Source of the DNA: an uncultured cyanobacterium
Lineage (GTDB): Bacteria > Cyanobacteriota > Cyanobacteriia > PCC-9006 > JAAUQQ01
Reading direction: 5' to 3'
DNA: 64,000 nucleotides
Assembly: GCA_963718615.1 (NCBI GenBank)
Contig: OY970368.1
Span: forward strand, 1,216,001 to 1,280,000
Shown here: positions 1-64,000 of the stretch, in pieces
Layout: the number at the start of each line of letters is the position of its first letter
How positions within the stretch are numbered: the stretch's first letter is position 1
The notes under the pieces: model-generated
Told to the model about the DNA's origin: nothing
The model's database searches: none
The model's input: the letters and a program-made list of their open reading frames with translations, nothing else
Translations under genes and position numbers: made by a program

Positions 1-2014
1 GGAATGTCCCGGTTCAATTCACGAAGGCGGTGAGTTGGGCTATTCCCTCAGCCATTCGTTCGGCGCGGTGTTTGATAATCCTGATCTGGTCGTGGCCTGC
101 GTGATTGGCGATGGCGAGGCGGAAACCGGACCGCTGGCAACGGCGTGGCAATCCAACAAGTTTCTCAATCCCGTCACCGATGGTGCAGTGCTGCCCATCC
201 TGCATCTCAATGGCTACAAGATCGCCAATCCCACCATCCTCGCGCGGCTCGAACCGGAAGAGTTAGACCAGTTGCTGCGCGGAAACGGCTGGACACCCCA
301 CTACGTTGAGGGAGATGACCCAGCGTTGATGCACGAGGCTATGGCCGCGACGCTCGATCTAGCAATTGAGGAGATCCAACGCATCCAGCACGAAGCCCGT
401 GTCAACAGCAACACCAAGCGTCTGCGCTGGCCCATGATTGTGCTGCGATCGCCAAAGGGCTGGACCGGACCAAAGTGGGTGGACGGACAACAAATCGAGG
501 GAACCTTCCGGGCGCATCAAGTGCCGCTTTCCGATCCACGAACGCATCCCGAACATCTGAAACAGCTTGAAGCATGGCTGCGTAGCTACCGACCGGAGGA
601 ACTTTTCGACGAGCAAGGGCGGTTGCAGCCGGAACTGGCGGAATTGGCACCAGTGGGCGATCGCCGCATGGGAGCCAACCCCCACGCCAACGGCGGTCTG
701 CTGCTGCGCGATTTGGTCATGCCCGACTTTCGCCAATACGCGGTGAATGTCCCTGCCCCCGGAGCGGTGCAGGCTGCTGACGCCCACCAGCTCGGTGTGT
801 TCCTGCGGGACGTAGTTCAGCTCAACCAGGACCAGCGTAATTTCAGAATTTTTGGCCCCGATGAAACCCTCTCTAACCGGTTGGGCTCAGTGTTTGAGGT
901 GACGAACCGCCAGTGGGATGCCCAAACCCAGGATAACGATGAGTTTCTGGCCACCGATGGTCGCGTCATGGAGATGTTGAGTGAGCATCAGTGTGAGGGT
1001 TGGCTGGAGGGCTACCTGCTCACGGGGCGACATGGCTTTTTCAACTGCTACGAGGCGTTCATCCACATCATTGATTCGATGTTTAACCAGCACGCCAAGT
1101 GGCTGAAGGTGACGGCAGGGCTACCGTGGCGGCGACCGATCGCATCCTTAAACTACCTGTTGGCCTCCCACGTCTGGCAGCAAATGCACAACGGTTTTAC
1201 CCATCAAGACCCTGGGTTTATCGATCACGTGGTGAATAAAAAAGCCGCCGTTGTGCGCGTTTACCTGCCGCCCGATGCCAACTGCCTGCTGTCGGTTTGG
1301 GACCATTGTTTGCGCAGTCGCCATTATGTCAACGTGGTCATCGCGGGCAAGTATCAAGCCCCGCAGTGGCTGACGATGGCAGAGGCTATTCAGCATTGCG
1401 CCGCAGGCATTGGGATTTGGGCTTGGGCCAGCAGCGATGGCGGCAGAGAACCCGATGTGGTCATGGCCTGCTGCGGCGATGTACCCACTCTAGAGACCCT
1501 AGCCGCCGTTTCGATTCTACGAGAGCATTTGCCCGACTTGAAAATCCGCGTGGTCAATGTCGTTGACCTGATGCGACTGCAGCCGGAAAGCGAGCATCCC
1601 CACGGACTCAGCGATCGCGATTTCGACCAGCTTTTTACCCAGGATAAACCCATCATCTTCGCCTTCCACGCCTACCCTTGGCTCATCCATCGGCTGACCT
1701 ATCGCCGTACCAACCACGAGAACATCCACGTACGGGGCTACAAGGAAGAAGGCACCATTACGACGCCCTTTGACATGACGGTGCTGAACGACCTCGACCG
1801 CTTTCATTTGGTGATGGATGTGGTCGATCGCTTACCACAGTTGGGCAGTGAGGGTGCTGATCTCAAACAGAGAATGCAAGACAAGCTGATCGAGCACAAA
1901 CTTTACATTGACCAACATGGACAAGACTTACCAGAAATCCGCAACTGGAAATGGCATGCGGATGCAACACAGCCAGGGGACGTGCGGGTGGAAACAACGC
2001 CTGTACCAGCCTGA
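1..2014 (+). CDS. xfp: Phosphoketolase (XFP family), 5' end outside the window
   Basis: Frame is open from base 2 ([18 protein letters not shown]). Contains the TPP-binding GDGEAETGP...[34 protein letters not shown] and NGFTHQDPG motifs of phosphoketolases. Confidence 0.96.
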
Positions 2015-2026
2015 AGCAAAGCAAAG

Positions 2027-2164
2027 ATGGTTGGGGAAAACAAGTGGGAGCACGCCATGGCAACCCTCTCCAAACCATTTACAAAAGCGGCGATTCGCTA
2101 CTTTGATCATACCAATGTCAATGCAGCACGAGAGTGGTTAGGTGAATCGCAGAACAAGGCTTGA
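2027..2164 (+). pseudogene. C-terminal remnant of a SpoIIAA-like (STAS/SEC14) protein
   Basis: Hand translation gives MVGENKWEHAMATLSKPFTKAAIRYFDHTNVNAAREWLGESQNKA*, resembling the ..VG..KW.....KPF....IRYF......AR.WL C-terminus of SpoIIAA-like proteins. The N-terminal part is missing. Confidence 0.6.
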
Positions 2165-2193
2165 GCCCATCACAATTACAAGCGGAAACTACT

Positions 2194-2550
2194 ATGCAAG
2201 TCCAAATTCGTACCGGCCATAACATCCAAGGTCACGAAGCACTCGCCACTCAGGTTAGTGGTGTCGTGGAAGAGAGCCTAAGCCAATTCAGCGATCGCAT
2301 CACCTCTGTTGATGTTCACCTGAGCGATGTGAACAGCGACAAGAAGGGTGGCAATGACAATATGCGCTGCATGCTCGAAGCTCACCTCGAAGGACTCCAA
2401 CCCCTTGCGGTTACCGATCAGGCTGCCACCCTAGACCAGGCGGTTGACGGGGCAGCGGAGAAATTGACCCACCTGATCGAGCATACCCTTGGGCGGCTAG
2501 AACATGAAGCAAGTCATCGGACTGACCCACCGCTATCGCGCTCGGTTTAG
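2194..2550 (+). CDS. HPF/RaiA-family ribosome-associated (hibernation) protein
   Basis: MQVQIRT...RITSVDVHLSD..S.K.G....RCMLEAHLEG.QPLAVT..A.TLDQAVDGAAEKL pattern. ATG at 2194 is preferred over the TTG at 2161. Confidence 0.85.
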   Translation: MQVQIRTGHNIQGHEALATQVSGVVEESLSQFSDRITSVDVHLSDVNSDKKGGNDNMRCMLEAHLEGLQPLAVTDQAATLDQAVDGAAEKLTHLIEHTLGRLEHEASHRTDPPLSRSV

Positions 2551-2582
2551 GGCTGCATTATTCACACCAGAAGGAGATTGTC

Positions 2583-2987
2583 ATGAGTACACAACTAGGA
2601 CTGTGGATTGACCACAAGAAGGCAACGATCGTAACGGTTACAGGGCAAGGGGAAGCGATCAGCGAAGTCCACTCGGATGTAGAAACACAGCTCCGACGAT
2701 CTGGCGATTCACCTCTGAAAGGCTCTTACGAAGCCCTTCAGGTACCTGCCGATGATAGCCGTCAGCGAGCGCTGACGGGAGAACTGAATACGTACTACGA
2801 CGAGGTGATTGGGCAGATTCGGGATGCGGATTCGATTCTGATTGTTGGACCAGGTGTCGCTAAGCATGAGCTGCAAAAGCGGCTAGAAGAAAATCGGCTT
2901 GGCGCGAAGATTGTCGGGGTTGAAACCGTTGATAATCTGACCGACCCTCAGCTTGCCGCCAAGGTGAGGCAACACTTTGCCAAATAG
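2583..2987 (+). CDS. Hypothetical protein with an eRF1/baeRF-like (host-attachment-type) domain
   Basis: GLWIDHKKA.IV N-terminus, YYDEVI..I..AD.ILIVGPG.AK.EL core and VETVD.LTDPQLAAKVR.HF end. AGGAG RBS upstream. Confidence 0.6.
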   Translation: MSTQLGLWIDHKKATIVTVTGQGEAISEVHSDVETQLRRSGDSPLKGSYEALQVPADDSRQRALTGELNTYYDEVIGQIRDADSILIVGPGVAKHELQKRLEENRLGAKIVGVETVDNLTDPQLAAKVRQHFAK

Positions 2988-3036
2988 CCTTTACCCAATA
3001 GCTTTTACCCAATAGCCTTTGGCAAATAGCCTTTGC
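2981..3036. repeat. 4 x 14-bp imperfect tandem repeat (CMAATAGCYTTTRS)
   Basis: caaatagcctttac / ccaatagcttttac / ccaatagcctttgg / caaatagcctttgc, overlapping the stop codon of the upstream gene. Confidence 0.85.
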
Positions 3037-3074
3037 CAAGGAAATCAAGTCGGAAGTCCAAAGATTGAGGTGAC

Positions 3075-3461
3075 GTGATGTATTACATCGTCGAGACTCA
3101 GAAATCATTCAGTCAGGCAGTAACCGACCTTAAAATAGCGGTTGCACATCATGGCTTTGGGGTACTCCATATCCACGACCTGGGAAACACCCTTCGTACT
3201 AAAGGCATTGCTTTTGGGGAAGAGTGCAAGATCTTTGAAGTCTGCAATCCAGGACAGGCAGCAAGGGTTTTGACTACTGATATGCGCCTCAATATGGCGT
3301 TACCCTGTCGGATCTCTGTATTCACGGAGAAAGGCACAACAAAAATCGGCATGATCAAGCCCGCGCAAATGCTTTCATCGTTGTCTCAGGATGTCGCGTT
3401 AGATCAAGTTGCGAATGAGGTTGAGGTCAAGACAATTCAGATGATTGACGAGGCCCAATAA
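3075..3461 (+). CDS. DUF302 domain protein
   Basis: GFGVLHIHDL..TL..KG, IFEVCNP..A..VL and MALPCRISV motifs. Confidence 0.88.
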   Translation: MMYYIVETQKSFSQAVTDLKIAVAHHGFGVLHIHDLGNTLRTKGIAFGEECKIFEVCNPGQAARVLTTDMRLNMALPCRISVFTEKGTTKIGMIKPAQMLSSLSQDVALDQVANEVEVKTIQMIDEAQ

Positions 3462-3517
3462 AGACTCGCTATCTCAATCGCTGATCAATTAACTTGTCGT
3501 TAGTGAGACTAAAATCG

Positions 3518-4390
3518 ATGAAATGGCAACAATTCGTGCTGGCTTTTATAGCCACCGTTTGCTTCTTCTTTGCAGGTAATGTCTTAGCACAAACTGATAT
3601 CAATCTTAATAATGCTAACCTTATTCGTTTTGGCGGCAGTATAACCGTATCAGAGAATCAAACTGTCGAAAATGCCATTGCCTTTGGTGGGAGCGTGACG
3701 GTCTCTCCTAATGCCAAAGTTGTGGATACTGCGATCGCCTTTGGCGGCGATGTCATCCTGCAAAAAGGAGCGCAGGTAGAAGGTGATGCTTACTCCTTTG
3801 GTGGGAAGATCCTAGAGGAACCCGGTGCGGTCGTGGGTGGTGAACGCGCCACATTCAGCGATCGCCATGGCATGATGTACGGCTCTGGTAGAGGCAGAAG
3901 TAGCTTCTTCGCTCAGTATTTTTTCAGTGCCATTTTTAGAATCAGTACCGCCATAGTAGCCACTCTTCTCGGGCTGATTATCTTGCAAACTAGCCCACAG
4001 TTTTTGCCGATTTTAGCCACGAAGTTGCGTCAACACTCTGCTCTAACCGCTCTATGGGGGATCGGAGCGCTCGTTTCCTTTGTCTTTGCCACCGTATTTT
4101 TGGCGATTACGCTCATTGGTATTCCGCTGATTCCACTCTTAAGCCTAACTACGGTGATCGTGGCTTTAGTCGGCTCATTGGGTGTAGTGCTTTTTATTGG
4201 TCAATGCCTCATTCAGGATGGCAACCGATCGTTACAGCAGCAGTTCTTGTTGGGCTTGGCGAGCGTGACTGCTCTAACACTCATTCCATTTTTCGGAGGG
4301 TTGGTCGTTTTCCTACTAAATCTGTTCGGATTGGGTGTCATCTTGCTATGGAAATTTGGCAGAGAAAAACCTCAAATAGCGATTGAATGA
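3518..4390 (+). CDS. Membrane protein with signal peptide, bactofilin-like beta-repeat N-domain and multi-TM C-domain
   Basis: Signal peptide ending VLA-Q, four (A/I)(I/Y)xFGGx(V/I) repeats, then about 5 hydrophobic helices. Confidence 0.7.
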   Translation: MKWQQFVLAFIATVCFFFAGNVLAQTDINLNNANLIRFGGSITVSENQTVENAIAFGGSVTVSPNAKVVDTAIAFGGDVILQKGAQVEGDAYSFGGKILEEPGAVVGGERATFSDRHGMMYGSGRGRSSFFAQYFFSAIFRISTAIVATLLGLIILQTSPQFLPILATKLRQHSALTALWGIGALVSFVFATVFLAITLIGIPLIPLLSLTTVIVALVGSLGVVLFIGQCLIQDGNRSLQQQFLLGLASVTALTLIPFFGGLVVFLLNLFGLGVILLWKFGREKPQIAIE

Positions 4391-4488
4391 GCAGAACCGC
4401 GTGAATGCTCAAAGGGAGATAAAACAACGATCTTCTTTTAAATCAAAGAATTTGTAGTCAAGCAATAACTACATTATCCAATTAAAGG

Positions 4489-4863
4489 ATGTCCATGATC
4501 AACAGAGAGAAATTTATTAGTCTTGCGGTTGGGACAACCCTTGCGATCGGGACAACATCTTATTTACTCAGCGATAAACGGAATCTTGTCAGAGCCGACA
4601 TCAAATCGATAGACGATAGCAGTGTAACGCTCAAGCTGGACGAAAAAGAAATTCTATTTTTTGCGTCCCTCGCACCCAGCGGTCACAATACACAACCATG
4701 GTTCGTTCAATATCTCGAACCCTATCACTGGATTATTGGCAACGATCGCCATAAGTGGCTACCTGCCGTTGACCCAATGCAGAGAGAGACGATGTTATCG
4801 ATCGGCGCGTTCATGCAAAACCTGGACTATGCCGCTGGCGCTTTTGGCTACCGCTTTACCTGA
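4489..4863 (+). pseudogene. Truncated Acg-type nitroreductase family protein
   Basis: Tat-like NREKF leader, ASLAPSGHNTQPW and DP..RE..LSIGAF.QNL.YAA motifs. Stops after 124 aa, about a third of the usual length. Confidence 0.75.
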
Positions 4864-4911
4864 TTCATTTCTCCGCATAAAGATGAACCTTCCAGAGTGG
4901 AGTAGCAGGAA

Positions 4912-5570
4912 ATGAATGCCCAAAAGCTGATAGACACTGCAAAGATGCTGGTTGCTAACAACAAGGGTCTACTGGCAATTGATGAAAGCAAGCCAACCTG
5001 CAACAAACGCTTTGCCAAGTTGGGAATTCCCCAGAATGAGGAATGTCGGCGTGCCTATCGGGAGTTGATTATCACCACAGTCGGTTTGATGGAGGGAGCG
5101 CATACCTTAGAACAGTGCCGCGAGGTGACGGAGGAGGTGTTACGCGATCGGTGTTCAGTCAGTTGGTGGTTCAACAGGTGCTGCTGGAGGGCATGATCCT
5201 GAAACCCAATATGGTGTTGTCGGGATCGAACTGTTCTCAGCAAGCAGCGGTAGATGAAGTTGCTGATGCCACAGTACAATGTCTATTGCGAACGGTTCCC
5301 GCTGCCGTGCCGGGGATTGCATTCCTGTCAGGCGGTCAATCCAGTGAACCGGCCTCGGCGCGTTTGAATGCCATGAATATTCGGTTTAAAGCGCCCTGGG
5401 CATTGACGTTTTCCTTTGGACGCGCCATTCAGCAACCCGCATTAGAACTTTGGCAAGGCAAGGAGGAGAATATATCAGCGGCACAACAGGTGCTGCTACA
5501 TCGAGCCAAGTGTAATGGAGCAGCGCGTCAGAGCAAATACAATACGGCGATGGAAGGGACGAGATCGTGA
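4912..5570 (+). pseudogene. Class I fructose-bisphosphate aldolase pseudogene (internal deletion plus frameshift)
   Basis: N-terminal KGLLAIDES..TCNKRF...RRAYRELI lies in one frame. The C-terminal LEGMILKPNMV, VPGIAFLSGGQS and WALTFSFGRAIQ motifs lie in another. The middle of the barrel is absent. Confidence 0.88.
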
Positions 5571-5591
5571 ACACCGGCCTCTCCACCCCCC

Positions 5592-5825
5592 TACCAATGC
5601 CAGGGCTTGGGCTGTGGCAAACAGTTTAACGCCCTCACAGGAAGTCTCTTCGCGGGTCGCCACCAATCCTTGCGAGTGTGGATATGCTGCTTGTACTTGA
5701 TGGGATTGAACCTCTCAAATGCTCAGATCGCGCAAGAGCTGCGGATGAACAAAGATGATGTGCATCAAATGGCAACACAACTGAGAGAGGGAATCGTAGA
5801 ACCCCCTCGTCTTCAGGCAAAGTAG
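5592..5825 (+). mobile_element. Transposase remnant (IS1595-family-like Zn-ribbon/HTH N-terminus)
   Basis: YQCQGLGCGKQFNALTGSLFAG.HQ.LRVW..CLY.MGLNLSN.QIAQEL. No DDE domain or terminal inverted repeats seen. Confidence 0.7.
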
Positions 5826-5843
5826 TAGTCAACTCAAGCCTCC

Positions 5844-6662
5844 TTAGCCAAACCGCCCGCTGATATAGTCGTGGGTTTCTTTCTGCTGGGGTGAGCTGAA
5901 AATATCCTGGGTTTTGTTGTATTCCACCAAGTAACCAAACCGACTGCCGCCCTCACCTGCTTCCGCATTGAAGAACGCGGTCATATCCGAGACCCGTGAA
6001 GCTTGCTGCATGTTGTGGGTAACGATCACAATGGTGAATTGCTCCTTCAGTTGGTGCATGAGCTCCTCAACCCGCAGCGTTGAAATAGGGTCTAGCGCTG
6101 AACAGGGCTCATCCATCAAAATGACTTCTGGCTCAATGGCGATGGTCCGAGCAATGCAGAGGCGCTGCTGCTGTCCGCCGGAGAGCGCGAGGCCACTTTG
6201 CTTGAGCTTGTCTTTGACCTCATCCCAGATGGCTGCTGCTCGGAGCGATCGCTCCACCAGTTCATCCATGTTGCCGCGAAAGCCATTGATCCTCGCCCCA
6301 AAGGCAATATTTTCGTAAATCGACTTGGGAAAAGGATTGGGTTTTTGAAACACCATGCCGATCCGGCGACGCACTTCCACCGGGTCCGTTCCCTTAGCAT
6401 AGAGATCTTGGCCATGGAAGCTAATCCGGCCATCCACCCGAGCGCTAGCGACGAGATCATTCAGACGGTTGAAGCAACGGAGCAGGGTGCTTTTGCCGCA
6501 GCCGGAAGGACCAATAAAGGCTGTCACCTGGTTTTTGGGAATATCCATAAAGACATTCCGCACCGCCTGGAAATCACCGTAGTAAACGCTGACGTTTTCG
6601 GCTTTGAGGGCGATTTGGCTGTCGGCGATCGCCGTAGAAGATTGAAGGGGAGAGCTCTGCAT
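5844..6662 (-). CDS. pstB: Phosphate ABC transporter ATP-binding protein
   Basis: [44 protein letters not shown] and terminal YISGRFG. Confidence 0.97.
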
Positions 6663-6756
6663 AAAAATCAACTCACAAATAAAACGCTAAGACTGAAAGA
6701 ACTAGGACTGAAAGGGGTAGGAACGCCAGGGGACAATGAAGGGGCCATGCGCCAGC

Positions 6757-7629
6757 CTAGAAAACCTGTCGCTTCGCAATTCGCCGCGCCACAATGCTGA
6801 TGACCAAAATGATACCGACAACAATGAGCGACGCGGCCCAAGCCAGATCCTTTTGATTCTGGAAGGGGGAGGTCGAGAAGTTATAAATCAGGACCGAAAG
6901 GGTTGCAGTGGGGTCGGAGAGGGACTTGGCGTCAAACTGGTTAAACAGCGCCGTAAACAGGAGAGGAGCCGTTTCGCCAATGGCCCGCGCCAAGGATAGC
7001 GTTACCCCTGTGGCGATAAAGGGGAGTGCCGAGGGCAGCACAATCTTGGCGATCGTCTGGAAATTGGTCGCGCCCAACCCAATCGCCCCTTGGCGAATAT
7101 CGGGGGGAATCGATTTCAAGCCTTCTTCAGCAGTTCGCTCCACAATGGGCAGCATGAGCACTGCCAAGGCAACACCACCGGCCCAAGCAGAAAAGCTACC
7201 GACGGTTAAGACGACGACGCCATAGGCAAACAGGCCCGCAATAATCGACGGTACACCACTCAAAACGTTGATGCCAAACCGCACAAACCGGGCAAACTGG
7301 GTGTCTCGCGCAAACTCAGAGACATAAACCGCCACCAAGATCCCAAAGGGAACGCTCAGCAGCGACGCAATCAACAGCACCCAAAAGGTTCCAGCCAAGG
7401 CATTGCGAAACCCACCGCCATCTACCATGGGTGGCGGCGGCAGTTCCGTAAAAACCTGGGGATTGAGATGGGTAATCCCGTTGGTAATTACCGTCCAAAG
7501 AATCGAAAACAAGGGCAACGCCGCCAACAGTGCACAGAGCACCACAAGGGTGGTCATGAAGGACCCAAAGGCTTTACGCCTGGGGGAAACCCCTTGGGCA
7601 AACTGGGAGTTTGAGGAAGACTGAGTCAT
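6757..7629 (-). CDS. pstA: Phosphate ABC transporter permease PstA
   Basis: LSGVPSIIAGLF and ARAIGETAPLLFT motifs; operon position. Confidence 0.95.
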   Translation of the reverse strand: MTQSSSNSQFAQGVSPRRKAFGSFMTTLVVLCALLAALPLFSILWTVITNGITHLNPQVFTELPPPPMVDGGGFRNALAGTFWVLLIASLLSVPFGILVAVYVSEFARDTQFARFVRFGINVLSGVPSIIAGLFAYGVVVLTVGSFSAWAGGVALAVLMLPIVERTAEEGLKSIPPDIRQGAIGLGATNFQTIAKIVLPSALPFIATGVTLSLARAIGETAPLLFTALFNQFDAKSLSDPTATLSVLIYNFSTSPFQNQKDLAWAASLIVVGIILVISIVARRIAKRQVF

Positions 7630-7671
7630 GATGCTTAAGAGCCAACGGGGTTAATCTTGATCGGAGTGGGT

Positions 7672-8634
7672 CTAGCGTTCTACTTGTTGGAAGCGGCTAA
7701 TCACCACTTCCGCCAGAATATTGACGGCTAGCGTGATCACCATTAGCACTAAACCGGCATAGAGCAGTGAAGCCCGCTGTAGACCGGAGGCTTCTCCGAA
7801 CTGGTTGGCAATCATGGAGGCGATGGTTTGCCCAGAGTCGAAAAGGGAGACACTAATTGTATTTTTGCTACCAATCAGCATCGCCGCGACCATGGTTTCT
7901 CCCAGGGCACGACCCAGGGCCAGCATGATCGCACCCACAATCCCTGAAAGTCCAGCGGGTAAAAGAATTTTCAGAATGGTTTCCCAACGGGTGGCCCCGA
8001 GGGCTAAGGCTCCTTGGCGCAGTTGAGGTGGGAGCGAAACCAAGGTATCCCGTGAAATTGAAATAATCGTGGGCGAAATCATGATGGCCAGAATCAAACT
8101 GGTGTACATGATGCCGACGTTGGTGGGGGAGGTGCTAAACAGTGGGATCCAACCGAACAGGTTGTGTATCAGTTCTAAAAAGGGCTTGATGAAGGGAATA
8201 AACACAACGATCGCCCAAAGCCCATAAACCACACTCGGCACCGCTGCCAGCAGCTCAATCACAAAAGCGATCGGTGTCCGCAGTGGGGGGGGTAAAAAAT
8301 CTTCGGTGAGAAAAACCGCAATTCCCACACCCAAAGGAACGGCAATCATCAAAGCCACCAGCGAACTCACCACCGTGCCGTAGATCAAGGGCAGGGCTCC
8401 AAAGATCTCGTCCTGGACGCTCCAGCGGTTAGAGAACAGAAAGCCTAAGCCAAATTTGGCGATTGCCGGATAAGCCGTCTGAAACAGCGTCACCAAAATC
8501 CACAGCAGAACCCCCGCAATACCAATGGCAAAGGCTGCCGTTAACCAGTAGAAGGCGCGATCGAACAAACGGGCTATCACCAAAGATTCAGCCTTGGCCA
8601 TGGAAGCAGGAGAGCGAGTCGTCGTTGGAGCCAT
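7672..8634 (-). CDS. pstC: Phosphate ABC transporter permease PstC
   Basis: IELLAAVPSVVYGLW, ALALGATRWE, LGRALGETM and IANQFGEA motifs. Confidence 0.95.
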   Translation of the reverse strand: MAPTTTRSPASMAKAESLVIARLFDRAFYWLTAAFAIGIAGVLLWILVTLFQTAYPAIAKFGLGFLFSNRWSVQDEIFGALPLIYGTVVSSLVALMIAVPLGVGIAVFLTEDFLPPPLRTPIAFVIELLAAVPSVVYGLWAIVVFIPFIKPFLELIHNLFGWIPLFSTSPTNVGIMYTSLILAIMISPTIISISRDTLVSLPPQLRQGALALGATRWETILKILLPAGLSGIVGAIMLALGRALGETMVAAMLIGSKNTISVSLFDSGQTIASMIANQFGEASGLQRASLLYAGLVLMVITLAVNILAEVVISRFQQVER

Positions 8635-8830
8635 CGATTCTAGGTGCTAAGACACAAATGAGTTCAGGGGACAAATCACTGCTTAGAAGCAGTAAAAATA
8701 GAGTAATCAACCTTGGCTATGAAGCCGTTAAGACCTTATTAACGGTAGACCAAGGAAATATAGGAAAGAAGATTTATTTGAGAAATGCTCGATGAGTTTT
8801 AATAGACCCGGATGAGCATTGATAATGTTA

Positions 8831-8854
8831 GCGGGGAGGCGATCGCCTCCCCGC
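8831..8854. terminator. Perfect 24-bp palindrome 3' of pstS (terminator or mRNA-stabilising hairpin)
   Basis: GCGGGGAGGCGATCGCCTCCCCGC, centred on a HIP1 site, 12 nt past the pstS stop. Confidence 0.65.
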
Positions 8855-8866
8855 CTTTACTCCAGT

Positions 8867-9952
8867 CTAGAGTTTGCCGAGCGCTTCTTCCACTTTCGTT
8901 TTCACTGACGGCGGAAGAGCCACATAGCCCAATTCCTCGCTGTAGGATTGGCCGTCATTGAGCGCCCAAGCAAAGACTTTCTTGAGTGCTTCTACCTTCG
9001 CCGGATCCTCATACTTCGGCTTGAACAGAACCCAGGTCAAGCTGGTGATTGGATAAGCGTCGGCATTCTCGGGATCGGCAACCGACAGCGCAAAGTCTTC
9101 AGGCAGCTCTGCCCCTTCAAAGGCTAAACCGCCCGCTTCGGGACCGGGAGCCACATAGTTGCCTGACTTGTTCTCGATCGCAGCCATCGTTAAGCCATTT
9201 TCCTTGGCATAGGCATACTCGACGTAACCCAGAGCGCCCTCGGTCTGCTGCACCTGGGCCGTAATGCCTTCATTGCCCTTGGCACCGCTTCCCACGGGCC
9301 ATTCGACAGATTTGCCGGGTTCCAGCGTCCAATCAGGGCAAGCGGCCTTGAGGTGCTCGGTGAATACTGCCGTGGTGCCGCTGCCATCGGAGCGATGAAC
9401 AAACGTGATGTTCTCATCGGGCAGCGAAGCTCCATCGTTACCCTTAGCAACCAGCGGATCGTTCCACTTAGTTACCTTACCGGTCACAATGCCGCAGTAG
9501 GCTTCGCGGGAGAGCTTTAGGTCCGTGACATTAGGCAGATTAAAGGCAAACACCACCGAACCTGCCGTCATGGGCAACTGGATGGCCGGAGCCCCATAGG
9601 CTTCTTGGGCCTTGGTTTTCTCTTCATCTTTCAGGGGCGAATCGGTCGCTCCAAAATCAACGGTTTGGGCAAGGAATTGCTCAACCCCTGCACCACTACC
9701 CACCGATTGGTAGCTCACCTGAACGGATGGATCGACCTTCTGGTATTCCGCAAACCAACGCTGATAGAGCGGAGCGGGGAAACTTGCCCCTGCACCACTG
9801 AGAGAGACCGTTGAGCCTCCACTAGAGGAGGAGCCTGCTGACCCTGCGGTTGGCCCTTCTGTGGTGCCCGATTGGCAGGCTGCAAAACCAAATGACAAGG
9901 ACGCCAAAACCGCCAGGAATGCCGATCGCCGCATATGCTTAGACACTTTCAT
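8867..9952 (-). CDS. pstS: Phosphate-binding lipoprotein PstS
   Basis: Lipobox FAAC; GAGASFPAPLY, YQSVGSGAG and HRSDGSGTT motifs. ATG at 9952 has a GGAG RBS. Confidence 0.96.
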   Translation of the reverse strand: MKVSKHMRRSAFLAVLASLSFGFAACQSGTTEGPTAGSAGSSSSGGSTVSLSGAGASFPAPLYQRWFAEYQKVDPSVQVSYQSVGSGAGVEQFLAQTVDFGATDSPLKDEEKTKAQEAYGAPAIQLPMTAGSVVFAFNLPNVTDLKLSREAYCGIVTGKVTKWNDPLVAKGNDGASLPDENITFVHRSDGSGTTAVFTEHLKAACPDWTLEPGKSVEWPVGSGAKGNEGITAQVQQTEGALGYVEYAYAKENGLTMAAIENKSGNYVAPGPEAGGLAFEGAELPEDFALSVADPENADAYPITSLTWVLFKPKYEDPAKVEALKKVFAWALNDGQSYSEELGYVALPPSVKTKVEEALGKL

Positions 9953-10046
9953 CGAACTCACTCCACACCTAAAACACATCTAGGGACCAACCCGAAGGTC
10001 AACAGGCGGTCCTTATTCAGCATCCTAGTGGGCGTAGTTCATCTTT

Positions 10047-10076
10047 TGGTTAACCCTGGGTAAAGGGAAGATTAAA
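10047..10076 (-). promoter_or_regulatory. Pho box (SphR/PhoB-type): three 8-bp repeats at 11-bp period
   Basis: Minus strand reads TTTAATCT-tcc-CTTTACCC-agg-GTTAACCA, about 95 nt upstream of pstS. Fits the cyanobacterial CTTAACCT-type tandem box. Confidence 0.75.
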
Positions 10077-10341
10077 GACTACATCCTTGACCTGGAGCCA
10101 ATGGCGTTGCGCTTTTCTGAGGGGCTCTTCTAATCAGGTTCTGAGTTGTCGCTTCCATAACTTTCGTGATGAAATCTTGACGCAGATTGAGTCGCAGAAT
10201 TGCAGTCTGTGATGCATTTTGACAATTTGCTCCCAGATTCAAATCCGAATCTCTCCGCTCAAACAGTTGCTTCAGGCGCACAACGCTCCTACGATCGGTA
10301 AGGTTGCATACATATTTTTAGTAAGAGTGCCTGGGAAGCTT

Positions 10342-10752
10342 ATGAAGCGTTTTTTCGTTCGCCTGCTGGCTGTGGTTCTCCTCATCAGTATGACCCTCAC
10401 TGGCTATGCTAGTCCCTCCTGGGCTGCACGTTCCGCCATGACCGGGGAATATCAGCAAGATACGCTCTCGGTCGTCACTGCGCTACGGGCTGCGGTGAAC
10501 GCAGAAGAAAGTTCTCCCTCCCAGGCTGAGTCCCAAGCGGAGGCTCGCAAGCTGATCAATGATTTTGCTGCACGCTACCGTCGTGACAATAAGGTTGCCG
10601 GTTTGCCTTCGTTTTTAACCATGCAGACTGCGCTCAATGCCCTAGCCGGTCACTACAGCTCCTACCCCAACCGTCCTCTGCCCGAGAAGCTCAAGAGCCG
10701 CCTCAATAAAGAACTGAAGCGAGTTGAGGTTTCCCTCAAGCGGGAAGCCTAG
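10342..10752 (+). CDS. psb27: Photosystem II assembly protein Psb27
   Basis: Signal peptide, TGEY.QDTL.VV..LR, INDFAARYRR and SF.TMQTALNALAGHYSSYPNRPLPEKLK.RL motifs. Confidence 0.95.
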   Translation: MKRFFVRLLAVVLLISMTLTGYASPSWAARSAMTGEYQQDTLSVVTALRAAVNAEESSPSQAESQAEARKLINDFAARYRRDNKVAGLPSFLTMQTALNALAGHYSSYPNRPLPEKLKSRLNKELKRVEVSLKREA

Positions 10753-10807
10753 GCCCTGACGCCCCTTTCTTCTGAGTTAATCCAATCTGAGTTAATCCAA
10801 CTCCAGC

Positions 10808-10836
10808 AAGCCCGCTTCCCCAAGCGGGTTCTTTTA
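10808..10836 (+). terminator. Rho-independent terminator after psb27
   Basis: aagcccgctt-cccc-aagcgggtt followed by cttttt. Confidence 0.65.
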
Positions 10837-10913
10837 TGGATTTTCTTAGAGATTCGCTATAGATATTCTGGCCGCAGTGATTGACAGCCGTCCAGATTGA
10901 TGGAGATAATTAG

Positions 10914-12293
<1,380 letters not shown>

Positions 12294-12318
12294 TGGGGGC
12301 TGACCCAAGCCATTGGGG

Positions 12319-12708
12319 TTAATCGATGACCGCAATACATTCGATTTCAACGAGGACATCCTTCGGTAGGCGTGCGGCTTGAACGCAGGCACGGGCCGGG
12401 GCTGTGGCTTCGTCGAAGAATTTGCTGTAGATACCGTTCATGGTGACAAAGTCGTTCATATCGGCTAGGAAGACGCTGGTTTTGACAACATCGCTAAAGC
12501 TGGCCCCGGCGGCAGCCAGAACTGCACTCAGGTTTTTCATGACTTGTTCGGTTTGGGCTGCTACGTCGCCATCGCCGACGATTTGCCCTGTGGCTGGGTC
12601 GAGGGCAATTTGGCCGGAGACAAAGATCATTTTGCCTGTGGCGGCGATCGCCTGGTTATAAGGCCCCACAGGAGCCGGAGCTTGATCGGTCTGAATGACT
12701 TCGCGCAT
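12319..12708 (-). CDS. ridA: RidA (YjgF/YER057c/UK114) enamine/imine deaminase
   Basis: APAPVGPYNQA, VSGQI and PARACV.AARLPK.VLVEIECIA motifs. Confidence 0.93.
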   Translation of the reverse strand: MREVIQTDQAPAPVGPYNQAIAATGKMIFVSGQIALDPATGQIVGDGDVAAQTEQVMKNLSAVLAAAGASFSDVVKTSVFLADMNDFVTMNGIYSKFFDEATAPARACVQAARLPKDVLVEIECIAVID

Positions 12709-12740
12709 AGATTTAAGAAAGTTGAATAGAGGCGATGATA

Positions 12741-14480
12741 TCAGCGGACGCGGGCGCGGGTAATCTGCCAGCTCAATAAAAGTACGGGTAAGAGACCCAC
12801 AATCAGAATGGCGAGGGCCGGCGCAGAAGCGGCAGCGAGGCGTTCGTCGGAGGCATATTGGTAGACCCGAATGGCCAAGGTGTCAAAATTAAAAGGACGC
12901 ATGACCAGCGTTGCCGGGAGTTCTTTCATCACATCGACGAACACCAGCATTAGGGCGGTGAGCATGCCGCTACTTAGCAGGGGAATATGGACCTTCAGGA
13001 GGGTTTGGGTGGGACCTTGGCCCAGGCTGCGGGCCGCATCATCGAAGCAGGGTTTGATTTTTTGCAGGCTGGATTCAACGGTGTTGAGCGCCACGGCCAG
13101 AAACCGGACCAGGTAGGCCAGGATTAACGCCAGGGCTGATCCCCCGAGGGCGATCGTCCAGGGTGATCCCAACTGAGCTTGAACCGCGCTGGAAACTGTA
13201 TCTAATTGTCCAAGGGGAATCAGCAATCCGACCGCAATCACCGCACCGGGTACGGCATAGCCCATGGAGGCTAGCCTTGCGCCAAAACCCATGACTGGCT
13301 TGGGATTGAGCCGAAGGCCGTAGGCGACGGTCAGGGCCAGGGGCACTGCGATCAAGGCGGTGGCGAGGGCGAGAATGAGGCTGTTACGGCTGAGCTGCCA
13401 GAAGCTTTCGTTGAAGGTTTCGCGGGCGTGGGTAATGGCGAGGTGGAGCAGGAAGACTGCTGGGATGATCAGACCGAGGGCAATGGGAGTCAGGCAAGTG
13501 AGGAAGGCGGCGATCGCCCGTCCCCCCCGCAATCCATAACCGGGCAACCGTTGGTAAGGACTATCGCATTGGTAATATTTGGCCTGTCGCCGCGACCAGC
13601 CTTCTAGCAGAATCAACGCCAAAATAAACAGCATCAACACCGCCGCCAATTGGGTTGCGGCCACCCGTTCGCCCATGCCAAACCAGGTCCGGTAGATGCC
13701 GGTGGTGAATGTATCGACGCCAAAATATTGGACTGTGCCAAAGTCATTGAGCGTTTCCATCAACGCTAGGGCTAGTCCCCCCATTACCGCTGGACGGGCC
13801 AGGGGCAGCGCGACCTTGAAGAAACTCTGCCAGGGCGTGCAGCCTAGGGCTCGACTGGCTTCGAGGGTACGGACCGATTGTTCTTGGAAGGCGACGCGGG
13901 CGAGGAGGTACACGTAGGGATAGAGGGAAAGGCCGAGAAGGGCGATCGCTCCCCAAATCGAGCGAATATTCGGAAACCAATAGTCCTGCACGCTTTCCCA
14001 GCCAAAGATCCCTCGCAATGCCGTTTGAATAGGTCCGTAGAAATCCAGCAGTTCCGTATAGGTGTAGGCCAGGAGATAACCGGGAGAAGCCAAAGGCAAC
14101 AGCAGCGCCCATTCAAACCAGCGCCGCCCCGGAAACCGACAGAGGGTCACTAGCCAAGCGGTGGCGATGCCAAGGGCCGAGACCAGGAGCCCAACCCCCA
14201 CCATCAAAATTAGAGAATTACTGACATAGCGGGGCAGGACGGTGCTGGCCAAATGAGCCCAGATGTCGCTGGAATTGACAAAAATGCTGCTGAGGACGAC
14301 GAGAACAGGGGTGATGACGAGGGTGGCGATCGCCAACACCGCCAGCGTCCAACCCTGGTTCAAACATAAACCCCAAAGCTGAGGCGATCGCGTTTTAGAG
14401 CGAGAATCAGGCCGTTGAGGCGGTTTTGCCTGGGGAGATGGAGTTTTGCCCTGGCGAAGCAATTGTTTCAAACCGGTCAC
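12741..14480 (-). CDS. futB: Fe(III) ABC transporter permease
   Basis: Two permease halves with METLNDFGTV.YFGV.TFTTGIY and DVMKELPAT...RPFNFDTLA. Exact start is uncertain. Confidence 0.9.
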   Translation of the reverse strand: MTGLKQLLRQGKTPSPQAKPPQRPDSRSKTRSPQLWGLCLNQGWTLAVLAIATLVITPVLVVLSSIFVNSSDIWAHLASTVLPRYVSNSLILMVGVGLLVSALGIATAWLVTLCRFPGRRWFEWALLLPLASPGYLLAYTYTELLDFYGPIQTALRGIFGWESVQDYWFPNIRSIWGAIALLGLSLYPYVYLLARVAFQEQSVRTLEASRALGCTPWQSFFKVALPLARPAVMGGLALALMETLNDFGTVQYFGVDTFTTGIYRTWFGMGERVAATQLAAVLMLFILALILLEGWSRRQAKYYQCDSPYQRLPGYGLRGGRAIAAFLTCLTPIALGLIIPAVFLLHLAITHARETFNESFWQLSRNSLILALATALIAVPLALTVAYGLRLNPKPVMGFGARLASMGYAVPGAVIAVGLLIPLGQLDTVSSAVQAQLGSPWTIALGGSALALILAYLVRFLAVALNTVESSLQKIKPCFDDAARSLGQGPTQTLLKVHIPLLSSGMLTALMLVFVDVMKELPATLVMRPFNFDTLAIRVYQYASDERLAAASAPALAILIVGLLPVLLLSWQITRARVR

Positions 14481-14500
14481 AGCGACGTCCTCGATATCCT

Positions 14501-14519
14501 ATTGAGAAAAAGTCTCATT
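14501..14519. promoter_or_regulatory. Fur-box-like inverted repeat between divergent futB and futC
   Basis: ATTGAGAAAAAGTCTCATT (TGAGA-N5-TCTCA) in a 124-bp divergent gap between iron-uptake genes. Confidence 0.6.
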
Positions 14520-14604
14520 CCATAATTTACACTAGGGTTTGGTTTAGGCGTTAGATTAACGGTCGATCGCAGTTCACTTCATAGCAGGCTTAAGAGCAGG
14601 TTTC

Positions 14605-15720
14605 ATGACGGATTCAAGGGCAGAGGTAGCAGCAGAGGCGGGGGCACAAACCGCAATTCTGCAATTGCAAGGCATTGTTAAGCGTTTTGCCAATTCAGCT
14701 CAACCGGCGATCGCTCGGATTGATTTGGAGTTAAGACCCGGTGAAATCCTTAGCTTGCTGGGTCCCTCGGGCTGTGGTAAGACCACCTTATTGAGAATCA
14801 TTGCCGGATTTGAAAGGCCAGATGCTGGAACTATTTTGATTCGACAGCAGCCTGTCGCTCATCTGCCACCGGAGCAGCGCGGCGTTGGCATGGTCTTTCA
14901 GGATTATGCGCTGTTTCCCCACCTCACCGTTGCCAAAAACGTCGCCTTTGGGCTGGGACGCGCTGGGGGCTCCCGCTTAGCCCCTAAGCAGGTGAGCGAA
15001 GCCTTAGGTCTGGTTGGCCTCGTTGGTTATCAATCCCGCTATCCCCACGAACTTTCGGGTGGGCAGCAGCAGCGCATCGCTCTCGCCCGTGCCTTGGCTC
15101 CGGCTCCGGCTTTGGTCTTGCTGGATGAACCCATGAGCAATTTGGATGTACAGGTGCGGTTGCGGTTGCGCCAGGAACTGCGCAGCATCCTTAAACAGGC
15201 AGGCACTTCGGCAATTTTCGTCACCCACGACCAGGAAGAGGCGCTGTCCATGGCCGATCGCGTTGTTGTCATGGACCATGGCCACATTGAGCAAATTGGG
15301 ACACCCGAGGAGATTTATCAGCATCCGGCCACGCGCTTTGTCGCAGATTTTGTCACCCAGGCGAATTTTATTCCGGCCCAGCGAACCGCAGCGGGGTGGG
15401 AGACGGAATTAGGCACAGTCCCAGCGGCAGCGATGGCAGTGCAATTTGAGCAGGCGGCAAAACGGGGGCAAGGGGAGTTGCAAGGGGAGTTGATGGTGCG
15501 GCAGGAGGATTTGGAGCTTGTGGCCGATGAGCGGGGGATGGGGGTCGTGGGCGATCGCCAATTCCTCGGACGGGAACACCGCTACAGTATCCAGCTTCCC
15601 TCCGGCCAAACCCTGTTCGTGCGACGCCTCTCGGGGGATCTGCTCCCCGTTGGGGCAAAGGTGCAATTGCGCTTGGGAGGAGAATGTCGGATTTTCGAGT
15701 CCAATCCTGCGATAGACTAA
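14605..15720 (+). CDS. futC: Fe(III) ABC transporter ATP-binding protein
   Basis: GPSGCGKTT, VFQDYALFPHL and [12 protein letters not shown] motifs, C-terminal TOBE-like region, divergent from futB. Confidence 0.85.
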   Translation: MTDSRAEVAAEAGAQTAILQLQGIVKRFANSAQPAIARIDLELRPGEILSLLGPSGCGKTTLLRIIAGFERPDAGTILIRQQPVAHLPPEQRGVGMVFQDYALFPHLTVAKNVAFGLGRAGGSRLAPKQVSEALGLVGLVGYQSRYPHELSGGQQQRIALARALAPAPALVLLDEPMSNLDVQVRLRLRQELRSILKQAGTSAIFVTHDQEEALSMADRVVVMDHGHIEQIGTPEEIYQHPATRFVADFVTQANFIPAQRTAAGWETELGTVPAAAMAVQFEQAAKRGQGELQGELMVRQEDLELVADERGMGVVGDRQFLGREHRYSIQLPSGQTLFVRRLSGDLLPVGAKVQLRLGGECRIFESNPAID

Positions 15721-15748
15721 ACTCTTATGGTACTCGCGAAAACAGCAG

Positions 15749-16864
15749 ATGGCGCAAAACCCGTTTGATCAGCTCGCAAAACAATACCTAGAGGAATTTC
15801 TTGCTCCGGTCGGTCAGGTGATTCGTAATCTTGAAGTGCCTGGAGAGCCAAAATTCGTCGATGTCTTTTTTGCCCCGGATCCCAATGCCATCCAATCGGC
15901 GGATTTAGGGCTGTTGGGACAGATGCTGCAAACAGTTTGCCTCCTAGAACCCTTCCGTAATGCTCCCACCCGCCATGAAATTCGCACTTGTTTGCTGAAA
16001 CTGATTTGGATCCAGGAGGACGAACGCCGCAAAGCGCGGCAGGCTGAGCGCAAACTGCCTGAGGTCGACTTACCACAGCTCTGGATTCTGGCGGCGACCA
16101 CCCATGAACCAGTACTGAGAGCCTTTAAGGCTGAAATAACGGAGCAACAGGGGTTTGGGGTTTATGTCTTAGCGGAAGGGCTGAAAACTGCGATCGTTGC
16201 CATTGACCAATTGCCAGAAAGCGCCGATACTCTTTGGCTTAGAATTTTGGGCCGAGGTATCACTCAAGAACGCGCCATTCGCGAAGTTTTAGCCCTTCCC
16301 CCCGAACATCCCAGACGCAACAACATCCTCCGACTTCTAGCAAGTTGGAAAGTTAGAATAGACCTCAAAGAACTCCAAGATTTCTCAGACCAGGAGACGA
16401 TCATGGCTTTATCCCAGGCATTTTTGGAGTGGGAACAGCAAACCCAGCAAAACGCTGAGGCAAAAGGACGCCAGGTGGGTTGGCAAGAAGGTCGCCAAGA
16501 AGGTCGCCAAGAAGGTGAACGAGCGCTCCTCCAACTTCTTCTTGCCCAGAAACTTGGCGCTCTACCGCACCCGATCGAAACTGCGATCGCCCAACTCTCC
16601 CGAGAGCAACTGGAAGCCTTGGCGATCGCCCAACTCAATTTCTCTCAAATCGCTGAACTAGAAACTTGGCTATTGGCTCCGGCGCAATCCCACCTTAGGC
16701 AGCAGTTAGCCGTGCAGGTTGGAGATTTGTCTGAAGAGACACAGAGGGCGATGCAAGGGTTGCTCCTGGAGCAGATTCAGGCATTGGGGGAGGCGATCGC
16801 TGGATTTCAGGCCCCTGAAGATCTCCAAGCTTGGTTGGCGGACCGGAACTTTGGCGATCGCTAA
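15749..16864 (+). CDS. Cyanobacterial multicopy Rpn/PD-(D/E)XK-like protein with two C-terminal DUF4351-like repeats
   Basis: PFDQLAKQYL..FL, DVFF.P, LLEPFRN and TLWLRILGRG motifs, GRQE repeats, and a duplicated L..EQLEALA.A..F....L..WL tail. Confidence 0.75.
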   Translation: MAQNPFDQLAKQYLEEFLAPVGQVIRNLEVPGEPKFVDVFFAPDPNAIQSADLGLLGQMLQTVCLLEPFRNAPTRHEIRTCLLKLIWIQEDERRKARQAERKLPEVDLPQLWILAATTHEPVLRAFKAEITEQQGFGVYVLAEGLKTAIVAIDQLPESADTLWLRILGRGITQERAIREVLALPPEHPRRNNILRLLASWKVRIDLKELQDFSDQETIMALSQAFLEWEQQTQQNAEAKGRQVGWQEGRQEGRQEGERALLQLLLAQKLGALPHPIETAIAQLSREQLEALAIAQLNFSQIAELETWLLAPAQSHLRQQLAVQVGDLSEETQRAMQGLLLEQIQALGEAIAGFQAPEDLQAWLADRNFGDR

Positions 16865-16873
16865 AATCCCCAG

Positions 16874-17662
16874 CTAAAACAAATCCTTTTTCCCCCGGAG
16901 CTTCCCAAAGGTTTTCTCAGGAATCGTGCTGCCGGTGACCGCTTGCAGGGCAGGAGCATCCCAGCGGAGAAAGGGATTGGTTTGTTTTTCTTCGCCTAGG
17001 ACAGAAGGCACCGTGGCTTCCTGGCGCTGGCGGGCGGCTTGGACCTGGGCGTAGCGTTGCTGGAGCGCGGTGTTGTCGCCATCGACGGTGAGGGCAAATT
17101 TGAGATTGCTGAGCGTATATTCGTGGGCGCACCAAATGCGGGTTTGGTCTGGGAGGGCGCGTAGCTTGGACAGCGATCGCACCATCTGCCCCGGTGTCCC
17201 CTCAAACAATCGGCCACAGCCCCCGGCAAACATCGTGTCCCCACAAAATAACTCTCCCCAGCCCGCCTCCGGACTTTGAAGATTCTTCACCGGCGGAAAA
17301 TAGTACGCAATATGCCCTCGGGTGTGGCCAGGGACGAAAAAGACCTGGGCCTCGCGATCGCCAAAGGACACGCGATCGCCCTCCTTCAAAAACACCTGCT
17401 GCCCCGGAATTCGCCCCCGATCCTCAGCGCCTGCATAGACCACGGCTGCGGGAAATTGCTCCAGCAGCGCTTGATTGCCGCCCACATGGTCGCTGTGGTG
17501 GTGAGTATTGAAAATGGCGACGAGGGTTGCCTCTAGCTCGGCCAGCTTTTGCAGGACCGGGGCGGCTTGGGCCGGGTCGACGACAGCGGCGGTTTGGCGA
17601 TCGCCATCGTAAAGCAAAAAAATATAATTATCGGAGAGGGCGGGAAGACGAAGAATCTGCAT
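16874..17662 (-). CDS. gloB: Hydroxyacylglutathione hydrolase (glyoxalase II)
   Basis: [39 protein letters not shown] and EKQTNPFLR motifs. Confidence 0.96.
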
Positions 17663-17739
17663 AGGGTTGGATGAAACCGGGCATACTCACAATAGAGTCT
17701 GGGTGACACCTGTCGTGCCCCGCCAGAGAGGAAATCCCC

Positions 17740-18969
17740 TTGAACATTACGTTGGTTGTCAGTGATTTATCCGCCAGTGGCGCTGGACGGTGGGGAGATG
17801 CCGTTCGCCCGTTTTTGCTGACCAAAGCCCTGCAATCCCTCGGTCATCAGGTCAAAATCCTGGGCTTTAATGCAGATCGCGACACCGATCGCGAAACGGC
17901 GATCGCCTCCTCTGAGAAGTTGCCCATCCAACAGATTCAGGGGGGAATCTATCCTCGGTTTTTCCGCTCGGCGGCGGCATTGTTACGGGCACTGCGGGCG
18001 GATCGCCAGTGTGATTTGGTCTATGCCTACAAGCTCAAGCCTAGCAGCTTTGGCTTGGCGTTGCTAGATCGCCTGCGATCGCGCCGACCCGTATTTTTGG
18101 ATATCGATGACTGGGAGTTGAGCTGGCATGGGGGCGATGCGTTCTCCTATCAGCCCACTCCCCGTCAACTGTTCCGGGATTTGTTTCGCTCAGAAAGTGC
18201 CCTGCGCAATCCCGATCACCCCTTCTATCTGCAATCCCTGGAGCGGTTAGTGGCTAAAGCGGATCAGGTCACGACCCACAATCAGTTTTTGCAAAATCGG
18301 TTTGGCGGAGCCTATATTCCTAATGGCAAAGATGTTTGTCTGTTCAATCCAGAACACTATGACCCGGTGGTGAGTCGCGATCGCTTCCAACTCACGCCCT
18401 ACCGCACCCTCATGTTTCCCGGTGCGCCCCGTCCCTACAAGGGTTTGGAAGATATTCTAACCGCCTTGGATTTGTTGGACCAACCGGATTTACGTCTGGT
18501 GATCGTCGGTGGCAGTCCCTACGATGAGTACGACCAGCAACTCATGGCCCACTGGGGTCGTTGGATCATCAAAGTTCCCCGCACGCCCTATGGCCAAATG
18601 CCCGAGGTAATCAGTGCGGCTCACGCCATCGTGGTGCCTCAGCAGGACACTCCAGCCACCCAGGCTCAGTTTCCGCTCAAGCTCACCGATGGTATGGCCA
18701 TGGCGAAGCCCATTTTAGCGACTAGAGTGGGGGATATTCCCCGTATTTTGGGTGATGCAGGCTATTTGGTTGACGCCAATGATCCGGCGCAACTGGCCCA
18801 GGGAATTCAGAAACTCTTTGGGGAATTTGAGGTTGCCCAGGAAAAAGGACGACAGGCTCGCGATCGCTGCGTCCAGTACTACAGCATCGAAGCCATGGCC
18901 AAAACTCTCGCAACTCTGTTGCCCCAAGCGCCCCAAGCGCCCCAATCCACCCAACCCACCCAACCCTAA
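17740..18969 (+). CDS. Glycosyltransferase family 4 (GT-B)
   Basis: G.PRPYKGLE and FPLKL.DGMAMAKPILAT.VGDIP motifs. Confidence 0.9.
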   Translation: MNITLVVSDLSASGAGRWGDAVRPFLLTKALQSLGHQVKILGFNADRDTDRETAIASSEKLPIQQIQGGIYPRFFRSAAALLRALRADRQCDLVYAYKLKPSSFGLALLDRLRSRRPVFLDIDDWELSWHGGDAFSYQPTPRQLFRDLFRSESALRNPDHPFYLQSLERLVAKADQVTTHNQFLQNRFGGAYIPNGKDVCLFNPEHYDPVVSRDRFQLTPYRTLMFPGAPRPYKGLEDILTALDLLDQPDLRLVIVGGSPYDEYDQQLMAHWGRWIIKVPRTPYGQMPEVISAAHAIVVPQQDTPATQAQFPLKLTDGMAMAKPILATRVGDIPRILGDAGYLVDANDPAQLAQGIQKLFGEFEVAQEKGRQARDRCVQYYSIEAMAKTLATLLPQAPQAPQSTQPTQP

Positions 18970-19041
18970 TCGCCAGCGTAGGGACAGGGCAATGCCCTGT
19001 CCCTACATCCGATCCTGCCCTTGATTCCCTTCTTTTTTGCC

Positions 19042-21114
19042 ATGTCTTCCACCCAGAAATTCCTGTTTCAGGTTGCCAAGAAGTATCCGTTTAAGATCTT
19101 TTGGAGTATTCTGTTTGGTTTTTCAGGGGCCATTTTTAACGGGATTGGAACGACATTAATTGTCCCGGTTTTGCTGGCTTTAATTGGACAGGAAGCCTCG
19201 CTTGATGGTGGCCCACCGCTTTTGCAAAAACTCTTGTCACCCTTTGGCGAGATGGATGGAAGTCAGCGCTTGCTGGCAATGACCGCTGTGATTATTGTGC
19301 TGATCTTTCTCAAGAGTTTGACGAACTATCTCAGCACGCTGATTTCAACCACCTTGGGGCGGCGAATTACCTCGGACTTCCAAGAGCAAGGGCTGAAGCT
19401 GATTTTGGATGTGGATATCGATTATCTGACCAAGATGCGCGTTGGGGATTTGATGAACCGTCTGGGCGGCGAAATGAACCGGGCAACCCTTGCCATTACC
19501 GGGGCGGTTCAACTCTTTACGATTATTTCGACGATCTTTGTATTTCTGGTTATTTTAATCGGAATTTCTTGGAAAATCAGCATTGCAACAACATTGCTTT
19601 TTCCTCTTTCAGCGCTGCTGAACCGTGGCCTCATTGTCAATTCTAAGCGATTTAGCAAAGTGCTAACGACCGTTAACAATCAGTATTCGAGTGGATTGGT
19701 GGAACTGATTGGGGGAATGCGACTGGTGCGTTCAACCGGTAATGAAGGTCGAGAATTCAAGCGGTTTACGGACCTGATTGAAAACCGGGAGAAAATCGAT
19801 TTCTTTGCCAAAGCCAATACCGGTTTGATTGGTCCTCTCGCCGAAGTCGTTAATATTGTTTCGCTATTTGCCATTGTCTTTATTAGCCGTGCGATTTTTG
19901 CCAATCAGCTCGATGTTTTGGCAACGATTCTTCCCCTTTACATGATTCTGATCTTCCGGATGCTGCCCTACATCGGTCAGCTCAATTCGGCACGGGATAC
20001 GTTGGCGTTGGCATCTTCTCCCGTTGAAGTGGTTTATGACATGCTGCGGCGGGATAACAAATCGTTTATGCCTAAGGGCGATCGCCTCTATGCCGGTATC
20101 AAAAAGGAAATCCATTTTAAGAACCTTCAATTTGCCTATCCCAGCAGCCAAAATCTCATCCTCAAAGGCATTGATCTAACCCTGCCGAAAGGCACAACCC
20201 TGGCCTTGGTCGGCTCCTCTGGCGCGGGCAAATCGACCCTGGCGGACCTGCTGCCCCGATTCTATGATCCCAACGGCGGTCAGATTTTGCTCGATGGCAT
20301 AGATTTGCGTGAGTACGATATCCAGTCTGTCCGCCGCGCCATGGGGATTGTGAGCCAGGAAACCTTCCTGTTCAACAACACGATTCGCTACAACATTACC
20401 TACGGACGCCCCGAGGCCACTGAAGCTGAAATCCGCTCAGCACTGCAACGGGCTAATGCAGAGGAATTTATCTCAAAAATGCCGGAGGGACTGGAAACCA
20501 AGATTGGCGATCGCGGCGTCATGCTCTCTGGGGGACAACGGCAGCGGTTGGCGATCGCCCGCGCCCTTCTCCAAGACCCAGATATTCTCATCCTCGATGA
20601 AGCCACCAGCGCCCTGGATACGGTGTCTGAACGGCTGGTCCAAGAGGCTCTGGATGAACTGAGCCGCGAACGCACGACGTTAGTCATCGCCCACCGGCTC
20701 TCGACAATCCGCAATGCCGATCAAATCGCAGTCCTCGACCAAGGCCATGTGGTAGAACTCGGAACCCACGACGAGCTCCTGCACCAGGATGGGCTCTACA
20801 GCCAGCTTTGCGCGCTCCAGTTTGCGGAACGTCATGGCGAGGGCTCTCAGAACCAAAGCCCATTATCGGAGACAATAAGCCAGAAAACCACAGTCAGTCA
20901 GCTCTCCTACGAAGCCCGCAGTCGATTGAACTTTATGATTGGTTCCCTGGGTCTATTGGCAGAGGATTTGGTTGAGGATCCGGAGGAGCGGAGTGAGTTA
21001 TCGCGGGAGGCCTATGAGGCGGCGATCGCGGTTCTTAATCAATTGGAATCCTTAGAAAATCAGCGACCACTGACTACATTGATTCCAGGGGCAGAGCAAT
21101 CAATCCAACCGTGA
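19042..21114 (+). CDS. HepA-like ABC exporter (fused TMD-NBD) with a C-terminal extension
   Basis: N-terminal TM helices, GSSGAGKST, LSGGQRQR and DEATSALD, followed by an approximately 90-aa extra tail. Confidence 0.92.
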   Translation: MSSTQKFLFQVAKKYPFKIFWSILFGFSGAIFNGIGTTLIVPVLLALIGQEASLDGGPPLLQKLLSPFGEMDGSQRLLAMTAVIIVLIFLKSLTNYLSTLISTTLGRRITSDFQEQGLKLILDVDIDYLTKMRVGDLMNRLGGEMNRATLAITGAVQLFTIISTIFVFLVILIGISWKISIATTLLFPLSALLNRGLIVNSKRFSKVLTTVNNQYSSGLVELIGGMRLVRSTGNEGREFKRFTDLIENREKIDFFAKANTGLIGPLAEVVNIVSLFAIVFISRAIFANQLDVLATILPLYMILIFRMLPYIGQLNSARDTLALASSPVEVVYDMLRRDNKSFMPKGDRLYAGIKKEIHFKNLQFAYPSSQNLILKGIDLTLPKGTTLALVGSSGAGKSTLADLLPRFYDPNGGQILLDGIDLREYDIQSVRRAMGIVSQETFLFNNTIRYNITYGRPEATEAEIRSALQRANAEEFISKMPEGLETKIGDRGVMLSGGQRQRLAIARALLQDPDILILDEATSALDTVSERLVQEALDELSRERTTLVIAHRLSTIRNADQIAVLDQGHVVELGTHDELLHQDGLYSQLCALQFAERHGEGSQNQSPLSETISQKTTVSQLSYEARSRLNFMIGSLGLLAEDLVEDPEERSELSREAYEAAIAVLNQLESLENQRPLTTLIPGAEQSIQP

Positions 21115-21391
21115 TTGGGATGGGCTTGCAGGGTAGAACCGGCTTTGGCGGGCAAATCGGTTTAAATCCAGCGATGACCGGCGGACAAAGCGGCTCAACT
21201 GGGCAAATCGGTTCAATGATCCGGATGGGGAGTCCGGGAGACTTAATCGCAGCGATACCACCGGCTACATTGCGAGCGGCGATCGCCCGCTCCTTTGCAG
21301 CTTTAAGAACGTCTCCCCCATGAAAATCCACCGATTCCACAACATTGAGGTCGTTCGCGTGATGCAAATCCGTAATAGAGATCTTTGACAT
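21074..21391 (-). CDS. Putative RiPP/bacteriocin-like precursor (double-Gly leader plus Pro/Cys-rich core)
   Basis: MSKISITDL... leader ending NVAGG, a core with P(I/L)CP repeats, a GGAG RBS, and a position 30 nt downstream of a co-oriented Cys-rich gene. Confidence 0.6.
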   Translation of the reverse strand: MSKISITDLHHANDLNVVESVDFHGGDVLKAAKERAIAARNVAGGIAAIKSPGLPIRIIEPICPVEPLCPPVIAGFKPICPPKPVLPCKPIPITVGLIALPLESM

Positions 21392-21421
21392 GGGGCTTCT
21401 CCGAGGATAGAGGGTTGGACT

Positions 21422-21883
21422 TTAGGTTGAATAAACACTCGGATCTGCCGCGTTACGGAGCTGATCCGAAACATAAAAGTTGTTCGTCACCACTTGGGGA
21501 CATCGCAAGCAGGCGTTCTGGCCTTCCTGTTGCCACCAGCGGCAACTGGCCCGAATCTGACAGGGGGGTAGCGTTTCCGTAACGGTCTCAAAACCCTTGA
21601 CAATTCGCTCCGCTAGGCGACACTGAGAACCGTCGTAATGGGCGCAGCCTTTTTCTTCGCAGGTGCTGGCAAACCGAAAAACCTCTGTTGGGGTAACGGG
21701 CTCTGTCGCTGCGAGCAACTCCTCCGTTACGGGTTGCGGGGTTGCCAAATGGACCAAGCGAGGGGTTTCGACTGTTCCGACGATGATGCCAAAGGCGATC
21801 GCCCCTTCCCGATCCGGTTGGGCACTCGGACACAGCGTTTGCGGCTTGGCGGGTGCAGGCTGGGAAGCAGAATCTGAGGCCAT
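21422..21883 (-). CDS. Conserved Cys-rich hypothetical protein (8 Cys, probably metal- or Fe-S-binding)
   Basis: LCPSA, C-x4-C-x7-C, LPPC-x5-CRWW.QEG..AC-x2-CPQVVT. Confidence 0.75.
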   Translation of the reverse strand: MASDSASQPAPAKPQTLCPSAQPDREGAIAFGIIVGTVETPRLVHLATPQPVTEELLAATEPVTPTEVFRFASTCEEKGCAHYDGSQCRLAERIVKGFETVTETLPPCQIRASCRWWQQEGQNACLRCPQVVTNNFYVSDQLRNAADPSVYST

Positions 21884-22119
21884 CGGAAGCAGACTCCAAT
21901 CGTTAGAGTTTGATGAAGGTTACGCTGCTGACTCAACTGCCACAACCCTACGGCAGCGCCCCAGGGTCATGTTGCCAAGTTGGCATTTTGTCACGCCAGA
22001 AACGAAGCCCTAGGGGTATGCTGTTCTATTGGAAACGCAGCCCTTAGAAACGCAGCCCAGAAACGCAGCCCCCGCTTCAAACCCCCTATCAAAACCAGTA
22101 AAAAGCCAAGAGATCCACC

Positions 22120-23400
22120 GTGCTTGATATCAAACTCATTCGCGAAAACCCCGAAGCCGTGCAGGCCAAGCTCAATCTGCGCGGTGGTGACTATGATTTG
22201 CAACCGGTTTTAGCGCTGGATCAACAGCAGCGGGATTTGGAGACGAGGCGATCGCAACTCCAGGCCCGCAGCAACGAAATTGGCAAGGAAGTGGGCCAAA
22301 AAATCAAGTCCGGCAGCGACCCCAAGGGAGCAGAAATCGCCGCCCTGCGGGAAGAAGGCAACCAGGTGAAGCAAACCCTTGGTGAGCTCGAACCAGAAGA
22401 ACGGGAGCTCAAAGCCCAAATTCAGACATTTTTGCTGACGCTGCCGAATCTGCCGAGTGATACGACCCCCCAGGGGAGTGGTGAAGCAGAGAATGTGGAA
22501 CTGCACCGCTGGGGCGATGAGTATAAGCCCAAACCTGAGGGGATTTTGCCCCACTGGGAAATCGGTGAACAACTGGGGATTTTTAACTTTGAGCGATCGA
22601 CCAAAGTCGCCCAAAGCCGATTTGTCACGCTGCTGGGCGCTGGAGCGGCGTTGGAACGGGCGCTGATTTCGTTCATGCTCGACCAGCAAATCGCTGCCGG
22701 GTATGTTGAAGCCCTGCCGCCGATTTTGATCAACACCGATTCCCTCACCGCCACGGGCCAGTTGCCTAAGTTTGCGGAAGAAAGTTTTAAATGTGCCGAT
22801 GATGACCTTTGGCTCACGCCCACTGCTGAAGTTCCACTGGTTAACCTATATCGCGACGAAATTCTCGACAGCGACCAGCTTCCCATCCACCACTGCGCCT
22901 ACACGCCCTGTTTTCGACGAGAAGCGGGCAGCTATGGCCGGGATACGCGGGGGCTGATCCGGCTGCACCAGTTCAACAAAGTCGAGCTTATCAAAATCGT
23001 CAGTCCTGAAACCTCTGAAGCTGAGCATGAAGCCCTGCGGGAAAATGCCGAAGCCATTCTTAAGGCACTGGAGCTTCCCTACCGGGTGATTGAACTGTGC
23101 ACGGGCGATCTCGGTTTTGGGGCCGTTAAGTGTTACGACCTGGAAGTTTGGCTCCCCTCCGCCGGCACCTACCGGGAAATTTCCAGTTGCTCCAACTGCC
23201 ACGACTTCCAGGCGCGACGGGCCAATATTCGCTTTAAGGCAGCGGGCAAAAAGGGCACCCAGTTTGTCCATACCCTCAACGGTTCTGGCCTTGCGGTGGG
23301 ACGGACCATGGCGGCGATTTTGGAAAACTACCAGGACCCCAATGGCTCTGTGCGAATCCCGCAAGTGCTGCAACCCTACCTGGGTAAAGACGTGCTTTAG
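22120..23400 (+). CDS. serS: Serine--tRNA ligase
   Basis: MLDIKLIR start, [34 protein letters not shown] and [12 protein letters not shown] motifs. Confidence 0.98.
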
Positions 23401-23464
23401 GGGCAATCCCTAGCGCTAGCCCTTAGAATAAGAAAGGTTAACTCTTGCTAGAGCGAAGGATTTT

Positions 23465-24562
23465 ATGTCGGTTTTGGTTGCGATCGGGGTTCTGGCCCTG
23501 CTGATCTTTGTCCATGAGCTGGGCCATTTCCTTGCGGCTCGTTTGCAGGGAATTTATGCCAATCGTTTTTCCATCGGTTTTGGTCCGGCGCTGCTGAGCT
23601 ATAAGGGGTCGCAGACGGAGTATGCCCTGCGGGCCATTCCCCTGGGGGGGTATGTGGGGTTCCCCGATGATGACCCTGACAGTGATATTGATCCGAAGGA
23701 CCCGAATTTATTGCGCAACCGTCCGATCTTGGACCGGGCGATCGTCATCAGCGCAGGCGTAATTGCCAATTTGCTGTTTGCCTACTTCGTCCTACTGTTG
23801 CAGTTTGGTACGGTGGGGGTTCCCAATGGCTATGATCTGCAGCCCGGTGTCATCATTCCGCAAATTGTCGATGCCAGTGCTCCGGCAGCCAAGGCGGGTT
23901 TGCAGGCTGGGGATGTCATTCTCCAGGCGGACAGCAAAACCTTTGGGACTTCTGAGGATGAAGTGCAAGCCCTGGTAGACCAAATCAAGGCCAGCCCGAA
24001 CAAATCCATCCAGCTCACGGTCAAACGGGGCAATAGCGAACTGCCAATCACTGTGACGCCGAGTTTGGGCGAAGACGGCAGCGGTCGCGTCGGGGTTCAG
24101 CTTGCGCCCAACGGTAAGGCCCTCTTCCGGCGTCCCAAAAATATGCTTGAAGTCTTGACGCTAGCCGCCGATGAGTTTCAAGAGCTGACCAAGCGAATTT
24201 TTCAGGGCTTCGGTCTGCTCATCACTCGCTTTGGCGAGACGGCTTCCCAGGTGTCTGGCCCAGTGAAAATTGTCCAGTGGGGTTCCAATATTGCCCAGTC
24301 TGATTCGGGCAATCTGTTTTTCTTTGCGGCATTTATCAGTATTAACCTGGCGGTGATCAACATCCTGCCCCTGCCTGCTCTTGATGGTGGACAGCTCGCG
24401 TTTTTGCTGATCGAAGGCTTACGCGGTGGTAAGCCCCTACCCCAGCGGTTTCAAGAAACGGTTATGCAAACGGGTTTGTTTTTGCTCCTGGGGCTGGGCG
24501 TCTTCCTGATTATTAAAGACACCGTTCAACTGCCGGTTTTCCAGCAATTGTTTCAGCAATAG
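23465..24562 (+). CDS. rseP: RIP metalloprotease RseP (M50, PDZ)
   Basis: HELGH, FSIGFGP, PLGGYV, a PDZ region and NILPLPALDGG. Confidence 0.95.
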   Translation: MSVLVAIGVLALLIFVHELGHFLAARLQGIYANRFSIGFGPALLSYKGSQTEYALRAIPLGGYVGFPDDDPDSDIDPKDPNLLRNRPILDRAIVISAGVIANLLFAYFVLLLQFGTVGVPNGYDLQPGVIIPQIVDASAPAAKAGLQAGDVILQADSKTFGTSEDEVQALVDQIKASPNKSIQLTVKRGNSELPITVTPSLGEDGSGRVGVQLAPNGKALFRRPKNMLEVLTLAADEFQELTKRIFQGFGLLITRFGETASQVSGPVKIVQWGSNIAQSDSGNLFFFAAFISINLAVINILPLPALDGGQLAFLLIEGLRGGKPLPQRFQETVMQTGLFLLLGLGVFLIIKDTVQLPVFQQLFQQ

Positions 24563-24565
24563 CCC

Positions 24566-25249
24566 GTGGTGAAGCAACCCAGAAAGCAACGCACGCAGCA
24601 ACGAACCACAAAAGCCCAACGACGCGCTTGGGAGATTCTCGATCGCCTCAAAGCCCTTTACCCCGATGCCACCTGCTCTCTCGATCACGAGTCCCCCGTT
24701 CAGCTCCTTGTGGCGACCATTCTCTCCGCCCAATGCACGGATGAACGGGTTAATCTCGTTACACCAGCCCTCTTTGCTCGATTCCCCGATGCTCCTGCTT
24801 TGGCGGGAGCGGATCGGGATGCGCTACAAGCCCTGGTAAAATCGACCGGCTTCTATCGCAATAAATCCAAAAACATTCAAGGAGCCTGCCACAAAATCGT
24901 GACGGAATTTGGCGGTGAAGTGCCTCAAACTATGGAAGAACTGCTAACGCTTCCTGGTGTTGCTCGCAAAACTGCCAATGTGGTTTTGGCCCATGCCTTT
25001 GGTATCAACAGCGGCGTCACCGTCGATACCCATGTCAAACGGTTGAGCAATCGCCTCGGTTTTGCCCAATCAGATAATCCCATTCAAATTGAACGGGACT
25101 TAATGAAATTAATTCCCCAGCCGGATTGGGAAAATTGGTCCATCCGGTTGATTTACCATGGGCGGGCGGTTTGTAAGGCGCGGAAGCCAGCTTGCGATCG
25201 CTGCCCACTCGCGGACCTCTGTCCTTCCGCGCCGCCAGCATTCTCTTAA
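24566..25249 (+). CDS. nth: Endonuclease III
   Basis: LSAQCTD, HhH motif LPGVARKTANVV, VDTHV and C-x6-C-x2-C-x5-C cluster motif. Confidence 0.96.
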   Translation: MVKQPRKQRTQQRTTKAQRRAWEILDRLKALYPDATCSLDHESPVQLLVATILSAQCTDERVNLVTPALFARFPDAPALAGADRDALQALVKSTGFYRNKSKNIQGACHKIVTEFGGEVPQTMEELLTLPGVARKTANVVLAHAFGINSGVTVDTHVKRLSNRLGFAQSDNPIQIERDLMKLIPQPDWENWSIRLIYHGRAVCKARKPACDRCPLADLCPSAPPAFS

Positions 25250-25271
25250 GGTCAACTAGTGCTAGGGCCAA

Positions 25272-25472
25272 CTAGTGCACCGCCGCCCGTTTCAGAATTT
25301 CCGATAACGATGCTGTGGAGGACAAGGGCGATCGCCCATGGGTCTCTTGGTCATCGTCTATGACCTGCTCTAGGAGTGGCATTTCTTGCCAACAGGTCCG
25401 ACAGAACCAATAGACTTGGCCGCTGCGAACATGACGGAGAATAGTGTTGTGGCAGCAAGGGCAAGTCTTCAT
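25272..25472 (-). CDS. Small cyanobacterial zinc-ribbon protein
   Basis: CPCC...LRHVR....YWFC..CWQEMP. Confidence 0.75.
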   Translation of the reverse strand: MKTCPCCHNTILRHVRSGQVYWFCRTCWQEMPLLEQVIDDDQETHGRSPLSSTASLSEILKRAAVH

Positions 25473-25684
25473 AGTAATCCACCAAAAAAGTTTATAGGTT
25501 ATCTTCAATCCATCGCGAACAGCTCACACAGCTTCTATTTCTTCAATGCTAAAAAGAGAAAGTGAGAATTCTCTATGAAAAGCCGTTTTACGTAATGAAA
25601 CGTTAGACTTTTCAATATTGCTTAGCGCAGAAATAATCGCTTAGTCAAAGCCTAACCCTAGACTACCCATTGATTTGTAGCGGG

Positions 25685-26392
25685 TTACTCTATCCAGCGA
25701 GGGACTTGATAATGGCCGCATTTAAGTTCTTCTTTAAGGCTTAAATAGCGGGGCTCATGGTAACCCACTAAGTTCCAAAATGCCGAAGAATGGTTAAAGT
25801 GAACCGTATGGCAAAGTTCGTGGATTAAAACATAGCGAACAATTGCCGGATTAAGAAATAAAAGTTTACTATTGAGGCTAATGCGATGCTGAGCGGAGCA
25901 GCTCCCCCATCGGGTCTTGGGCGATCGCACGGAAACGCCTTGATACTCTAATCCGGTCTCCGTACTGAGCTCTCTCAGCCAAGGCACCAGTTGGCGCTGG
26001 GCTATCTGGGTTAGCCAGCGCTTGAGGGCTTCCCGGCAGAGATCCCAGTCTTCCGTCGCGCCCCGTAGCAAGAGCTGCTGATGGGGAAGAACCGTGAGAT
26101 GGAGGGCTTTGTCGGAGGTCGCGCGATATTCCACCTGCCAAGTTTGGGCCAAGGCCAGGAGATTCAGTTGGGTTGGATAAGGGCCACTAACGGATTGGTC
26201 CGTGGGGACTTGCTGATCGGCGAGTTTGCGCTGTACGCGATCGATCCAATGCCGTTTTCTGGCCACGATATCGGGAATCGTCTTGCGATCGAAGCCTAGG
26301 GGCACCACGACTTCTAGACGCCCAATGGATGAAATTTTGAGTGAAACGTACTTGGCCCGCTTGCTTTCCCGGACAGAATAGGGCTGAGACAT
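25685..26392 (-). CDS. YgjP/DUF45 (M48/SprT-like) metal-dependent hydrolase
   Basis: RES.RAK, KTRWGSCS and YVLIHELCH..H.NHS..FW motifs. Confidence 0.88.
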   Translation of the reverse strand: MSQPYSVRESKRAKYVSLKISSIGRLEVVVPLGFDRKTIPDIVARKRHWIDRVQRKLADQQVPTDQSVSGPYPTQLNLLALAQTWQVEYRATSDKALHLTVLPHQQLLLRGATEDWDLCREALKRWLTQIAQRQLVPWLRELSTETGLEYQGVSVRSPKTRWGSCSAQHRISLNSKLLFLNPAIVRYVLIHELCHTVHFNHSSAFWNLVGYHEPRYLSLKEELKCGHYQVPRWIE

Positions 26393-26679
26393 AGACGCAG
26401 ACAGCAAAAATGCGAACAGCAAAGGGACGGTCACTGGTTGAGATTTTAAACGATTCCTGGGCTTTAAGGGTAGGCTCAAGCTACATTTACGGAAAACTCA
26501 CTCCAACCCATGTGATAACCGAATCCTAGTGCTGAAGATGCGGCGGGAAACCCGCAAATGAGTGTTGTAATCTCATCTATCAATCGCTGAGGCGATCGCC
26601 CCATAATCAAGCCATCGGGAGCCACGGCAAGCCCTTGGCCCTGTCTCGCTTCTGACTGTTCTCCTACTGAGCTTGACCC

Positions 26680-28464
26680 ATGAAGACTGCCATTCCCTCC
26701 CAGGTATCCTATCACGAGCTGCTGACCCAGCTCCAGGCCGATCAGGTGCAGCGCCTCATCCTGAAATCCCAGCGGATTGAATATCAGCTCAAGACTGAGT
26801 TTGGCGGACAGCGATTCTATACGACAGCACCGGGGCAAACCGATGAGTTGCAGGAACTACTGCGCGATCGCACCGTGGAAGTGGTGAATCTGTCAGAATC
26901 GGAAATGAGTGGAGCGGGTTTGGCGGCATTGTTATTGTCAACCGGCCTGTTGGTGGGTGCGTTTGCTTGGTTGATGAAGCTGGGTGAGACGGAGGGGCTT
27001 GGCAATCGCTTTGGCAATAGTTTTGGGGGTGGCGTGATGGGCGTCGGTAAAAGCAAGGCCCGTGTTTATGACAAAGGCAAAACGGGTATTACCTTTGCCG
27101 AAGTTGCAGGGGTTGATGAAGCCAAGCAAGAGCTTCAAGAAGTGGTGGATTTTCTCAAAAATGGGGAGAAATATCGCAAAATTGGCGCAAAGATCCCCAA
27201 GGGAATTCTGCTGGTGGGTCCGCCGGGAACGGGCAAAACGCTGCTAGCAAAGGCCGTTGCAGGGGAAGCTGGTGTACCTTTCTTGAGTATGGCAGCCTCG
27301 GAGTTTGTAGAGCTCTATGTGGGGGTTGGAGCAGCGCGGGTGCGGGATTTATTTAACCGTGCCAAACGCCAAGCTCCCTGCATTATCTTTATTGATGAAC
27401 TTGATGCCATTGGCAAGTCTCGGGGAAATGCCAACTTGAATGGTAACGATGAACGGGAACAAACGCTCAATCAATTGCTGACGGAAATGGATGGATTTGA
27501 GGGTAACGATGGCGTTATTCTTGTGGCAGCAACCAATCGACCTGAGATTCTCGATCCCGCTTTGCGTCGGCCCGGACGGTTTGATCGCCAAGTCCTGGTC
27601 GATCGCCCGGATAAAATGGGCAGACTGGCCATTCTTGAGGTCCATGCCAACGGGGTGATGATGGGCGAAGATGTGAACTTGGAGGCGATCGCCACCCAAA
27701 CCTCAGGCTTTGCCGGGGCAGATTTGGCCAATCTGGTGAATGAAGCGGCTCTAATGGCGGCGCGCAACAACCGTCAGGCAGTGCTAATGGCTGATTTTGG
27801 CGAGGCGATTGAGCGGGTATTGGCGGGATTGGAGAAGCGATCGCGCCTTCTCTCTCCCCTAGAGCGCAAAACCGTGGCCTATCACGAAGTCGGTCATGCC
27901 TTCGTGGGTGCCCTCATGCCCGGTGGTGGAAAGGTCTCCAAAATTTCGATTGTGCCCCGAGGATTGGGGGCGTTGGGCTATACGTTGCAAACCCCGGAAG
28001 AAGACCGCTTTTTGATGATTGAAGACGAGCTGCGCGGACGCATCGCGACGCTGCTGGGGGGACGGGCTGCTGAGGAGCTGGTTTTGGGCAAAGTTTCCAC
28101 CGGAGCCAGCGACGATATCCAAAAGGCCACGGATTTGGCGGAGCGGGCGATTACCCAGTACGGCATGAGCCAGACCCTGGGACCGATTGCCTTTGCCCAA
28201 ACCCAAACCCAGTTTTTGGAGAACAGCAGCAATCGGCGAACGGTGAGCAGCGAGGTTGCAACGGAAATCGATCGCCAAGTGAACCAAACGATCAACCAAG
28301 CCTATGGCATTGCCCTAGACATTCTCAAGCACAACCGAGACTTGCTAGAGTTGGCAACCCAACAGCTACTGGCCACCGAGGTGCTAGAGGGAGAGGCGTT
28401 GCAGTCGCTTTTGGCTCAAGTTCAGGCTCCAGCTGTTGAAACTCCAGAGCCTGAGGTAGGCTAA
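26680..28464 (+). CDS. ftsH: ATP-dependent zinc metalloprotease FtsH paralog (only one TM in frame)
   Basis: [46 protein letters not shown] and TGASDD motifs. Confidence 0.93.
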
Positions 28465-28542
28465 TATCGAGCTAATTTCTCTGGACGATGGTATAGGGGG
28501 TCTCCTGGGTAGTCTTAGGTAAAGCACCCTGTTGATGCCCCT

Positions 28543-30216
28543 ATGTACCTCTCCTTCTCTGTGTGGCAACGCCTGCGCAACCGCGAACTGACCTGCGACG
28601 AAGCCCTTGAGCTTTTGATCCATGAAGATGGTGAGGTCAACCTGCCGTTGCTGGATCAAGAAGTGAGCCATCGCTTCTTTCGAGAATTTCAAGAGCCTCA
28701 GCTCTTACCGCCGCTGATGCCTTTGTTGCTGTGGCAAAATTGTTACTATCTGGGCTGTCCGGTTCCTTTGCCCCCTGAGGCGATCGCCAGCCTCCAAACC
28801 CGTCTCCTGACTGAACTCAGAATCCTACCGATCTCTGACAAAAGCTATCGGGCTTGGTTCCATAGCCAAAATGCGGATTCCAGCAGCATTAACGCCCAGC
28901 CCCTGATCAATCCCCTCACTGGCGAAGCAGAGCAGGAGGATGTCGCCGAGGTCACGGAGATCTATTTGGCTCGGGCCGCTGATCAGATTGGGCGGCTTAA
29001 CACGATTATCTCGGGGGCCTTGCGGAACCGAGCGAGCGATATTCACCTGGAACCCACCCAGGAGGGGTTGCGGATTCGCTATCGCATTGATGGTGTTTTG
29101 CGTGATATCACCACCCTGACCAACGATGTGAGCCGCCGGGTGATTGCGGCACTCAAAGTCATGGCCGGTATGGACATTGCCGAAAGTCGTCGCCCCCAAG
29201 ATGGACGGATTGCCCAACAATACACGGCACAAACCGAAGCTCCCGTTGGACTGGATATGCGGGTGAGTACGTTACCCTGTATGGGCGGTGAGAAAGCCGT
29301 CATTCGGTTGTTGCCTCAACAAAATCCCTTTGACTCCCTCGATGATTTAGGCTTTGATCCTGATACCCTGGCGATTTACCAAAGCTGGTTGAGTCAGCCC
29401 CAGGGCATGGTGGTCTTAACCGGTCCCACGGGCTCCGGCAAAACCAGTACGCTTTATACGAGCTTGCAGGCGATCGCCCAAGAATCCGTGAACGTCGTGA
29501 CCGTCGAAGACCCGGTCGAATATGTCCTACCCCGCATCACCCAAACCCAGGTCCATGAAAAATCGGGAATGACCTTTGCGGCAGGGCTGCGGGCGATTTT
29601 GCGCCAGGATCCGGATGTGATTATGGTGGGGGAAGTTCGCGATCAATCCACTGCCGAAACCGCAGTGCGAGCCGCGCTCACGGGACATTTGGTCCTCACA
29701 ACTTTGCACACCAACAACGCGATTAGTACGATTCCCCGACTCAAGGACATTGGCCCCGATCCAGGTCTCCTGAGCGATGCTCTGCTGGGCATTGTTGGTC
29801 AGCGATTGGTGCGGCGGATTTGCCCCCACTGTTCCGCGCCTTACATGCCGACCGAGTGGGAGCTCAGAGCCTTGGGTCTAACTCCGGCCCAAGCCAACCT
29901 CAGTCAGTGGCGAAAGGGTCGGGGGTGTCAACGCTGTTTTAATTCTGGTTATTTAGGGCGAGAGGCGATCGTAGAAGTTCTGGATGTCAATGATGCCGTA
30001 CGGCGGCTGATTTATCGCGGTAGCCAGGAGGAGTTGCAAGACCATCTTTGTCGCACTGGATTTCATTCGTTTCGGGAATCTGCGATCGCCAAAGTCCTAA
30101 AGGGCAAAACCACAGCCTCTGAAATTTTTCGAGCATTGCCCCGCAGCGCCTTCGAGCAATCGGCCCTTGCGGCTGATTTGACTATTCCTAAACCCACAGT
30201 GCTGTTGCAGCTTTAA
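28543..30216 (+). CDS. GspE/PulE/PilB-family secretion or pilus ATPase paralog
   Basis: ASDIHLEP, RRPQDGR, GPTGSGKT, EDPVE, LRQDPD, TGHLVLTTLHTN, and CPHC/CQRC Zn site. Confidence 0.92.
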   Translation: MYLSFSVWQRLRNRELTCDEALELLIHEDGEVNLPLLDQEVSHRFFREFQEPQLLPPLMPLLLWQNCYYLGCPVPLPPEAIASLQTRLLTELRILPISDKSYRAWFHSQNADSSSINAQPLINPLTGEAEQEDVAEVTEIYLARAADQIGRLNTIISGALRNRASDIHLEPTQEGLRIRYRIDGVLRDITTLTNDVSRRVIAALKVMAGMDIAESRRPQDGRIAQQYTAQTEAPVGLDMRVSTLPCMGGEKAVIRLLPQQNPFDSLDDLGFDPDTLAIYQSWLSQPQGMVVLTGPTGSGKTSTLYTSLQAIAQESVNVVTVEDPVEYVLPRITQTQVHEKSGMTFAAGLRAILRQDPDVIMVGEVRDQSTAETAVRAALTGHLVLTTLHTNNAISTIPRLKDIGPDPGLLSDALLGIVGQRLVRRICPHCSAPYMPTEWELRALGLTPAQANLSQWRKGRGCQRCFNSGYLGREAIVEVLDVNDAVRRLIYRGSQEELQDHLCRTGFHSFRESAIAKVLKGKTTASEIFRALPRSAFEQSALAADLTIPKPTVLLQL

Positions 30217-30259
30217 ACCTAAGACTGTAGCCGATAAGCGACCAAATTTCAATACGAAA

Positions 30260-30290
30260 AGGGAGACAAGTGGAATGACTTGTCTCCCCT
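30260..30290. terminator. Hairpin terminator between convergent genes
   Basis: GGGAGACAAGT-ggaatg-ACTTGTCTCCC with an A-run on the left side. Confidence 0.7.
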
Positions 30291-30357
30291 CACTAACGGC
30301 TATTGGCGGGATTCAGAAGAAGTTATCTTGAATGGCAAAGAATGACAAAGGATTAGC

Positions 30358-30711
30358 TTAGTTACCCAGATCGCTCAAGGCGTCTTTAACCTGATCGATA
30401 ACGCTAACGGCTTCCTTTGAGTTTTCGGGTGTATTCATCTTTGACTGATCGGCTCCACCTTGAACTGCGTTAATCCCCCCTTTTGCACGCTCTTGTACTT
30501 CTTGCATACCGCGTGGACCTTCCTTGAGAACATCCTTAGATCGCTGCTCAATTTTATCTAGTTGAGCAATGCCTTCAGAGGGTTTGGCCTGAGAACTACC
30601 CATTGCAAAGGCAGGGGTCGCAGCTAGAAAAATCGTCAGGCAAAGACTAAACGTAATAATCAAGCGACGGATGATTTTGTGGGTGGGGGTGCCGAAGTGA
30701 AAATTAACCAT
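30358..30711 (-). CDS. Exported hydrophilic stress protein (resembles cyanobacterial low-temperature-induced proteins)
   Basis: Signal peptide ending PAFA; GG(I/L)N.VQG.AD..KM..PENS motif. Confidence 0.65.
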   Translation of the reverse strand: MVNFHFGTPTHKIIRRLIITFSLCLTIFLAATPAFAMGSSQAKPSEGIAQLDKIEQRSKDVLKEGPRGMQEVQERAKGGINAVQGGADQSKMNTPENSKEAVSVIDQVKDALSDLGN

Positions 30712-30805
30712 GATGGCTCTCCTTGGAAAATAGTAAATAAGTCAATAAAACAATGAGTTGTAACTCAATTGCTGGATGATCAACTGATGGTGGATGAGAA
30801 TCTTC

Positions 30806-31093
30806 CTAGGTTTTGAACTGATCGGTAGCACTTTCGAATGCAATTTGAAGACGTTTTATAGCGTCTTCCATGCCAGCGGTCAGTTCTTCCCAAGCATTAG
30901 CGCTAGAAGATTTGAAGGTTTCGAGTTTTTGGCTAGCCTCATCTCGTTGTTGACTCAGTTCTTCAAGCTTTTCGTGATAGGCAACTTGACTATTGGCTTG
31001 GGCTTGGCGTGCTTTTGCCTTTAGTTCATCAATCTGAGCGTTCAACTTTTCTAGCTGAGCCTCTGCTTTCTTTTGGTATCTTTCTTTCTCCAT
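30806..31093 (-). CDS. Sll1863-like coiled-coil stress response protein
   Basis: YQ.K.EAQL....AQIDELKAKA...A...L..L......AWEEL..G.E.A...L..AF..A...F pattern. Confidence 0.75.
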   Translation of the reverse strand: MEKERYQKKAEAQLEKLNAQIDELKAKARQAQANSQVAYHEKLEELSQQRDEASQKLETFKSSSANAWEELTAGMEDAIKRLQIAFESATDQFKT

Positions 31094-31200
31094 CGGTTTC
31101 TTTATTGTTAGCAATATTCTCATCTAACCAAATATATTTCGACTTCACTTCGTTCTAAGGAGGTAATTATGCCTCTAATCTATGGTGTTTAATTTCAATC

Positions 31201-33069
31201 TTAAGAGGGATGGTTATCTAGTGCCTGATCTAAGTTAAGGGCCGCACTAATGAGCGCAAGGTGAGTAAAAACTTGGGGAAAATTTCCTAAGGCTTGACCA
31301 TCTGGGCGGATCTCTTCTGCAAAAAGACCTAAATGATTAGACAGGCCCAAAAACTTTTCAAAAATAACTTGAGCCTGTTGACAGTAACAATGATCATGGC
31401 GGCCAGCACGGGTTAGCGCCTCGACTAACCATAGCGTGCAAAGGCTAAACGTGCCTTCTTCGCCGTCTACACCGGTACCCGCTTGGGCCGTGTTGTGCCG
31501 ATAAACCATATCATTGGCACATAGGCCCCCTTCCTCCAAGGGCTTGAGAACGGTCTCAATCATCTTCAACATGCGGGGATCTTGAGGGGCCAGAAAAAAG
31601 ACTAAGGACATAATTAAGTTGCTGGCATCTAGGGTTTGACTACCGTAGGACTGAACAAAGGACTGTTGTGATTCATCCCAACCTTTTTCCATCACTTCGC
31701 GATATATCTGATCTCGGTTCTGCATCCAGCGATCGCGAGGGTGAGGAAACGATCGCTTCTCGGCCAAGCGCAGTCCTCGATCCAAAGCCACCCAACACAT
31801 CACTTTGGAATGGACAAACTGTTTCTTTTCGTCCCTCGGCTCCCAAATGCTTTGGTCGGGTCGATGCCAGTTATCACAAAGCCAGTTGAGCATGCGTTCA
31901 ATATATTGCCAAAAGGTATAGGAAATCGGTTCACCATGCTTATTGTGGAGATAAACGGCATCCACAAAGGCACCATAGATATCGAGCTGAAACTGCTGAT
32001 AGGCTGCATTGCCTACTCGTACGGGATAGGAATCTTGATAGCCTTTGAGATGGGGGAGTAATCGCTCTGGCATTTCATGCTTACCGTCGATGGAATAGAC
32101 CACGTTAATCAGGCCATCGTCGGTACATTCTGCGCAGCGATCGCGAATCCAATGAATAAATTGGGCTGCTTCTTGGTTAAATCCTAAACGGATCAGCGCA
32201 TAAATAGCATAGGCTGAATCTCTGACCCAAACATAACGATAATCCCAGTTTAGGTCACTGCCGAGGCTCTCCGGCAGGCTGGTGGTTGGGGCTGCAATAA
32301 TGGCACCGGAGGGTCCATAGGTCAGCAATTTTAGCAAAAGCGCCGAGCGTTCAACGGCAGCTTGCCAACGACCTCGATAGGTAGATTGCGACAACCAATG
32401 CTGCCAATAATTAAGTGTTTGATCCAGTAGAGATTGAGCTTCTGAGTCGGAAAGAGGCTGAGGGTCAGGATCGGAGGGCTGACAGCGAGATTGTAGCATC
32501 AACACCACCATTTCACCCTTTGCGAGCTCAAAGTTGGCAACGACACCTGTTTGACTCTGTTCTAGGAAAAGTGAGGTTGACAGATCTACACAGTCAGATG
32601 CTGATATAAATTGAGCACCGTGGCAATGGAGCGTGGTTTCATGGGAGTCTTGGGCATAGTTGAATGCGGGAAAACAGTGGAGTTGAAACCGAACGCTTCC
32701 TCGTGTAGCCTTGACCATGCGAACGAGCGATCGCTGTGCGCGATGATGGGGATCTTCCAAACCCAGGGGCATAAAATCGATGATTTCACCACTGTTCTGA
32801 AGTCCCAAAAAGCGAGTAATTAAAACATTAGTACTGGGCCAGTAAAGCTGATGGGTTCGGAATGGCCTTGCTTCGCTATCGGATTCAGTCTCCTCAACTG
32901 GAGAAACCCGAAAGTAGCCGCCTTTCTCATCATCTAGAAGGGCAGCAAACATACTGGGAGAATCATGTTGGGGAGAACAAAGCCAGTCGATCGAACCATT
33001 TAAGCCGACCAGGGCAGTTGTATAGGTATTACCAATAATCCCGTATTGATCAAGGGATTGTTTAGCCAT
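31201..33069 (-). CDS. Glycoside hydrolase family 15 (trehalase/glucoamylase-like)
   Basis: GSIDWLC.P..DSPS.F, AAPTTSLPE, NWDYRY.WVRD, IWE.R, GLFAEE and GNFPQ.FTHL motifs. Confidence 0.94.
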   Translation of the reverse strand: MAKQSLDQYGIIGNTYTTALVGLNGSIDWLCSPQHDSPSMFAALLDDEKGGYFRVSPVEETESDSEARPFRTHQLYWPSTNVLITRFLGLQNSGEIIDFMPLGLEDPHHRAQRSLVRMVKATRGSVRFQLHCFPAFNYAQDSHETTLHCHGAQFISASDCVDLSTSLFLEQSQTGVVANFELAKGEMVVLMLQSRCQPSDPDPQPLSDSEAQSLLDQTLNYWQHWLSQSTYRGRWQAAVERSALLLKLLTYGPSGAIIAAPTTSLPESLGSDLNWDYRYVWVRDSAYAIYALIRLGFNQEAAQFIHWIRDRCAECTDDGLINVVYSIDGKHEMPERLLPHLKGYQDSYPVRVGNAAYQQFQLDIYGAFVDAVYLHNKHGEPISYTFWQYIERMLNWLCDNWHRPDQSIWEPRDEKKQFVHSKVMCWVALDRGLRLAEKRSFPHPRDRWMQNRDQIYREVMEKGWDESQQSFVQSYGSQTLDASNLIMSLVFFLAPQDPRMLKMIETVLKPLEEGGLCANDMVYRHNTAQAGTGVDGEEGTFSLCTLWLVEALTRAGRHDHCYCQQAQVIFEKFLGLSNHLGLFAEEIRPDGQALGNFPQVFTHLALISAALNLDQALDNHPS

Positions 33070-33142
33070 GGAGAGATTATCCTAAATTAGATTTGTCCTG
33101 AATGGGAATGATCCTGAACTGGTAAATTAGAATCATCCCAAA

Positions 33143-33637
33143 TTAAATCAATCGCTGCTGATCATTGAGCTGGGCCATTCGCCAAGTCGTATAGGTGCCA
33201 ATCGGCCCCCAGAGCAGGTAAGGTAGAAGCAAGGCAGCGGCTCCACCAGAAATTTGCAAAACCCACAGCATTAAGCCCAGCCCCCAGATACAGCCCGCTG
33301 CGCCGATCGCAGTTCCAATCAAGAGATTGTGAGACCACAACATGATAGGCGAATAGACAACAATTAGGACCTCTAGTACTACGTAGGCAGCCAGAATCCA
33401 GGGGGTTGAGGGGGCATCGGGTTGGATTTGCCAGATGCTATGAGCCGAAAAGGCACCACAAACAAAAATAATGCTCCAGATGACAGGAATAAGCTTCTCA
33501 AAGGTTAACCATTGAGGACGTTCTAGACGGCGAAACCAACGAATGTCTTTGGGGCGTAAAATATTGGCAAAAAGAGCAATTAGTAGCGTAACTCCCCCAA
33601 TTACCATCCAAGGTTTAATCATGGTAAGTCTCTCCAC
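33143..33637 (-). CDS. TspO/MBR tryptophan-rich sensory protein
   Basis: WF..L.RP.W, IPVIW, LLLPYLLW; five hydrophobic segments. Confidence 0.88.
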   Translation of the reverse strand: MERLTMIKPWMVIGGVTLLIALFANILRPKDIRWFRRLERPQWLTFEKLIPVIWSIIFVCGAFSAHSIWQIQPDAPSTPWILAAYVVLEVLIVVYSPIMLWSHNLLIGTAIGAAGCIWGLGLMLWVLQISGGAAALLLPYLLWGPIGTYTTWRMAQLNDQQRLI

Positions 33638-33643
33638 AAACGG

Positions 33644-34444
33644 TTAGGTAATAGAATGGCGAAAGCCTGGATAGAGCGTTAGACCACCGTCAATAAATAA
33701 CGTTTGCCCAGTAATATAAGCAGCCTCAGATGAGGCTAAAAACGCCGCTGCTGCCGCCATCTCCTCCGGCTGACCTGCTCGACCCATGGGTACAAAATCA
33801 GCAATTTCTTGCCGCCCCCCCGGTTCTTCTGCCCAGTCATTGATGGGCGTAAGGGTTGCACCGGGAGCGATCGAGTTGATCCGAATGCGATCGCGTGCAT
33901 ATTCCAGGGCTAAGGTTTTTGTCATATTTTCTAACCCTCCTTTGCTGACGCTATAGCTCAGATATTGGGGTCGAGGAATAATCTCATGAACACTAGAATT
34001 GTTAATGATCACACCGGCTCGATTTTCAGCTAACCATGCCCGAATTGCCTGACGCGAACACAGAAAAGCCCCTCTCAAGTTGACGCCTAGAACCTTATCA
34101 AATGAGTCTATTTCAACTTTGTCAGAAGGAGATTCGATCTGTATGCCTGCGTTGTTGATCAAGATATCCAGCGAGTCTAGCTTTTGATGGGTAATCAAAA
34201 ACATTTTTTCGATGTCGGGGACCTGGGTAATATCTGCTTGGATTAGAAAATGCTGGGTTGTCGGATAGTTAGCGGCGATCGCACAGCCATACACTTCTTT
34301 CAATACCGCTTCCGCTTGCTCCCGATTAGAGTGGTAATTAATGGCAACGTTGGCTCCTTCTTGGGCAAAACGAAGGGCGATCGCCTTGCCAATACCAGAT
34401 GCACCCCCGGTGACTAAAACATTTTTCTGTTGTAGTCCTTTCAT
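33644..34444 (-). CDS. Glucose 1-dehydrogenase-like SDR
   Basis: TGGASGIG, NNAGIQ, SSVHEIIP, YSVSKGG, TLALEYA and ITGQTLFIDGGLTLYP motifs. Confidence 0.88.
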   Translation of the reverse strand: MKGLQQKNVLVTGGASGIGKAIALRFAQEGANVAINYHSNREQAEAVLKEVYGCAIAANYPTTQHFLIQADITQVPDIEKMFLITHQKLDSLDILINNAGIQIESPSDKVEIDSFDKVLGVNLRGAFLCSRQAIRAWLAENRAGVIINNSSVHEIIPRPQYLSYSVSKGGLENMTKTLALEYARDRIRINSIAPGATLTPINDWAEEPGGRQEIADFVPMGRAGQPEEMAAAAAFLASSEAAYITGQTLFIDGGLTLYPGFRHSIT

Positions 34445-34532
34445 GAATCCCTCATCAGCATGATTAGCTGCGCCAAATAGAATTGAGCCAAATCGGATTG
34501 GGCTAAGTACTATTATTAATCAAACAATCAAA

Positions 34533-35321
34533 CTACTGATCCGTCATCGGATAAACTTCCGTAGCCACCAAAACCGGACGTTGGCTGTATTCTGCTTCGA
34601 GCTTTTGCTTAACGCCTTGGTCCCAAGTCCAATCATAGTCTCGATCGAACTCGCTGATGATGAAGGGACGGATCTGGCCTGTGACTACCACTCGATTTCC
34701 CTCAGTAGATTGATTTAAGGGTTGTCCCAGAACTAATAGGTCTTGACCCCCAAATAGCTGTTCTTCATCAATCGTAAAGGCTTGCGCGTCGTAAATCTCG
34801 TTAATATCCCCTTCGATCGCGATCGTTTGGTTATAGAAGGCGCTAGGATTTTCGGAAATTTTTGCAGGGTCTGGGGCGAGGGCAAGGGATTGGGCAACGA
34901 TGACCGGCTTCTCTCGATAGGCATCGTAGAATTGGTCATTTAAATCAAGATTGTATTGCTGTGCTAGTTCAGGCGAAAGGACCGGCATGACCTCACCTGA
35001 AATCTGCACCTCGGTGCCGTCACTGGGAATTACAAAGGGGTCTGTAGTTGCATTAACCACGAGCACTGCGCCGTCGCTAAAGACTCTGGGGTCAGAAACT
35101 GAAAAGACGCTATCGCCGAGAACCTGCTCTGGAGCGCTGCGAATGGTAACCAATTGCCCTGAAATGGCGTCGGGGAGATCAACGACTTCTTCTGTGGTGA
35201 CATTTGTGCCAACATCAGCGAGTTCATCATTGGCCTGTCCGCAGCTTCCCAGCAAGGATAGGCTGCCGACGAGCGCGATTAGACCTAAAAGACTGAGAGT
35301 CTTTTGTTGGGTAAAAAGCAT
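34533..35321 (-). CDS. Acidic lipoprotein with two tandem OB-fold-like repeats
   Basis: Lipobox LLGSC. The two halves share P....GQ.V.I....F...D...F....LV, V...G...P and Y...PV.VA. Confidence 0.65.
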   Translation of the reverse strand: MLFTQQKTLSLLGLIALVGSLSLLGSCGQANDELADVGTNVTTEEVVDLPDAISGQLVTIRSAPEQVLGDSVFSVSDPRVFSDGAVLVVNATTDPFVIPSDGTEVQISGEVMPVLSPELAQQYNLDLNDQFYDAYREKPVIVAQSLALAPDPAKISENPSAFYNQTIAIEGDINEIYDAQAFTIDEEQLFGGQDLLVLGQPLNQSTEGNRVVVTGQIRPFIISEFDRDYDWTWDQGVKQKLEAEYSQRPVLVATEVYPMTDQ

Positions 35322-35527
35322 AGGTTTTCATGTCCTGTTGTTCAAGTCTATTAGTTGAAATTTTAGAAAAGTTTTGGGCGATCGCGAACCTTCATAAAGC
35401 AAGAGTTTGTCGAGATAAATCTCTGTCCAAAGAAGGGAACGAAAAGAAAAAAGGGAACTGGGATATCCCAATTCCCCTAGGGGTGTGTGGTGGGGTGAAA
35501 TCTAAATGGTGGGGTTGATGCTTGTCA

Positions 35528-36487
35528 CTAGCCGGCAATATAGGACTGGAATTGGGATGCCCGATTGCGCAGTTGACGTAGACCTTCCCGTTCAATTTGC
35601 CGGACGCGCTCACGGCTTAGGTCTAACGTCGAACCAATCTTTGCTAGAGTCATGGGCTGATTGTTTTCTAAGCCATAGCGGAGTTTTAGAACGGTCTGTT
35701 GCTGAGGACTTAGGGTTTCTAGAACCTCTTTGAGATCGCTGGCTAAAGAGGTCTGAATTACATAGTCTTCGGGGACATGCTCTTCGTCTTCTAGTAATTC
35801 GCTCAACTGCGTATCTTGGTTCTCTCCCACGCGCATGTCCAGGGAGATTGGCTGTCTAAGATAGTTTAAATATTCCCGCACCTGCTTAGGCTCGACATCC
35901 AGTGCCTCTGCCAGTTCCTTGGCGCTGGGCGTATGCTGGAGTTGCTGTGCCAGCTCCCGTTGGGCGCGTTTGAGCCGATTGAGCTTTTCCGTGACATGGA
36001 TGGGGAGACGAATTGCTCTACCTTTTTCTGCGATCGCCCGCGTCACCCCCTGCCGAATCCACCAGTAGGCATAGGTGGAAAAACGATATCCCTTAGAGGG
36101 ATCAAATTTCTCAACCGCCCGCTGTAAACCGATGGTTCCCTCTTGGATCAAATCCAAAAGTTCCAAATTTCGCTTGACGTATTTCTTGGCGATCGAAACC
36201 ACAAGACGCAGATTTGATTCGACCATTACCCTTTTTGCTGCATCGCTTTCGTCTAGGGTCTTTTCCAAGGTATCTACTGTTAGATGTGCGGCAGTGGCAA
36301 ATTCTTCTAGATTGGGTTCGTGCCCTAGCTGCTCAGCCAAATGAGCTTTGAGCGCCTGCAATTCCACGCCATGCTGCACTAGGCGGCTGTAGTGAACCTC
36401 TTGATCTTGGGTCAAGAGCGGAATTCGACCAATCGATTGGAGGTAAAACCGGATTGAGTCAGTGCCAGTGTTCATAGTCGCGGTCAT
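35528..36487 (-). CDS. Group 2 RNA polymerase sigma factor (SigB-like)
   Basis: YL..IGRIPLLT, NLRLVVSIAKKY, DLIQEG, KFDP.KGYRFSTYAYWWIRQ and LSRERVRQIE motifs; no region 1.1. Confidence 0.93.
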   Translation of the reverse strand: MTATMNTGTDSIRFYLQSIGRIPLLTQDQEVHYSRLVQHGVELQALKAHLAEQLGHEPNLEEFATAAHLTVDTLEKTLDESDAAKRVMVESNLRLVVSIAKKYVKRNLELLDLIQEGTIGLQRAVEKFDPSKGYRFSTYAYWWIRQGVTRAIAEKGRAIRLPIHVTEKLNRLKRAQRELAQQLQHTPSAKELAEALDVEPKQVREYLNYLRQPISLDMRVGENQDTQLSELLEDEEHVPEDYVIQTSLASDLKEVLETLSPQQQTVLKLRYGLENNQPMTLAKIGSTLDLSRERVRQIEREGLRQLRNRASQFQSYIAG

Positions 36488-36639
36488 CGATTCTTTACCC
36501 TAAACGATTGCTGCCACACAGTCTGCCTGAGTTTGCTTGCCTGGGCTTGCTTGCCTGGGCTTGCTTGAGCCGGTTTGCTTGGGCTCTATCCTGCGTCTCC
36601 GTGTTGCTGCCATTGTCCGATAGTTCAGGGCTAGCGCAA

Positions 36640-36655
36640 TCTTTCTAGAGACGGA
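36640..36655. promoter_or_regulatory. 16-bp inverted-repeat motif upstream of the sigma factor (candidate OrrA box)
   Basis: TCTTTC-TAGA-GACGGA; the same pattern recurs in many island promoters (see findings). Confidence 0.55.
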
Positions 36656-36725
36656 ATCGGGAGCCTCGGTGTCTATACCTGTGCTCTGATGAGGACCAAT
36701 TTTATGGCCGTCTTGATGGTCGTCT

Positions 36726-37901
36726 TTAGGAGGACTGTCGATGGATCGGCAACAGGACCGTAAAGGTACTGCCATCCCCCGGTTGCGAGCTGAGACTAAT
36801 CTGACCCTGATGGGCTTCGACGATGCGCTGGGTGAGATGCAGTCCCAAACCGCTGCCCGCTCGCATATGTTCACCCTGACGAAAGCGCTCAAAAATTTTC
36901 TGCTGTTCTTCCAGCGGAATGCCAGGTCCTGTATCGGCAACGACGACCGCAATCATCGGCTCTGCGGGGGCTTGATCGGTTTGTGACCTGCCTGGTTGCG
37001 ATTCATCCAGTTGCGATTCATCCAGTTGCAATTCATAACGCAGCTCAATTCCCCCAGCGTCGCTAAACTTAATGGCATTGCCAATCAAGTTGGTAATGAC
37101 CCGACGCAGCTCTAGGCGATCGCCCCAAACCCAACTGTCTTCCTCATCCATCGCGCCAACACAGAGCTTGAGCGTCAGCGATTTCTCCTGGGCCAAGGGC
37201 TCCAGCTCTTTGACCACCTCTTCGGCGACCTCTAGCAATTTAACGCGACTAAAGGCCATTTCCTTTTGACCAGCATCATGGCGATAGACCTCTAGGAGCG
37301 TATTCGCCATCTTGAGCAGGTTGTCGTTGTTTTGGATGACATTGCTCAGCATCTCCTCTAAGGGGGTAGAAATATTGCCAAAACAACCCTCCACACAAAG
37401 CTGCAAGACGCGGTTGGCTGCAACCAGAGGCGTCCGCAAATCATGGGTAAGCCGCGCCACAAAATCATCTTGCTGACGCATCATGGCCGTTTGGTTATCA
37501 ATACTGGTTTTGAGGCGCAGGAGCGATCGCACCCGTGCCTTGAGTTCATCCAACGAAACGGGTTTACGGATAAAATCATCGGCTCCGGCATCAAGACCCT
37601 CGACAACGCTCGTGGCATCGTGGGCCGTGATCAGCAAAATGGGAATGTAGGGCAAATTGGGATTGGCTCGAATCCGCCGGGTGACCTCATAGCCATCCAT
37701 TTCCGGCATCATCACATCTAGCAGAATGAGGGCCGGGGGATTTTGGGCGATCGCTTCCAGTGCCGCTGAGCCCCGTTCAAAACAGGAAAGGGAATAAGCC
37801 GCTTCATCCCCGAGCATGGCCTCTAGCAAAAACAGGTTGTCGCTGACATCATCAACCGCAAAAATCTGATGTATGGGGGAGGGGGGAACTAACGTTTCCA
37901 A
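36726..37901 (-). CDS. Hybrid histidine kinase (REC-HisKA-HATPase)
   Basis: VDD, LLDVMMP and KP receiver motifs; LTHDLRTPL; NLIGNAIKF; DTGPGI; GSGLGL. Confidence 0.93.
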   Translation of the reverse strand: METLVPPSPIHQIFAVDDVSDNLFLLEAMLGDEAAYSLSCFERGSAALEAIAQNPPALILLDVMMPEMDGYEVTRRIRANPNLPYIPILLITAHDATSVVEGLDAGADDFIRKPVSLDELKARVRSLLRLKTSIDNQTAMMRQQDDFVARLTHDLRTPLVAANRVLQLCVEGCFGNISTPLEEMLSNVIQNNDNLLKMANTLLEVYRHDAGQKEMAFSRVKLLEVAEEVVKELEPLAQEKSLTLKLCVGAMDEEDSWVWGDRLELRRVITNLIGNAIKFSDAGGIELRYELQLDESQLDESQPGRSQTDQAPAEPMIAVVVADTGPGIPLEEQQKIFERFRQGEHMRAGSGLGLHLTQRIVEAHQGQISLSSQPGDGSTFTVLLPIHRQSS

Positions 37902-38111
37902 GGTTTATGCTCCGACACAGATAACAGCGTTTGATGACAAGTTGAGCACAGGACTATCCAGCATTGTTGTCAAAGTAGTCAAAGGCACAGTCTTCAACCA
38001 TTAGAATAACAAAATGGCCACATCATCCTCTATCGTAGGGCAGATGTCGTTGTGCAGATATTTTGTAGGGCGGGGTTTTTGACGTTCCGTTATATCTGTA
38101 CGGAGAATCGT

Positions 38112-39338
38112 TCAATCGGCTGCTTGACTCTTAATGTGGCGAGGGATGCAAATTCGAAAGGTGGAACCCTTGCCCAAAACGCTCTCTACCGTGATGGTGC
38201 CATCCATCATCTCAACCAGAGCGCGGGTAATCGCGAGGCCCAGCCCTGTACCTGGACGGTGCCGTCGCACCGACTGATCGAGTTGCCGAAAGGCCTCGAA
38301 AATATGGTCGAGTTGTTCTGGGGCAATGCCGATGCCCGTATCTCGGACCTCGATCTGGATGGAATCGGCCTCGGTGAGGGAAGTGCTCACCCCCACGAGA
38401 ATGCTCCCTTGCTCGGTAAATTTGATCGCGTTCGAAATGAGGTTGATCAAAATTTGTTTGATTCGCAGGGGGTCGTTGGTGAGCTGCAAATCCGTTAGGT
38501 TGGTTTCCAGGGTTAGGGTTAGTGCTTTGGTCCGGGCCAGCGATCGCAATTCTTCCAAGGTTTCGTGAACAACTTCGCTCAAGTCAAAGGTTTGCGGTAC
38601 TAGTTGCATGCGGCCTGCCTCGATCTTAGAGAAATCCAGCAGGTCTGTAATTAATGCGAGTAAATGCTCACCATTGCTCAAGATCCGATTGACCATATTG
38701 AGCTGATAGCCACTCAGAGCGCCTTGGCTCTGGCGAGCGAGTACCTGGGAAAACCCAATAATGGCGTTCATCGGGGTTCGGAGCTCGTGGGAAACGGTGG
38801 CAATAAACTCTGATTTTAGCCGAGCCGCTTCGATCAGCTGAAGGTTTTGGACCTGAATTTGACGTTTTTGACGCTCTAGTTCAACATTCTGAATCCGCAG
38901 GAGGGCATTGCTTTCTCGGAGCTGCTCTTGGATGCTGATAGCCCGCTCCTCGGCGCGATAGAGCCGTAGCGATCGCAACACCATCTGACTAATTTGTGCC
39001 GGGGAAATTCGCGTTTTGTTGAGATAATCCGAGGCCCCTGCCTTCATTAATTCCACAGCGACTTGTTCATCGCTTTGCCCTGTTAAGACTAAAATGGGAA
39101 CCCGCATCCCTCGTGCCCGCAGGGTCTTGAGCAAACTCAGACCATCTTGGTCCGGCAAATAATAGTCGATAAACGCACAGTCAAAGGTCTCTTGCTCAAT
39201 CACCGCCAGGGCCGATTGGGCATTGGTGGCTTCTTTCCAATCAAATTGAAACCCACCCTTGCGAAGGGCTCGCTGGAGGGTCATCCGATCGACTTCATCG
39301 TCGTCCACAATCAAGAATCGAAACGTTTCCTTTAGCAT
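38112..39338 (-). CDS. Hybrid histidine kinase (REC-coiled coil-HisKA-HATPase)
   Basis: VDDDEVDR, IDYYLPD; SHELRTPMN; NLISNAIKFT; DTGIGI; GTGLGL. Confidence 0.93.
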   Translation of the reverse strand: MLKETFRFLIVDDDEVDRMTLQRALRKGGFQFDWKEATNAQSALAVIEQETFDCAFIDYYLPDQDGLSLLKTLRARGMRVPILVLTGQSDEQVAVELMKAGASDYLNKTRISPAQISQMVLRSLRLYRAEERAISIQEQLRESNALLRIQNVELERQKRQIQVQNLQLIEAARLKSEFIATVSHELRTPMNAIIGFSQVLARQSQGALSGYQLNMVNRILSNGEHLLALITDLLDFSKIEAGRMQLVPQTFDLSEVVHETLEELRSLARTKALTLTLETNLTDLQLTNDPLRIKQILINLISNAIKFTEQGSILVGVSTSLTEADSIQIEVRDTGIGIAPEQLDHIFEAFRQLDQSVRRHRPGTGLGLAITRALVEMMDGTITVESVLGKGSTFRICIPRHIKSQAAD

Positions 39339-39353
39339 GAACCAAAAGACGTA

Positions 39354-39839
39354 TCAGGGCAGTTCACAGATCGACCAATAGTGGCTGAGCGTAGCCACGA
39401 CGGTGGAAAAATTGGAAAAGGTGACCGGTTTGAGGATATACCCGGCCACATTAAGACGATAGGCTTCAACGCGATCGCAATCTTCATTGGATGTCGTCAA
39501 AACAATAACCGGAATAAACTGTAGCTGCGGATCACGCCGCAGCTCCTGCAAAAATTCAATTCCTCCCATCCTGGGCATATTTAGATCTAGAAGAATGAGT
39601 AAATGCCGAGTCGATAGCTTGGGGATTTCCGCTGCCTCTCCATGCAGCGCATCCATTGCCTCAGCCTCAGCTTCAGACTGACCTCTTAATCGTTGTAACG
39701 CCTCTACGCCATCTCCTGCCACAAATAATGGATTTGGCAGGTGATTTTTGGTAAAGGCTCGTCGTACATTCATAACATCCACCGCATCATCTTCGACTAG
39801 AAGGATGTTCATGGCTTTTGGGTACGCAGAGGTTTGCAT
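39354..39839 (-). CDS. Single-domain response regulator (Rcp1-like)
   Basis: ILLVEDD..D, LLDLNMPRM.G.EFL, VLTTS, YILKP and terminal YW...ELP. Confidence 0.92.
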   Translation of the reverse strand: MQTSAYPKAMNILLVEDDAVDVMNVRRAFTKNHLPNPLFVAGDGVEALQRLRGQSEAEAEAMDALHGEAAEIPKLSTRHLLILLDLNMPRMGGIEFLQELRRDPQLQFIPVIVLTTSNEDCDRVEAYRLNVAGYILKPVTFSNFSTVVATLSHYWSICELP

Positions 39840-39907
39840 TTTAGGTTAGAACAGGAGGGCAACGAAAAGCAAACTCCAGGCATCGTACCGCAATCCCCTA
39901 CCTTTTG

Positions 39908-39946
39908 AATGAGTAGTTTAAATGAGTAGTTTAAATGAGTAGTTTG
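39908..39946. repeat. 3 x 13-bp tandem repeat AATGAGTAGTTT(A/G)
   Basis: Read directly, immediately past the CHASE3 kinase stop codon. Confidence 0.9.
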
Positions 39947-39948
39947 AA

Positions 39949-41427
39949 TTAGTGTTTAGGCCAGGTAAAGTAAAATGTACTTCCTCCCCCGGATTTGGCT
40001 TCAAGGCCGACTATGCCTCCCTCTGCTTCGATAATCTTCTTAATAATCGCAAGCCCCACGCCCGTACTTTCAAAGGTGTCACGAGCCTGGAGCGTTTGAA
40101 AAATTTCAAATATCTTCTGATGATATTCGGGTGCAATTCCGGGTCCATTATCTGATACCTCAAAGCGATAAAATGCTCCTGCGGGTGCTACCGCGATGTG
40201 AACGGTCTTTTTCGGATTAGGATTATGTTTAATCGCATTGCCGATCAAATTATTAAAAACCTGCCATAGCAATAAAGGTCGAGTTCGAATTTTTGGCATG
40301 TTAGGATCTTGGGTGATGATGACATCCTCGGTAACAGATTCTGTTACCGATAGCGTATCGATTACATCGGCAATCACATCTGCAACAGCAACTTGCTCGA
40401 CTTCAAGCCGCTGACGTCCGATGCGAGAATAGTCTAATAGTCCATTTAATAATGCCTCTAGTCGATAAACCCGTCCCCGCAACAGCTCCATCTGATGACG
40501 GTTGTCCGGTGGTAAAAGTTCACCAATGTCCTCTTCAATCCATTCGGAAAGATTGGCGATCGCCCGCAAAGGCGCTTTTAAATCATGGGAAGCAACATAG
40601 GCAAACCGATCCAACTCCTGGTTTTGTTTTTCCAAATTTCGATTGGTTTGGGTGAGCATGGCCGTTAAACGAGACAGCTCATCTGCACGGGAGATGAGCT
40701 CCCGCTCTAAATATCGAAATAGTAAAAGTGCTCCGATACAACTGGCCAAACTCACTAAAGCGAGCGTCCCGATCAGCAGGGTTGTCCACTGCTGAGTGCG
40801 AATGTTCGCGGCTTGACGCCGACGTAGTAAAGAGCGTTCCTCCGCCTCAAAAACGTCAAGGAGCTGACGGATTTTGTCCATCCGGTTTTCCCCTTCGATA
40901 ATGAGACGCTCTATCTCTGGAACAATGAGGATTGGGCCGACTGAATTATCCCGCCAATTGCTTTGAAGGGTGACCAGCACCTCTAGCTTATCCTGAATGG
41001 CTTTATCCGTTTCCTGGAGTCGTGCCCGTTGTCTAGGATTGTCTCGCGTCGCATCCTGTAACCGTTGCAATCGCTTCTGAAGTTCTTTCTCCTCGGTTTG
41101 ATAGGGGACTAAAAATTGTGGATTACCGCTGATGACATAGCCTCGAATACCAGTTTCTGCATTGAGCAAACTCAACCGCAGGCGATAGCTATCAGTCAAA
41201 ATAGCTTGGGTATGGTCAACCCAACTGCCTGCCACGACAATACTGCGGCGGGTGAGCACCCAGGCACCAAAGGTTGCGACCAAGCAAATCAATGGAATGG
41301 CCAAGACCAAAGCCCCACGATGGCGAACGGGAAGCCTTTTCCAAAGGCTCCAAGCGCGCTGTTGTGTTTGGCGGATCGCATGCATGGGCCAATTTTGCCA
41401 TGCGACCTCCAATCCTGTCTCTACCAA
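39949..41427 (-). CDS. Membrane sensor histidine kinase with CHASE3 domain
   Basis: TM, then WV.HT..I...NAETG.RGY..SG...FL.PY (CHASE3), a second TM, FAYVASHDLKAPLR and NLIGNAIKH. Start is uncertain. Confidence 0.92.
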   Translation of the reverse strand: MVETGLEVAWQNWPMHAIRQTQQRAWSLWKRLPVRHRGALVLAIPLICLVATFGAWVLTRRSIVVAGSWVDHTQAILTDSYRLRLSLLNAETGIRGYVISGNPQFLVPYQTEEKELQKRLQRLQDATRDNPRQRARLQETDKAIQDKLEVLVTLQSNWRDNSVGPILIVPEIERLIIEGENRMDKIRQLLDVFEAEERSLLRRRQAANIRTQQWTTLLIGTLALVSLASCIGALLLFRYLERELISRADELSRLTAMLTQTNRNLEKQNQELDRFAYVASHDLKAPLRAIANLSEWIEEDIGELLPPDNRHQMELLRGRVYRLEALLNGLLDYSRIGRQRLEVEQVAVADVIADVIDTLSVTESVTEDVIITQDPNMPKIRTRPLLLWQVFNNLIGNAIKHNPNPKKTVHIAVAPAGAFYRFEVSDNGPGIAPEYHQKIFEIFQTLQARDTFESTGVGLAIIKKIIEAEGGIVGLEAKSGGGSTFYFTWPKH

Positions 41428-41474
41428 AATGTGGATTTAGCGGGATACCGGAAGAGCGGGCGGAAACGTTAACG

Positions 41475-43103
41475 TCACTCGGATTCGTCCTGGGAATTTT
41501 CTTCTAGCGAGAGAGATTGTTTGGGCCAGGTAAACCGGAAAGTCGTGCCCTGCCCTAGGGCCGAAATGACCTGGATTTCGCCCTGTTCTGTTTCAATAAT
41601 TTTTTTGACGATCGCCAGCCCAACCCCCGAGCTTTCCACCTGGTCACGGGACTGAAGCGTCTGAAAAATGCCAAAAATCTTATGGTGAAATCGCGGATCA
41701 ATCCCCGGCCCGTGGTCCCGCACTGAAAACTCATAGACTTCACCGCGATCGCGAACCGAAATTTCAATCTGGGCTCCATCGGTTTCGCTCCCATACTTAA
41801 TTGCATTACTCAGCAAATTTGTAAAGACCTGCAAGAGGGAAACCCGACGCGCTCTCAATACCGGTAAATTAGGCGCGACTTGAATCTGCACCTGAGGGGA
41901 CGGAGCGAGACTGTCAATCACCTCCTGGATGAGTGCTGATACATCTATAGTTGTCAGTGCTAAATTAGCTCGCCCCACACGGGAATAGTCCAAAAGCCCT
42001 GCCAGCAAGCCCTCTAGCCGATGAATTCGCTGTTGCATCAAGGACAAATGGCCTTGGCTCTCCGGGGGCAATTGGGGTCCTGCGTCTTCTGCAATCCATT
42101 CTGCTAGGCTGGCGATCGCCCGCAGTGGAGCCTTTAGATCATGGGAGGCCACGTAGGCAAACTGGTCGAGTTCCTCATTGCGCTCTTGAAGCTTAGCTGT
42201 CATCGTGGTGAGCTGTTGATTAAACCAGTTTAGCTCCTGGGCACGCCGTTCAATCTCCAGCCGAGCCTGTCGTTTGGAGGTGATGTCTGCGATCGAAATA
42301 ATAAAATAATCCAAGCTTCCGTTGTCAGCGCGGACCGTTGAAACCGTCACGCTCACCCAAACGCTGTGCCCCTCTCGATGGATATAACGTTTTTCTAAGG
42401 CGCATTCTTCAATCTCCCCCCTCAACAATTGCTGATGAAACTGCTCGTCCTGGGTATGGTCCGCTGGATGGGTAATCTCTCGAAACGTTAGCCCCGTTAG
42501 CTCGGCTGCTCGATAGCCCAGCAAGTCGCAAAAGGTTTGGTTGACGGCTAGCCACTGACCCTCCGGTGAGAGCCGAGCTAGACCGATCGCCGCTTGCTCA
42601 AATACGGCTCGAAAGCGCTTTTCGTTTTCCTTGATCTGCCACTCGATCTGTTTCCGCAGCGTAATATTTTCGAAGCTAATCCCTACACAACTGTAAGGCA
42701 AGGGAAACGCATGAATGGCAAACATGCCGCCCTGAATCTGTCCGTCTTCATAATATACTTCGCGATGCTGGGCAGGCAAAACCCGCTGGGCCACTGCACC
42801 ATAGAGCACGATCAAATCATTTTCCATAGAAGGAAAACAGGTACGGATAGACTGCCCCAGCCTCATTTCCAGGTCAAAATCTAAAATCTCTAGAGCCGCC
42901 GAATTACAGCTAGCGAGTCTTAGCTCAGCGTTCAGACCAGCTGGCTCCTCTTCCTCATTCCATTGCCAAACGATCAAGGGAACCGAGAGTTGGCCTAATA
43001 TTTCAGAGCAGATTTCTAGATTTTGTTGTTCTGGCAATCTAGAGTAATAACTGTGTAGAAAAGAAGAATCGACATCATTTGGAGAACCTAGCATGGCGTT
43101 CAC
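41475..43103 (-). CDS. Cytoplasmic PAS/PAC sensor histidine kinase
   Basis: FRAVFEQAAIG...VNQ.FC..LGY...THP.D...EKRY...G..VWV...DIT (PAS), a degenerate PAS upstream, and FAYVASHDLKAPLR. Confidence 0.92.
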   Translation of the reverse strand: MNAMLGSPNDVDSSFLHSYYSRLPEQQNLEICSEILGQLSVPLIVWQWNEEEEPAGLNAELRLASCNSAALEILDFDLEMRLGQSIRTCFPSMENDLIVLYGAVAQRVLPAQHREVYYEDGQIQGGMFAIHAFPLPYSCVGISFENITLRKQIEWQIKENEKRFRAVFEQAAIGLARLSPEGQWLAVNQTFCDLLGYRAAELTGLTFREITHPADHTQDEQFHQQLLRGEIEECALEKRYIHREGHSVWVSVTVSTVRADNGSLDYFIISIADITSKRQARLEIERRAQELNWFNQQLTTMTAKLQERNEELDQFAYVASHDLKAPLRAIASLAEWIAEDAGPQLPPESQGHLSLMQQRIHRLEGLLAGLLDYSRVGRANLALTTIDVSALIQEVIDSLAPSPQVQIQVAPNLPVLRARRVSLLQVFTNLLSNAIKYGSETDGAQIEISVRDRGEVYEFSVRDHGPGIDPRFHHKIFGIFQTLQSRDQVESSGVGLAIVKKIIETEQGEIQVISALGQGTTFRFTWPKQSLSLEENSQDESE

Positions 43104-43328
43104 AGGTCAACAAAAATGGAAGAAAGGGCAATGAGAAATGGATAATACAGAGGGGAAGCGTCGCAGGGTGGTCTAAGCGTAGCGACGACCTGTCTTTGGG
43201 CTTACTTCCCTGGGAAGATGTTGTAATCCTTTAGCTCTGGGATTCTATAAATTGTAATACCCTAGAGTGTAGAGTTTCTCTTCCTCCCCCGGAGACATAG
43301 AAACAGGGTTTTTAAGTAGAGGCTATTC

Positions 43329-44054
43329 ATGAGTAGACGGATTCGGATCGTACTAGTTGAAGACCATGACTTGACCCGATTGGGCCTACGGGCAGCATTG
43401 GGGCAATTTGAGGATATGGATTTTCTGGGGGAAGCCGCTACCGGACAGCAGGGGTTGTCCTTGCTGAAATCCTACCAGCCGGATGTTGCCCTGGTTGATA
43501 TTGGCTTGCCCGATATTGATGGGGTAGAGCTGGTTCGTCAGTTTCGGGAGTTTCAGCTAGAGCAAGAAGGAGAGCACAAAACTCGGGTCTTGATGCTGAC
43601 CATGCATGATAGCGAAAAGGCGGTTCTGGCGGCGTTTGCTGCTGGGGCAGATTCCTACTGTACGAAGGAGATTGATACCCAAGATCTGGCCCATGCGATT
43701 CGCGAAACCCAAGAGGGGAATGCTTGGATTGATCCGGCGATCGCCCGCATCGTTCTAGGTCAGGTCAAACCCCAGCCCGTATCTAGTGGTTTGGGTAATC
43801 GTCAACGCACCGTTGAGATTCAGGCCGTTGAACCTGAGTATGAACAGATTATTGACGCTTACCCGTTGACGGAGCGGGAGCTGGAAATTTTGTCGCTTAT
43901 TGTCCAGGGATGCAGCAATGCCAAGATTGCAGAGCAACTCTACATTACTGTGGGTACGGTCAAAACCCATGTTCGCAACATCCTCAATAAGCTAGGCGCT
44001 GACGATCGCACTCAAGCAGCAGTGCGAGCCCTGCGGTCGGGCCTGATCAACTGA
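43329..44054 (+). CDS. orrA: NarL/LuxR-family response regulator, OrrA-like
   Basis: EDHDLTR.GLRAAL, VDIGLPD.DG.EL, AVLAAFAAGADSY, WIDPAIA..VL, TV.I.A...EYEQ....YPLT.RELEIL and LYITVGTVKTHVRNILNKL.ADDRTQAAVRALRSGL match my recollection of Anabaena OrrA. Confidence 0.8.
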   Translation: MSRRIRIVLVEDHDLTRLGLRAALGQFEDMDFLGEAATGQQGLSLLKSYQPDVALVDIGLPDIDGVELVRQFREFQLEQEGEHKTRVLMLTMHDSEKAVLAAFAAGADSYCTKEIDTQDLAHAIRETQEGNAWIDPAIARIVLGQVKPQPVSSGLGNRQRTVEIQAVEPEYEQIIDAYPLTERELEILSLIVQGCSNAKIAEQLYITVGTVKTHVRNILNKLGADDRTQAAVRALRSGLIN

Positions 44055-44722
44055 TCGTTGTAATGATAATTCCTGAATCCTCTGGTCTGATATGGGTCGC
44101 CTCGATTGGTAACAACTCATCAGGTTAGGGGTTTTCTTTGAATTTGAATCTGACGTTAACTTTGGCGTTGGCTTTCGTTCAAAAATTAGGGATAGACAGA
44201 ACACTGGAACCTCCTAGCATCGTCTTCTAGCGTTATCTTCGATGGTGTTGTAAGACATTATCGAGATGAGTTTTGGACGAAGAATTGGCGAGGAGTTCTT
44301 GTGTGCTCACCGGAGTTATCCTGGTCCGACGGTGAAGCATTCCTATTGTGGAATACTGTCAACAACAGAATAGCATCTCGAATGGAAGAGGCTAAGTAGA
44401 GAATTCCCTCTATTTGTTCGGTTTTCTGCCCCTGTGGAGATGTCTATAACTGACGTATCTTGCTTATTTATAGGGTGGAAGACCGCTTTCTTTACTTGAC
44501 CTAGGGAACTGAAGAAGGTGTTATTTTCAGTTCCCACGAAAAAGTGCCTTTGAAGTTCTTCTTAGGGGGTTTTCCTAGGGAGCTGAATGCAAAAATGTAC
44601 CACAAAAATAATATAATAGCAGGATAAGCGTAAGCGTTGAATCGCCAGAAAATCGACTAAAGGCCTAGGAGCGATTGCCTACGGTATTCCTAGACCTTGT
44701 TAATTTTTAAGGCATAACTAGA

Positions 44723-45097
44723 TTAGATAATACCTGTGCCTTCCTGCCGCTCATCTTGATTCATCCGCAGTTTACCCGATTCATCAGTTTGATTAATAGC
44801 CGTGAGCTGTTCTTGGCGTTCGGTTTTGAGCGCTGCTTCTTTCTCTTTTAGGTCGCCAGGTTCTTCGTAATACATTTCTGGTTCAACCGCATAGTTATTC
44901 ATCAAACCCTCGCGATCCATGGTATAGCCACCCGTTGTGTCAATGGCATCGGCATCGGCTACATCTGAGCCTTCAGGCATGTGCTTAAAATTTTCGCCTT
45001 CCCGCTCGATCCGAGCAGCGGTCTCAGCAGGGATGATGCCGCGATCATAGCCATCAGATTTAACGTCGCTGTTAGAATTGATAGGAGCAGGACTCAT
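44723..45097 (-). CDS. Conserved acidic cyanobacterial hypothetical protein
   Basis: YDRGI.PAETAAR.EREG and DTTGGYT.D.EGL.NNYAVEPEMY motifs; GAGAGG RBS before the ATG at 45097. Confidence 0.75.
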   Translation of the reverse strand: MSPAPINSNSDVKSDGYDRGIIPAETAARIEREGENFKHMPEGSDVADADAIDTTGGYTMDREGLMNNYAVEPEMYYEEPGDLKEKEAALKTERQEQLTAINQTDESGKLRMNQDERQEGTGII

Positions 45098-45223
45098 AGA
45101 AAACCTCTCGGTGTATTTATTACTGGCTATCATCGCTTGAAGTAGCTGGTACAGTATCTATCCAGCGATTTAGTTCGACTTATTCCGCAAGACTGAGCTT
45201 ATAGAAGTTGACATTTTCTCGAC

Positions 45224-45487
45224 TCACTTTAGGGGGGGCTCCTGTAGGATATCAGGTGTCGAAATAGCGGGTTTAGCCAAGGGCTTATCGATTGTTTCTA
45301 GGGTTTGAATAAGTTGAAGTGAATAAAGAATGCCACCTAAAACCGTAGCAAGCGAGATAAAAAACAGGCCAAATAAGCAAGAACTGACGGGTAGTCTAGG
45401 ATGGGAGAATTCCGTTCTGTTTTGAGAAGGCAATTCACAGTCTGCTGTTTCGGTCTGCACATTATTATTGGGCTTTTCGGGAATCAT
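45224..45487 (-). CDS. Hypothetical single-TM protein
   Basis: 87-aa ORF with one hydrophobic helix; no recognisable motif. Confidence 0.45.
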   Translation of the reverse strand: MIPEKPNNNVQTETADCELPSQNRTEFSHPRLPVSSCLFGLFFISLATVLGGILYSLQLIQTLETIDKPLAKPAISTPDILQEPPLK

Positions 45488-45924
45488 TGCATTGGTAGAT
45501 TATTTCCTTTTTTGCGTAGAATTGAATTTTTGACACAGATTTGATACAGCGCCTTGATCCAGGTGCTTTCCTATAGGTTGCCTATAAACTGAAAGTATGT
45601 CATGGACCTGTTGGTCACGACCTATAGCCTAAGAGCGACATTAATAAGATATGTAAAGACTTAGGTGGATCGTGAATTTAATGGGCTGATTTAGAGTTTA
45701 AGCAGTCTGGTATTTAGGGATTTTGTCCCTCTCTCAGCACAAAGAAGCATAGAGACTTGAAAGGAGAATAGTTGACTTCTTTCTCAAGGGAGAGCGAAAT
45801 TCCAAAATCCTATGGTTTGATAGAAACAAGATTTGAAACTCTCAAATAAACGCCACAAGGAAAATGGTTTTACAAGCCAGCCGAGTTGGCTCTTATCCAT
45901 AATCAAAAAATACGGAGGTCTTCC

Positions 45925-46095
45925 ATGCTTAGATGGGCACTTGTTTTCTTCATCGTTGCACTGATTGCTGGTTTTCTGGGATTTGGTGGTCTTGCTGCCG
46001 GTGCCGCTGGTATTGCAAGAATCCTGTTCTACATCTTCTTAGCAATTTTCCTGATTTCTTTGATTACAGGCTTAGTCAGTCGGCCAACGCTCTAG
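45925..46095 (+). CDS. DUF1328 (YtjA-like) small membrane protein
   Basis: [30 protein letters not shown]; GGAGG RBS. Confidence 0.92.
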
Positions 46096-46198
46096 ACTTC
46101 TAGATGGATATTTTCTTGTTACCAAGCTTCTCCCTTGCAACGTTACGAGCGAAATTCAGCAAAGTGTTAGTTTCTGTTGATTGATTGGTTGACTGAAT

Positions 46199-46223
46199 AA
46201 CCCGCAGCTTTGGTTGCGGGTTT
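46199..46223 (+). terminator. Rho-independent terminator
   Basis: AACCCGCAGC-tttg-GTTGCGGGTTT. Confidence 0.65.
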
Positions 46224-46271
46224 GTCCATTTTTATCCAGTTGTTGCTCTCTTCTAAATCCTCAGCTTTTTA

Positions 46272-47618
46272 ATGATGAATGATAGATTAGCTCAAGCTAA
46301 AGTACTCAAACAACATCTCCTTGAGTTTGTGTTTGGCGCAGATGGTGCGCTGGCTGAGGCTCTGGAACGCTGGAGCGCAAAGCAGTCCGCCCAACTAAGT
46401 CAATCCCAATTTCAGCAGGGAGGTGTATTAACGGATTTTGTCGTAGATAGCTTCATCACCCAATCTAAGCAAGGTCAGCCTATTGCTGAGTTTCTTCAGC
46501 AACATCCCGATTTGTCGCCTGAAGAACAGCAGCTCTTGCAATCGTGGGAGCGTTCTTTTTTAGGTTTATTTGAGATCGATGAAAAGACTCCGGAAGGCTA
46601 CTTGCTATTGCGTAACTGGTTGACTGCTCAGTCCTATCGAGTTTATCCTAACGGTTCTGAATCTCCAGATTTGCTTAAGCGAATGCAGCCTAGGGGAATT
46701 TTGATGAGTCGTATTTCTCCCCTAGATTCTGAACATTGGTTTTTGTCGGGTCCAAACCTCTTTTTGGGGGCCTTAGGAAAACCCAAATTAGCCATGGCCG
46801 TGGGAAACTTTAAGCGCTATCATCCTGATTCCCTATACGAAGATGCTCCTGAGCTTTTAGAAGAGGCTTGGCGATCTGTTGTTCAGCATTATCGGGATTT
46901 TGTGGATTACTTTGGCAGCGATCGCCTCACTCTCCCCGGTCCCAAGCTTTCTCAACAGCTCACTGCATTCCAAGATGCCCTAGCGCAACAAAAAATGGAC
47001 CAAGCGGGCGTTGATGAGCAAACCTCGATTCAGGAGCTGGCTCAAAAATCAGGAACTAATCTCTCTGCTGTCGAAGAAGCGGCGGAAAATGTAGGAGCTA
47101 ACCTAAAGACAGTATCGAGTGTGTTGCAATCTCAAGGTAAACCTCGCATGGCTCCCATAGAACTTGAAGTGCCAGAACATTTACGGCGAGCTGAGCAAGT
47201 AACGCTGTTGGTTCATCCCGAATGGGGTCAGGCATTTTTGGATAACTATGCCCAGATTCAATCACTATTAACTGAACTACCGGTGGCTGTGGGCGATCGC
47301 CAAACAGAACTCACCCAAATGCTGCATGCTCTATTAAGCAAATCAGAGCTAAGTCCCTATGTATGGTATCACTTCGCTCAGGAAATGCCGCAAAACTTTA
47401 GCGCAGCCTTTGCTATTCTGCTTCAGCAACCCAACTGGCAATCCACCGAATTACCGCAGGTTTTAGAGTCCTTTGGTCATCGCGCGGAGCCAGTGCTTCC
47501 GGAAGTTGCCAATCTTCCGGTTCACCTCAACGAGCTGTTTCAAACGGCAATGCTTGACCTGACAAAGGGACGAGCAAAAAACAAAAAACAAGCGAAAAAA
47601 AAACAGGGTTTTGGTTAG
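46272..47618 (+). CDS. Conserved cyanobacterial hypothetical protein
   Basis: Long ORF with SFLGLFEI, LGKPKLAMAVGNFK, APELLEEAW.SV and HP.WGQ, ending in a basic KKKQGFG tail. Confidence 0.8.
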   Translation: MMNDRLAQAKVLKQHLLEFVFGADGALAEALERWSAKQSAQLSQSQFQQGGVLTDFVVDSFITQSKQGQPIAEFLQQHPDLSPEEQQLLQSWERSFLGLFEIDEKTPEGYLLLRNWLTAQSYRVYPNGSESPDLLKRMQPRGILMSRISPLDSEHWFLSGPNLFLGALGKPKLAMAVGNFKRYHPDSLYEDAPELLEEAWRSVVQHYRDFVDYFGSDRLTLPGPKLSQQLTAFQDALAQQKMDQAGVDEQTSIQELAQKSGTNLSAVEEAAENVGANLKTVSSVLQSQGKPRMAPIELEVPEHLRRAEQVTLLVHPEWGQAFLDNYAQIQSLLTELPVAVGDRQTELTQMLHALLSKSELSPYVWYHFAQEMPQNFSAAFAILLQQPNWQSTELPQVLESFGHRAEPVLPEVANLPVHLNELFQTAMLDLTKGRAKNKKQAKKKQGFG

Positions 47619-48064
47619 GAGACTTGAGGGGGAGAGGTCGGAGGAGGGGCGTTGCGACCTGTTTTGGGAATGGATTCCGGGTTGCGAACTTGGGGAGGCT
47701 GTTCTAAAACGACAATTAAACCTGTTCTAGCCGTGTCTAAACTAGAATCAAGCATAATATCTTGGACTTCTACCTTCAAAATCTCTTCCAGCAGGTCTTT
47801 GACTTCGGATTGGAAGACCTCGTTAACTTTCTCACGGGCTTTGACGGCAAGATCTTCTTCTTGCTGATCATCTCCATGTTCTAACAGAACCTGTTCTGTT
47901 GGGCTAAGCGAATTCTCAATGACGATCGCTAATTTGCTTTCAAACAGTTGCGCCACAATCTTACCGGGCTGGTGACCCAGCAGCTTGCGGTAGAGCGCAT
48001 TAATGCCCTGGGATATTGCCCGCTCTAATTGTCCAGCGGTTATGTCTTGCCGATGATTTTCCAT
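47615..48064 (-). CDS. DUF2294 domain protein
   Basis: GQLER.ISQ.I..LY...LGHQP.K and EQ.L...R..DI..DS...T.RTG motifs. Confidence 0.85.
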   Translation of the reverse strand: MENHRQDITAGQLERAISQGINALYRKLLGHQPGKIVAQLFESKLAIVIENSLSPTEQVLLEHGDDQQEEDLAVKAREKVNEVFQSEVKDLLEEILKVEVQDIMLDSSLDTARTGLIVVLEQPPQVRNPESIPKTGRNAPPPTSPPQVS

Positions 48065-48299
48065 CTCCTTGCCTCCAACCGTCCCCAGTGACGATCTTTA
48101 ATGTTCCATCATCATACGTCGTCGCTGCTCAATCCTCTATGGGGTTGGAACAATGGTCTGTCTAGAATTTATCATCTGAGACAAAATTTAATCCAGAACT
48201 GGGTCGCTTCGCTCTAGGGAAGGATGTGGATTGGGCGGGCTAACCGTTACTTTGGTATCCGTAAGAACTTGCTAAAGCGAGAATCTCTGAGGTACAATC

Positions 48300-48554
48300 A
48301 TGGCAGACCCTAAAACCTTGAATGATGGCGATCAGGTCAATGATCCCAACCAAAGCTTAGAATCAAAAAAACGTCAGCTTGCGGTTGATACAGGCGATAT
48401 TACAGGCGAGCACATCCAAGTGCCGACCTATGTGATAGTTGAAGATGAAGAAGGTGAGGAGAAAGCGTTGCATCACATCAAGGATGCAGAAGAGATTTCC
48501 GATGTGATTCGGCAGGCGAGGGTTGATGATCAAGGCGAACGGATTTGGCCCTAG
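48300..48554 (+). CDS. Small acidic hypothetical protein
   Basis: GAGG RBS; RQLAVD.GDITGEHI.VPTY...LHH.KDAEEISDVIRQAR. Confidence 0.75.
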   Translation: MADPKTLNDGDQVNDPNQSLESKKRQLAVDTGDITGEHIQVPTYVIVEDEEGEEKALHHIKDAEEISDVIRQARVDDQGERIWP

Positions 48555-48740
48555 GCTAACTATAGGTTGGTGAAACCTGCAGACAGGTGTTAGTTGTAAT
48601 CTCCATTAGTTTTAAAGTTGGGGCATAGCGTTATTATGTCCTAACTTTGTACCAAACTCTGATTTTGGTCAATGAATGGTTAACCAATTGCGATCGCCAC
48701 GCCTCATCCCTTAAACGTATTCTTTTCAATATTTTGGCTC

Positions 48741-49667
48741 ATGCAGGCACTTGTTAAAGAAATCAATTCTACTCTGCTTAATTTGGTCGGTCGCTGCATT
48801 GAGATTATCCCAGGTGTTCTAATTAGCATTGCTATTTTAGTCGCAACTCGTTTTCTTGCAGATGTTATCCGCCGCTCCGTGGCTCGCCTAGGAAGACGAA
48901 CGCTGAAAAATGTGTCGCTGCGAACTCTTCTTACCCAAATTAGTTTTGTTACAACCTGGGTGGTTGGCATTATCGTTGCGGCTGTTATTGCTTTTCCTGG
49001 GCTAGATTTGAGTAGCATTGTTGCACTCTTAGGCTTAGGCTCGGTTGCTGTGGGCTTTGCCTTTCAAGATATTTTTAAGAATTTTCTTGCAGGCGTGCTA
49101 CTTCTCCTTCAGGAGCCGTTTAATCTTGGGGACCAAATTATTGTCAGTGACTATGAAGGAACTGTAGAATCGATTGAGTTACGATCGACTCAGATTCGTA
49201 CTTATCAAGGGGAAGTTGTTGTTGTTCCCAATTCCGTTGTTTTTACCAATCCAGTTCAAGTGCTCACGGCCCGTGCTCAGCGACGCACCGATCTAGCCAT
49301 TGGGGTTGACTATAATACTTCCTTAGCAGAGGCGATTGAGATTTTGCTACGCGCAACAGACTCTGTAGAAGGTGTTTTAAGCGAGCCAGAAGTAGAAGTT
49401 GATGTTGTTGCCTTCGGCGATAGCTCGATTGATTTTCTTGTACGCTATTGGACTGCCCCACAAATGAAAAATGTGCGTAAGATTAAGACCCAGGTAATGC
49501 TAGCTGTGAAGCAATCCTGTGATCAAGCGGGCATTAGTATTCCCTACCCCATTCGTAGTCTTTATTGGTATGACCAAGCCGCTTTTAATGAAACAACATC
49601 TCGTGAACCTTCAATAGAAAGAAACGGGCATAAAATGATTAATCGTGACTTTGCAGGTGAAGCCTAG
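48741..49667 (+). CDS. Small-conductance mechanosensitive channel (MscS family)
   Basis: LGLGSVAVGFAFQDIFKNFLAG, PF..GDQI, EGTVE.I.LRST and VPNS motifs. Confidence 0.93.
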   Translation: MQALVKEINSTLLNLVGRCIEIIPGVLISIAILVATRFLADVIRRSVARLGRRTLKNVSLRTLLTQISFVTTWVVGIIVAAVIAFPGLDLSSIVALLGLGSVAVGFAFQDIFKNFLAGVLLLLQEPFNLGDQIIVSDYEGTVESIELRSTQIRTYQGEVVVVPNSVVFTNPVQVLTARAQRRTDLAIGVDYNTSLAEAIEILLRATDSVEGVLSEPEVEVDVVAFGDSSIDFLVRYWTAPQMKNVRKIKTQVMLAVKQSCDQAGISIPYPIRSLYWYDQAAFNETTSREPSIERNGHKMINRDFAGEA

Positions 49668-49705
49668 CCAGAGATAAACTGGTTAATAAAACTGACTTAA
49701 CTCCT

Positions 49706-49738
49706 AACTCCCTCTCTCAATATTCGAGAGAGGGAGTT
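49706..49738. terminator. Hairpin terminator between convergent genes
   Basis: AACTCCCTCTCTC-aatattc-GAGAGAGGGAGTT, a 13-bp perfect stem. Confidence 0.75.
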
Positions 49739-49799
49739 TAGCCTGATAATTTAGGTTGTGTGGTTTGAACTGTCGTTCAGATTGTGCCCTTTTTCAAGG

Positions 49800-50066
49800 T
49801 TATAGCTGCGAAGAGGTATCGGGGGATATCTCGATACCACCTAAGGCTTGCGATCGCTTGCGATCAGTAATTAAATCCTGAATACTCTCGATATCTACCC
49901 CCATTTCCTCTCCGGCTTGTTGCAACGCTGCGAAAAAAGTATCTAGGTCTGAACCATATCCGCATTGATCTGCTGCCATTTCTATGCCTTGGGGCGCATT
50001 GGCTTTTGCGCAGTCAACGAGGTCAATTCCCTGTAACGGTTTTTTTGCACTCATTTTTGCACTCAT
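49800..50066 (-). CDS. Small conserved hypothetical protein
   Basis: PLQG.DLVDCAKANA..G...AA..CGYG.D...F and terminal EI.PDT..QL. Confidence 0.75.
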   Translation of the reverse strand: MSAKMSAKKPLQGIDLVDCAKANAPQGIEMAADQCGYGSDLDTFFAALQQAGEEMGVDIESIQDLITDRKRSQALGGIEISPDTSSQL

Positions 50067-50294
50067 TAAGATTAACTAAATCGTACCTAATTTTATCGAT
50101 TCTAATCCTAGAGAATTAATTTGTTCATCCCTCTTGTGACAGAGAAAAATAAATCTTATTGTCTAATTTTTTTGCCTAAGCTCTATTTCTTAATAGGCAG
50201 TGAATAGATTAGAAAAGATCTGTCTCTAATCAGATGTAACTGATTTGTTATTTTGATTCAATGGTTTTGTTACTAGATGTAATAGGAGATTTCT

Positions 50295-50837
50295 GTGAAA
50301 AGCATTAATATTGGATTGAATCAAGAACAGCGCCAGGGTGTCATTGATCTATTGAACCAAGATCTCTCAGATGCTTATTTGCTCTTGGTCAAAACGAAGA
50401 AGTATCATTGGGACGTGGTTGGACCTCAGTTCCGCACGCTTCATCAACTCTGGGAAGAACACTACGAAGCACTGACAATTAACGTTGACGCCTTTGCCGA
50501 GCGGATTCGGATGTTAGGGGGGTATCCTATCGGCACTGCTGAAGGTTTTCTTAAGCATGCAACCTTGCGAGAGCATCCTGGTGATTTGCCCAGGGCTAGT
50601 GAGATGGTTGCTCGACTTGTGGTTGATCATGAGCAGGTGATTCGTAACCTGAGGGAGCATATTGATGCTTGTTCTGAGCAATATCACGATGAAGGTACAG
50701 CAGATTTTCTCACGGGATTAATGGAACAGCATGAAGAGATAGCTTGGATGCTGCGTTCGTTTCTTGAAGGCGACAATTTGATGGCGAGTGGCGATCGCAC
50801 CTCTGCAAAGTCAGTCAAAGTGCCAGCAGATGTCTAG
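50295..50837 (+). CDS. dps: Dps family ferritin-like DNA-protection protein
   Basis: HWDVVGPQF..LH.L.EE.Y, D..AERI..LGG, DEGTADFL and HE..AWML motifs; AGGAG RBS. Confidence 0.94.
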   Translation: MKSINIGLNQEQRQGVIDLLNQDLSDAYLLLVKTKKYHWDVVGPQFRTLHQLWEEHYEALTINVDAFAERIRMLGGYPIGTAEGFLKHATLREHPGDLPRASEMVARLVVDHEQVIRNLREHIDACSEQYHDEGTADFLTGLMEQHEEIAWMLRSFLEGDNLMASGDRTSAKSVKVPADV

Positions 50838-50964
50838 AAAGTAAGAAAGTAGAGGTCTAGAAAGCAGATGTTGAAAAAACGGCGGAGGTGAGAAAACTTC
50901 ATCATCTGTCTCATCTGTTATCAAGAACTAGTCTTAGAAGCAGCAAAATGGTAGGAGAATTTCA

Positions 50965-51732
50965 ATGGCTACAGATTACAAAGTCGAACGCTCAATTTCT
51001 GCAATTTTTTCAACAGAAGAGCAAGTGAATCGAGTGATTCATCGTTTGTTAGACCGCAATATTTCGCGCGACCATCTTTCGGTCATGGGTCGTAACTTTC
51101 AAACCGAAACTCGAATTTCTGGCTTTTTAACCAAGCGGGATGTGATTATAAGTGGTCTGAAGTCAGGCGCAATTTTTGGCTCGCTCTTCGGCTCTTTTTT
51201 GGCCCTTCTAAGTGGTGTTGGCGTCTTATTTATTCCGTTTATTGGCCCTGTTGTGGCCGCAGGTCCCCTTGGAGCCATTTTGCTAGGCGCAACCAGTGGT
51301 GCCTTGGCTGGGAGCGCTGGGGCTGGTCTAGTTTCCGTGCTGATGGCCTACGGGATGCCTGAAGAGAAGGCAACCCTTTATCAGACACGACTAAAGGCGG
51401 GAGATTTCATGGTGGTTGCGGAAACATCTGCTGATCGGACTGGTGAAATTCAGATTTTACTGGAAAGCGAAGGGGGGGAAGAAATTCACATCAATCAGCA
51501 AGCCTTACCGCTTCCTTGTCCCAGCAACTGTGAGAGTATCGATGATCTTTCTCCAGAAATCCGTTCCCATCTCTCTAGGGAAGCTCAGCAAGAATTCATG
51601 AGCCATTATAATACGGTTCTTAAGCAAAGCGACGATGCCATAAAGGCCGAAGAAGCTGCTTGGGACTATATTCGCGAACGCTATGCCGAGGATGAAAATG
51701 GCGTTTGGTCTCGCGTAAAGGTGATGGCCTAG
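50965..51732 (+). CDS. General-stress protein: glycine-zipper membrane domain fused to a ChaB-like domain
   Basis: G.LFGS.L.LL.G.G.L.IP..GP..AAGP and G.PEE.A..Y...L.AG.F, then DL..EIR.HL...AQ..F...YN......A...AW..I...Y.....G.W. Confidence 0.8.
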
Positions 51733-51772
51733 TTTAGCTAAAAATTTTAGCTGAGTTTAAAACCTTATCTTG

Positions 51773-51832
51773 CCTAACTCTCTGTTTAACTCTTGCCTTA
51801 ACTTTCGACTTAACTCTTTGCTTAACGATAGG
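51773..51832. repeat. 5 x 12-bp imperfect tandem repeat (core TAAC)
   Basis: cctaactctctg / tttaactcttgc / cttaactttcga / cttaactctttg / cttaacgatagg. Confidence 0.75.
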
Positions 51833-51838
51833 TTTTCT

Positions 51839-52054
51839 ATGTCTTCTATTCCCCAAGAATCCCCAAAAGAGTCTGCTGTCGATGGCCAAGGTGCCGTGGC
51901 AGGTAGCCCAGAACCCACACCTGAGCTTTCAGATGTTAATAGTCTCATGACCCCTGCAGAACAGCAGACTTCCGAACAAAATGTGTCCCTCAAAGAGGCT
52001 TTAGACCATCGTGATGAAGATCGCTGGGAATTGAATGCTAGCTCATCATCGTAG
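51839..52054 (+). CDS. Small acidic, probably disordered protein
   Basis: 71 aa, Ser/Glu/Pro-rich, ending EALDHRDEDRWELN; its 3' end overlaps the convergent gene. Confidence 0.55.
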   Translation: MSSIPQESPKESAVDGQGAVAGSPEPTPELSDVNSLMTPAEQQTSEQNVSLKEALDHRDEDRWELNASSSS

Positions 52055-53618
52055 AAGTACCCAAAGAAAATGACTGAGTGGGAGAACAATGCCATTCTCG
52101 TTCTACCCGCTCTACTACATAGGGGGATAACTTAATCTCAAGATCATTATGGGCTTGAATATCAATGCGGGCAAAGGAATAGGGACGATGTTTACGATTG
52201 CCTTGGCCATTGCGACCTAAAAATAACTGAGACTGGGCGATAACTGGTGCATGTTCGCCTCGACCTTCTCGCAGGAGAGGCCCCTCCTGACGTTGTCTTC
52301 GTAGGCTAAAGCCACTGCCTCCGCAGACGAGCCAATTGATTTGGCGATCGCCATGCCCCGTCTCCTCTGTTTTCAGGTATTCCAAACAGTGAGCATGGCC
52401 GCAAATAACCAAGTCAACGAGGGATCGCCCTTGATTTTTGCGACCAATCTGAGCCTGAACCTGGTCTAAAACCCAGCGTAAGTTGTGCCGAACTGCGAGA
52501 GTTTGGCCTTGATCCCATTTGGTACTTTCGGTAACGTAGGGAGGATGATGAAAAAGCAAAACTCTACCCCGTGCATCCGATTCCCAGGACCGTACTAACT
52601 GTTCACACAGCCAGTCGAGCTGAGCTTGGTCAAGATATTCTGATTGTTCAGACGGATCTAGTTGACGGTCAATATCTCGAATTCGCTCCGAGATCTGTTC
52701 CCGTTTAACATAACAATCTTCTAAATCATCGGCATCCTCAGGATTAGCAGGATTAAGGAAAACGGTTTTCTGCAACAAAGCTTGTTGCCGCTGGATTAAC
52801 TTTAATCGCTGTTCTCGTAATTGTTGACGTAGTTGTTCACCCTTTTCAGTCAGGGGAATAGGTAAAGGAGCATTAAAGGTATTAGAATCTAATGCGAAAA
52901 AATCGATACCCCCATATCGAAATTGATAGTAACGATTGGGGAGACGCGTGAACTCCCCCGGTTGATAAACCAAGCAACGACCCTTAGGAGACTCGGCCCA
53001 GTAATGGCGATCGAGATGTCGGGAAAGCTCTGCTCCCTCGTAGTTAGCCAAATAATCCAAAAAAGCGCGGGCGTAGGCATCTCCTTGGAATGAACCATGG
53101 AAGCCCACATCAAAATGAATATGCTGACGAAAGATTCGCCGAAGGGGTTCGCTGAACTTCGAAAGTATTCCCCAAAAAAGCGGCAAATCATAATAATCAT
53201 GATTACCCAGTACCGGCAAAATTGGAGTTTTGAAAATCATTTGATCATAGGCGATCGCCTCAGCTTGTTCTCCTCCGACTAACCATTCTCGATAGGGATC
53301 TACAAAATTTTGAAAATACTGCTCGCTCGACCCAACTAAATAAACAACATCCCCCGTGTGGAGCATAAATCGGCAATCCGCTTGATGAGGCAAAATTGCT
53401 TCTGCAACCCGCCGCTGGGGATGGTCATTGCGATAGGAGCGGGAACCACTATCACCCACTACGAGAAAGGAAAAAGCTGTTTCCTGGGACCGTCCATCCT
53501 CCAACCTAAATGTTGTTTGGTCAATCTGACGATGGCGGAGCGCTGATTCCTGCCAACGGACCCGCCGTTGCATCTGGCTGATTTTGAGGGCGATCGCTGG
53601 GTCAGAGATAAATTGCAT
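52038..53618 (-). CDS. Metallophosphoesterase (purple-acid-phosphatase-type motifs)
   Basis: GDSG, GDVVY, GNHD, FHHP and GHAH metal-ligand motifs. Confidence 0.9.
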   Translation of the reverse strand: MQFISDPAIALKISQMQRRVRWQESALRHRQIDQTTFRLEDGRSQETAFSFLVVGDSGSRSYRNDHPQRRVAEAILPHQADCRFMLHTGDVVYLVGSSEQYFQNFVDPYREWLVGGEQAEAIAYDQMIFKTPILPVLGNHDYYDLPLFWGILSKFSEPLRRIFRQHIHFDVGFHGSFQGDAYARAFLDYLANYEGAELSRHLDRHYWAESPKGRCLVYQPGEFTRLPNRYYQFRYGGIDFFALDSNTFNAPLPIPLTEKGEQLRQQLREQRLKLIQRQQALLQKTVFLNPANPEDADDLEDCYVKREQISERIRDIDRQLDPSEQSEYLDQAQLDWLCEQLVRSWESDARGRVLLFHHPPYVTESTKWDQGQTLAVRHNLRWVLDQVQAQIGRKNQGRSLVDLVICGHAHCLEYLKTEETGHGDRQINWLVCGGSGFSLRRQRQEGPLLREGRGEHAPVIAQSQLFLGRNGQGNRKHRPYSFARIDIQAHNDLEIKLSPYVVERVEREWHCSPTQSFSLGTSTMMS

Positions 53619-53796
53619 ACAACTTGCAGAATCAAGGAACAAGAATCAAGAAATAGGAACGTTTTTGCAAAGGTTTTCTAAAATAGGTCTTTCTGAGGGA
53701 ATAGGTTAGAAGGCGGGCTTATTATATCTCAGGTGCCTTACAAAATCGAGATGCTTTCGTCATCCTAAGAAAGCCGACGTATCCATTTCTGTCACT

Positions 53797-54660
53797 ATGC
53801 GACTTAAATCCGCCTTGCACCTGTTTCCCTTGGCATTTCAAAAATGGCGCGAGGATAATGTCTCTCGTTTAGCTGCGGCCCTGGCCTACTATACGATTTT
53901 TTCTCTGGCACCCGTTTTGATTATTGTGATTGCTGTGGCAGGTTTCTTTTTGGGGCAAGATACCGCGCAGGGGGAAGTATTGGCCCAGGTTCGAGACTTA
54001 GTGGGAACTGAAGGGGCGGCGGCGGTGCAAACGATGTTGCAAAGTGCGAGCGATCCCGCATCAGGTCTCTTTGCTACATTGATTAGCCTAGGTCTTTTAA
54101 TCTTTGCCGCATCCAATGTCTTTAACCATTTACGAGAATCGTTAAACTTAATCTGGAAAGTTGAGCCCAAGTCAGACCTATCCTTACCGCAAGTGGTCAA
54201 AAAGCGACTGCTTTCTTTTTGCCTTGTGCCCGCACTGGGGATCTTGCTCTTACTTTCTTTGGGAATTAGCGCAGCATTGTCATTTTTTGCCAATATTATG
54301 CCTGCGGATCAAGTCGTTTGGCTATCTATTTTGAGAACGCTCAACGCATCGATTTTCTTTGTGATCACAGTCTTCTTTTTTGCCCTAATTTATAAGGTAT
54401 TACCGGATGCAAAAATTGACTGGAGTGATGTTTGGATTGGTGCCGGTATGACGGCGATTTTGTTTGCGATTGGGCAATGGGCGATCGCGCTTTATCTCCG
54501 CAACAGTAGCGTGGCCTCGACCTATGGTGCAGCGGGATCCTTTGTTGTTTTACTGCTCTGGATTTATTATTCTGCCCAAATTCTGTTTTTTGGTGCCGAA
54601 TTTACCCAGATTTATACTAATCGCTACGGTTCTCAAATTCGGGCTCGAAGATCTTTCTGA
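53797..54660 (+). CDS. YihY/BrkB family membrane protein
   Basis: AAALAYYTIFSLAP, LN.IW, IYKVLPD and YGAAGS.VVLLLWIYYSAQI.FFGAEF motifs. Confidence 0.93.
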   Translation: MRLKSALHLFPLAFQKWREDNVSRLAAALAYYTIFSLAPVLIIVIAVAGFFLGQDTAQGEVLAQVRDLVGTEGAAAVQTMLQSASDPASGLFATLISLGLLIFAASNVFNHLRESLNLIWKVEPKSDLSLPQVVKKRLLSFCLVPALGILLLLSLGISAALSFFANIMPADQVVWLSILRTLNASIFFVITVFFFALIYKVLPDAKIDWSDVWIGAGMTAILFAIGQWAIALYLRNSSVASTYGAAGSFVVLLLWIYYSAQILFFGAEFTQIYTNRYGSQIRARRSF

Positions 54661-54767
54661 ACTTAATCCCTCAATTCCCGCTGGAGAGGGAGGTCAAAGC
54701 GCGTAAAAAAGCATTTAATTAAAAGCATCAACTAAAGTAAACACGACGACTGGCCTAGGGAAGCTTT

Positions 54768-57700
54768 ATGAGTTTATATAATACTGTGGAAACCACCTCT
54801 GGAATGATAGGGAGTACTCCTGATGGATGGTCTTTGCTACTGGCACAGCTTGCCCAACCTGGAATTGATACGCCCGAAGAAGCGGCGCTGATTTTTTCAG
54901 GACCTCAATTTTTTATTGCCTTGCTTTCGGGTATTGTGTTGGCATTTGGCTTTCAAATGCTACTGACCAATTTAGCAGTAGCCACGGGCGCGTCCTATTT
55001 GGTTCATCGGCCTAGCTCCAGTTCAGATAGCCTTTCCTTTAAGAAAATCACCGTTGGATTTGGCCTTTGGACTCTAGTAACGGTGAGTTTGGCTTTGTTT
55101 GCAGCATGCTTACTTGCCGTTAAATTAAGCCTGTTCAATAATGTGTTGATGGGGGTGGTTACGGGCCTGGTTATTTGGGGCATGTATTTCACCTTGCTGG
55201 TGTGGATTAGTTCCACGACCGTGGGCTCGCTGTTGGGTTCTGTTTTCAAAACGGCAACCTCTAGTTTTCAAGAACTGGTGGGGACAGCAACTGCCGCGCT
55301 GGGAGCCAAGTCGGTGAGCAATCAACTGGCTGAAACGGCTGAATCAACGGTGGCAGCAATTCGGAAGGAGCTTTCTTCGGGACTAAATGACGAAACCCTG
55401 CGGGACAACCTAAAGGACTATTTAGTTGCTTTGCGATCGCCTCAACTAGACACCCAAAACCTAGAGCAGGTTTTCGAACAATGGCTGCAAGATTCGGGTA
55501 TGTTGGCTCAGGTCGACCGAGATACCTTGGCCCAATCGGTGAATCGTCAGTCGTTTATTGACCTGGTTCAAAGCCGGACAGATCTCTCTCGCCAGGAAAC
55601 GGAACGCATTGCCGGTCAGCTCTATCGAATTTGGCAAAAGCATCTGGATCAAGCCGGTGCTGCGCAACAGCCTATTCAGGAATTGATGGGCTATCTACGC
55701 TCGGCTCAGTCGGAGGAACTACACTCCGAAAAAATGGGCGATCGCCTAGAACGTTTGCTCAGCCGCTGGAGTCGTTCGCCGGTTTCGGGCCAGGCTGGCC
55801 AACCCCTCAGCCAGGGATTCAATGTCCTTATGGGCATCCTTTTAGAACGGGCGGATCTGTCGGATCAGGACTTGGAAGGTATTGTTCGGCGGTTGAAATC
55901 GATCTATCGGCAGGTGATGGGAGAGCTGGGAGAGCGTGGCGTTTTCGCTGATCGTGCGGGAGTTCCTCCTCAACTTGTGGGTCTTGATGCCCAATCAGAC
56001 CGGTTTAGCCCGCTGCGGGAAGAAGTGGCTAACTATCTGCGCCAAACCTATAGTTGGCAATTCAAAGGCGATCGCCTTGATCAATCCTTCCAAAATTTAC
56101 TCTATGATGCAGATGCGGATCCTAGCGCGATGCGCCGTAGCGTAGAGCAAGTCGACCGCAGCTATTTTATAGAGATTTTGCAGTCGCGGGGGGTATTTAC
56201 CCAAACTGAAATTCGGGATATCAGTCTACGGCTAGAAATCATTCGTCAGCAGGTTCTAAACGACTTGATTGCGGCTGAACGGGTTCAGGTGGATAAGCAT
56301 CTACGCCGTAAACTGGAAACATTCTTTAAATTCACTCCTCGGGACGAGCTGATGGCTCCTATGGGCCTAGAAGCCTTTGAACAATTGGTTGGCGATGACG
56401 AAGCAACGGTGACCCAACTTCAAGAGCGCTATGCCCCTTTTGACTATGCCTGGATGTATCAGTTTTTCTCGGCCAACCCCCAACTGGTTGAAAGTGAAGC
56501 GGAAAAGTTGGCCCGACAATATCGATTGGTTTTGGATCGAAAACTGGCGGATGTCTCCAATCTGCAAGAGGCGACAAAGCTGCGGTTGGCTGAGCAATGG
56601 CAGTCCCTAGAAACCCATCTACGCCACACGCAAAAATCTGAACTTAATCCTGACGGCATTCGGCGTGATCTGAAAACCCTGCTGGAAGAGCCCAATGTGG
56701 GTATTCAACGTCTGCGATTCCGCTTAGCCCAATTTGATCGGGAAACCCTAGTGGCCACCCTGGCAGAACGCCCTGACATGAGTCGTGAGGAAGCTGAGCA
56801 GCTCGTCTCAGAAATTGAAACAAGCTGGACACAAGTTCTGCAAACGCCTCAGCATCTTAAGGAAATGGCCCAGTCTGCCCAAGCGGCTGCCCAAGAACAA
56901 TATGAGCAGGCAACTCAGGCGATCGCCCAATACCTACGCAATACGGGCAAGGCTGAACTCAACCCCGACGGCATTAGCCGAGACCTACAGCAATTGCTGG
57001 ATGATCCAAAGGCCGGTTTGACGGCGCTGCGCGATCGCCTCTCCCATATGGACCGTGATACGCTGGTTCAGTTGCTCAGTCAACGGGATGATCTCTCTGA
57101 AGCAGAAGTGCAATCCGCCATCGATCATTTTCAGTCCGCTGTGCAAAACCTTATTAAAGCGCCGCGTCGGTTAGCCCGTCGTGCTCAGGTTGAACTGTAC
57201 TCCTTTGAGCAGGCATTAGCGGACTATCTGCGGAACACCGGCAAAGCTGAACTCAATCCGACGGGCATCAAGCGCGATCTTGAAATGCTGGTTCAAGATC
57301 CTCGGCTGGGGGCAGATCTGATTGGTAATCGCCTTTCTCGCATGGACCGTTCAACCCTAACGGCGTTGCTGGCGCAGCGCAATGATCTCAGCCCTGAAGA
57401 AGCAGAGGCGATTGTGAATCGATTGCTGAGCGTGCGTGACCAAATCCAGTCTCAGTTTAACGCAGTGCAGCGACAACTGAAGGCTTGGGTCGATACGCTT
57501 TTGGCGAGGGTGCGGGATTATCTCAACGCCCTGGAGCGTCCGGAGCTTAACTACGAAGGGATTCGTCGGGATGTTGGCCAGTTATTTGATGACCCCCAGG
57601 CTGGGTTTGGGGCCTTGCGCGATCGCCTCAGCCAGTTTGACCGTGATACCCTGATCGCAGTCCTCAGCTCCCACGACAGCATTTCCCAAACGGACGCCGA

Positions 57701-57926
57701 GCGAGTAGCGCTGCAAATTGAGCAGGCCCGAGATGGTGTTCTACGGCGGGCTGAGCAGATTGAGCATCAGCTAGAAGGCCGTCTCAGTGACCTGAAGCAG
57801 CAAGCGCAAGCGCGGTTTGAAGAAACCCAACGGGCTGCCGAAGCCGCCGCTTGGTGGATGTTTGCCACGGCATTGCTTTCGGCGATTTCATCGGCCATTG
57901 CCGGTGGATTAGCGGTTGCAGGATGA
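54768..57926 (+). CDS. Large membrane-anchored helical-repeat protein
   Basis: Three N-terminal TMs, one C-terminal TM, and at least 4 copies of an approximately 100-aa repeat YL....K.ELNP.GI.RDL..L..DP..G...L..RL...DR.TL...L..R.D.S..EA. Confidence 0.85.
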   Translation: MSLYNTVETTSGMIGSTPDGWSLLLAQLAQPGIDTPEEAALIFSGPQFFIALLSGIVLAFGFQMLLTNLAVATGASYLVHRPSSSSDSLSFKKITVGFGLWTLVTVSLALFAACLLAVKLSLFNNVLMGVVTGLVIWGMYFTLLVWISSTTVGSLLGSVFKTATSSFQELVGTATAALGAKSVSNQLAETAESTVAAIRKELSSGLNDETLRDNLKDYLVALRSPQLDTQNLEQVFEQWLQDSGMLAQVDRDTLAQSVNRQSFIDLVQSRTDLSRQETERIAGQLYRIWQKHLDQAGAAQQPIQELMGYLRSAQSEELHSEKMGDRLERLLSRWSRSPVSGQAGQPLSQGFNVLMGILLERADLSDQDLEGIVRRLKSIYRQVMGELGERGVFADRAGVPPQLVGLDAQSDRFSPLREEVANYLRQTYSWQFKGDRLDQSFQNLLYDADADPSAMRRSVEQVDRSYFIEILQSRGVFTQTEIRDISLRLEIIRQQVLNDLIAAERVQVDKHLRRKLETFFKFTPRDELMAPMGLEAFEQLVGDDEATVTQLQERYAPFDYAWMYQFFSANPQLVESEAEKLARQYRLVLDRKLADVSNLQEATKLRLAEQWQSLETHLRHTQKSELNPDGIRRDLKTLLEEPNVGIQRLRFRLAQFDRETLVATLAERPDMSREEAEQLVSEIETSWTQVLQTPQHLKEMAQSAQAAAQEQYEQATQAIAQYLRNTGKAELNPDGISRDLQQLLDDPKAGLTALRDRLSHMDRDTLVQLLSQRDDLSEAEVQSAIDHFQSAVQNLIKAPRRLARRAQVELYSFEQALADYLRNTGKAELNPTGIKRDLEMLVQDPRLGADLIGNRLSRMDRSTLTALLAQRNDLSPEEAEAIVNRLLSVRDQIQSQFNAVQRQLKAWVDTLLARVRDYLNALERPELNYEGIRRDVGQLFDDPQAGFGALRDRLSQFDRDTLIAVLSSHDSISQTDAERVALQIEQARDGVLRRAEQIEHQLEGRLSDLKQQAQARFEETQRAAEAAAWWMFATALLSAISSAIAGGLAVAG

Positions 57927-58173
57927 ATGTAGATTGCGCTCAACTTTAAGATCAAAAAGGCTCTAGCCTAAAAACATCTAGCCTAAAAATAAGAGGGGGA
58001 TGATAACATCATGTCCCTTTTTATCTATGTTGGTACTGAGAGATCTAATCCATAAAATAAATCTATTTATAAAACAAAGGGATAAGGTCTTGCCCCATCC
58101 CTTTCATCAAAATTAACTAGGCGATCGCCTTTTAGTTGTCCATTTGTTTTCTAATTGGTTTTCTACTCAGGCT

Positions 58174-58359
58174 TTATTTTTCAACTTTCGGCACAATGTC
58201 AGGCCGCTGCTTATCTTCCCAACCTGCAGGACGCTTAGAGTTGTACCAAGCAATTGAACCAAGGGAAACCGCAGCAATAAAACCGAGGATGACCGATAGA
58301 CTTAAGGCGGTGGCGGGTCCTGCGGATACTGCGGGTTCGGTGGCAAACAAAAAATTCAT
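58174..58359 (-). CDS. psb35: Photosystem II assembly protein Psb35-like
   Basis: Single TM GFIAAVSLGSIAWYNSKRP.GWE...RPD.VPKV. Confidence 0.75.
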   Translation of the reverse strand: MNFLFATEPAVSAGPATALSLSVILGFIAAVSLGSIAWYNSKRPAGWEDKQRPDIVPKVEK

Positions 58360-58593
58360 GGTGGAATTCACTCCAGGTTTGGGTACGAATACTAGGAAAG
58401 AATAGCAATTTCTGTTTTGCTCATTCGTCCCCCTCCAGACAGAAGCGCGATGGCTCCTGGCTCTTCCCTAGGGATATTACTGAGAAACCTAGGGGGTTTG
58501 CTTAAGGGTTATAGAGCCGACAAAACCTGAGATTTATTTTGGAATAATGAATGTTTCATAGAATACAAAATTAAATCCTTAAGGGCACAAATC

Positions 58594-58607
58594 GTATCAG
58601 TGTATAC
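58594..58607. promoter_or_regulatory. NtcA-box-like GTA-N8-TAC
   Basis: GTATCAGTGTATAC between divergent psb35 and DUF2949 genes. No -10 at the canonical 22-23-nt spacing. Confidence 0.35.
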
Positions 58608-58695
58608 ATACCTAAAGTTTTGTCAACTTCCTCACGAGTTCCTCATAATTAAGTTCTAAACTCTGAAATCTAAAGCGCTAAAAAATTTTAGAAAA

Positions 58696-58884
58696 ATGAC
58701 TTATCAATATCCTCACTTCATTCGCTTTTTGAAAGATGAACTTCGGGTCTCCGAAGCAGAGCTAGCCGTCATCTTGGACCGGAGTGAACCCGACCCCAGT
58801 CTCCTCTCTATGACGCTGTGGCGCTATGGGTTTGTGACCATTGAGCAGCTCGATCGCATTTTTAACTGGCTTGCCCTCACCTAA
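58696..58884 (+). CDS. DUF2949 domain protein
   Basis: FI.FL..EL.VS and L.M.LW.YG.VT..QL..IF.WL motifs. Confidence 0.85.
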   Translation: MTYQYPHFIRFLKDELRVSEAELAVILDRSEPDPSLLSMTLWRYGFVTIEQLDRIFNWLALT

Positions 58885-59007
58885 AGCTTTATCAATTACT
58901 CATCGCTGTATAAAGAAGACTCAAAGCTTAACTCCGTCGCCGAAATCAGCTCCTAGTCCGGCTGAATCCCCTGCTGTGACTCTTCTCGGCATTCGATCAA
59001 CTCAGGG

Positions 59008-59892
59008 ATGACCATTCGGCAGTTTCTCAAAAGCTTTGGGCGCTCTTTCGTAGCGGCCATGGCCCTATCTGGGGTTGTGACCGGCTCTGTAGCCCTCTCT
59101 CTTGGCTTGGGCTTTGATCGGTTTCTCACCGCCAGTGCCCAAGACAATGATCTCGGTGACTTAAAAATTACCTATCGTCCGGCTAAACAGGGCCAGCTTC
59201 AGCCTGTTCAGCTAACGTTGGAGCGATCGCGTCTTTTCGAAGGAGTCGTGACAGATCTTAATAAAACGCTCAGTCTTCCTACCGATATCACCGTCGAATT
59301 CCTCGAATGTGGCTCGGCGGATGCCTATTACGATGGTGAGCACATCGGCATTTGCTACGAACTGGTACAGCGCTATAGCGATCGCTTTGCCGCCAAAAGT
59401 GGCAATCCCGAAACCGCTGCCCTCCATGCGGGGTTGTTTACGCTGTTCCATGAACTGGGCCATGCCCTGATTGACCAGTGGAAATTACCTGTCACCGGGC
59501 GCGAAGAAGACGCCGTGGATGAGTTTGCTGCGATCATGCTGCTGTGGGCCAACCAAGGGGATGCGGCGCTGGCCGGGGCGGAGCAGTTCGCCGCCGATGC
59601 CGAAGACTGGGATCCGCTGCCCTTCTGGGATGATCATGGGCTCGATATGCAGCGGTTTTACAACGTGGTTTGCTTGGTCTATGGCCGGGATCCAGAAACC
59701 TCGGCCAATCTCGTGGGCGAAGACTGGTTGCCGAAAGAACGGGCGGAGCTCTGTCCAGCGGAATACGCGCATAAATCCTACGCCTGGGGTCGTCTTTTGG
59801 GTCCCTATCTTAAGCAACCGATTGCGCTGTCAGTTCCGGCACCCCCTCGGCCTTGGAGTACGGCGCGATCGCGAAAGGGGTCGATAAAATAG
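59008..59892 (+). CDS. Exported DUF4344-like zinc metallopeptidase
   Basis: Signal region; CG..DAYY, ICYEL, FHELGHALI, PVTGREEDAVD, H....QRFYN..C..YG and RA..C..EY motifs. Confidence 0.85.
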   Translation: MTIRQFLKSFGRSFVAAMALSGVVTGSVALSLGLGFDRFLTASAQDNDLGDLKITYRPAKQGQLQPVQLTLERSRLFEGVVTDLNKTLSLPTDITVEFLECGSADAYYDGEHIGICYELVQRYSDRFAAKSGNPETAALHAGLFTLFHELGHALIDQWKLPVTGREEDAVDEFAAIMLLWANQGDAALAGAEQFAADAEDWDPLPFWDDHGLDMQRFYNVVCLVYGRDPETSANLVGEDWLPKERAELCPAEYAHKSYAWGRLLGPYLKQPIALSVPAPPRPWSTARSRKGSIK

Positions 59893-59931
59893 GATAGATG
59901 CTGATCCTCCTGGCCCAGATTCCTCAATTTC

Positions 59932-61230
59932 ATGTCCCATTTATTGTTCCAACGCTGTTCCCTGTTCCTTGCATTGAGTTGGAGCTTAGCGGGATGCAGG
60001 CTGTGTTTGCCCGAGCCGGTCGGGTCGGGGGGGATACCGTTGCCCTCGGTTCAGCCGAGGCACTGTCAGGCTCCTGCGGCGATTCCCGAAGTCATTAATC
60101 TTGAGAATTTGGACCAGGCGGAGTTTTTGGCCTTTGGCGGTGGGGGCGCGCCGAGCTATAACGAGATTGCCCTGGAAAAAAATATGCTGTATTTCCAGCG
60201 ATCGCTCCAGGCCCTCAATCAACCCGCAGCTCCCATTTTCTTTGCCAATGGCAACAACGGCCAAGCAACGCTGCGCTATCTCGACGAAGCCGGTCGCGAA
60301 CGGTTTAAGGTGCCCAATATTCCCAATCTGCGCGGCCCCGCCACCTGGGATAGCCTAGAGCAGGTGTTTCTCACCTGGATGGACCAGGCCACGGTGCAGC
60401 CCCTGTTCTTCTATTTCACCGGCCACGGCACGCTCAACCCCGTCGATGACAATAACAATGCCTTCATTTTGTGGAAAGAGGACTTCATGAGCGTCCAGGA
60501 CTTCACCACCCGGCTCGATGCTCTGCCAGCGGCCAAGCCGATCGTGGTGATGATGGCCCAATGTTACTCCGGAGCCTTTGCCAATGTGATCTATGAAGGG
60601 GGGGACCCCAATCGGCCTGTGGCGCTGCGCAGCCGCTGCGGCTTTTTTGCGACGACGAAGGATTTACCCTCTGTGGGCTGCACGCCGGAGGTGAATGAAG
60701 CGGACTATCGCGACTATAGCTCCAGTTTCTTTGCGGGGCTGACCGGCCTAGACCGTGTGGGGCAGACGGTGACCTCGGCGGACTACAACCGGGATGGAAA
60801 AATTGCCTATGCTGAAGCTCATGCCTTTGCCAAGATCGATGAGCAGACGAGCGATCGCCCCATTTCCACCCTCGAAGCTTGGCTCCAGCGTCAGCTTCCG
60901 GCTCCGGTGGTGCCGGTGATTTTGCAAAAGCCCTTGAGCGATTGGAGCCAGCGGGCGCGACCGGAACGGGCGGCAGTGATTCGGGCCTTGGGCGATCGCC
61001 TGCGATTCAACCCCCAAAAGTCTTTCAGTCAAAACCAACAGCGTTTGGGCCTGACGAATCTGGCGGCGGATGCTGAGGATCCTGAAGTTGCCATGACGGC
61101 AGCCTATGTGGAGCGGCTGCGCATGGAGTTGCTCAATGTGGCGGCGGAGGAACAAATCCAGGTGTTGAAAAAGCCGCAGCAGATGAAAATTTTGCAGCAG
61201 TTAGTTGACTGCGAAAGCCAAGTTCCCTGA
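59932..61230 (+). CDS. Clan CD (caspase/legumain-like) cysteine peptidase, probable lipoprotein
   Basis: His motif FFYFTGHG and Cys motif MMAQCYSG, each after a hydrophobic strand; lipobox-like SLAGC. Confidence 0.75.
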   Translation: MSHLLFQRCSLFLALSWSLAGCRLCLPEPVGSGGIPLPSVQPRHCQAPAAIPEVINLENLDQAEFLAFGGGGAPSYNEIALEKNMLYFQRSLQALNQPAAPIFFANGNNGQATLRYLDEAGRERFKVPNIPNLRGPATWDSLEQVFLTWMDQATVQPLFFYFTGHGTLNPVDDNNNAFILWKEDFMSVQDFTTRLDALPAAKPIVVMMAQCYSGAFANVIYEGGDPNRPVALRSRCGFFATTKDLPSVGCTPEVNEADYRDYSSSFFAGLTGLDRVGQTVTSADYNRDGKIAYAEAHAFAKIDEQTSDRPISTLEAWLQRQLPAPVVPVILQKPLSDWSQRARPERAAVIRALGDRLRFNPQKSFSQNQQRLGLTNLAADAEDPEVAMTAAYVERLRMELLNVAAEEQIQVLKKPQQMKILQQLVDCESQVP

Positions 61231-61258
61231 TGGTGTTCTTTTGACTCTCTCTTTCCCT

Positions 61259-61900
61259 ATGACTTCTGATGCTCGTCAATTTGCGCCCGCAACTGAACGC
61301 AACCGCCAGCCAATCCTGACTGTTTTGCAGAAGGTTTTGCCGCCGACAGGAATGGTGTTGGAGATTTCTAGCGGCACGGGTCAACATGCGATATTTTTTG
61401 CACCTCGGCTCAAACCGCTAATTTGGTTGCCGAGCGAATTGACTCCGGAAGGACGGGAAAGCATTCAAGCTTGGCGGCAGGCGGAACCGTCGGAGAATTT
61501 GCTGGAGCCGATAACGCTGGATGTGATGGCATCGCCCTGGCCCGTAGAAGACCCTGATTGTCCGGCACTCCAGGACCAGCCTCGGATTCAGGCGATCGTC
61601 AATATCAATATGATTCACATTGCCCCTTGGGAGGCCTGCTTGGCGCTGATGGCAGGGGCGGGGCGAATTTTGCCAGAGGAGGGTGTGCTCTATCTTTATG
61701 GTCCGTACAAACGTAACGGCATGCATACCGCTCCGAGCAATGAAGCCTTTGATCAAAATCTCAAGGAGAGGAACTCGGATTGGGGAGTGCGGGATTTGGA
61801 GGGAGTGATTGCTGCGGCAGAAGCTAAAAATTTGTGGGCACAACAGATTGCAGAAATGCCTGCAAATAATCTGTCTGTGGTCTTCCGCAAAGGCGCTTAG
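61259..61900 (+). CDS. DUF938 SAM-dependent methyltransferase-like protein
   Basis: APATERNR.PIL, VLEI.SGTGQH, NMIHIAPW, YGPY, SN..FD, WGVRD and MPANN motifs. Confidence 0.9.
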   Translation: MTSDARQFAPATERNRQPILTVLQKVLPPTGMVLEISSGTGQHAIFFAPRLKPLIWLPSELTPEGRESIQAWRQAEPSENLLEPITLDVMASPWPVEDPDCPALQDQPRIQAIVNINMIHIAPWEACLALMAGAGRILPEEGVLYLYGPYKRNGMHTAPSNEAFDQNLKERNSDWGVRDLEGVIAAAEAKNLWAQQIAEMPANNLSVVFRKGA

Positions 61901-62092
61901 GAATAACGATCCAATCACACGCAATCTGTAAGTTGGGTTGAGTCTTGTGAAACCTAGTAGAAGCAAGGCGTTGGGTGCGGATGCGGATGCCGACTGTTAA
62001 ACTGGGGAGCGATCGCGTATTTGAATGTCTAGAGATCTCACCACCTAAAATCCCTAGAATGCTACACTGAATTTTAACGATATCCCACATCA

Positions 62093-62683
62093 TCATTCGT
62101 CGGTAAAGCGATCGCACCGCAACACAAACCCCGGCAACACATCTTCACCCGAAAGCTCAGCCGGTAAGCTCAACGTCTCTTTCTCCTGACCCTGTCGATA
62201 AATTTCCACCTCCTGTTCCTGGGGATTAAACAGCCAGCCCAGGCGCACGCCGCTGTCCATATACTCCTGCATCTTCTCTCGCAACGCGGACAAACTATCG
62301 GAGCTAGAACGCAGCTCAATCACAAAGTCCGGAGCAATGGGCGGAAATTTCCTGCGGTCCTCAGCGCTCAGCGCGAGCCAGCGCGATTCTTCGACCCAAG
62401 CCGCACCGGGAGAACGGTCCCCGCCCCCAGGTAACTTGAACAACGTTGAAGAACTAAAGACCCGACCGAGCTGACTGCGCTTATTCCAGAGATATAGCTC
62501 TCCACCTAAGCCTAATTCTCGGCTACCACTATCACCACCGACAGGGGACATCAGAATCACAACTCCTTTGGCGCTACGTTCGATGGCGAGGTCAGGATTA
62601 TTGATGCAGAGCTGGTAGAACTGCTCATCGGAGAGGTTGAGGGGATTGAAATCGAGTTCTAGGGGACGGGGTAGGGCGTACAT
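62093..62683 (-). CDS. Uma2 (DUF820) PD-(D/E)XK-family protein with the catalytic Asp replaced
   Basis: FYQLC..NPD..IER.A.G, PDFVIELRS.SD and KMQEY..SGVRLGWL motifs; RSPG where RSPD is expected. Confidence 0.9.
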   Translation of the reverse strand: MYALPRPLELDFNPLNLSDEQFYQLCINNPDLAIERSAKGVVILMSPVGGDSGSRELGLGGELYLWNKRSQLGRVFSSSTLFKLPGGGDRSPGAAWVEESRWLALSAEDRRKFPPIAPDFVIELRSSSDSLSALREKMQEYMDSGVRLGWLFNPQEQEVEIYRQGQEKETLSLPAELSGEDVLPGFVLRCDRFTDE

Positions 62684-62751
62684 GGTTTTTTCGGATTTGG
62701 CGATCGCTCCCAATAGTCTGATCCTAGCCTAAGCCCTTCTCAAAGATCCTC

Positions 62752-63117
62752 TTAAGATGCTTTTTGCTGCCAACGCTTGTGTTGTTCTGCCATCCAGCGT
62801 TTAGAACCGAAGATTCCAGACAATAGACCCGCTACCGTAAAATCAGCATCCAATGCTTCCCAGTGCAAACCATCCCCTGCTGGACTAACTTTAACTTTTG
62901 CTAACTCTGTTGCTTCAGCCTCTGCTAGTCCTTGGGCAATCTTAGGTGGAAAACTAAAGACTGCTCCGCTCTTGAGTCGAATCACAATCAGAGCCGCTTT
63001 CTCGTCGTAATAGGCAGCGATCGCCCGAGGTTCCGTCAAGCTTGCCGCTGTTTCAGCAGCCTGCGCCTTGGCAAATTGAGCCTCAAAGTCTAGTGCTTCA
63101 GAAATTGGGTCAGTCAT
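62752..63117 (-). CDS. DUF2442 domain protein (putative antitoxin)
   Basis: QGL..A...EL..V.VSPAGDGLHWE.LDADF.V.GLL.GIFG...WM. Confidence 0.88.
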   Translation of the reverse strand: MTDPISEALDFEAQFAKAQAAETAASLTEPRAIAAYYDEKAALIVIRLKSGAVFSFPPKIAQGLAEAEATELAKVKVSPAGDGLHWEALDADFTVAGLLSGIFGSKRWMAEQHKRWQQKAS

Positions 63118-63151
63118 GGTACTCTCGCCAGTGTTCCAACAATATTTCTGC
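63110..63151 (-). pseudogene. Possible 3' remnant of a DUF4160 partner gene
   Basis: Reads AEILLEHWREYHD* and overlaps the DUF2442 start (ATGACTGA). The upstream frame is closed by stop codons. Confidence 0.5.
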
Positions 63152-63239
63152 CGAGCTTCGAGGCTTATCCGGATTTTCTGTAGAGGGCTGCGAAAAAATA
63201 TCTGCAGAAATTTTCGCAGGATTCTAATCCTATTCCTTT

Positions 63240-63719
63240 ATGAATATGCGACAACATTTTCGATATAAAACTTTTGGAATGACGGCTTTGATAGGAGGTA
63301 TCTCAGTATTATTCTTTTCTTCGCCCTCGGTCCTGGCGCAATTCCCTCCTGAACGTGTCTACACCGATCTTTTTTTTGATAACTATCTGAGCACCGAGAT
63401 ACGGTTTATTCCAAGAGCATATCTGAATTGTCAGCCGGGAAAGATTATGGCTAATTATGAAATAAAACGAGAGCCTGTAGGTAGAGCTTCAGACAAGCTT
63501 CTGGCTCAAGGAACTTTGTCTACATTTGATTGCAGCCGTGCACTTGAGGATGGTGAAGGATGGCTGTTCAAAGAGACTTGGAGTGCAGACGGAAATTTAT
63601 GTGAAGGACGCTTACAGCTAATTGATAGAGTATGGCACTTTGACCGAGCTGTATTTGGAAAAAATTGTTCTTTTACTGGTAAGTCTTATCTCATTCCCGC
63701 AAGTAATTCACAACGCTAG
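63240..63719 (+). CDS. Hypothetical secreted protein (4 Cys)
   Basis: Signal peptide ending VLA-Q; visibly AT-richer than its flanks. Confidence 0.65.
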   Translation: MNMRQHFRYKTFGMTALIGGISVLFFSSPSVLAQFPPERVYTDLFFDNYLSTEIRFIPRAYLNCQPGKIMANYEIKREPVGRASDKLLAQGTLSTFDCSRALEDGEGWLFKETWSADGNLCEGRLQLIDRVWHFDRAVFGKNCSFTGKSYLIPASNSQR

Positions 63720-63800
63720 TTTTGCAATAAACATGAAGGTCAGCCAACATACTATTACTGCATAGAGAAAACTATGCGATCGCTCCATGGGCCAGACAAC

Positions 63801-64000
63801 CTACAGCGCCGCCCGAAACGCCCGCGCCGCCTCCACCCGAGAACTCATCAACACACAGCGCGTCAACAGCTCAAAATCCATCTTGGGCAGCAGCTCACTC
63901 CGGCTCAGCTTTTCATAGCCAGACTCCCGCAAACCGAAAACCGAAAACAGACCATCTTCCCAAAACCAAACCTCCCTCACCCCCAACACCGCATATCGCG
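63801..64000 (-). CDS. Uma2-family protein, C-terminal part (5' end outside the window)
   Basis: Y..LGV.EVWFWEDG and Y....RSELLP..D..LL.RC motifs. Confidence 0.8.
   Translation of the reverse strand, partial: RYAVLGVREVWFWEDGLFSVFGLRESGYEKLSRSELLPKMDFELLTRCVLMSSRVEAARAFRAAL

Follow-up and report, generated by a model that had tools for sequence, protein, structure and literature searches.

A small peptide gene and an eight-cysteine partner gene form a pair that cyanobacteria appear to have linked to peptide-export and peptide-modification clusters

Two small neighbouring genes, here called S (small partner protein) and C, appear to constitute a previously undescribed pair that cyanobacteria have linked to clusters of peptide-export and peptide-modification genes. 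No description of the pair was found in the literature searched, with most subscription papers outside reach. S lies on the minus strand at 21074..21391 of the window (the whole 64,000-nt stretch of DNA that was analysed) and encodes 105 amino acids from an ATG start to a stop codon at 21074-21076. C, at 21422..21883 on the same strand, encodes a 153-aa protein with eight cysteines and ends 30 nt upstream of S. A GGAG ribosome-binding motif, read from the DNA, stands 7 nt before the ATG of S (21399..21402, minus strand), and because S has this motif of its own and shares the strand with C at a distance of 30 nt, the two genes are probably co-transcribed.

S is supported as a real gene by its homologs

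The first-pass annotation had put forward a 105-aa open reading frame (ORF) with a ribosome-binding site at this locus, and both the ORF and its quoted sequence were confirmed as identical. The length of the ORF alone does not go beyond chance, since spurious ORFs of some 100 aa that lie across genuine genes are numerous in the ORF list of the window; it is the existence of homologs that, at the level of sequence, identifies S as a real gene. A search of 5.8 billion proteins returned four close homologs of S. Furthermore, a profile made without the S ORF retrieved S, at E 0.001, as its sole match among the 60,808 ORFs of the present genome, and this match lies 30 nt from the only copy of the C gene in that genome. 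A search of the genome for paralogous leaders, as had been suggested with the first-pass annotation, found neither a paralog of S nor any other peptide sharing its N-terminus.

Pfam, NCBIfam, PADLOC and PHROGs gave no match for S or C, and the matches of the C and S profiles to PDB sequences were noise (best E values, 0.26 for C and 0.65 for S). The scan for Rfam families and tRNA gave no match at all, and a promoter and terminator scan gave nothing above shuffled sequences. A close-homolog scan of 185,579 species genomes returned one locus, a glycosyltransferase, which we regard as spurious, as we do the top HMMER match of the family search (P0127), a repetitive adhesin. The convergent gene on the plus strand (19021..21114) encodes an ABC exporter of the HepA/MsbA type, in which Pfam and NCBIfam scans found no C39 domain. 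At its 3' end this gene runs 41 nt into the end of S; it is probably unrelated to S and of contextual value only.

S accompanies C across genomes

That S is a dedicated partner of C is strongly supported. C occurs in 13 of the 401 cyanobacterial genomes searched, the present one included, and an S-like ORF adjoins it in 10 of the 12 others. The remaining two are G170, in which S and C are fused, and G288, in which C is a pseudogene and no S is recorded. In the reciprocal direction, a search with an S profile found 10 matches in 8 of 400 other genomes, all 10 at 50-400 nt from a C gene; the S ORF of the present genome gave no match at 1e-4 in this search. The first family profile was dominated by long-leader members, detecting S in 40 of 80 metagenome loci and the present S ORF at E 0.87, and a broader seed was therefore needed. 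With the resulting iterated profile, S was found within 700 nt of C and on the same strand in 71 of the 80 metagenome loci, which had been selected by C alone. The same profile matched four of the 2,568 other small ORFs of these loci, all four apparently being further true members.

In the metagenome loci the median gap between the genes was 34 nt, with S upstream of C in 66 copies and downstream in 15. Natural S-C fusions exist in two kinds, and in cyanobacteria one C is accompanied by several hypervariable S paralogs. The S family comprises at least 200 clusters at 50% identity, and some of its non-cyanobacterial proteins have Lys-rich N-terminal tails or extra domains.

S combines a conserved leader-like part and strand with a variable insert

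The leader-like part of S spans residues 1-45 (21257..21391, minus strand) and ends Ala-Gly-Gly, with Gly44-Gly45 encoded at 21257-21262. In a five-sequence alignment of S and its four homologs, 32 of the 45 leader positions were invariant compared to 5 of the 60 core positions. A conserved leader, a variable core and neighbouring maturation genes had been named beforehand as what homologs of a precursor should display; besides the conserved leader and variable core, family members in cyanobacteria share clusters with C39-ABC, HlyD and rotamase genes and with genes for peptide-modifying enzymes. Other cyanobacterial Gly-Gly peptides begin with Met-Ala-x-Ile-x-Ile-x-x-Leu, and the N-terminus of S is similar.

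The consensus of double-glycine leaders has hydrophobic residues at -4, -7 and -12 and an acidic residue at -8. S carries Val at -4 and Ala at -7 but departs from the usual pattern at the other two positions, with Ala instead of an acidic residue at -8 and Glu instead of a hydrophobic one at -12. Gly-Gly was present in 150 of the 151 S family members examined. Among these 150, in which Gly-2 and Gly-1 are fixed by how the sequences were cut, Leu-12 was found in 102, Ser-11 in 110, Glu-8 in 110, Ala-7 in 96 and Ile or Val at -4 in 139, and most cyanobacterial members have a textbook double-glycine export leader. Other short-leader members have Ile or Val at -4, as S has Val, and the S of this genome is a short-leader variant. 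Relatives of S outside the cyanobacteria have no Gly-Gly at all and no constant neighbour except C, which suggests that the ancestral role requires neither cleavage nor export. The original reading of S as a RiPP precursor with a Gly-Gly leader thus stands in part: the ORF is real, its leader is conserved, its core is variable and its family keeps the Gly-Gly, whereas the -8 and -12 consensus residues are missing from S itself and the Gly-Gly from its non-cyanobacterial relatives.

S-like ORFs share just two elements with S. The first is an amphipathic helix, residues 27-43 (21263..21313, minus strand), in which Arg35-Ala36 is invariant across phyla in the cross-phylum alignment A6. The second is a C-terminal hydrophobic strand, residues 90-100 (21092..21124, minus strand), reading Pro-Ile-Pro-Ile-Thr-Val-Gly-Leu-Ile-Ala-Leu, the Gly of which (Gly96) is invariant across phyla. 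Between leader and strand lies a Pro/Ile/Cys-rich insert, residues 46-89 (21125..21256, minus strand), which holds a 17-codon internal duplication. The 60-residue core as a whole contains 15 Pro, 11 Ile and 4 Cys (residues 63, 69, 80 and 88), along with 1 Thr, 2 Ser and no Tyr.

The two imperfect repeats described earlier in this core are visible in the DNA as a 29-nt direct repeat (21137-21165 and 21188-21216) that is 76% identical and spaced by 51 nt, that is, 17 codons; Tandem Repeats Finder reported nothing here. As a hallmark of the family, however, the Pro/Cys-rich repeats did not hold up, since what the family keeps is instead the helix inside the 'leader' and the Gly-centred C-terminal strand. 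Cys is absent from 74 of 150 family cores, and PICPP-like units occur in 17 of 150. The family cores are hypervariable and 12-77 aa long; they are strongly hydrophobic and contain many beta-branched residues (15.7% Ile, 14.7% Pro). The Pro/Cys repeats are a lineage-specific insert and not a family-defining feature.

C is a highly conserved protein outside named families

Cys75, 80, 88, 108, 114, 125 and 128 and His82 of C are invariant in alignment A4, and Cys18 is invariant in alignment A2 and conserved to at least 90% in A4. Glu67, Arg70, Arg111 and Arg127 are likewise invariant, a Cys-Arg-Trp-Trp-Gln-Gln-Glu-Gly motif is conserved, and C is 50-65% identical across phyla, where it has hundreds of relatives (more than 800 clusters at 90% identity). 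Because of this cross-phylum identity and the invariant Cys, His, Glu67, Arg70, Arg111 and Arg127, C looks like a cofactor-binding or catalytic protein.

Pfam gave no match to C and 38 relatives at E up to 10, PqqD/RRE included, and C matched no NCBIfam family. No curated nif model of Pfam or NCBIfam matches C, arguing against NifQ or another named nitrogen-fixation protein, and its source label 'nitrogen fixation protein' looks unfounded. AlphaFold modelled C with a pLDDT of 84.8 from 150 sequences (54.7, which is poor, from 38 sequences). Searches with the C model yielded no Foldseek match at E ≤0.001 and, with VIA-align, none of 48,161 chains at Z ≥2. Being invisible to Pfam, NCBIfam and fold searches, S and C are probably missed by mining tools that rely on known domains.

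S and C are predicted to form a complex

The predicted S-C complex had a median score of 0.74 (runs of 0.67, 0.75 and 0.74) compared to 0.40 for the best of three controls, the score being the model's own confidence, obtained with alignments built in this analysis and at a low partner pLDDT (52-54). Among 157 solved complexes 116 reached the mark applied to such scores, as did 2 among 215 mismatched pairs. At least 74% of the predicted contacts agree between runs. The predicted interface of S consists of residues 17-44, 90 and 92-100, that is, of both conserved elements, which we accordingly label docking elements 1 (helix) and 2 (strand). The helix is predicted to dock on a beta-hairpin of C and on its Pro-Val-x-Pro-Thr-Glu-Val-Phe segment, and the strand presumably docks on the remaining interface near Cys18, Cys75, Cys80 and His82. 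For the Pro/Ile/Cys insert no confident contact with C was reported, which does not exclude contact, and this Pro/Cys-rich middle may therefore loop out of the complex. The first-pass annotation had cast the adjacent Cys-rich protein as a possible maturation helper. The partnership itself is the best-supported part of that reading, given the co-occurrence in metagenome loci and cyanobacterial genomes and the complex score relative to controls; as to maturation, C shows no likeness to a known enzyme in either sequence or fold.

Export and modification genes surround S in other cyanobacteria

As previously noted, the window holds no LanM, YcaO, radical SAM or C39 gene: Pfam scans of its 55 non-overlapping ORFs of at least 110 aa and of the S ORF found none. 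The proposal that C39 transporters might act in trans was borne out to the extent that the genome contains five C39 genes. The nearest lies about 229 kb from S/C, and near the five there is only one weak Gly-Gly candidate. The S/C pair of this genome stands alone among housekeeping genes.

Most cyanobacterial S members share their gene cluster with C39 transporters, radical SAM enzymes or kinase/lyase pairs. The cyanobacterial S/C clusters hold C39-ABC genes with a cNMP domain, HlyD, rotamase, radical SAM enzymes with Nif11 precursors, APH with HopA1, and MvdD; of the 11 loci from other cyanobacterial genomes, 5 have a pair of APH kinase and HopA1 lyase close to S/C, as do 3 metagenome loci. 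In the present genome there is no HopA1, and no LanC-like match was found, a weak null because the control of the same search matched nowhere either. Its single YcaO gene is 455 kb from S/C, and its PlpX-like and PlpY-like genes, accompanied by a Nif11 precursor of their own, are found at a distance of 2.5 Mb.

S as a candidate precursor-type peptide

We give roughly even chances to S being a precursor-type peptide that is recognised by its partner C and, in cyanobacteria, cut at Gly-Gly and exported by a C39 transporter. An old two-gene module would in cyanobacteria have been turned into a precursor-type peptide system, in which the S helix would be the leader element recognised by C. C would be small and metal-binding, working either as a peptide-modifying enzyme of a new kind or as a holdase that binds the leader, and would act on the Gly-centred core strand or hold it. 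After cleavage behind the Gly-Gly, a C39-peptidase ABC transporter would export a product with Ile46 at its N-terminus, containing the variable Pro/Ile/Cys stretch and the conserved strand. Since the genome has five copies, none of them nearby, the transporter would be encoded elsewhere. The S-C fusions count against a precursor, being equally compatible with a stable complex and with a substrate relation.

If the pair works in this way, it would bring to RiPP biology two families not recognised so far, one of precursors and one of partners or maturases, on the scale of the cluster counts given above and, for the partner family, in several phyla. As a test system the pair is also concrete and cheap: both genes are small, the interface is predicted and three residues of the peptide are invariant. 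More speculatively, and in our view rather doubtful, C might be the founder of a new class of small, metal-dependent enzymes that modify peptides, spread across phyla and of new fold, which recognise the Arg-Ala helix and act on backbone or side-chain positions near the invariant Gly of the hydrophobic strand. S/C would then be an ancient self-sufficient module that cyanobacteria coupled to double-glycine export, and variation between the two anchors would have given rise to hundreds of Pro/Ile-rich products.

Alternatively, S and C could be the subunits of a stable intracellular metalloprotein with a housekeeping, redox or regulatory role, S never being cleaved or exported here and its Gly-Gly and Pro/Cys stretch forming a tolerant linker between the anchors. 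We consider this possible, if on the unlikely side. It would account for a pair kept across phyla without Gly-Gly or export genes, for the fusions, for the housekeeping surroundings of the present pair and the missing acidic -8 and hydrophobic -12 residues of its S, for the Lys-rich tails or extra domains of some non-cyanobacterial S proteins and for a conservation of C unusual in a secondary-metabolism gene. It does not sit well with several hypervariable S copies per C, a near-perfect export leader and C39/HlyD clusters around S in cyanobacteria, nor with the restriction of C to so few of the 401 genomes, which is an accessory-gene pattern. Even as such a complex, C would merit characterisation as a conserved, widespread and unnamed protein.

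Less probable still is that S is secreted without modification, as a class II bacteriocin-like, signalling or matrix peptide, with C as a cytoplasmic holdase, chaperone or immunity protein that masks an aggregation-prone strand before export. The very hydrophobic, beta-branched-rich cores and the predicted covering of the strand by C are consistent with this. A precedent is reported from Synechococcus elongatus, where small Gly-Gly proteins make biofilm formation possible (PMC4997328, in the portion accessible), and look-alikes of S in the Atlas are small cyanobacterial proteins, with ComC in 19% of one cluster at a score of at most 0.84, a lead only. However, the invariant Cys/His set and extreme conservation of C exceed what a holdase usually needs, the pair is present where no export signal exists, and no immunity-type membrane protein is present.

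A thioether- or disulfide-constrained, lanthipeptide-type S matured in trans, which comes near the earlier idea of a Cys-constrained peptide, is very improbable: the four core Cys and the APH/HopA1 pairs near other S/C loci would suit it, but this genome lacks HopA1 and gave no LanC-like match (with the silent control noted above), the lone YcaO is distant, Thr and Ser are scarce in the core, and about half of the family cores have no Cys. Lanthipeptide classes I-V were rejected for S on the HopA1 and LanC searches and the composition of the core. Least credible of all is a chance open frame or operon tail without a protein product, for which the numerous spurious ORFs of similar length speak and against which stand homologs with an invariant leader, the conserved position beside C and the GGAG motif.

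Relation to known peptide systems

Groups I and II of cyanobacterial double-glycine peptides, in the accessible part of PMC3140520, are accompanied by a C39-ABC, HlyD and rotamase gene set. S resembles such PCAT double-glycine peptides in its Gly-Gly end and Val at -4, and its relatives share with them Leu-Ser-x-x-Glu-x-x-x-Ile/Val-x-Gly-Gly and adjoin long-type C39-ABC, HlyD and rotamase genes. The present S differs in having no transporter nearby and no consensus residues at -8 and -12, and the family as a whole differs by the second conserved element in the core and the obligatory eight-Cys partner, which was not found named in that part of the paper. S matched no Nif11 or NHLP leader in Pfam or NCBIfam at E up to 1, nor did any of 16 A3 members at E up to 10.

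Small accessory proteins that recognise RiPP leaders include PqqD-like RRE domains and PlpY, an activator of spliceases (PMC11414181 and PMC5995677, both accessible in part). Like these, C is small, encoded beside the putative precursor and predicted to bind a helical leader segment, and it occurs in the same cyanobacterial clusters as PlpX/PlpY. It differs in its 8 Cys and 1 His, in having no fold match and in occurring without a larger enzyme, and was rejected as an RRE/PqqD-like leader binder on the Pfam and structural searches above. Neither S nor C is PlpY, which is a 56-73 aa ORF directly downstream of a radical SAM gene and has its own, remote copy in this genome. S was also rejected as a spliceotide; with no Tyr in its core, it has no x-Tyr-Gly, and the PlpX/PlpY-like genes are far off with a precursor of their own.

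PQQ (PqqA) and mycofactocin (MftA) are made with radical SAM enzymes and an RRE protein. S/C shares with them a short peptide, a small strict motif, a dedicated conserved partner and an occurrence in several phyla, but C has no radical SAM motif. In borosins, precursor and enzyme are found both fused and split. S/C differs from these in having no methyltransferase fold and is like them in occurring either as two genes or as one fused gene, in which S is N-terminal to C.

A conserved leader and a variable core in S

The 105-aa minus-strand ORF at 21074..21391, here called S, exactly matches the sequence quoted in the first-pass annotation; it starts with ATG in the ORF list, and direct reading of the sequence places GGAG 7 nt before this codon. 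Residues 1-45, the leader-like part, end in Ala-Gly-Gly, and the remaining 60 residues contain 15 Pro, 11 Ile and 4 Cys by composition count. The two imperfect core repeats reported earlier are mirrored in the DNA by a direct repeat of 29 nt (21137-21165 and 21188-21216) whose copies are 76% identical and lie 17 codons apart. Because spurious ORFs of about 100 aa are abundant in the ORF list of the window, the length of S is no proof of a gene; judged by homology, S is a real gene. Four close homologs were found among 5.8 billion proteins (E 1e-15 to 5e-11), and in their alignment with S 32 of 45 leader positions are invariant vs 5 of 60 in the core, which bears out the proposed combination of conserved leader and variable core.

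Pfam scans of all 55 non-overlapping window ORFs of at least 110 aa revealed housekeeping content and, as the first-pass annotation had stated, no LanM, YcaO, radical SAM or C39 gene. A HepA/MsbA-type ABC exporter gene without a C39 domain (19021-21114, plus strand) is convergent with S and overlaps its end by 41 nt; this exporter extends about 90 residues past the family models at its C-terminus and its gene is preceded by a glycosyltransferase gene (17740-18969). The window also holds 90 copies of GCGATCGC, the HIP1 palindrome, which marks the DNA as cyanobacterial.

The close S subfamily is rare: it had no significant match in 60 related genomes, its profile matched in 2 of 401 cyanobacterial genomes, and a pattern scan in which each species was represented by a single genome returned nothing real. 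In its own genome S has no paralog, and a profile built without S, searched against 60,808 ORFs of at least 30 aa with E values up to 10, matched S alone (E 0.001, residues 26-101). Profiles dominated by the long-leader majority miss S (E 0.87 in one, no match at 1e-4 in the other), and S is thus a divergent family member. Its layout assigns it to a short-leader subtype, in which the helix runs directly into the Gly-Gly segment (Asn-Val-Ala-Gly-Gly in S); its N-terminus, Met-Ser-Lys-Ile-Ser-Ile-Thr-Asp-Leu, resembles those of other cyanobacterial Gly-Gly peptides. Genome G134 and loci L056, L060 and L105 show this layout too, as does a set of 63-81 aa peptides which, like S, are encoded downstream of the Cys-rich protein described below. 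These other short-leader members keep Ile/Val at position -4 and are mostly acidic at -8, a position occupied by Ala in S.

S is paired with an eight-cysteine protein

The gene of a 153-aa Cys-rich protein, here called C, lies at 21422..21883 on the minus strand and ends 30 nt upstream of S; it is the only C gene of its genome. An S-like small ORF adjoins C in 10 of 12 other C-bearing cyanobacterial genomes; the other two hold a fused form (G170) and a C pseudogene with no S recorded (G288). S and the S-like ORFs have two elements in common: an Ala-Val-x-Asn-Ala-Val-Ala-Arg-Arg type of helix and, towards the C-terminus, a strand on the pattern Pro-Pro-Ile-Thr-Val-Gly-Leu-Ile-Ala, the end of S itself reading Pro-Ile-Pro-Ile-Thr-Val-Gly-Leu-Ile-Ala-Leu-Pro.

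We searched 80 metagenome loci, selected by similarity to C alone, with an iterated profile seeded from 16 partner ORFs, accepting matches on the same strand within 700 nt of C. An S partner was found in 71 of the 80, whereas among 2,568 other small ORFs in these loci the profile matched 4, all of which look like true members excluded by the distance/overlap filter. Among the nine unmatched loci, L077 and L122 each hold one of these excluded members, L059 is an S-C fusion, L072 and L119 have less than 80 nt of upstream sequence, and L093, L096, L109 and L114 are without explanation. Partners lay upstream of C in 66 cases and downstream in 15, with a median gap of 34 nt. Reciprocally, when 400 other cyanobacterial genomes were searched with an S profile, 8 of them gave matches, 10 in total, each 50-400 nt from a C gene. 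Furthermore, S and C occur fused, either as proteins of 220-244 aa in which helix and strand precede the C part or as a 292-aa protein in G170 (L033:1021-1899); the fusions comprise P0027, P0031, P0039, P0064, P0099, P0107, L059:2707-3411 and the G170 protein. S is, on strong evidence, a dedicated partner of C, in agreement with the first-pass suggestion that the adjacent Cys-rich protein takes part.

C matches no Pfam or NCBIfam family. The window copy retrieved 494 homologs at E <=0.001 and a soil-metagenome copy 806 at E <=1e-10, including named Methylomonas and Pyrinomonadaceae proteins, with 50-65% identity across phyla. In an alignment of 150 sequences Cys75, 80, 88, 108, 114, 125 and 128, His82, Glu67, Arg70, Arg111 and Arg127 are invariant; Cys18 is invariant among 38 sequences and at least 90% conserved among the 150. 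Public sources label C a 'nitrogen fixation protein' and, in one case, a 'ribosomally synthesized peptide with nif11-like leader', names that no Pfam or NCBIfam model backs and that may have spread from adjoining Nif11-leader genes.

AlphaFold gave a confident model of C (150 sequences; pLDDT 84.8, pTM 0.78) that starts with a beta-hairpin region, after which short helices surround the cysteines. Foldseek returned no match at E <=0.001 (best 1.3), and VIA-align with model m779afa0df9e9 matched 0 of 48,161 chains at Z >=2, a missing match being no proof of a new fold. In VIA-align the best Z is usually 7-8 even for models that lack a clear match; the complete absence of matches here points either to a very unusual loop-rich metal fold or to a search oddity.

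Prediction of the S-C complex gave a median score of 0.74 (runs 0.67, 0.75 and 0.74), against 0.40 for the best of three controls. In calibration, 116 of 157 solved complexes attained this mark, as did 2 of 215 mismatched pairs; because custom alignments were used here, these rates apply only roughly. The partner had a pLDDT of 52 or more, and the runs shared at least 74% of their contacts. The predicted interface comprises S residues 17-44, 90 and 92-100 and C residues 18-50, 59-82, 102-107 and 131-146, including Cys18, Cys75, Cys80, His82 and the invariant Glu67. On the S side these are the two conserved elements, chosen before the run; for residues 46-89 no confident contact was reported, which makes their contacts uncertain rather than showing them free. 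Modelling thus strongly supports the helix and strand as predicted contact points with C.

Leaders and cores across the S family

When 16 partners from different phyla are aligned, no positions are invariant other than Arg35 and Ala36 of the helix and Gly96 of the strand. Soil-metagenome relatives lack Gly-Gly and have a short variable linker between helix and strand; some carry Lys-rich N-terminal tails, an Asn-Pro-Gln-Pro-Leu-Pro-Pro motif or extra domains. This short linear motif recurs in many partners of non-cyanobacterial look, at the C-terminus, the N-terminus or in the linker (L064:2717-2965, L092:2728-2961, L107:1640-1912, L086, L057, L058, L075, L097). In one lineage (L042:8959-9627, L135:1002-1643) the partner measures about 215 aa, with an N-terminal helix, a Gly-Ile-Ile-Tyr-Asn-Pro strand and an unrelated C-terminal part.

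Searching 1.84 billion representatives with a HMMER profile returned 207 proteins at E <=0.001; P0127, a repetitive adhesin, was discarded as spurious. Gly-Gly is present in 150 of the 151 members examined, namely the best 146 small matches, S and its four close homologs. With the two Gly fixed by how the sequences were cut, the preceding positions show Leu-12 in 102, Ser-11 in 110, Glu-8 in 110, Ala-7 in 96 and Ile/Val-4 in 139 of 150. C39-peptidase ABC transporters recognise this pattern. Core length (n=150) ranges from 12 to 77 aa, and Ile makes up 15.7% and Pro 14.7% of the residues; 126 cores have at least one hydrophobic-x-Gly-hydrophobic motif, 17 have PICPP-like units and 74 lack Cys. 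The Pro/Cys repeats of the original description do not define the family. Cores of P0139, P0201, P0225 and P0246 resemble S in layout, with Ala-Gly-Phe-Lys-Pro-x-Cys-Pro-Pro, more Pro-rich units and Pro-Pro-Ile-Ile-Val-Gly-Leu-Ile-Ala in that order. A second core type behind the same leader is short and bears Thr-Cys-Gly-Met-x-x-Cys (L045:10679-10900, L039:8930-9145 and ORFs downstream of C in L082 and L099); it often lies across C from S, giving the gene order S, C, S'.

Neighbourhoods and a possible maturation route

In other cyanobacteria, S/C lies near genes for HlyD, a rotamase and C39-ABC transporters of the long type that include a cNMP domain, near a PlpX-like radical SAM gene accompanied by Nif11 precursors in which Tyr-Gly motifs occur, and near APH-kinase/HopA1-lyase pairs and MvdD-type ATP-grasp ligases. 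The radical SAM gene and the APH-kinase/HopA1-lyase pair each occur at 5 of 11 genome loci, and none of these neighbours is obligatory. Outside cyanobacteria no constant neighbour of C other than S emerged from a scan covering 150 of 180 extracted ORFs.

We consider it about an even chance that S is a precursor-type peptide. C would recognise the precursor by its helix, which in cyanobacterial S proteins would serve as leader element; C itself would bind metal and either modify the strand centred on Gly or hold it, and a C39 transporter would cut after Gly-Gly and export the rest. For S itself the transporter would act in trans, yielding a product that begins at Ile46. In line with the first-pass idea of action in trans, five C39 transporters are encoded elsewhere in the genome, the nearest about 229 kb from S. 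That S and C instead form a plain stable complex is less likely; it would fit the non-cyanobacterial relatives without Gly-Gly or exporter, the S-C fusions, the incomplete export box of the S leader and the housekeeping surroundings of S. A precursor rather than a subunit is favoured by several hypervariable S copies beside one C, the near-perfect export leader of the majority of members, a cluster context of peptide export and modification, and the patchy, accessory-type distribution of C, found in 13 of 401 cyanobacterial genomes, its own included. That S is secreted unmodified, with C serving as its holdase, is improbable. A lanthipeptide-type product is very improbable: APH-kinase/HopA1-lyase pairs occur near S/C elsewhere, but the own genome has no HopA1, no LanC-like match in a search whose control was weak, and one distant YcaO. 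That S is a non-gene, as its length alone would allow, is hardly credible beside its homologs.

Relation to known systems

As a precursor system, S/C most resembles the pairing of a double-glycine-leader precursor with an accessory protein that binds the leader. Membership tests placed it outside the Nif11/NHLP precursors, spliceotides, lanthipeptides and RRE proteins, and only in part within the PCAT substrates. No description of an S-C pair was found in the literature, including the available portions of PMC3140520, PMC11414181, PMC5995677 and PMC11626197; subscription papers and supplements, especially the original spliceotide cluster maps, may name the gene. If C proves an enzyme, it would be the founder of a new class.

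C was rejected as PlpY: in these clusters PlpY is a separate ORF of 56-73 aa immediately downstream of the radical SAM gene (compare PMC5995677 and PMC11414181). The own genome holds a full spliceotide-type set 2.5 Mb away, with no S or C gene nearby (G000:C1:3771500-3773500; L055: 9507-9977, 10030-11301 and about 11385-11483). Its 156-aa precursor looks Nif11-like by eye in the N-terminal region and contains three or more Gln-Pro-Met-Tyr-Gly-Val motifs; the radical SAM enzyme shares 76% identity with PlpX-like genes in other cyanobacteria, and the PlpY-like ORF lies immediately 3' of the radical SAM gene.
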